DNA from: a virus
Lineage: Duplodnaviria; Heunggongvirae; Uroviricota; Caudoviricetes
Strand: one strand, 5' to 3'
IMG/VR virus record: IMGVR_UViG_2740892258_000005
DNA: 12,002 nt
The notes under the pieces were generated by a model. The model saw nothing but the letters and a program-made list of their open reading frames with translations, was not told the origin of the DNA and ran no database searches. Numbering within the stretch: the first letter of the stretch is position 1; every line of letters begins with the position of its first letter. Position numbers and translations under genes: made by a program. Below are positions 1 through 12,002 of the stretch, piece by piece.

Positions 1-665
1 TCGTAATGGACGATGCCGATCTTGAACTGGCAGTCAAAGCCATCGTTGATTCACGCGTCATTAATAGTGGGCAAGTGTGTAACTGTGCAGAACGTGTTTA
101 TGTACAGAAAAGCATTTATGATCAGTTCGTCAATCGGCTGGGGGAAGCGATGCAGGCGGTTCAATTTGGTAACCCCGCTGAACGCAACGACATTGCGATG
201 GGACCGTTGATTAACGCCGCGGCGCTGGAAAGGGTTGAGCAAAAAGTGGCGCGCGCAGTAGAAGAAGGGGCGAGAGTGGCGTTGGGTGGCAAAGCGGTAG
301 AGGGGAAAGGATATTATTATCCGCCGACATTGCTGCTGGATGTTCGCCAGGAAATGTCGATTATGCATGAGGAAACCTTTGGCCCGGTTCTGCCGGTGGT
401 CGCATTTGACACGCTGGAAGAGGCTATCTCAATGGCTAATGACAGTGATTACGGCCTGACCTCATCAATCTATACCCAAAATCTGAACGTCGCGATGAAA
501 GCCATTAAAGGGCTGAAGTTTGGTGAAACTTACATCAACCGTGAAAACTTCGAAGCTATGCAAGGCTTCCACGCTGGATGGCGTAAATCCGGTATTGGCG
601 GCGCAGATGGTAAACATGGCTTGCATGAATATCTGCAGACCCAGGTGGTTTATTTACAGTCGTAA
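1..665 (+). CDS. aldA: Aldehyde (lactaldehyde) dehydrogenase AldA, C-terminal portion; 5' end lies outside the window
   Basis: Frame is open from the window edge to TAA at 663-665. The translation (..SGQVCNCAERVYVQKSIYDQF..EETFGPVLPVVAFDTLEEAISMANDSDYGLTSSIYTQNL..) has the aldehyde dehydrogenase catalytic-Cys region and the EETFGPV motif, and matches my recollection of E. coli AldA ending ..QVVYLQS. Confidence 0.9.
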   Translation, partial: VMDDADLELAVKAIVDSRVINSGQVCNCAERVYVQKSIYDQFVNRLGEAMQAVQFGNPAERNDIAMGPLINAAALERVEQKVARAVEEGARVALGGKAVEGKGYYYPPTLLLDVRQEMSIMHEETFGPVLPVVAFDTLEEAISMANDSDYGLTSSIYTQNLNVAMKAIKGLKFGETYINRENFEAMQGFHAGWRKSGIGGADGKHGLHEYLQTQVVYLQS

Positions 666-675
666 TGAGTGAAAG

Positions 676-699
676 AGGCGGAGGTTTTTTCCTCCGCCT
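676..699. terminator. Intergenic hairpin between the convergent aldA and gapC 3' ends; candidate bidirectional intrinsic terminator
   Basis: aggcggagg (676-684), tttttt loop (685-690), cctccgcct (691-699): a perfect 9-bp GC-rich stem lying between the aldA stop (665) and the gapC stop (707). There is no clean T-tract after the stem on either strand, so this is a weak call. Confidence 0.45.
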
Positions 700-706
700 G
701 TGCGCG

Positions 707-1291
707 TCAGAGTTTAGCGAATTTTTCGAGGGTGCGAATAAGCTGCGTGACGAAGCCATATTCGTTATCGTACCAGGCGACCGTTTTCACCAGTTGTAAA
801 TCGCCCACGGCGGTAATTTCCGTTTGCGTGGCATCAAACACCGAACCGAAATGGCTGCCAATGATATCGGAAGAGACTATTTCTTCATCAGTATAACCAA
901 ATGACTCGTTATTGTTTGTCGCCTTTTTAAGCGCGTTGTTCACCTCTTCGGCAGTCACTTTCTTTCCGAGAATCGACACCAGTTCAGTGACCGAACCTGT
1001 TTTCACCGGCACGCGTTGCGCATGACCTTTCAGTTTGCCGCTCAGTTCCGGGATCACCAGACCAATGGCTTTTGCCGCCCCCGTAGTGTGGGGAATGATA
1101 TTTTCTGCCGCTGCGCGTGAAGCACGTAAATCTTTACCACGTGGGCCATCCACCAGTGACTGGGTGCCGGTATAGGCATGAATGGTTGTCATCGTGCCGA
1201 CTTCTATCCCGAAACTGTGATGCGCCGCGCGATAAATGCACTCTATCTTGTGCGATAAATGGCATCCACGCGGCGTTTCATTATTTGAAAA
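707..1291 (-). pseudogene. gapC: Glyceraldehyde-3-phosphate dehydrogenase (gapC-type) remnant: C-terminal ~60% only, N-terminal part missing
   Basis: The 707..1192 ORF translates to GAPDH C-terminal domain sequence (..[49 protein letters not shown]..). The same frame upstream (1193-1291) still shows weak GAPDH similarity ([14 protein letters not shown]....C aligning to the SNASCTTNC active-site region) and then hits a stop at 1313-1315. There is no Rossmann-fold N-terminal domain and no credible start; homology ends where the invertase gene begins. Confidence 0.8.
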
Positions 1292-1295
1292 AGAA

Positions 1296-1868
1296 TTACA
1301 TTTCAGGTTGCGTTATGACAGTCCCAACAGGGTGATAGCGGTAGATCGTTGACAGTCCAATATCATAGATAATTGCCAGCCGCTTTCTGTCATACCCTTT
1401 CTGGAGCAATCTTGCGATCTGCTCATGCTGCTCCTTCGTCAGTTTCGGGCGACGTCCTCCAACTCTTCCTTGTGCTCGCGCAGCAGCCAGTCCTGCCAGC
1501 GTGCGCTCAACTATCAGTTCACGCTCCATTTCTGCCAGTGCACCCATCATATGAAAAAAGAACCTTCCCATCGGAGTGCTGGTATCGATTGAATCCGTCA
1601 GACTGCGAAAATTGACACCTTTTGCGCGTAGCTCTTCTGTGAGAGCAATGAGGTGTTTCATTCTTCTACCCAACCGATCCAGCTTCCAGACCACCAATGT
1701 ATCCCCTCTTTTAAGGCACTTTAAAGCGCGTTTCAGGCCTGGTCGTTCCGACTTGGTTCCGCTCATTTTGTCCTCAAAAATCTGTTCACATCCTGCGCAC
1801 ATTAATGCATTGCGTTGCAAATCTGTGTTTTGGTCATTTGTTGACACACGTATGTAGCCAATCAGCAT
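1296..1868 (-). CDS. pin: Serine recombinase, DNA invertase of the Hin/Gin/Cin/Pin family
   Basis: 190-aa product from ATG at 1868: [97 protein letters not shown].., near-identical in its motifs to Gin/Pin (catalytic Ser in [10 protein letters not shown]-terminal helix-turn-helix). GGAG-type RBS upstream. The ORF track's 5' extension back to 1982 is read-through of the inverted repeat, not the real N-terminus. Confidence 0.92.
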
Positions 1869-1922
1869 TAAAAATACTCCCTTTTGAGTGGTTAAAGTAC
1901 TGAGATAATGTGGGGAGGATTT

Positions 1923-1948
1923 GAGAGATAAACGTTGGTTTGGGGGAA
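1923..1948. promoter_or_regulatory. Candidate left crossover site for the invertase (hix/gix-like 26-bp site)
   Basis: Bottom strand reads TTCCCCCAAACC AA CGTTTATCTCTC. The inner half-site plus the AA core is identical to the right site and resembles hix/gix half-sites as I recall them (TTCTTGAAAACC AA.. / TTCCTGTAAACC GA..). The core dinucleotide sits exactly at the outer edge of the inverted repeat. Confidence 0.5.
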
Positions 1949-1990
1949 GGCTCTGCATTGCCTGTTGGTGTACCGGTTCCATGGCCCACC
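1935..1990. repeat. Inverted repeat, left arm (56 bp, 56/56 identical to the reverse complement of 3409-3464)
   Basis: Base-by-base comparison: ttggtttgggggaaggctctgcattgcctgttggtgtaccggttccatggcccacc equals the reverse complement of 3409-3464. A second block, 1988-2046, matches the reverse complement of 3266-3324 perfectly, with a decaying extension to about 2069/3243. Confidence 0.95.
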
Positions 1991-2326
1991 CTCCGTCTTC
2001 CTGATTTACGCGGTGAGTTTATCCGTGGATGGGACGACGGGCGCAAGATTGACGAGGGGCGTAAGTTGCTTTCATGGCAGAAAGGTACACTGGTCGGCGG
2101 TCATGACGATAACGATTCTTCGCTGGATATCTCGTACATGAGTAACGGAAATAATATTGACTATGGCGGCGATAAGGTGTTTGCGGGGAATTACCGTAGC
2201 GATTATTTGTGGTACGCAATTCTGGGTGGAACAAACAGTCGCGCAAAAGCCGAATTAAACGGAGCATTCTTTAACATAACCCGCCCCCGCAATATCGCGT
2301 TTAACTATATCGTGAGGGCGGCGTGA
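1940..2326 (+). CDS. Alternative tail-fiber C-terminal (variable) cassette; no own start or promoter, expressed only after inversion
   Basis: The frame encodes (L)GEGSALPVGVPVPWPT-LRLPDLRGEFIRGWDDGRKIDEGRKLL...NIAFNYIVRAA with TGA at 2324-2326. Its first ~35 residues are shared with the active fiber gene and the C-terminus ends with the same NYIVRA motif as the active copy (..ALNYIVRAV). The listed start at 1940 is a TTG inside the repeat, not a real initiation codon. Confidence 0.75.
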   Translation: MGEGSALPVGVPVPWPTLRLPDLRGEFIRGWDDGRKIDEGRKLLSWQKGTLVGGHDDNDSSLDISYMSNGNNIDYGGDKVFAGNYRSDYLWYAILGGTNSRAKAELNGAFFNITRPRNIAFNYIVRAA

Positions 2327-2332
2327 TACCGT

Positions 2333-2947
2333 TCAGCTGGCAAGTGCCAGTGGCGCTTCCGGCCAGCTGATTTCAGGTGCCGTGCTGATATCCAGTGCGT
2401 TCAGCTCGTCGATATAATCCAGCACGGCGTTCAGTTTTGCCGTTTCTTCTGGTGTCAGACTGCGACCTGCCCGCAGTTTGAGGTTGATAAGATCGACGGA
2501 CGCCATCGCCTGTTTCACCCGTTGCTGGCGTTGCTGTCTGGCAACCTCCAGTTCTGCGGCTCGCTGCCGTTCAGTATCGGTTACCCACGCCTCACCGTTC
2601 CAGGTATCCCATGGCGTGGCCGGCTGTTTTGTGGTGGTGTCCGCCGGGTAATCACCCGGTTGGGTAATCAGAACGGGGTTACCGTTCTCCGTGCTGTATA
2701 CCGTCTCGCCGCGGTGATCAGGCACATGCTCCCACCCGTTCAGCGTGGCAGTCCGACAAACCACGTAACCCGAAATTGCCTCCGGCGGTGCATCGGCGCA
2801 CGAATGTGCCGGAGTACCCACCCCAAGGGCGAGATACTCCACAGAGGATGAGGTGTATTCCCGGGTTTCCTCGTCATAGTGATATACAGTGATATCGCCC
2901 GCTACAGTGGCGATACCGTTTTCATCCAGAACTGCAGTGTTACTCAT
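2333..2947 (-). CDS. tfa: Tail fiber assembly protein (Tfa chaperone, lambda Tfa / Mu U family)
   Basis: 204 aa. WEHVPDHRGETVYSTENG..WNGEAWVTDTERQR and the C-terminal ..LDISTAPEISWPEAPL parallel lambda Tfa (WHLVEDHRGKTVYDV..WNGTAWVKDTEAE...VDTSTAPDIEWPAVP) as I recall it. The start ATG (2947-2945) overlaps the fiber stop TAA (2949-2947) by 1 nt, indicating translational coupling. Confidence 0.9.
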   Translation of the reverse strand: MSNTAVLDENGIATVAGDITVYHYDEETREYTSSSVEYLALGVGTPAHSCADAPPEAISGYVVCRTATLNGWEHVPDHRGETVYSTENGNPVLITQPGDYPADTTTKQPATPWDTWNGEAWVTDTERQRAAELEVARQQRQQRVKQAMASVDLINLKLRAGRSLTPEETAKLNAVLDYIDELNALDISTAPEISWPEAPLALAS

Positions 2948-4278
2948 TAAACTGCCCTCACAATGTAATTAAGTGCAATGCTACGGGGTCTGACAGTGAT
3001 ACCCTTCGCATACCCGCTTCTGATAGAGGTCAGAATAGTAGCCTGCATACCATTGTCTGACATTGCCATGACAGGATCGCTGAATGTTGTCCCGTCCGGC
3101 ATTTTAAAGCTGCCCTCACGAAGGTCTGTAATGGAATCTTCATTGTTGAATCCCATGCCGACTATCCCCGAGGTTCCCGTAGTGTCCTGGTTATAATAAT
3201 CCAGCATTGCTGTTCTTAACAGCGTTGCCCCTTGTGCGGACAGCAACTTACGTCCTGTATCAACTTTGCGCCCGTCGTCCCATCCACGGATAAACTCACC
3301 GCGTAAATCAGGAAGACGGAGGGTCGGGTAGACTCTGGCCAGAACAGGATATTGTTCTTTTGTAAAGGCGCGCCCGTCGCACTTTAACCAGCCTGCTGGC
3401 GGTGTGGCGGTGGGCCATGGAACCGGTACACCAACAGGCAATGCAGAGCCTTCCCCCAAACCAAGGTAATTGAGGACATCTTTTATACTGCCCTTAGCGA
3501 TAATCGCGCGACCAATAGCTGTAAGGGTTGCCAGCGCTGCGCGGTCTGCTCCGGTAAAATAAGGCAACCGATCTGCTGCAGTGGCAAGTCCTGCGAGAGC
3601 AGTGAGCGTGGCATCTGCCGGTTGTTTTCCGTTTGCCAGATCGTATGCAGCCTTGACCGCTTTCGGTGTGGCGGCCAGTATTTCAGACGTGCTGTTGATG
3701 GCACTGCTCAGTTGTACGGTGCCTTTTGCCGTCAGCGAGGCAGCAGGCACTCCCGTTATCTGACTCCACGGGTGAGTGTGGCTGACGGGCGCCTTGCCGG
3801 CTGCAAGGTCGTATGCAGCCTTGACCGCCTTCGGCGTGGCAGCCTCAGTTTCTGATTGACTGTCCGTGGCGCTGCTCAGTTGTACGGTGCCTTTTGCCGT
3901 CAGTGAAGCCGCAGGCACTCCCGTTATCTGACTCCACGGGTGAGTGTGGCTGGCAGGCGCCTTGCCGGCTGCCAGGTCGTATGCAGCCTTGACCGCTTTT
4001 GGTGTGGCGGCCAGCGTTTCAGAGGTGCTGTTGGTGGCACTGCTCAGTTGGGTGAACCCCTTAGCTGTCAGTGTCGCGTCCGGGTGGTTACGGGAACGTA
4101 CGTGTTCAGCCAGTGACTGTGCGGCTTCCTCCGTTTTCTTCTTCAGCCATTTCGTCCTGTTTGCCAGTTGCCGGGGGGCTCGATTTGATATCCCGTCTGC
4201 ACCACCCAGAACCGGATCTGATGTCTCCAGTTGATAGATATTTTCTTCCCACTTTTCTGTTTCATTCAGGTTTCCCAT
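2947..4278 (-). CDS. Side tail fiber protein (Stf-like): constant N-terminal part, three fibre repeats, invertible C-terminal receptor-binding part
   Basis: Long - strand ORF with three tandem ~56-aa repeats (LTAKGTVQLSSATxSxSETxAATPKAVKAAYDLAAGKAPxSHTHPWSQITGVPAAS, the phage tail-fibre repeat type seen in lambda Stf) and a C-terminal PVPWP...GWL..G..F....YP.LA..YP..LPDLRG.FIRG motif. The probable start is ATG at 4278 with a GGAG RBS; the track's start at 4284 is TTG. Confidence 0.88.
   Translation of the reverse strand: MGNLNETEKWEENIYQLETSDPVLGGADGISNRAPRQLANRTKWLKKKTEEAAQSLAEHVRSRNHPDATLTAKGFTQLSSATNSTSETLAATPKAVKAAYDLAAGKAPASHTHPWSQITGVPAASLTAKGTVQLSSATDSQSETEAATPKAVKAAYDLAAGKAPVSHTHPWSQITGVPAASLTAKGTVQLSSAINSTSEILAATPKAVKAAYDLANGKQPADATLTALAGLATAADRLPYFTGADRAALATLTAIGRAIIAKGSIKDVLNYLGLGEGSALPVGVPVPWPTATPPAGWLKCDGRAFTKEQYPVLARVYPTLRLPDLRGEFIRGWDDGRKVDTGRKLLSAQGATLLRTAMLDYYNQDTTGTSGIVGMGFNNEDSITDLREGSFKMPDGTTFSDPVMAMSDNGMQATILTSIRSGYAKGITVRPRSIALNYIVRAV
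3409..3464. repeat. Inverted repeat, right arm (56 bp), inside the fiber gene
   Basis: Reverse complement is identical to 1935-1990. It is separated from the second repeat block (3266-3324) by 84 bp (3325-3408) that has no counterpart in the left arm. Confidence 0.95.
3451..3476. promoter_or_regulatory. Candidate right crossover site for the invertase (hix/gix-like)
   Basis: Top strand reads TTCCCCCAAACC AA GGTAATTGAGGA; compare my recollection of hixL TTCTTGAAAACC AA GGTTTTTGATAA and gix TTCCTGTAAACC GA GGTTTTGGATAA. The AA core at 3463-3464 lies at the repeat boundary. Confidence 0.5.
3610..4077. repeat. Tandem direct repeats, period 168 bp, about 2.8 copies, inside the fiber gene
   Basis: For example ggcactcccgttatctgactccacgggtgagtgtggctg occurs at 3744 and again at 3912. 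The repeats encode the three ~56-aa fibre repeats. Confidence 0.8.
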
Positions 4279-4280
4279 AA

Positions 4281-4859
4281 TCAACTGCTCCCGTGGTTAT
4301 AACTGCCATCATGGATGGCGGTATTGTTATAGCGAATGGCCACAGACTGATACTCCAGGCTGGCCAGATGGCAGCGGGCCGGTGCAAATGCAGCCAGCGT
4401 CTGACGCAGCATCGCGGCCTGATCGTTAGTAATGGGCTGTTTCAGAATAACGCGATAAACTGCCCAGGCGGCTGCATCTCCATGAACAAACAGTCCGTTA
4501 TAGCTGCGATTGCCGTCGTAACTGAGACGACCTGTGCCTTCAATCAGATCCACTTCACCAAAGCCAAAACGGCGGATAACTTCCCGGATTGACCACGGCG
4601 TCCCTTTATACCGGTGCAGTTCGATGGCTGCTTTTATAAGCATGCGGCGAACATCGTCCGATTCCGCCAGCTCCCAGCCATCGCCAGACAGTGAGAACTG
4701 CTCGCCCAGCCATGGCAGCGCGGAACTGTCGACGATATCGACGAGAAAGACCATCAGTACGCTCAGGTCGATGTTATCCAGCCGTCCTGCCAGTCTTCCC
4801 AGCGTCCTGAGACTGATATCACCCTCAAGCGGTGGCGGGAGTTGTAATGGCTCAGTCAT
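4281..4859 (-). CDS. Baseplate/tail protein, P2 gpI-like (Mu gp48-like)
   Basis: ..LPWLGEQFSLSGDGWELAESDDVRRMLIKAAIELHRYKGTPWSIREVIRRFGF.. follows the gpI pattern (LPWLAWAFSVDRW..KGT..AIRRV). The probable start is ATG at 4859 (GGAG upstream) rather than the GTG at 4871. The stop overlaps the fiber start region. Confidence 0.8.
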   Translation of the reverse strand: MTEPLQLPPPLEGDISLRTLGRLAGRLDNIDLSVLMVFLVDIVDSSALPWLGEQFSLSGDGWELAESDDVRRMLIKAAIELHRYKGTPWSIREVIRRFGFGEVDLIEGTGRLSYDGNRSYNGLFVHGDAAAWAVYRVILKQPITNDQAAMLRQTLAAFAPARCHLASLEYQSVAIRYNNTAIHDGSYNHGSS

Positions 4860-5955
4860 CAGACACTCCACTCATGTTAAGTGTGATCGCCGTACAGTTT
4901 GCCCATTCGTTTTCTGCCACCACCCTCAGTGCCGGTGTCACCAGTTCAACCTGGTACACCCCGGAAACGGACAATGCACTGATAATCTGGCTGGGGACAA
5001 TATCACGCCCCAGCGTGGCGGCACGTGATGCCACCCAGTTCTGTATGGCGCTGTTAGCGGCATCTTTTACAGACCTGGCATCCTGATCACGATAGATCGT
5101 AATCCTGGCTTCAATGGTGTAATCCACCTTCACTGGTGTTTTAGCCCGCACTGTATCAGTGAGTGGCCTGACTTTCTCATCAGAGCAGAAACTCTCTACC
5201 AGCGTGAGAACACCGCCGTCCGGCAGACCGGTACTGAGCAGCGGATACAGATCTACGGTCCCGGGAACCGGGGAAAGCACAGCAACATCGACAATGTTGG
5301 GATGGGCCTGCATGGCATGAAAGCGGTATGCGCCACGGCTTCCGGCATTGGTGAATGACTCCGGGGCCAGCCTGATACGCTCCCGGAGCCTGTCATCGTC
5401 TTCCTGTTCTGAACCGCCGGAACTGGCCGTCAGATTGCTCACCAGCAGGTCGACGTTATCAATCTCATCGAGTAACTGACTGACCTGCGCAGGTTGCCAG
5501 CCGTTACCAGCGGTACCGGGTTCGGTACAGGTGGACGTGACATTGACCAGCAGCAATCCGGCCTTCAGTACCACATCTGTATCGGTGGCAAAAATAACGC
5601 TGTCGGAAGCGCTGACGCGGGTGCCTGCCGGGATCAGCACATCAATGGCCAGTGCCTCATCTACGGAGAACTGGAGCGTGGTAGTGGCAGGCTGCGCGGC
5701 AAGACGGTATACACCGACCAGTTCACCGAGGTAATCAATCATCGGCTCACGGGCAAAGGCGACCAGATTCTGCTTTGCTGCCTCCTGTACCGCAACCCTG
5801 ACCAGCATTTCGCGATAGGCCCACAGATCAATCAGCAGACGCTCTGCCTGTGCCGGGTACAGCGTTTTGCCGGTATCCGCTTCATACTTCGCAATCATTT
5901 CTGCCGTGATTTTGTCGGCATCGCGTTCAATAAAATCGGGTTCTGTCAGCGCCAT
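4852..5955 (-). CDS. Baseplate J-like protein (P2 gpJ / Mu gp47 family)
   Basis: 367 aa. The central and C-terminal region (..GSRGAYRFHAMQAHPNIVDVAVLSP.., ..RLAPESFTNAG.., ..LGRDIVPSQIISALSVSGVYQVEL..) is collinear with P2 gpJ as recalled. ATG with GGAG RBS. Overlaps the neighbouring genes by 8-10 nt. Confidence 0.85.
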   Translation of the reverse strand: MALTEPDFIERDADKITAEMIAKYEADTGKTLYPAQAERLLIDLWAYREMLVRVAVQEAAKQNLVAFAREPMIDYLGELVGVYRLAAQPATTTLQFSVDEALAIDVLIPAGTRVSASDSVIFATDTDVVLKAGLLLVNVTSTCTEPGTAGNGWQPAQVSQLLDEIDNVDLLVSNLTASSGGSEQEDDDRLRERIRLAPESFTNAGSRGAYRFHAMQAHPNIVDVAVLSPVPGTVDLYPLLSTGLPDGGVLTLVESFCSDEKVRPLTDTVRAKTPVKVDYTIEARITIYRDQDARSVKDAANSAIQNWVASRAATLGRDIVPSQIISALSVSGVYQVELVTPALRVVAENEWANCTAITLNMSGVSDD

Positions 5956-6293
5956 AGCAGCTCCTGAGTCCGGGTCTGTCCGTCTGAGCCTTTCCAGCTC
6001 ACCCGGAGCGTAAGATGTTCGCCGTCGACGGCGGGTTTAACTGACATAAGCTGGCAGCGGGGCTCCCAGCGCCGGATGGCATCGACGGATTCGCGAACCA
6101 CATGCGGAATGGCCCGGTCGACAGGCCAGTCGATATAAAGGTGCAGATTGCTGCCGAACTCCGGGCGATGCGGGTCGCTGCCGCGGGGAGTCCGCAGGAT
6201 GATTTGGATGGACTGCCGGATATCATCCAGCCCCCTGACGATTTCGCCGGAAGCCTGCAGAGCTGGTTGCCAGAATACTGAGGTCGTTTTCAT
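5946..6293 (-). CDS. Baseplate wedge protein, GPW/gp25 family (P2 gpW-like)
   Basis: 115 aa; SIQIILRTPRGSDPHRPEFGSNLHLYID...AIRRWEPRCQL matches the gpW/gp25 signature (..DILRTPVGSR..RDYGS....WEPRV). Confidence 0.85.
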   Translation of the reverse strand: MKTTSVFWQPALQASGEIVRGLDDIRQSIQIILRTPRGSDPHRPEFGSNLHLYIDWPVDRAIPHVVRESVDAIRRWEPRCQLMSVKPAVDGEHLTLRVSWKGSDGQTRTQELLWR

Positions 6294-6349
6294 GGAGGCA
6301 GTATTGCCCCCGGGAAGTAAGCGCCGATATTAAAGGCGTTTAAGAAGGT

Positions 6350-6877
6350 TCAATGGGAATGGTGATTAGAGTTCTGACCATCGGCAAATATGTCACCCGT
6401 TGCATGGGCGCTTCCGTTGATTTCCAGATCACCGTTGAGTGTCGCGTTGCCGTTGATTGTGGTAACTCCCGTGAGGTCAATGCTTTTCCCTTCCAGTGAG
6501 ATATCGGCGGCAACCTCCACCACGATACGCTCAATACCTCCTCTGACCGTCAGCGTATGGGTCGCGCGGTTATAACTGAACTCCGCGCCATCAGCGTACT
6601 TCGTGCCCCGGACGTTTTTATCACTGAACGGTGGTTTATCGACGTCTGAATACACCGCGCCCAGAATAACACCATCCTCGCCGTTGGCATCGAGCAGCAC
6701 CTCAACCTGCTCCCCCACGTCAGGGAGCCAGTAATCTTTGTTATCCTGGGTATTGCGCTGCAGCACGTTAAGCCAGTTTGTGCGCAGGTTATCGCATTCA
6801 GGCAGACGAACGCGGGCCTGAACCCTGTCGGCATCAACGGCACTGACCGTACCGACCTGACGAGTGACACCAGTCAT
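6350..6877 (-). CDS. Baseplate spike/assembly protein, P2 gpV-like
   Basis: 175 aa. The N-terminal OB-fold-like region ..RVQARVRLPECDNLRTNWLNVLQ...WLPDVGEQVEVL.. parallels P2 gpV (..RCRVQTGG..TDWLQWL...WAPSVGEQVLIL). The start ATG overlaps the upstream gene's stop (ATGA). Confidence 0.85.
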   Translation of the reverse strand: MTGVTRQVGTVSAVDADRVQARVRLPECDNLRTNWLNVLQRNTQDNKDYWLPDVGEQVEVLLDANGEDGVILGAVYSDVDKPPFSDKNVRGTKYADGAEFSYNRATHTLTVRGGIERIVVEVAADISLEGKSIDLTGVTTINGNATLNGDLEINGSAHATGDIFADGQNSNHHSH

Positions 6878-8098
6878 TTTTTCTTCTCTCTTATTACTGT
6901 GGACGTGCTGCCGTCCGGTTTATAGATGGTCAGCGTCCGGGTTTTGCCGGTTTTTTTACCTTTCTTCGCCTTGCCCTGTGTGACCGGCCCCCGTGCCACT
7001 TCCAGCTCTGTGGTGTAGCCGCTGTTACGCTCAAACGCATGGAGGGCAGTGGTTATGAGCCATGGCCCGGATAACTGCCCAAAACCCACCAGTTCAATTT
7101 TGTTGCCTGCTGTCAGTTGAGGTGTTCCCGTCAGCGTCAGGGAGCCGTTCTGCTGGTATTCGTTATGTCTGGCCAGTGCTGAATCCGCTTTAATCCGGGC
7201 ACTGCTGGTATTCGTTATGTCTGGCCAGTGCTGAATCCGCTTTAATCCGGGCACTGTCCGGGTCGCTGACGCGGCTGTTAACTTTAAGTGAGTCAGCGCT
7301 GGTAACCTTACCACCTTTGAGCTTTTTGTCGCTTTCACGGGTACCACCATCAGCTTCGTAGACGATCAGTTTTTTACTGCTGCTTTTCTGGTGTTTTACC
7401 TTTGCAGATTTATAGACCCGGTTGATGGTGTCACGCAGGGAAAAGCGGGCCACATCCTGCGGTTTTAACTGCCTGACCGGCTCCTGACTGCGCAGTGTGG
7501 CCAGATGAGAAAAAATCAGCTGGTCACTGACCACTTTCACTGCATAACCATACTCGCTGGCCAGCCGGCGCAGAAAACCCACGTCGGTTTCAGCATACTG
7601 GGTCACCCGGTCGATTCTGATGGACTCAATGCTGCCCACCAGTTTCAGTCGGTGCTTTCTGGCAATCCGCCCCGCAACAGCTGCCAGCGTGGTGTTCTCA
7701 AAACCACGACTGGTTTTAGTCCGCAGGGCACTGTTAACCGAGGTGGCCACCCCACGGATAGAAACAACGGAAGCGGGCGAACTCACTTCGATCTCGTCTA
7801 TAGAGAACGTACCGCAGGACAGCAGCTTCTCGCCCTGATAGCCCATTTTCAGCGTCAGCGTGTCACCCTTGCCCGGATACCATTTATCCAGCCAGCGGCC
7901 ATCGGTGTCGTCCAGCTCCACCTCAATGGTATCGGACTCATTTTTGATGTTATCGCTCCAGGTCACACGGGTGACATAAGGCGCGATATCAGAGGTGATG
8001 TTTTTCTGCAGATACCACAAAGTGAACACCGGTGTCAGCACATCGCTGACGCCGGTTAACGCTGATGTGACTTGCGCAGTGCTGTTTATCTCAGCCAT
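6874..8098 (-). pseudogene. P2 gpD-like (Mu P-like) tail/baseplate hub protein, frameshifted by a 52-bp tandem duplication
   Basis: The two overlapping ORFs 7190..8098 and 6874..7350 both encode the peptide SARIKADSALARHNEYQQ, each from a different copy of the 52-bp repeat. Removing one copy gives a single 390-codon frame whose C-terminus (..GFGQLSGPWLITTALHAFERNSGYTTELEVA..) matches the P2 gpD C-terminus (..WTITKVTHFLNNSGFTTSLELEV..). Confidence 0.8.
7150..7253. repeat. Perfect tandem direct duplication, 2 x 52 bp
   Basis: 7150-7201 and 7202-7253 are both ctgctggtattcgttatgtctggccagtgctgaatccgctttaatccgggca (52/52). The unit length is not a multiple of 3. Confidence 0.95.
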
Positions 8099-8298
8099 GG
8101 GGCAATATCCTCTTCTGTACGGGCTTCTTCAGCCTCAATCACCGGGATCAGTAACAACAGCCCGGAGGGCAGCACCGGCGTGATGGCCACGTGCGGATTG
8201 GCGGCAATAATCCGGGGATAGCCCAGCGGGTCGCCGTAGTACTGCCATGCCAGCGAATCCCAGCGCTCTCCGTCACGGGTAACATGTTCAAGAAACAT
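8086..8298 (-). CDS. Tail protein X-like (P2 gpX family, small LysM-like)
   Basis: 70 aa from ATG at 8298: MFLEHVTRDGERWDSLAWQYYGDPLGY.RIIAANPHVA.TPVLPSGLLLLIP, compared with P2 gpX (..QGDTLDAICVRYYGRTEGVVETVLAANPGLAELGAVLPHGTAVELP). The start overlaps the upstream stop (TGATG). Confidence 0.75.
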   Translation of the reverse strand: MFLEHVTRDGERWDSLAWQYYGDPLGYPRIIAANPHVAITPVLPSGLLLLIPVIEAEEARTEEDIAPWLR

Positions 8299-9182
8299 CA
8301 CACACTCCTCGTCAGTATTCTGGCGGCCATTGCACTTAATCCCGGAGACATGCGGTTGAATGCTGTGCCGGCGGCGTTAAGCTGCCCGGAAACGGTATCC
8401 AGAGCACCTGCAATATTTCTTTTGTCCACACCACTCAGCGCAGACTGTGCCTGCTGTACATACGTGACTGCTTCGCTGGCTGTTCTGGCCAGACTGATGG
8501 CATCGGGCATGGATTCAGAGAGTGCGTTAAACGCCGGAACACTTTTCCCCAGAGCCCCGGAGATATTACCCAGTCCGCTCATCAGCCCCGGCACACGGGT
8601 CAGTGCGACAACGGGGTTATCCTTCATTTTCTGTGTCACCCGAACGGCGCTGATAGTGGTCTGGAGTACAGACTGCGCCTGTTTCGCATAGTTGACGCCG
8701 TTGCGGATGAACTGCGCCACCCCTGAAGGTGAAGGTATGGCACCGGAGACCGCCCCGACACCCGGGAGCTTCGTGCGTATTGCCGGTGGTTGCAGAGTAT
8801 TTTTCGGGTCACCGGTGTATTCCCGGAGAGACACGGTGGCACTGACAGCCAGCACGTTGCCGGTACTGTCAGTCTGCTCGCTGGTTGCAGTCACATCGGT
8901 AATCACGAACCAGCCGCGATAGTCACCGTTGCCGAAGACCAGCGCCAGTGCCTGATGGGCTTTCATGGCTGTTCGCAGTCTCGCCAGCTCCACATCGGGT
9001 ACACAATAATGCTGATGGAAAACCAGAGTTATCTGGATTTCGTCCAGCCTGTCGCCGACGAACTGCAGGCCAGGCTTACCCCCGATGCGGGCATGCTCCG
9101 CATAATCGACGCCGAACGTGGCCTCGAAGCCGTCCCAGTAGGTAATCAGCTCAAACTCAATATCACCCAGTACGGCAAACAT
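8298..9182 (-). CDS. Tail protein with P2 gpU-like N-terminal domain (Mu N-like position in the module)
   Basis: 294 aa. The N-terminal ~120 aa (FAVLGDIEFEL...GKPGLQFVGDRLDEIQITLVF....LARLRTAMKAHQALALVFGNGDYRGWFVITDV....SATVSLREY) fit the gpU pattern. The C-terminal Ala/Ser/Gly-rich half is unassigned. The start ATG overlaps the tape measure stop (TGATG). Confidence 0.6.
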   Translation of the reverse strand: MFAVLGDIEFELITYWDGFEATFGVDYAEHARIGGKPGLQFVGDRLDEIQITLVFHQHYCVPDVELARLRTAMKAHQALALVFGNGDYRGWFVITDVTATSEQTDSTGNVLAVSATVSLREYTGDPKNTLQPPAIRTKLPGVGAVSGAIPSPSGVAQFIRNGVNYAKQAQSVLQTTISAVRVTQKMKDNPVVALTRVPGLMSGLGNISGALGKSVPAFNALSESMPDAISLARTASEAVTYVQQAQSALSGVDKRNIAGALDTVSGQLNAAGTAFNRMSPGLSAMAARILTRSV

Positions 9183-10258
9183 CAGCGGTACTCCTTACGT
9201 TGTTTCTGAGCCAGCAGACGCTCCAGCATTTTTTCCAGCTCATGCAGACTCATATTCAGAGCACCAGTCAGTCCTGCAGGCGCTGTGGTTTCCCTGCCAT
9301 TGAGGAAAAACTGAGGATTAAAGCTGACCTGGATACCACCAGACGTTCCACCGCCGGTTGCAGCTGCACCACGGCCTGAATATCCGGCAGCCATGATTTC
9401 AGGCGAGGGGATACGGGGAACATCCGGTGTCATCTCATTTGCCAGACGTTGCCCTGGTAAAATCGATGTCCGGGTGGAGAGCGGGATAGCGGGCATGGAA
9501 GACAAACTATTGATTACGGCTCCGATCGCATTTTTAGCAGACGACATAAACCCGTTGATATCGGGCAACGGCATACTGAAGCGAACACCTGAAGTGTTAT
9601 CCCGTATTTCTGGCCCCTGAATGCTCACGGGCATTCTGGGGAGCAGTTCACTGGCCATTCGCTGCCCGGCCAGAGCTGCAAGCGGAGTGGTCCGCTGCAG
9701 GCCAATGGCGGCCCCCTGCGCGATATTGTCACCAAAGCCCATAAACACGCGGCTCGGCGAATGAATACCCAGCTTTTCACTGAACCAGCCACTGATGCTG
9801 TCACCCATTCCGGTTACACTGGATTTGAGCGACTCCCATTTGTTTTTGATACCGTTAATCAGACCGTCGACAAGATGGCCACCGAAGTCGGTGAACTTTG
9901 CCGGCAGATCAACACCAAGATATTTCAGCGCAGCTGCAAAGGCTTTATAGAGCAGACCTGCCGGCGACCAGTTAATCAGCAGCTTACCAGTTCCCGCGAT
10001 ACCGCCGTTAAAGGCTTCCTGAATGTCAGCCCAGCACTGTTTAAACCAGCTACTGATGCTGTCACCCATTCCGGTTACACTGGATTTGAGCGACCCCCAT
10101 TTGTTTTTGATACCGTTAATCAGACCGTCGATAAGATGGCCACCGAAGTCGGTGAACTTTGCCGGCAGAGCAACGCCGAAATATTTCAGCGCAGCCGCAA
10201 AGGCTTTATAGAGCAGGCCTGCCGGCGACCAGTTAATCAGTAACTTACCAATTCCCAC
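9182..10258 (-). CDS. Tail tape measure protein, C-terminal segment (separate frame from the N-terminal segment)
   Basis: 357 aa in an open frame whose only candidate start is GTG at 10258 with no RBS. Contains two ~87-aa tandem repeats (GKLLINWSPAGLLYKAFAAALKY.GV.LPAKFTDFGGHL.DGLINGIKNKW.SLKSSVTGMGDSIS.WF) and a Gly/Ser/Pro-rich C-terminal half typical of tape measure proteins. Confidence 0.7.
   Translation of the reverse strand: MGIGKLLINWSPAGLLYKAFAAALKYFGVALPAKFTDFGGHLIDGLINGIKNKWGSLKSSVTGMGDSISSWFKQCWADIQEAFNGGIAGTGKLLINWSPAGLLYKAFAAALKYLGVDLPAKFTDFGGHLVDGLINGIKNKWESLKSSVTGMGDSISGWFSEKLGIHSPSRVFMGFGDNIAQGAAIGLQRTTPLAALAGQRMASELLPRMPVSIQGPEIRDNTSGVRFSMPLPDINGFMSSAKNAIGAVINSLSSMPAIPLSTRTSILPGQRLANEMTPDVPRIPSPEIMAAGYSGRGAAATGGGTSGGIQVSFNPQFFLNGRETTAPAGLTGALNMSLHELEKMLERLLAQKQRKEYR
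9779..10251. repeat. Tandem direct repeat, period 261 bp, two copies (~95% identical over ~210 bp)
   Basis: 9782-9990 and 10043-10251 align with only scattered substitutions. 261 bp equals 87 codons, so the duplication is in frame. Confidence 0.85.
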
Positions 10259-11912
10259 AATGCCGCCGTGCGACGGCGCTAAATCCGGTCACCAGCCAGC
10301 GGAGCTTACCGCCTTGCCCCAGTGCGAGCGACAGACGAAGCCAGTTGGCCCGAAGTAAAACAGCATTTTTCCAGACACTTACAAAGGGGGAAATAAGGAG
10401 ATTCAGCCCCAGTTTGAGACCAACAGTCGCTATCTTAATCGCAAGGAGCGCACTGATGAGCTTAAAAGCCCCACTGACAAATTGCGGGTGAGTCGCTACC
10501 CAGTGTTTTGCCCCCTGAATGAGTGGAAGCAGTTCCTGAGTCAAAGAAATAAAAGATGGAGCTAATTGATCGCCCAGCGTAATTGCCAGATCGCGACTGC
10601 TGACCATAAGTGTTTTAGTGGCTTCAAGGGGAGATTTCAGCCGCTGATCATAAGCACTGGCAAGCAAATCGTTATCCGCAGCCCTGAGAGCACCGGCACG
10701 GATCTCTCGATATCTGTCCATGTTGGCCAGCATCGGGCGGATAAATGCCATGACCTGCATATCCGCGAACATATCGCCCAGACCAAAGTTTTTCGCCAGA
10801 GCCTGAAGTGCCTCATCTCTTGCCGTATCATTCTTTATTTTCATGGCTGATTTGAAGCCGGCCAGCGCTTCGGGGCTTTTGGCATTGAGGTAACGTTCTA
10901 TAACACTCAACATCCCTTCAATCGGAGAGATCCCCGCAGCTTTATAACTCGCAATAGATCCCTGCAAATCAATACCCAGATCAGCAAACTGTTTCTGAGT
11001 ATCGCGGGCAAAAATTTTGGTAAGAAAGTTTTTAAAATTATTGGCTGCTTCGTCGGTGGAACCTGCACCGATTTTTGCTATCTGGAGACTGGCCCCGATT
11101 TCAGCAACAGCCTCTTTTCCACTGGCAATACCCGCCATCATTGGGGCCAGGGACTGCATCCACTTGACCTGATCCGGGATTTCAAATGACCCCTGGTCAC
11201 CGGCATAAGCCATAATATTCTGAACGGCACCAAAATCTCTGGCCGCACCTTTCAGGGAGTTTTGCCAGACTGCGGCCACTTTTGCCCAGTCCTGAGCAGA
11301 CGTGCGTGTTGCCGTTGCCGCGCGGGCAATATCCGGCATCAGAAAACCGATATCTGACACATTATCAATATTGTCGCTGATGAGTGAACCCACCGCCTCC
11401 TGCAGCTCATCCTGATACTGATTGTATTTAAGCGCCCAGCCTTTTATCTGTCCGGCAAGTGCATCCCGCGTTTTATTGTCATATTTTGCGGTGATCGACA
11501 TATCAATCATTTTGTCCTGAAAAGACATGGACTGCTGAACGGCAGGGGAAACCGTATGATAAACAGTCTGTGCCATGCCATACGCTTCAATCCCCTGACC
11601 ATACAGCGCCATGCGGTTAGCTTTCAGCGCATCACTGGTAGCGGATGCCGCTGACAGACGGCGCTGCTGGCGCTCAATTTGCTCCATGGTGCGGCTTACC
11701 CGCAGCAGCTCGCTGTTGAGATGCTGCATCCGGGAAGAACCCAGTTGACCATAACGTTCTGTTGCACGGGTTAAAGCGTTCTGACGTTCCTGCAGGCGGC
11801 GTGAGGTATCGCTCAGGGAATCAAGCGCACGGCGGGTACCGCTCATTGCAGAACGGAATGTGCTGCCAATCATCCCGCCGATAACAACGCCGACTGAAAA
11901 CTGTCCCGACAT
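10245..11912 (-). CDS. Tail tape measure protein, N-terminal segment
   Basis: 555 aa; ATG at 11912 with a strong GGAGG RBS 9 nt upstream. The N-terminal region is predicted alpha-helical and charged (..RRLQERQNALTRATERYGQL..EQIERQQRRL..), the core is tape-measure-like, and the C-terminal part is hydrophobic (..FKLISALLAIKIATVGLKLGLNLLISPFVSVW..). It ends at TAA 10245-10247, 14 nt inside the next ORF. Confidence 0.8.
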   Translation of the reverse strand: MSGQFSVGVVIGGMIGSTFRSAMSGTRRALDSLSDTSRRLQERQNALTRATERYGQLGSSRMQHLNSELLRVSRTMEQIERQQRRLSAASATSDALKANRMALYGQGIEAYGMAQTVYHTVSPAVQQSMSFQDKMIDMSITAKYDNKTRDALAGQIKGWALKYNQYQDELQEAVGSLISDNIDNVSDIGFLMPDIARAATATRTSAQDWAKVAAVWQNSLKGAARDFGAVQNIMAYAGDQGSFEIPDQVKWMQSLAPMMAGIASGKEAVAEIGASLQIAKIGAGSTDEAANNFKNFLTKIFARDTQKQFADLGIDLQGSIASYKAAGISPIEGMLSVIERYLNAKSPEALAGFKSAMKIKNDTARDEALQALAKNFGLGDMFADMQVMAFIRPMLANMDRYREIRAGALRAADNDLLASAYDQRLKSPLEATKTLMVSSRDLAITLGDQLAPSFISLTQELLPLIQGAKHWVATHPQFVSGAFKLISALLAIKIATVGLKLGLNLLISPFVSVWKNAVLLRANWLRLSLALGQGGKLRWLVTGFSAVARRHCGNW

Positions 11913-12002
11913 AGTGGTTAACCTCCGGGGAAGGTGAAAAGACGTGAGGGGATAACGCAGAACAGCCGCTACTGGCGGCTGTCTGTACTATGATTTGTCG
12001 CC

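Follow-up and report, generated by a model that had tools for sequence, protein, structure and literature searches.

Inversion of the G segment of phage Mu is catalyzed by the Gin invertase, which is encoded at the phage end, next to the segment itself. The crossover site lies inside the fiber gene, so that inversion exchanges the C-terminal part of the fiber, and each arm carries its own chaperone gene (U or U'). The e14 P segment, with its invertase PinE, is arranged as stfP-tfaP / tfaE-stfE and likewise has a tfa gene in each arm. Min of plasmid p15B is a multiple-inversion ("shufflon-like") tail fiber system, and the Enterobacter prophage FRphi carries a three-isoform gin shufflon with isoforms at 50/25/25 (PMC13418256). 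The T4 long tail fiber protein gp37 requires a specific chaperone for trimerization, and its collar-homology region spans residues 814-860 (PMC3004832). Here we describe a related fiber switch in a prophage of Escherichia coli, in which a single tfa gene accompanies two fiber tips, one of which lacks the core of its collar in the draft sequence.

Results

The window, by which we mean the whole 12,002-bp stretch of DNA analyzed, is the entire draft contig CVOH01000149.1 of the short-read assembly GCA_001245225.1. Sequence to the left of position 1218 is host gapC, and it is followed by a terminus of about 78 bp (1218-1295) that starts with TG, contains repeated CGATAAATG motifs, and is identical to the Mu right end at 17 of the 22 terminal bases. 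Matches in other genomes also begin at window position 1218, with host flanks that differ genome by genome: the element end adjoins aroA, rfaH, yehY, lom, a cysteine hydrolase gene or gapC, and another flank is a hycH-family gene adjoining hyfI. The window holds one prophage end only, and both ends were read in strain N61, whose prophage is 100% identical to the window over thousands of bases with the invertible segment flipped. In N61 the prophage is bounded by TG...CA ends with a GCTATC target duplication, and its annotation includes a transposase-type (integrase catalytic domain) gene, an ExeA-family ATPase, Gam and Mor. Varied insertion sites, TG...CA ends, a target duplication and transposase and ATPase genes, the latter three taken from N61, characterize the Mu superfamily, and these features indicate that a transposable, Mu-like prophage inserted in gapC ends in this region. 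This prophage is common in E. coli, where it occupies many different sites.

Adjacent to the terminus, positions 1296-1868 (minus strand) encode a 190-aa serine DNA invertase of the Gin/Pin family (Pfam Resolvase, 8e-51; HTH_7, 1e-12). The real start is MLIGY at 1868, the mechanical ORF extending to 1982. The protein is identical to Mu Gin at 138 of 180 residues (77%), its catalytic-serine motif YIRVSTNDQ aligns with YVRVSTNDQ of Gin, and the 5' coding region, where a Fis-dependent recombinational enhancer would be expected in switches of this type, is conserved in sequence with gin and pin. A tblastn search found it 100% identical to the invertases of the relatives L001-L006, among which both orientations of the segment occur. 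Two inverted 26-bp sites with identical TT cores, the arrangement of a DNA-invertase switch, were identified. The invertase-proximal crossover site lies at 1923-1948 (GAGAGATAAACG TT GGTTTGGGGGAA, central TT at 1935-1936), and the fiber-internal site at 3451-3476 (phage-forward TCCTCAATTACC TT GGTTTGGGGGAA, central dinucleotide at 3463-3464). These are the two commonest site variants in the loci, the fiber-internal one being the most frequent (17 occurrences). In 45 loci and in e14, each cassette is headed by a site of the family consensus, nnCATAAAAACG TT GGTTTRGGRGAA, and the window sites resemble Mu gix (TTATCCAAAACC TC GGTTTACAGGAA).

The expressed tail fiber (2947-4278 (4284), minus strand) is a 443-aa protein composed of a constant shaft and tip A, with Pfam matches to Phage_fiber_2 (3 repeats) and Collar (residues 285-332, 6.8e-15); an identical protein is encoded on 7 public contigs. 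The shaft repeats are encoded by 168-bp tandem repeats (3626-4129, minus strand) that vary in copy number among relatives, whose fibers range from 443 to 665 aa. Tip A, which runs from about 3468 to 2950, is similar in sequence to the tip of T4 gp37 (structure 2XGF, 4e-14), and its stop codon overlaps the ATG of tfa (TAATG). The tfa gene (2333-2947, minus strand) encodes the only tail fiber assembly chaperone of the locus, a TfaE-type protein (Pfam Caudo_TAP, 3.5e-28) that is 59% identical to e14 TfaE over 199 aa; a PDB sequence search with Tfa returned no match. On the plus strand, positions 1940-2326 form a silent, promoterless tip cassette of type B, which carries a private in-frame deletion at junction 1990/1991 and ends 6 bp from the tfa stop codon, the two genes being convergent. 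The invertase and the fiber, and the coordinates that the initial annotation gave for tfa and the silent cassette, were all confirmed.

Sequence similarity indicates that the tips are miniature counterparts of the T4 gp37 tip; each consists of a collar, a variable region and, at the C terminus, a conserved ...RPRNIAFNYIVRA strand. The active arm has both the collar and the C-terminal NIAFNYIVR strand of gp37-type tips. In the silent arm, the variable part and the C-terminal NIAFNYIVRAA strand remain, and the collar was undetected by Pfam. A pN/pS comparison of tips, tfa and invertase among relatives, at very low divergence, showed an excess of non-synonymous changes in the tips (6.9 for tip A and 0.8 for tip B). 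All were free of stop codons, a pattern that fits diversifying or relaxed selection alike.

To place the window within its family, the orientation of the segment was compared among complete E. coli genomes. The tfa gene was co-oriented with the invertase, as in the window, in 305 genomes and opposed to it in 279. The segment thus exists in both orientations at the population level, in E. coli genomes and in N61, and these counts, together with the flipped N61 copy, demonstrate that the switch flips. The initial annotation had proposed a Gin/Pin-type host-range switch, a proposal borne out by the invertase family, the inverted 26-bp sites and the occurrence of both orientations. Three-cassette relatives (L002-L004, L006, L007 and others) have the three or more sites and cassettes of a multiple-inversion system, and all four states predicted for a three-cassette system were seen (L003, L006, L010 and L004). 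The window copy is a simple flip-flop, because it has only two sites and two cassettes.

Every mapped locus had a single tfa, always immediately behind a type-A cassette, and one or two further tips that lack a tfa. In a related sister family, loci with up to 10 cassettes (L033, L035 and L038) still had one tfa. A hidden second chaperone gene was ruled out, since the gaps between cassettes measure only 5-30 bp. One tfa for two or more tips is therefore the standard design of the family and neither a defect nor a sign of decay. The absence of a second tfa, and of any co-directional tfa behind the new tip after inversion, had been noted from the sequence, and both observations held: tip B and tfa are convergent, and tip B is never followed by a co-oriented tfa in any switch state of the prophage family. 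What did not hold was the view of this asymmetry as peculiar to the present copy, as all mapped loci have one tfa, the two orientations stand at the 305 to 279 given above, and tfa-less arms are common. The classical arrangement of Mu G, P1 C and e14 P, with a tfa or U gene in each arm, is thus not that of this locus.

A scan of positions 1200-4400 on both strands found no sigma-70-like promoter, and the same scan also missed the invertase's own promoter, so that it carries no weight on whether a dedicated promoter drives tfa in the flipped state. A possible family-level reading, to which we give somewhat less than even odds, is that one TfaE-type tfa is shared by many gp37-type tips, in this prophage family and in its 10-cassette relatives, and lies antisense to the late operon in about half of the states. 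The tips would then fold without a co-expressed chaperone, or tfa would be expressed independently of orientation, or half of the progeny would be sacrificed. If true, this would change views on the chaperone dependence and the engineering of gp37-type tips.

The silent arm lacks 87 bp (29 codons, the collar core) that are present in the active arm at 3323-3409 (+/-3 nt, minus strand) and encode ATPPAGWLKCDGRAFTKEQYPVLARVYPT. The initial annotation had described this indel as in frame and flanked by CCCACC and CCGACC, which was correct, and as 84 bp (28 aa) in size, which was not. The 87-bp size was obtained from the block coordinates, by direct extraction and from an 87-nt gap against N61; CE10 also has 87 extra bp, and a 60-nt junction probe gave two-piece matches of 147 bp. 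At the ends of the indel, exact microhomology amounts to 3 nt (ACC) within imperfect 6-bp direct repeats. In the alignment to 2XGF, the deleted residues correspond approximately to gp37 residues 824-852, if the first residue of the chain is taken as gp37 residue 785. The silent cassette had no Pfam match, and the intact type-B cassette of L004 matched Collar at 1.4e-15. The loss of this match and the alignment to the gp37 collar support the earlier claim that the deletion removes the core of a conserved fiber motif. The segment is normally present, as was also expected: relatives, e14 StfE and T4 gp37 all carry it. The possibility that the 87 bp are an insertion peculiar to the active arm was thereby ruled out.

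To determine how widespread the shortened cassette is, the deletion junction was sought in other sequences. No copy of it was present in 5,426 E. coli genomes or in collections of genome, viral and metagenome contigs, and none of the 46 loci contained it, whereas 19 of them have the intact junction. Intact type B was found in CE10, Z0117EC0117, AVS0750, N61 and others, and all other type-B copies seen retain the 29 aa. Only 1 of the 59 heads tabulated in the prophage family was shortened, that of type B in the window. The shorter arm is thus neither ancestral nor common, its junction being confined to the window contig among the sequences searched. These comparisons indicate that the 87-bp deletion is either a lesion private to one contig or an assembly error there, and not a minimal design; the deleted tip B is presumably non-functional.

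Two further private lesions were found on the contig. A perfect 52-bp tandem duplication (7150-7256, minus strand; 2.1 copies and 100% match in Tandem Repeats Finder) frameshifts a gpD-like baseplate gene. The gene otherwise agrees fully with its N61 counterpart, and the truncated 302-aa product occurs on the window contig only. A 221-bp frameshifting deletion (10245-10270, minus strand) splits the tape-measure gene into ORFs 9182-10258 and 10245-11912, and the 555-aa product is again found on the window contig only. The three indels point either to decay of this prophage copy or to faults in the draft assembly.

We consider it unlikely, though deserving of some weight, that all three indels are short-read assembly errors and that tip B and the tail genes are intact in the true prophage. 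The window is a whole draft contig, and all three indels are unique to it, with flanks that are 100% identical to N61. A perfect 52-bp tandem duplication is the expected product of a k-1 overlap left untrimmed where contigs are joined, and the 221-bp loss falls within 261-bp tandem repeats, as is typical of repeat collapse. Because the perfect duplication may be such a join artifact, the inference of a decaying prophage is weakened. The 87-bp deletion, however, is cleanly in frame, and its junction has exact microhomology of only 3 nt, at which a de Bruijn graph or gap-filler would not normally join sequences. Moreover, real mutations commonly arise by slippage or illegitimate recombination between short direct repeats.

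The two perfect inverted blocks, 56 and 59 bp long, that had been reported at this locus were confirmed by an exact-match search and by a separate repeat search. The left arm (1935-2046) consists of a 56-bp block (1935-1990) and a 59-bp block (1988-2046), and the right arm (3266-3464) of the corresponding 59-bp (3266-3324) and 56-bp (3409-3464) blocks. Two inversion routes had been proposed on this basis. The site-specific route is well supported by the 26-bp sites at the outer repeat edges, and the evidence for a homologous route is indirect, consisting of head/tail mosaicism among relatives. The head variants KCDGRAF/QCNGATF, ARVYP/ARAYP and PPAG/PPEG are shuffled among tail types, from which exchange inside heads over evolutionary time can be deduced. 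In addition, a crossover between the inner blocks would be expected to restore an intact tip-B fiber and shift the deletion to tip A. It is nevertheless very unlikely that RecA-type homologous exchange between these blocks (56 and 59 bp), and not the invertase, is the main driver of inversion. Repeats of 56-59 bp are poor substrates for RecA, the invertase is intact and conserved, a canonical 26-bp site stands at the head of every cassette, and the inverted repeat starts exactly at the central dinucleotide. The near 1:1 ratio of orientations and the presence of all four states also fit frequent site-specific inversion.

Of the two explanations first offered for the shortened arm, decay is the better reading for this copy; the other, a minimal switch in which a collar-less tip B is functional and folds without a chaperone, can be practically dismissed, for although the deletion is in frame and leaves the variable part and the C-terminal NIAFNYIVRAA strand in place, no other cassette or database searched contained the shortened tip, the deletion takes the region homologous to the gp37/gp12 collar together with its Pfam match, and every other type-B copy keeps the 29 aa.

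Discussion

The anatomy of the locus, the architecture shared across the family, the occurrence of the two orientations in the population and the restriction of the deletion to one contig were observed directly. We estimate at roughly 80% the probability that this is an ordinary Gin/Pin-type fiber-tip switch of a Mu-like prophage, in which the one-tfa design is normal and tip B carries a contig-private deletion. The invertase would recombine the inverted sites at 1923-1948 and 3451-3476 and flip about 1.53 kb, exchanging the C-terminal fiber tip. In the present orientation, tip A is joined to the constant shaft, with a translationally coupled tfa behind it. In the flipped orientation, the shaft would be fused to tip B, with tfa convergent and antisense. 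A flipped phage derived from the window copy would thus make a 401-aa collar-less fiber that is presumably misfolded. Inversion probably still occurs in the window's strain.

The window itself matters little: its fiber switch is a standard one, the prophage is common in E. coli, and the spare tip carries an isolated lesion or assembly error. Of wider interest are the at least 15 interchangeable gp37-type tip cassettes, which have a conserved head and C-terminal strand and a single tfa serving all. In about half of the natural switch states tfa points the wrong way, which poses a testable question on chaperone dependence. The tip pool also provides a natural set of exchangeable receptor-binding tips for host-range engineering of phages and tailocins.

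Among described systems, the Mu G segment shares with the window an invertase at the phage end adjoining the invertible segment, a crossover site inside the fiber gene, and a transposable phage with a similar terminal sequence. In contrast to Mu, with its U and U' chaperones and large S/S' variable parts that lack the collar motif, the window has one TfaE-type tfa, small gp37-type tips and no mom gene, and the N61 copy has an early operon divergent from the late genes. The e14 P segment has the same class of crossover site, and its stfE cassette has the same head, including the collar motif, and an identical RPRNIAFNYIVRAA end. Unlike the window, e14 has a tfa in each arm and an unrelated tip type in the StfP arm, and it is a lambdoid remnant, whereas the window prophage is transposable. 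FRphi and Min resemble the window family in their constant fiber 5' part and several promoterless 3' cassettes, each with a crossover site, under a Gin-family invertase. The four states of the three-cassette relatives predict isoforms at 50/25/25, which matches the FRphi report (PMC13418256); the window copy differs in having two sites and two cassettes. The distal tip of T4 gp37 (PDB 2XGF) shares the collar motif and the C-terminal NIAFNYIVR strand with the window tips, which are much shorter and are exchanged by inversion. The chaperones of gp37 are gp38 and gp57A, and the window encodes a Caudo_TAP-type Tfa rather than gp38.

The invertible tail-fiber switch

The window opens with host DNA, consisting of the aldA 3′ end (6-665) and a gapC fragment encoding a GAPDH-like product (707-1192, minus strand), both recognized from the ORF list and raw sequence. 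The prophage is inserted within gapC (1217/1218), with phage DNA from 1218 on, and the window's right end falls inside the tape-measure gene. Located on the minus strand are the invertase gene (1296-1868; 190 aa; Pfam Resolvase and HTH_7), the tail-fiber assembly chaperone gene tfa (2333-2947; Pfam Caudo_TAP) and the tail fiber gene (2947-4278; three Phage_fiber_2 repeats and a Collar domain at residues 285-332), the stop codon of which overlaps the tfa start (TAATG). The C-terminal part of this fiber is designated tip A. The silent arm, tip B, is a promoterless cassette on the plus strand (1940-2326) that was identified from the ORF list and sequence, had no Pfam match and ends 6 bp from the tfa stop. 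Upstream of the MLIGY start, the invertase frame remains open over another 38 codons (1869-1982), which run through the crossover site and then antisense to the cassette head; this extension is probably meaningless, as relatives annotate the 190-aa form.

The invertase is identical to Mu Gin at 138 of 180 positions and contains the catalytic-serine motif. A 26-bp site, nnCATAAAAACG TT GGTTTRGGRGAA, stands at the head of each tip cassette across the 45 related loci, and the two e14 sites share this form. Its two commonest variants are the crossover sites of the window (1923-1948 and 3451-3476), which are similar to Mu gix. The inverted repeat begins precisely at the central TT, and an exact-match search identified perfect inverted blocks of 56 bp (1935-1990 / 3409-3464) and 59 bp (1988-2046 / 3266-3324). 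Orientation was assessed in complete E. coli genomes with two probes joining the invertase gene to tfa, one for each relative orientation. The genes were co-oriented in 305 genomes and opposed in 279, and the prophage of E. coli N61 matched the window at 100% identity for thousands of bases, yet its segment was flipped. These results indicated that inversion is frequent in this prophage family. The Gin/Pin-type switch proposed in the initial annotation was thus borne out by the Gin-like invertase, the inverted 26-bp sites and the presence of both orientations among complete E. coli genomes. Every component required for inversion appears undamaged in the window, and inversion in the source strain is predicted.

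Two inversion routes had been proposed. The site-specific route was well supported by the sites, by both orientations and by the four states found in a three-cassette system, and homologous exchange within the cassette heads is plausible on an evolutionary timescale. Head variants (KCDGRAF and QCNGATF, ARVYP and ARAYP, PPAG and PPEG) occur on several tail types in comparison loci L001-L026, and their spread over different tails implies that heads have recombined or undergone gene conversion with one another, inside the crossover sites. The shaft (3626-4129) consists of 168-bp (56-aa) repeats whose copy number differs widely among relatives, and the constant part of the fiber measures ~272 aa in the window and up to ~495 aa in relatives. 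Fiber length is therefore polymorphic, in addition to tip identity.

The host element

Matches in complete E. coli genomes start at window position 1218, and the host flank differs from genome to genome, its genes often truncated. The host genes found at the element end were aroA, rfaH, yehY, lom, a hycH-family gene next to hyfI and a cysteine-hydrolase gene, with gapC in the window. The terminal 22 bases of the window share 17 identical positions with the Mu right end. The N61 prophage is bounded by TG...CA and flanked by a GCTATC target duplication, and its annotation includes a transposase-type protein, an ExeA-family ATPase, Gam and Mor. Together, these results indicated that the window is the invertase end of a transposable prophage of the Mu superfamily. 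The early operon of N61 is divergent from the late genes, an arrangement that is presumably closer to that of BcepMu than to that of Mu. In E. coli CE10 (L001, 4817-5950), the annotation breaks the same prophage's fiber gene into several pieces, and the prophage is nested in another one, with a terminase gene and a truncated lom as its neighbors; this copy looks like another decayed prophage.

A private deletion in tip B

The initial annotation described an 84-bp, 28-aa gap in the silent arm. The active-arm blocks are in fact 87 bp apart, and the missing peptide, ATPPAGWLKCDGRAFTKEQYPVLARVYPT, is 29 aa long. The deletion is flanked by CCCACC and CCGACC, with an exact microhomology of ACC. The active tip matched the crystal structure of the T4 gp37 tip (2XGF, 4e-14) and also a short tail fiber entry (9CUY). 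The gp37 match spans the collar region, and the C-terminal strand NIAFNYIVR is common to both. If chain residue 1 is gp37 residue 785, the 29 deleted residues align to approximately gp37 824-852, and residues 814-860 form a gp12-like collar region (PMC3004832). An intact tip of the same type (L004) gave a Pfam Collar match of 1.4e-15, and the silent arm gave none. An inverted copy of the window would encode a 401-aa in-frame fiber without the collar core, and if crossover took place in the inner 59-bp block, it would rebuild an intact tip B fiber and transfer the deletion to tip A.

No contiguous match to a 60-nt junction probe was found in 5,426 complete E. coli genomes; its full-coverage matches were in two pieces over 147 bp, with the 87 bp present. 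A 40-nt junction pattern was not found in the genome, viral and metagenome contig collections, and a 32-nt pattern occurred in 0 of 46 loci, 19 of which had the intact junction. Copies of tip type B in CE10, Z0117EC0117, AVS0750, N61 and others are intact, and the only shortened head among the 59 tabulated was that of the window's tip B. These observations speak against the shorter arm as the common or ancestral state, and also against an insertion peculiar to the window. A designed "minimal" tip was rejected whether the lesion is real or an artifact, the junction being private to this contig among the sequences searched.

Outside repeat regions, the window and N61 have essentially no point differences, but they differ by four indels. 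Besides the tip B deletion, with its loss of the collar core, these are a perfect 52-bp tandem duplication (7150-7256), absent from N61, that frameshifts the gpD-like (late control D) gene and splits it into ORFs 7190-8098 and 6874-7350; a 221-bp deletion (10269/10270) that frameshifts the tape-measure gene, leaving one ORF of 555 aa and another of 358 aa; and a shaft ~294 bp shorter, which leaves the fiber in frame. In an exact protein look-up, the only public contig with the truncated gpD and tape-measure products was the window itself (the whole of CVOH01000149.1, 12,002 bp, draft assembly GCA_001245225.1); the 443-aa fiber was also found on other public contigs. Private indels on a draft contig indicate either disabling lesions accumulating in this prophage copy or assembly errors. 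An untrimmed contig overlap could have produced the perfect 52-bp duplication, and the 221-bp loss lies within 261-bp tandem repeats (9783-10270), as might be expected of assembly errors. The 87-bp junction, however, with a microhomology of only 3 nt, is harder to account for as an artifact. Decay is the better of the two proposed readings of the silent arm for this copy, the deletion being private and probably damaging, with assembly error of the draft contig as the alternative.

One tfa and many tips

Positions of the invertase, tfa, the shaft, each cassette head and each tip tail were determined by tblastn in 45 loci, of which 7 came from E. coli genomes and 37 from viral contigs, the window being the last. 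Each member of the window's prophage family contained exactly one tfa, always directly after tip type A, together with one or two additional tfa-less tips (types B-G). Cassettes are separated by gaps of 5-30 bp, which leaves no space for a further gene. The absence of a co-directional tfa after inversion therefore holds for the window, but it is no peculiarity, the single tfa being found across the family. At least 15 tip types share the head and a C-terminal ...RPRN(I/V)AFNYIVRA end. All four reachable states of a three-cassette system were observed (L003, L006, L010 and L004), and in this four-state scheme a co-oriented tfa never follows tip B. Three loci are rearranged or doubled: in L014:1-3588, a second tfa, tip A and invertase module adjoins the first; in L021:2762-7663, two shaft ends stand face to face; and in L039:3955-4474 a shaft end abuts a truncated invertase.

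Trimerization of gp37 requires the specific chaperone gp38 (PMC3004832), and TFAs are modular, with a variable fiber-binding N-terminal domain and a conserved trimerizing C-terminal domain (PMC9608196). In L027 and L028, a Tfa with 90% identity to that of the window accompanies a quite different tip, and the conserved C-terminal strand occurs on tfa-linked and tfa-less tips alike. This distribution favors Tfa as a generic rather than a tip-specific chaperone. The tfa gene is antisense to the late operon in ~48% of states, and a weak sequence scan of the switch region identified no promoter-like site. Among L001-L026, where divergence is too low for pN/pS to be informative, tip A tails had a pN/pS of ~6.9 and tip D tails had 13 non-synonymous and 0 synonymous changes. 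At this low divergence, the invertase had a pN/pS of 0.13, in contrast to the almost wholly non-synonymous differences of the tip tails. The window itself is of little significance; the family-level chaperone question is of modest interest for how tips fold with tfa antisense to the late operon.

Relation to known systems

In a second family, on contigs of 57-97 kb (L029-L040, e.g. L033:1-5334, L035:502-5971 and L038:2725-7773), identity to the window is 84% for the invertase and 57% for Tfa, and up to 10 cassettes are present, still with a single tfa. These systems possibly sit on P1/p15B-like phage-plasmids. Several of their tips contain HxH motifs like those of the gp37 needle. An Enterobacter prophage carries a three-isoform gin "shufflon" of the same kind, with isoform frequencies of 50/25/25 (PMC13418256), as the four-state scheme predicts. 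In e14, the stfE cassette shares the head and end found in the window, and the gene after it encodes TfaE, with 59% identity to the Tfa of the window. The window is thus of a known kind: its fiber-tip inversion system is of the Gin/Pin type, uses e14-type cassettes and, with two of them, belongs to a multi-cassette family.

Follow-up and report, generated by a model that had tools for sequence, protein, structure and literature searches.

The stretch of DNA analysed here (the window) is 12,002 bp long and constitutes the entire contig CVOH01000149.1 of GCA_001245225.1, the short-read draft assembly of Escherichia coli K1 strain A192PP (PMC5054322). The parent strain A192 was assembled in the same laboratory from MiSeq 2x151 Nextera XT reads with Velvet/VelvetOptimiser, yielding 627 contigs, and from this paper of the same group we infer the assembler that lies behind the A192PP draft. 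At one end the window carries host DNA from the E. coli aldA–gapC region (1–1223), followed by prophage genes on the minus strand. Read by increasing position, these specify a Gin/Hin-type recombinase (1296–1868), a fibre assembly protein (2333–2947), a tail fibre (2947–4284), gpI (4281–4871; PF09684), gpJ (4852–5955; PF04865), gpW (5946–6293; PF04965), gpV (6350–6877; PF04717), the gpD-type gene that is the subject of this analysis, gpX (8086–8301; PF05489), a gpU-like protein (8298–9182; PF06995) and a tape-measure protein (9182–11912). According to the Pfam matches in the sequence, the minus-strand gene order is thus gpU-like, gpX, gpD, gpV, gpW, gpJ and gpI, and the tail-baseplate genes likewise form a single contiguous block in the annotation of phage PhiKM. 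The corresponding tail genes of P2 lie in two separate clusters.

PhiKM (Escherichia phage PhiKM, PQ738613.1, genus Bcepmuvirus) is the closest named phage, with 97.8% identity over 97% of positions 4300–9700, and its genome contains transposase, GemA, Mor/C-like and Gam-like genes. Moreover, the host gene at the prophage end was different in all genomes examined (L002, L003, L017–L026 and L036–L040), placing the prophage at different insertion sites: it is flanked by gapC/aldA in the window (1218–1223), by a partial cysteine hydrolase gene/ysgA in strain N61 and by fdrA in strain TUM14759. Because the host flank differs from genome to genome and the closest phage is a transposase-bearing Bcepmuvirus, the element is a BcepMu-like transposable prophage, of which the window holds the tail-side end only, the transposase end lying outside it and being seen in PhiKM. 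In the window, only a few bases separate the prophage from the C-terminal half of gapC (707–1192, minus strand), upstream of which it is inserted. In several genomes that lack a prophage at this position (for example at 9498–10486 of L007), gapC is likewise called as two genes, for an N-terminal half of 163 aa and a C-terminal half of 161 aa, so that the gapC split predates the insertion.

The reading frame of the gpD-type gene is broken in the window. Its N-terminal part is a 302-aa ORF (7190–8098, minus strand) that encodes residues 1–299 of the intact protein, up to the stretch ...SARIKADSALARHNEYQQ, and then ends in CPD and a TAA stop codon at 7190–7192. A mechanical downstream ORF of 158 aa (6874–7350, minus strand) follows the true gpD frame in 6874–7203 only (residues 282–390); its codons 1–51 are out of the gpD frame, which it rejoins at an 18-aa peptide that is also encoded by the upstream ORF.

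The break coincides with a perfect tandem duplication. Direct string comparison revealed that positions 7150–7201 and 7202–7253 are identical base for base (52/52), and Tandem Repeats Finder reported a period of 52 at 7150–7256 with 2.1 copies, 100% matches and a score of 214. The chance of such an adjacent 52/52 match arising within 12 kb is negligible (approximately 12,000 x 4^-52). In the direction of the gene, the copy at 7150–7201 is the downstream one, which the C-terminal remnant translates in the proper gpD frame; the N-terminal ORF does so for the copy at 7202–7253. The duplication creates a novel junction between positions 7201 and 7202, where AATCCGGGCA abuts CTGCTGGTATTC, and the two-copy allele can be diagnosed by the string GCTTTAATCCGGGCACTGCTGGTATTCGTTATG. 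The period-52 identity extends over 107 bp, comprising the two copies and a CTG at 7254–7256 that represents either a 3-bp microhomology or a chance extension, the probability of an accidental border match being estimated at approximately 5%.

Deletion of one copy in silico yielded a single 390-aa ORF on the minus strand. This collapsed protein matches Pfam PF05954 (Phage_GPD) over residues 126–341 (E = 3.6e-10; 40 bits against a cut-off of 30.1) and aligns over residues 33–351 with the R2 pyocin protein 6u5h_C (E = 8e-18), and the RefSeq name given to the gene in the listed matching genomes is 'phage late control D family protein'. The domain match, the structural relative and the tail-gene neighbourhood all liken it to the gpD-type baseplate hubs (PF05954; PDB 6u5h chain C), with the difference that the ORF of this contig is broken at residue 299 instead of being continuous, which costs it residues 300–351, the last block aligned to 6u5h_C. 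The underlying locus is a common, already annotated and ordinary gpD-type hub gene of an E. coli prophage. A previous sequence-only reading of this DNA had described two adjacent identical 52-bp copies, a gene of the P2 gpD type frame-broken by them, an identical 18-aa peptide encoded by both ORFs and a 390-codon gene restored by deletion of one copy, and these descriptions are borne out by the repeat detection and string comparison, by the curated Pfam cut-off and RefSeq name, by the translations and by the in silico collapse, respectively. It had also let the upstream ORF continue for 9 codons past the first copy, whereas the stop is in fact reached after 3 codons (9 nucleotides).

The two-copy allele was then sought in other genomes. 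The gpD-type gene was matched in 634 of 5,426 complete E. coli genomes and, among the matches listed, every span measured 1,173 bp, which is the one-copy length. A 48-mer centred on the junction (7180–7227), for which a one-copy genome leaves each half below the 28-base word of megablast, found zero matches in the 5,426 complete E. coli genomes, while a control 60-mer over the junction matched its two halves in 616 genomes, indicating that such short queries work. Likewise, a junction 33-mer had zero matches in the GTDB species genomes, the JGI metagenomes and IMG/VR, and among all fetched loci the junction was absent except from copies of CVOH01000149.1, which is also the only sequence for which the truncated 302-aa product is recorded. 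The relatives examined in detail (L002, L003, L005, L017–L022, L024–L026 and L028–L040) each have one continuous gpD of 384–390 aa, and none of them carries a repeat tract at the gpD site. The comparison with orthologous prophages that the sequence-only reading had called for thus turned up no relative with the two-copy arrangement. The allele occurs in one assembly only and is missing from sequences that are otherwise identical.

These otherwise identical sequences disclosed that the duplication is not the sole anomaly of the contig. Comparison of the prophage part of the window (1218–12002) with two independent genomes (L036 and L039) yielded 0 mismatches over 10,727 compared bases, and by the same count three further ones (L037, L038 and L040) differ from the window by 1 mismatch each. 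All five of these (L036–L040) are independent long contigs with the same fibre orientation as the window, and in all of them gpD measures 390 aa and the tape-measure protein 983 aa. The fibre protein look-up did not bring up the draft of the parent strain A192. Against L036 and L039, the contig nevertheless shows three structural changes: a gain of 52 bp in gpD, a loss of 221 bp in the tape-measure gene and a loss of 87 bp at an inverted-repeat boundary.

The 221-bp deletion splits the tape-measure gene (9182–11912, minus strand) into ORFs of 555 aa and 358 aa, with a blunt junction between positions 10269 and 10270; the deletion breaks the frame (221 = 3x73+2), and the gene is otherwise base for base the intact gene of strain N61 (2,952 bp), which encodes 983 aa and is likewise intact in five other genomes. 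The 87-bp stretch is missing at 1988–1990, where an ACC microhomology lies between the inverted-repeat arms 1932–1990 and 1985–2073, and it is present in 6 of the 6 comparators (L002, which is N61, and L036–L040). Its loss reduces the alternative ORF for the fibre C-terminus from 151 aa to 122 aa. Both of these losses adjoin repeats, whereas no repeat in the window adjoins the 52-bp duplication.

Apart from the lesions, window positions 3827–12002 recur with 100% identity in a metagenome scaffold (L005), whose gpD is intact. At 7787–7996 this scaffold contains a gap of 100 N with the same 55-bp sequence on each side, so that stripping of the N would leave a perfect 55-bp tandem duplication. 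The gap sits inside the very tape-measure stretch that is deleted from the window. The tape-measure gene of PhiKM (11521–14386 of L045) is in turn annotated as 'disrupted by sequencing gap', and two other short-read assemblies (L005 and PhiKM) hence also break in the tape-measure region.

Read-derived evidence was drawn from Logan, in which public sequencing runs have been assembled at k=31, and the contig breaks to be expected there were derived from the window's own repeated 31-mers. Contig ERR1442928_63, which carries the strain-specific junction between the prophage and gapC, ends at window position 1964 as predicted, and the same contig was found in 10 samples, matched by this junction. 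The one-copy gpD contig in Logan, seen among the longest contigs listed and not assigned to the insertion-junction lineage, measures 5,846 bp, again as predicted. A real duplication would force a contig end at 7179 and so a cut product of 101 aa, and this product was found in no Logan contig, the 10 samples with the junction contig possibly including the A192PP run. The look-up was able to return cut products, as it retrieved an unrelated contig of 357 bp: JASXAG010000123.1, the sole 101-aa match, which was discarded as a short contig of another assembly with one SNP and one copy. The 555-aa tape-measure fragment produced by the 221-bp deletion, whose stretch is free of repeated 31-mers, was likewise found in no Logan contig.

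Taken together, these data suggest that the 52-bp duplication is probably an error of the deposited draft that the A192PP chromosome itself lacks, its gpD-type hub gene then being intact. Like two other structural oddities of the contig, the duplication is private to one assembly, and we infer the step of the assembly pipeline behind them. Three structural changes alongside zero substitutions relative to L036 and L039 are not normal for neutral decay and are typical of a troubled assembly. Mechanistically, the 52 bp might have been doubled if the overlapping ends of two contigs were joined while their overlap was left unmerged or, in a looser form of the same proposal, if contigs overlapping by less than k were joined without N where coverage had a gap. 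The window resembles such an unmerged join in that its perfect direct repeat is some tens of bases long, is private to one draft and is accompanied by other join-like anomalies and by zero substitutions, and L005 provides an explicit case of duplicated sequence at a contig gap. It differs in that its two copies have no N between them and in that the duplication does not lie at a repeat boundary. An assembly or sequencing artefact had been named as an alternative in the sequence-only reading, and the privacy of the allele, the accompanying anomalies and the Logan results now make it the most likely explanation.

Two more specific versions of an assembly-related or mosaic origin were considered and abandoned. 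The number 52 would equal the k-1 overlap of Velvet contigs at k = 53, but this was set aside as the graph normally merges k-1 overlaps. A boundary between mosaic prophage variants at the duplication was rejected, since the divergence of TUM14759 begins near window position 6990 and not at 7150–7256.

Several features do speak against an artefact or for a real mutation. A plain de Bruijn contig consists of read-derived k-mers only, so that an unmodified one would mean that reads contained the junction k-mers, and an artefact needs a later step of joining, gap-closing or N-stripping; the N count of the deposited 12,002-bp window is zero. The duplication is also away from any repeat, and its CTG border is what a slipped-strand duplication leaves. 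A very recent private mutation, in which slipped-strand replication or template switching, either in the A192/A192PP lineage or in the subclone that was sequenced, duplicated 52 bp and threw gpD out of frame, therefore keeps some weight as a case of prophage decay, even if we consider it rather unlikely. The hub protein would then end at residue 299, and loss of the 6u5h_C-aligned block would be inactivating. Selection on prophage genes in the host is weak. If real, the duplication is an ordinary pseudogenising mutation. Against this explanation stand the confinement of the allele to a single draft assembly, the improbability of neutral decay leaving three structural changes and 0 substitutions over 10,727 bases versus two genomes, and the lack of the forced contig break in every Logan assembly despite the 10 samples that carry the insertion-junction contig.

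A mixed case, with a genuine duplication in A192PP but an artefactual tape-measure deletion, so that measurable collapse would give rise to a subpopulation with a working tail, appears highly improbable to us. If true, a transposable prophage would have been knocked out by accident, and reversibly, in a model strain that is in wide use for neonatal meningitis.

The sequence-only reading had gone further in proposing an unstable, revertible OFF state, namely a contingency or phase-variation device that keeps the tail module off and frequently collapses to ON. Short tandem duplications can be lost through RecA-independent slippage, and collapse of one copy does restore the frame. The likeness to repeat-mediated phase variation lies in a unit that is not a multiple of 3, a shifted frame and its restoration by one-copy loss. 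The difference is that phase-variable loci carry conserved short-unit tracts that vary among strains, whereas here there is one doubling of a long 52-bp unit, in just two copies and in one assembly, and no repeat tract varies among the relatives. The junction was found in 0 of the 634 gene-matching complete E. coli genomes and in no other collection, and Logan was equally silent. Moreover, the module is not otherwise intact: its tape-measure gene is frame-broken too by the 221-bp deletion, so that collapse of the duplication would not restore the tail, and should both lesions be artefacts, nothing would be left to switch. Loss of the tail would presumably not protect the lysogen from lysis either. 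We therefore regard a functional switch as extremely unlikely, and this part of the sequence-only reading does not stand.

Finally, a working split hub made from the two ORFs, or rescue by ribosomal frameshifting, is scarcely credible: the ORFs do overlap and share the 18-aa peptide, but inspection of the sequence revealed no convincing Shine-Dalgarno ahead of the ATG at 7350, the downstream ORF starts with 51 codons outside the gpD frame and was skipped by the gene caller of the sequence collection, and the gene is continuous in every relative examined in detail.

Whether the duplication is an assembly error or a real mutation, its biological weight is small, as both explanations concern an ordinary hub gene of the gpD type from a prophage that is common in E. 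coli. Its practical value is that of a data-quality warning. One 12-kb contig of the A192PP draft contains three structural differences from otherwise identical prophages, two of which make false-looking pseudogenes, and this draft served as the reference in a transposon-insertion sequencing study (PMC5847654). Calls of a "pseudogene", a "defective prophage" or an "unstable switch" from such drafts need read-level confirmation first.

Some further variation was observed in the fibre and tape-measure regions. An invertible tail-fibre segment (1932–3467), bounded by 59-nt inverted repeats that are 98% complementary, adjoins the Gin/Hin-type recombinase gene (1296–1868, minus strand), and positions 1985–3467 have the orientation opposite to that in N61 (L002 5155–3672). 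The fibre proteins of the relatives measure 443, 530, 540 or 543 aa depending on allele and orientation. Within the tail-fibre gene, three stretches match the Pfam Phage_fiber_2 repeat, and a 168-bp repeat at 3634–4050 is present in 2.5 copies with 85% matches; identity to several relatives falls at this repeat. The tape-measure gene in turn contains in-frame repeats of 261 bp (87 aa) that are 93% alike (9783–10269 in the window; whole genes at 11257–14208 in L002 and 9898–12588 in L003). The length difference between the intact tape-measure genes of N61 (2,952 bp) and TUM14759 (2,691 bp) is exactly 261 bp, or one repeat unit, and could give rise to tails of differing length.
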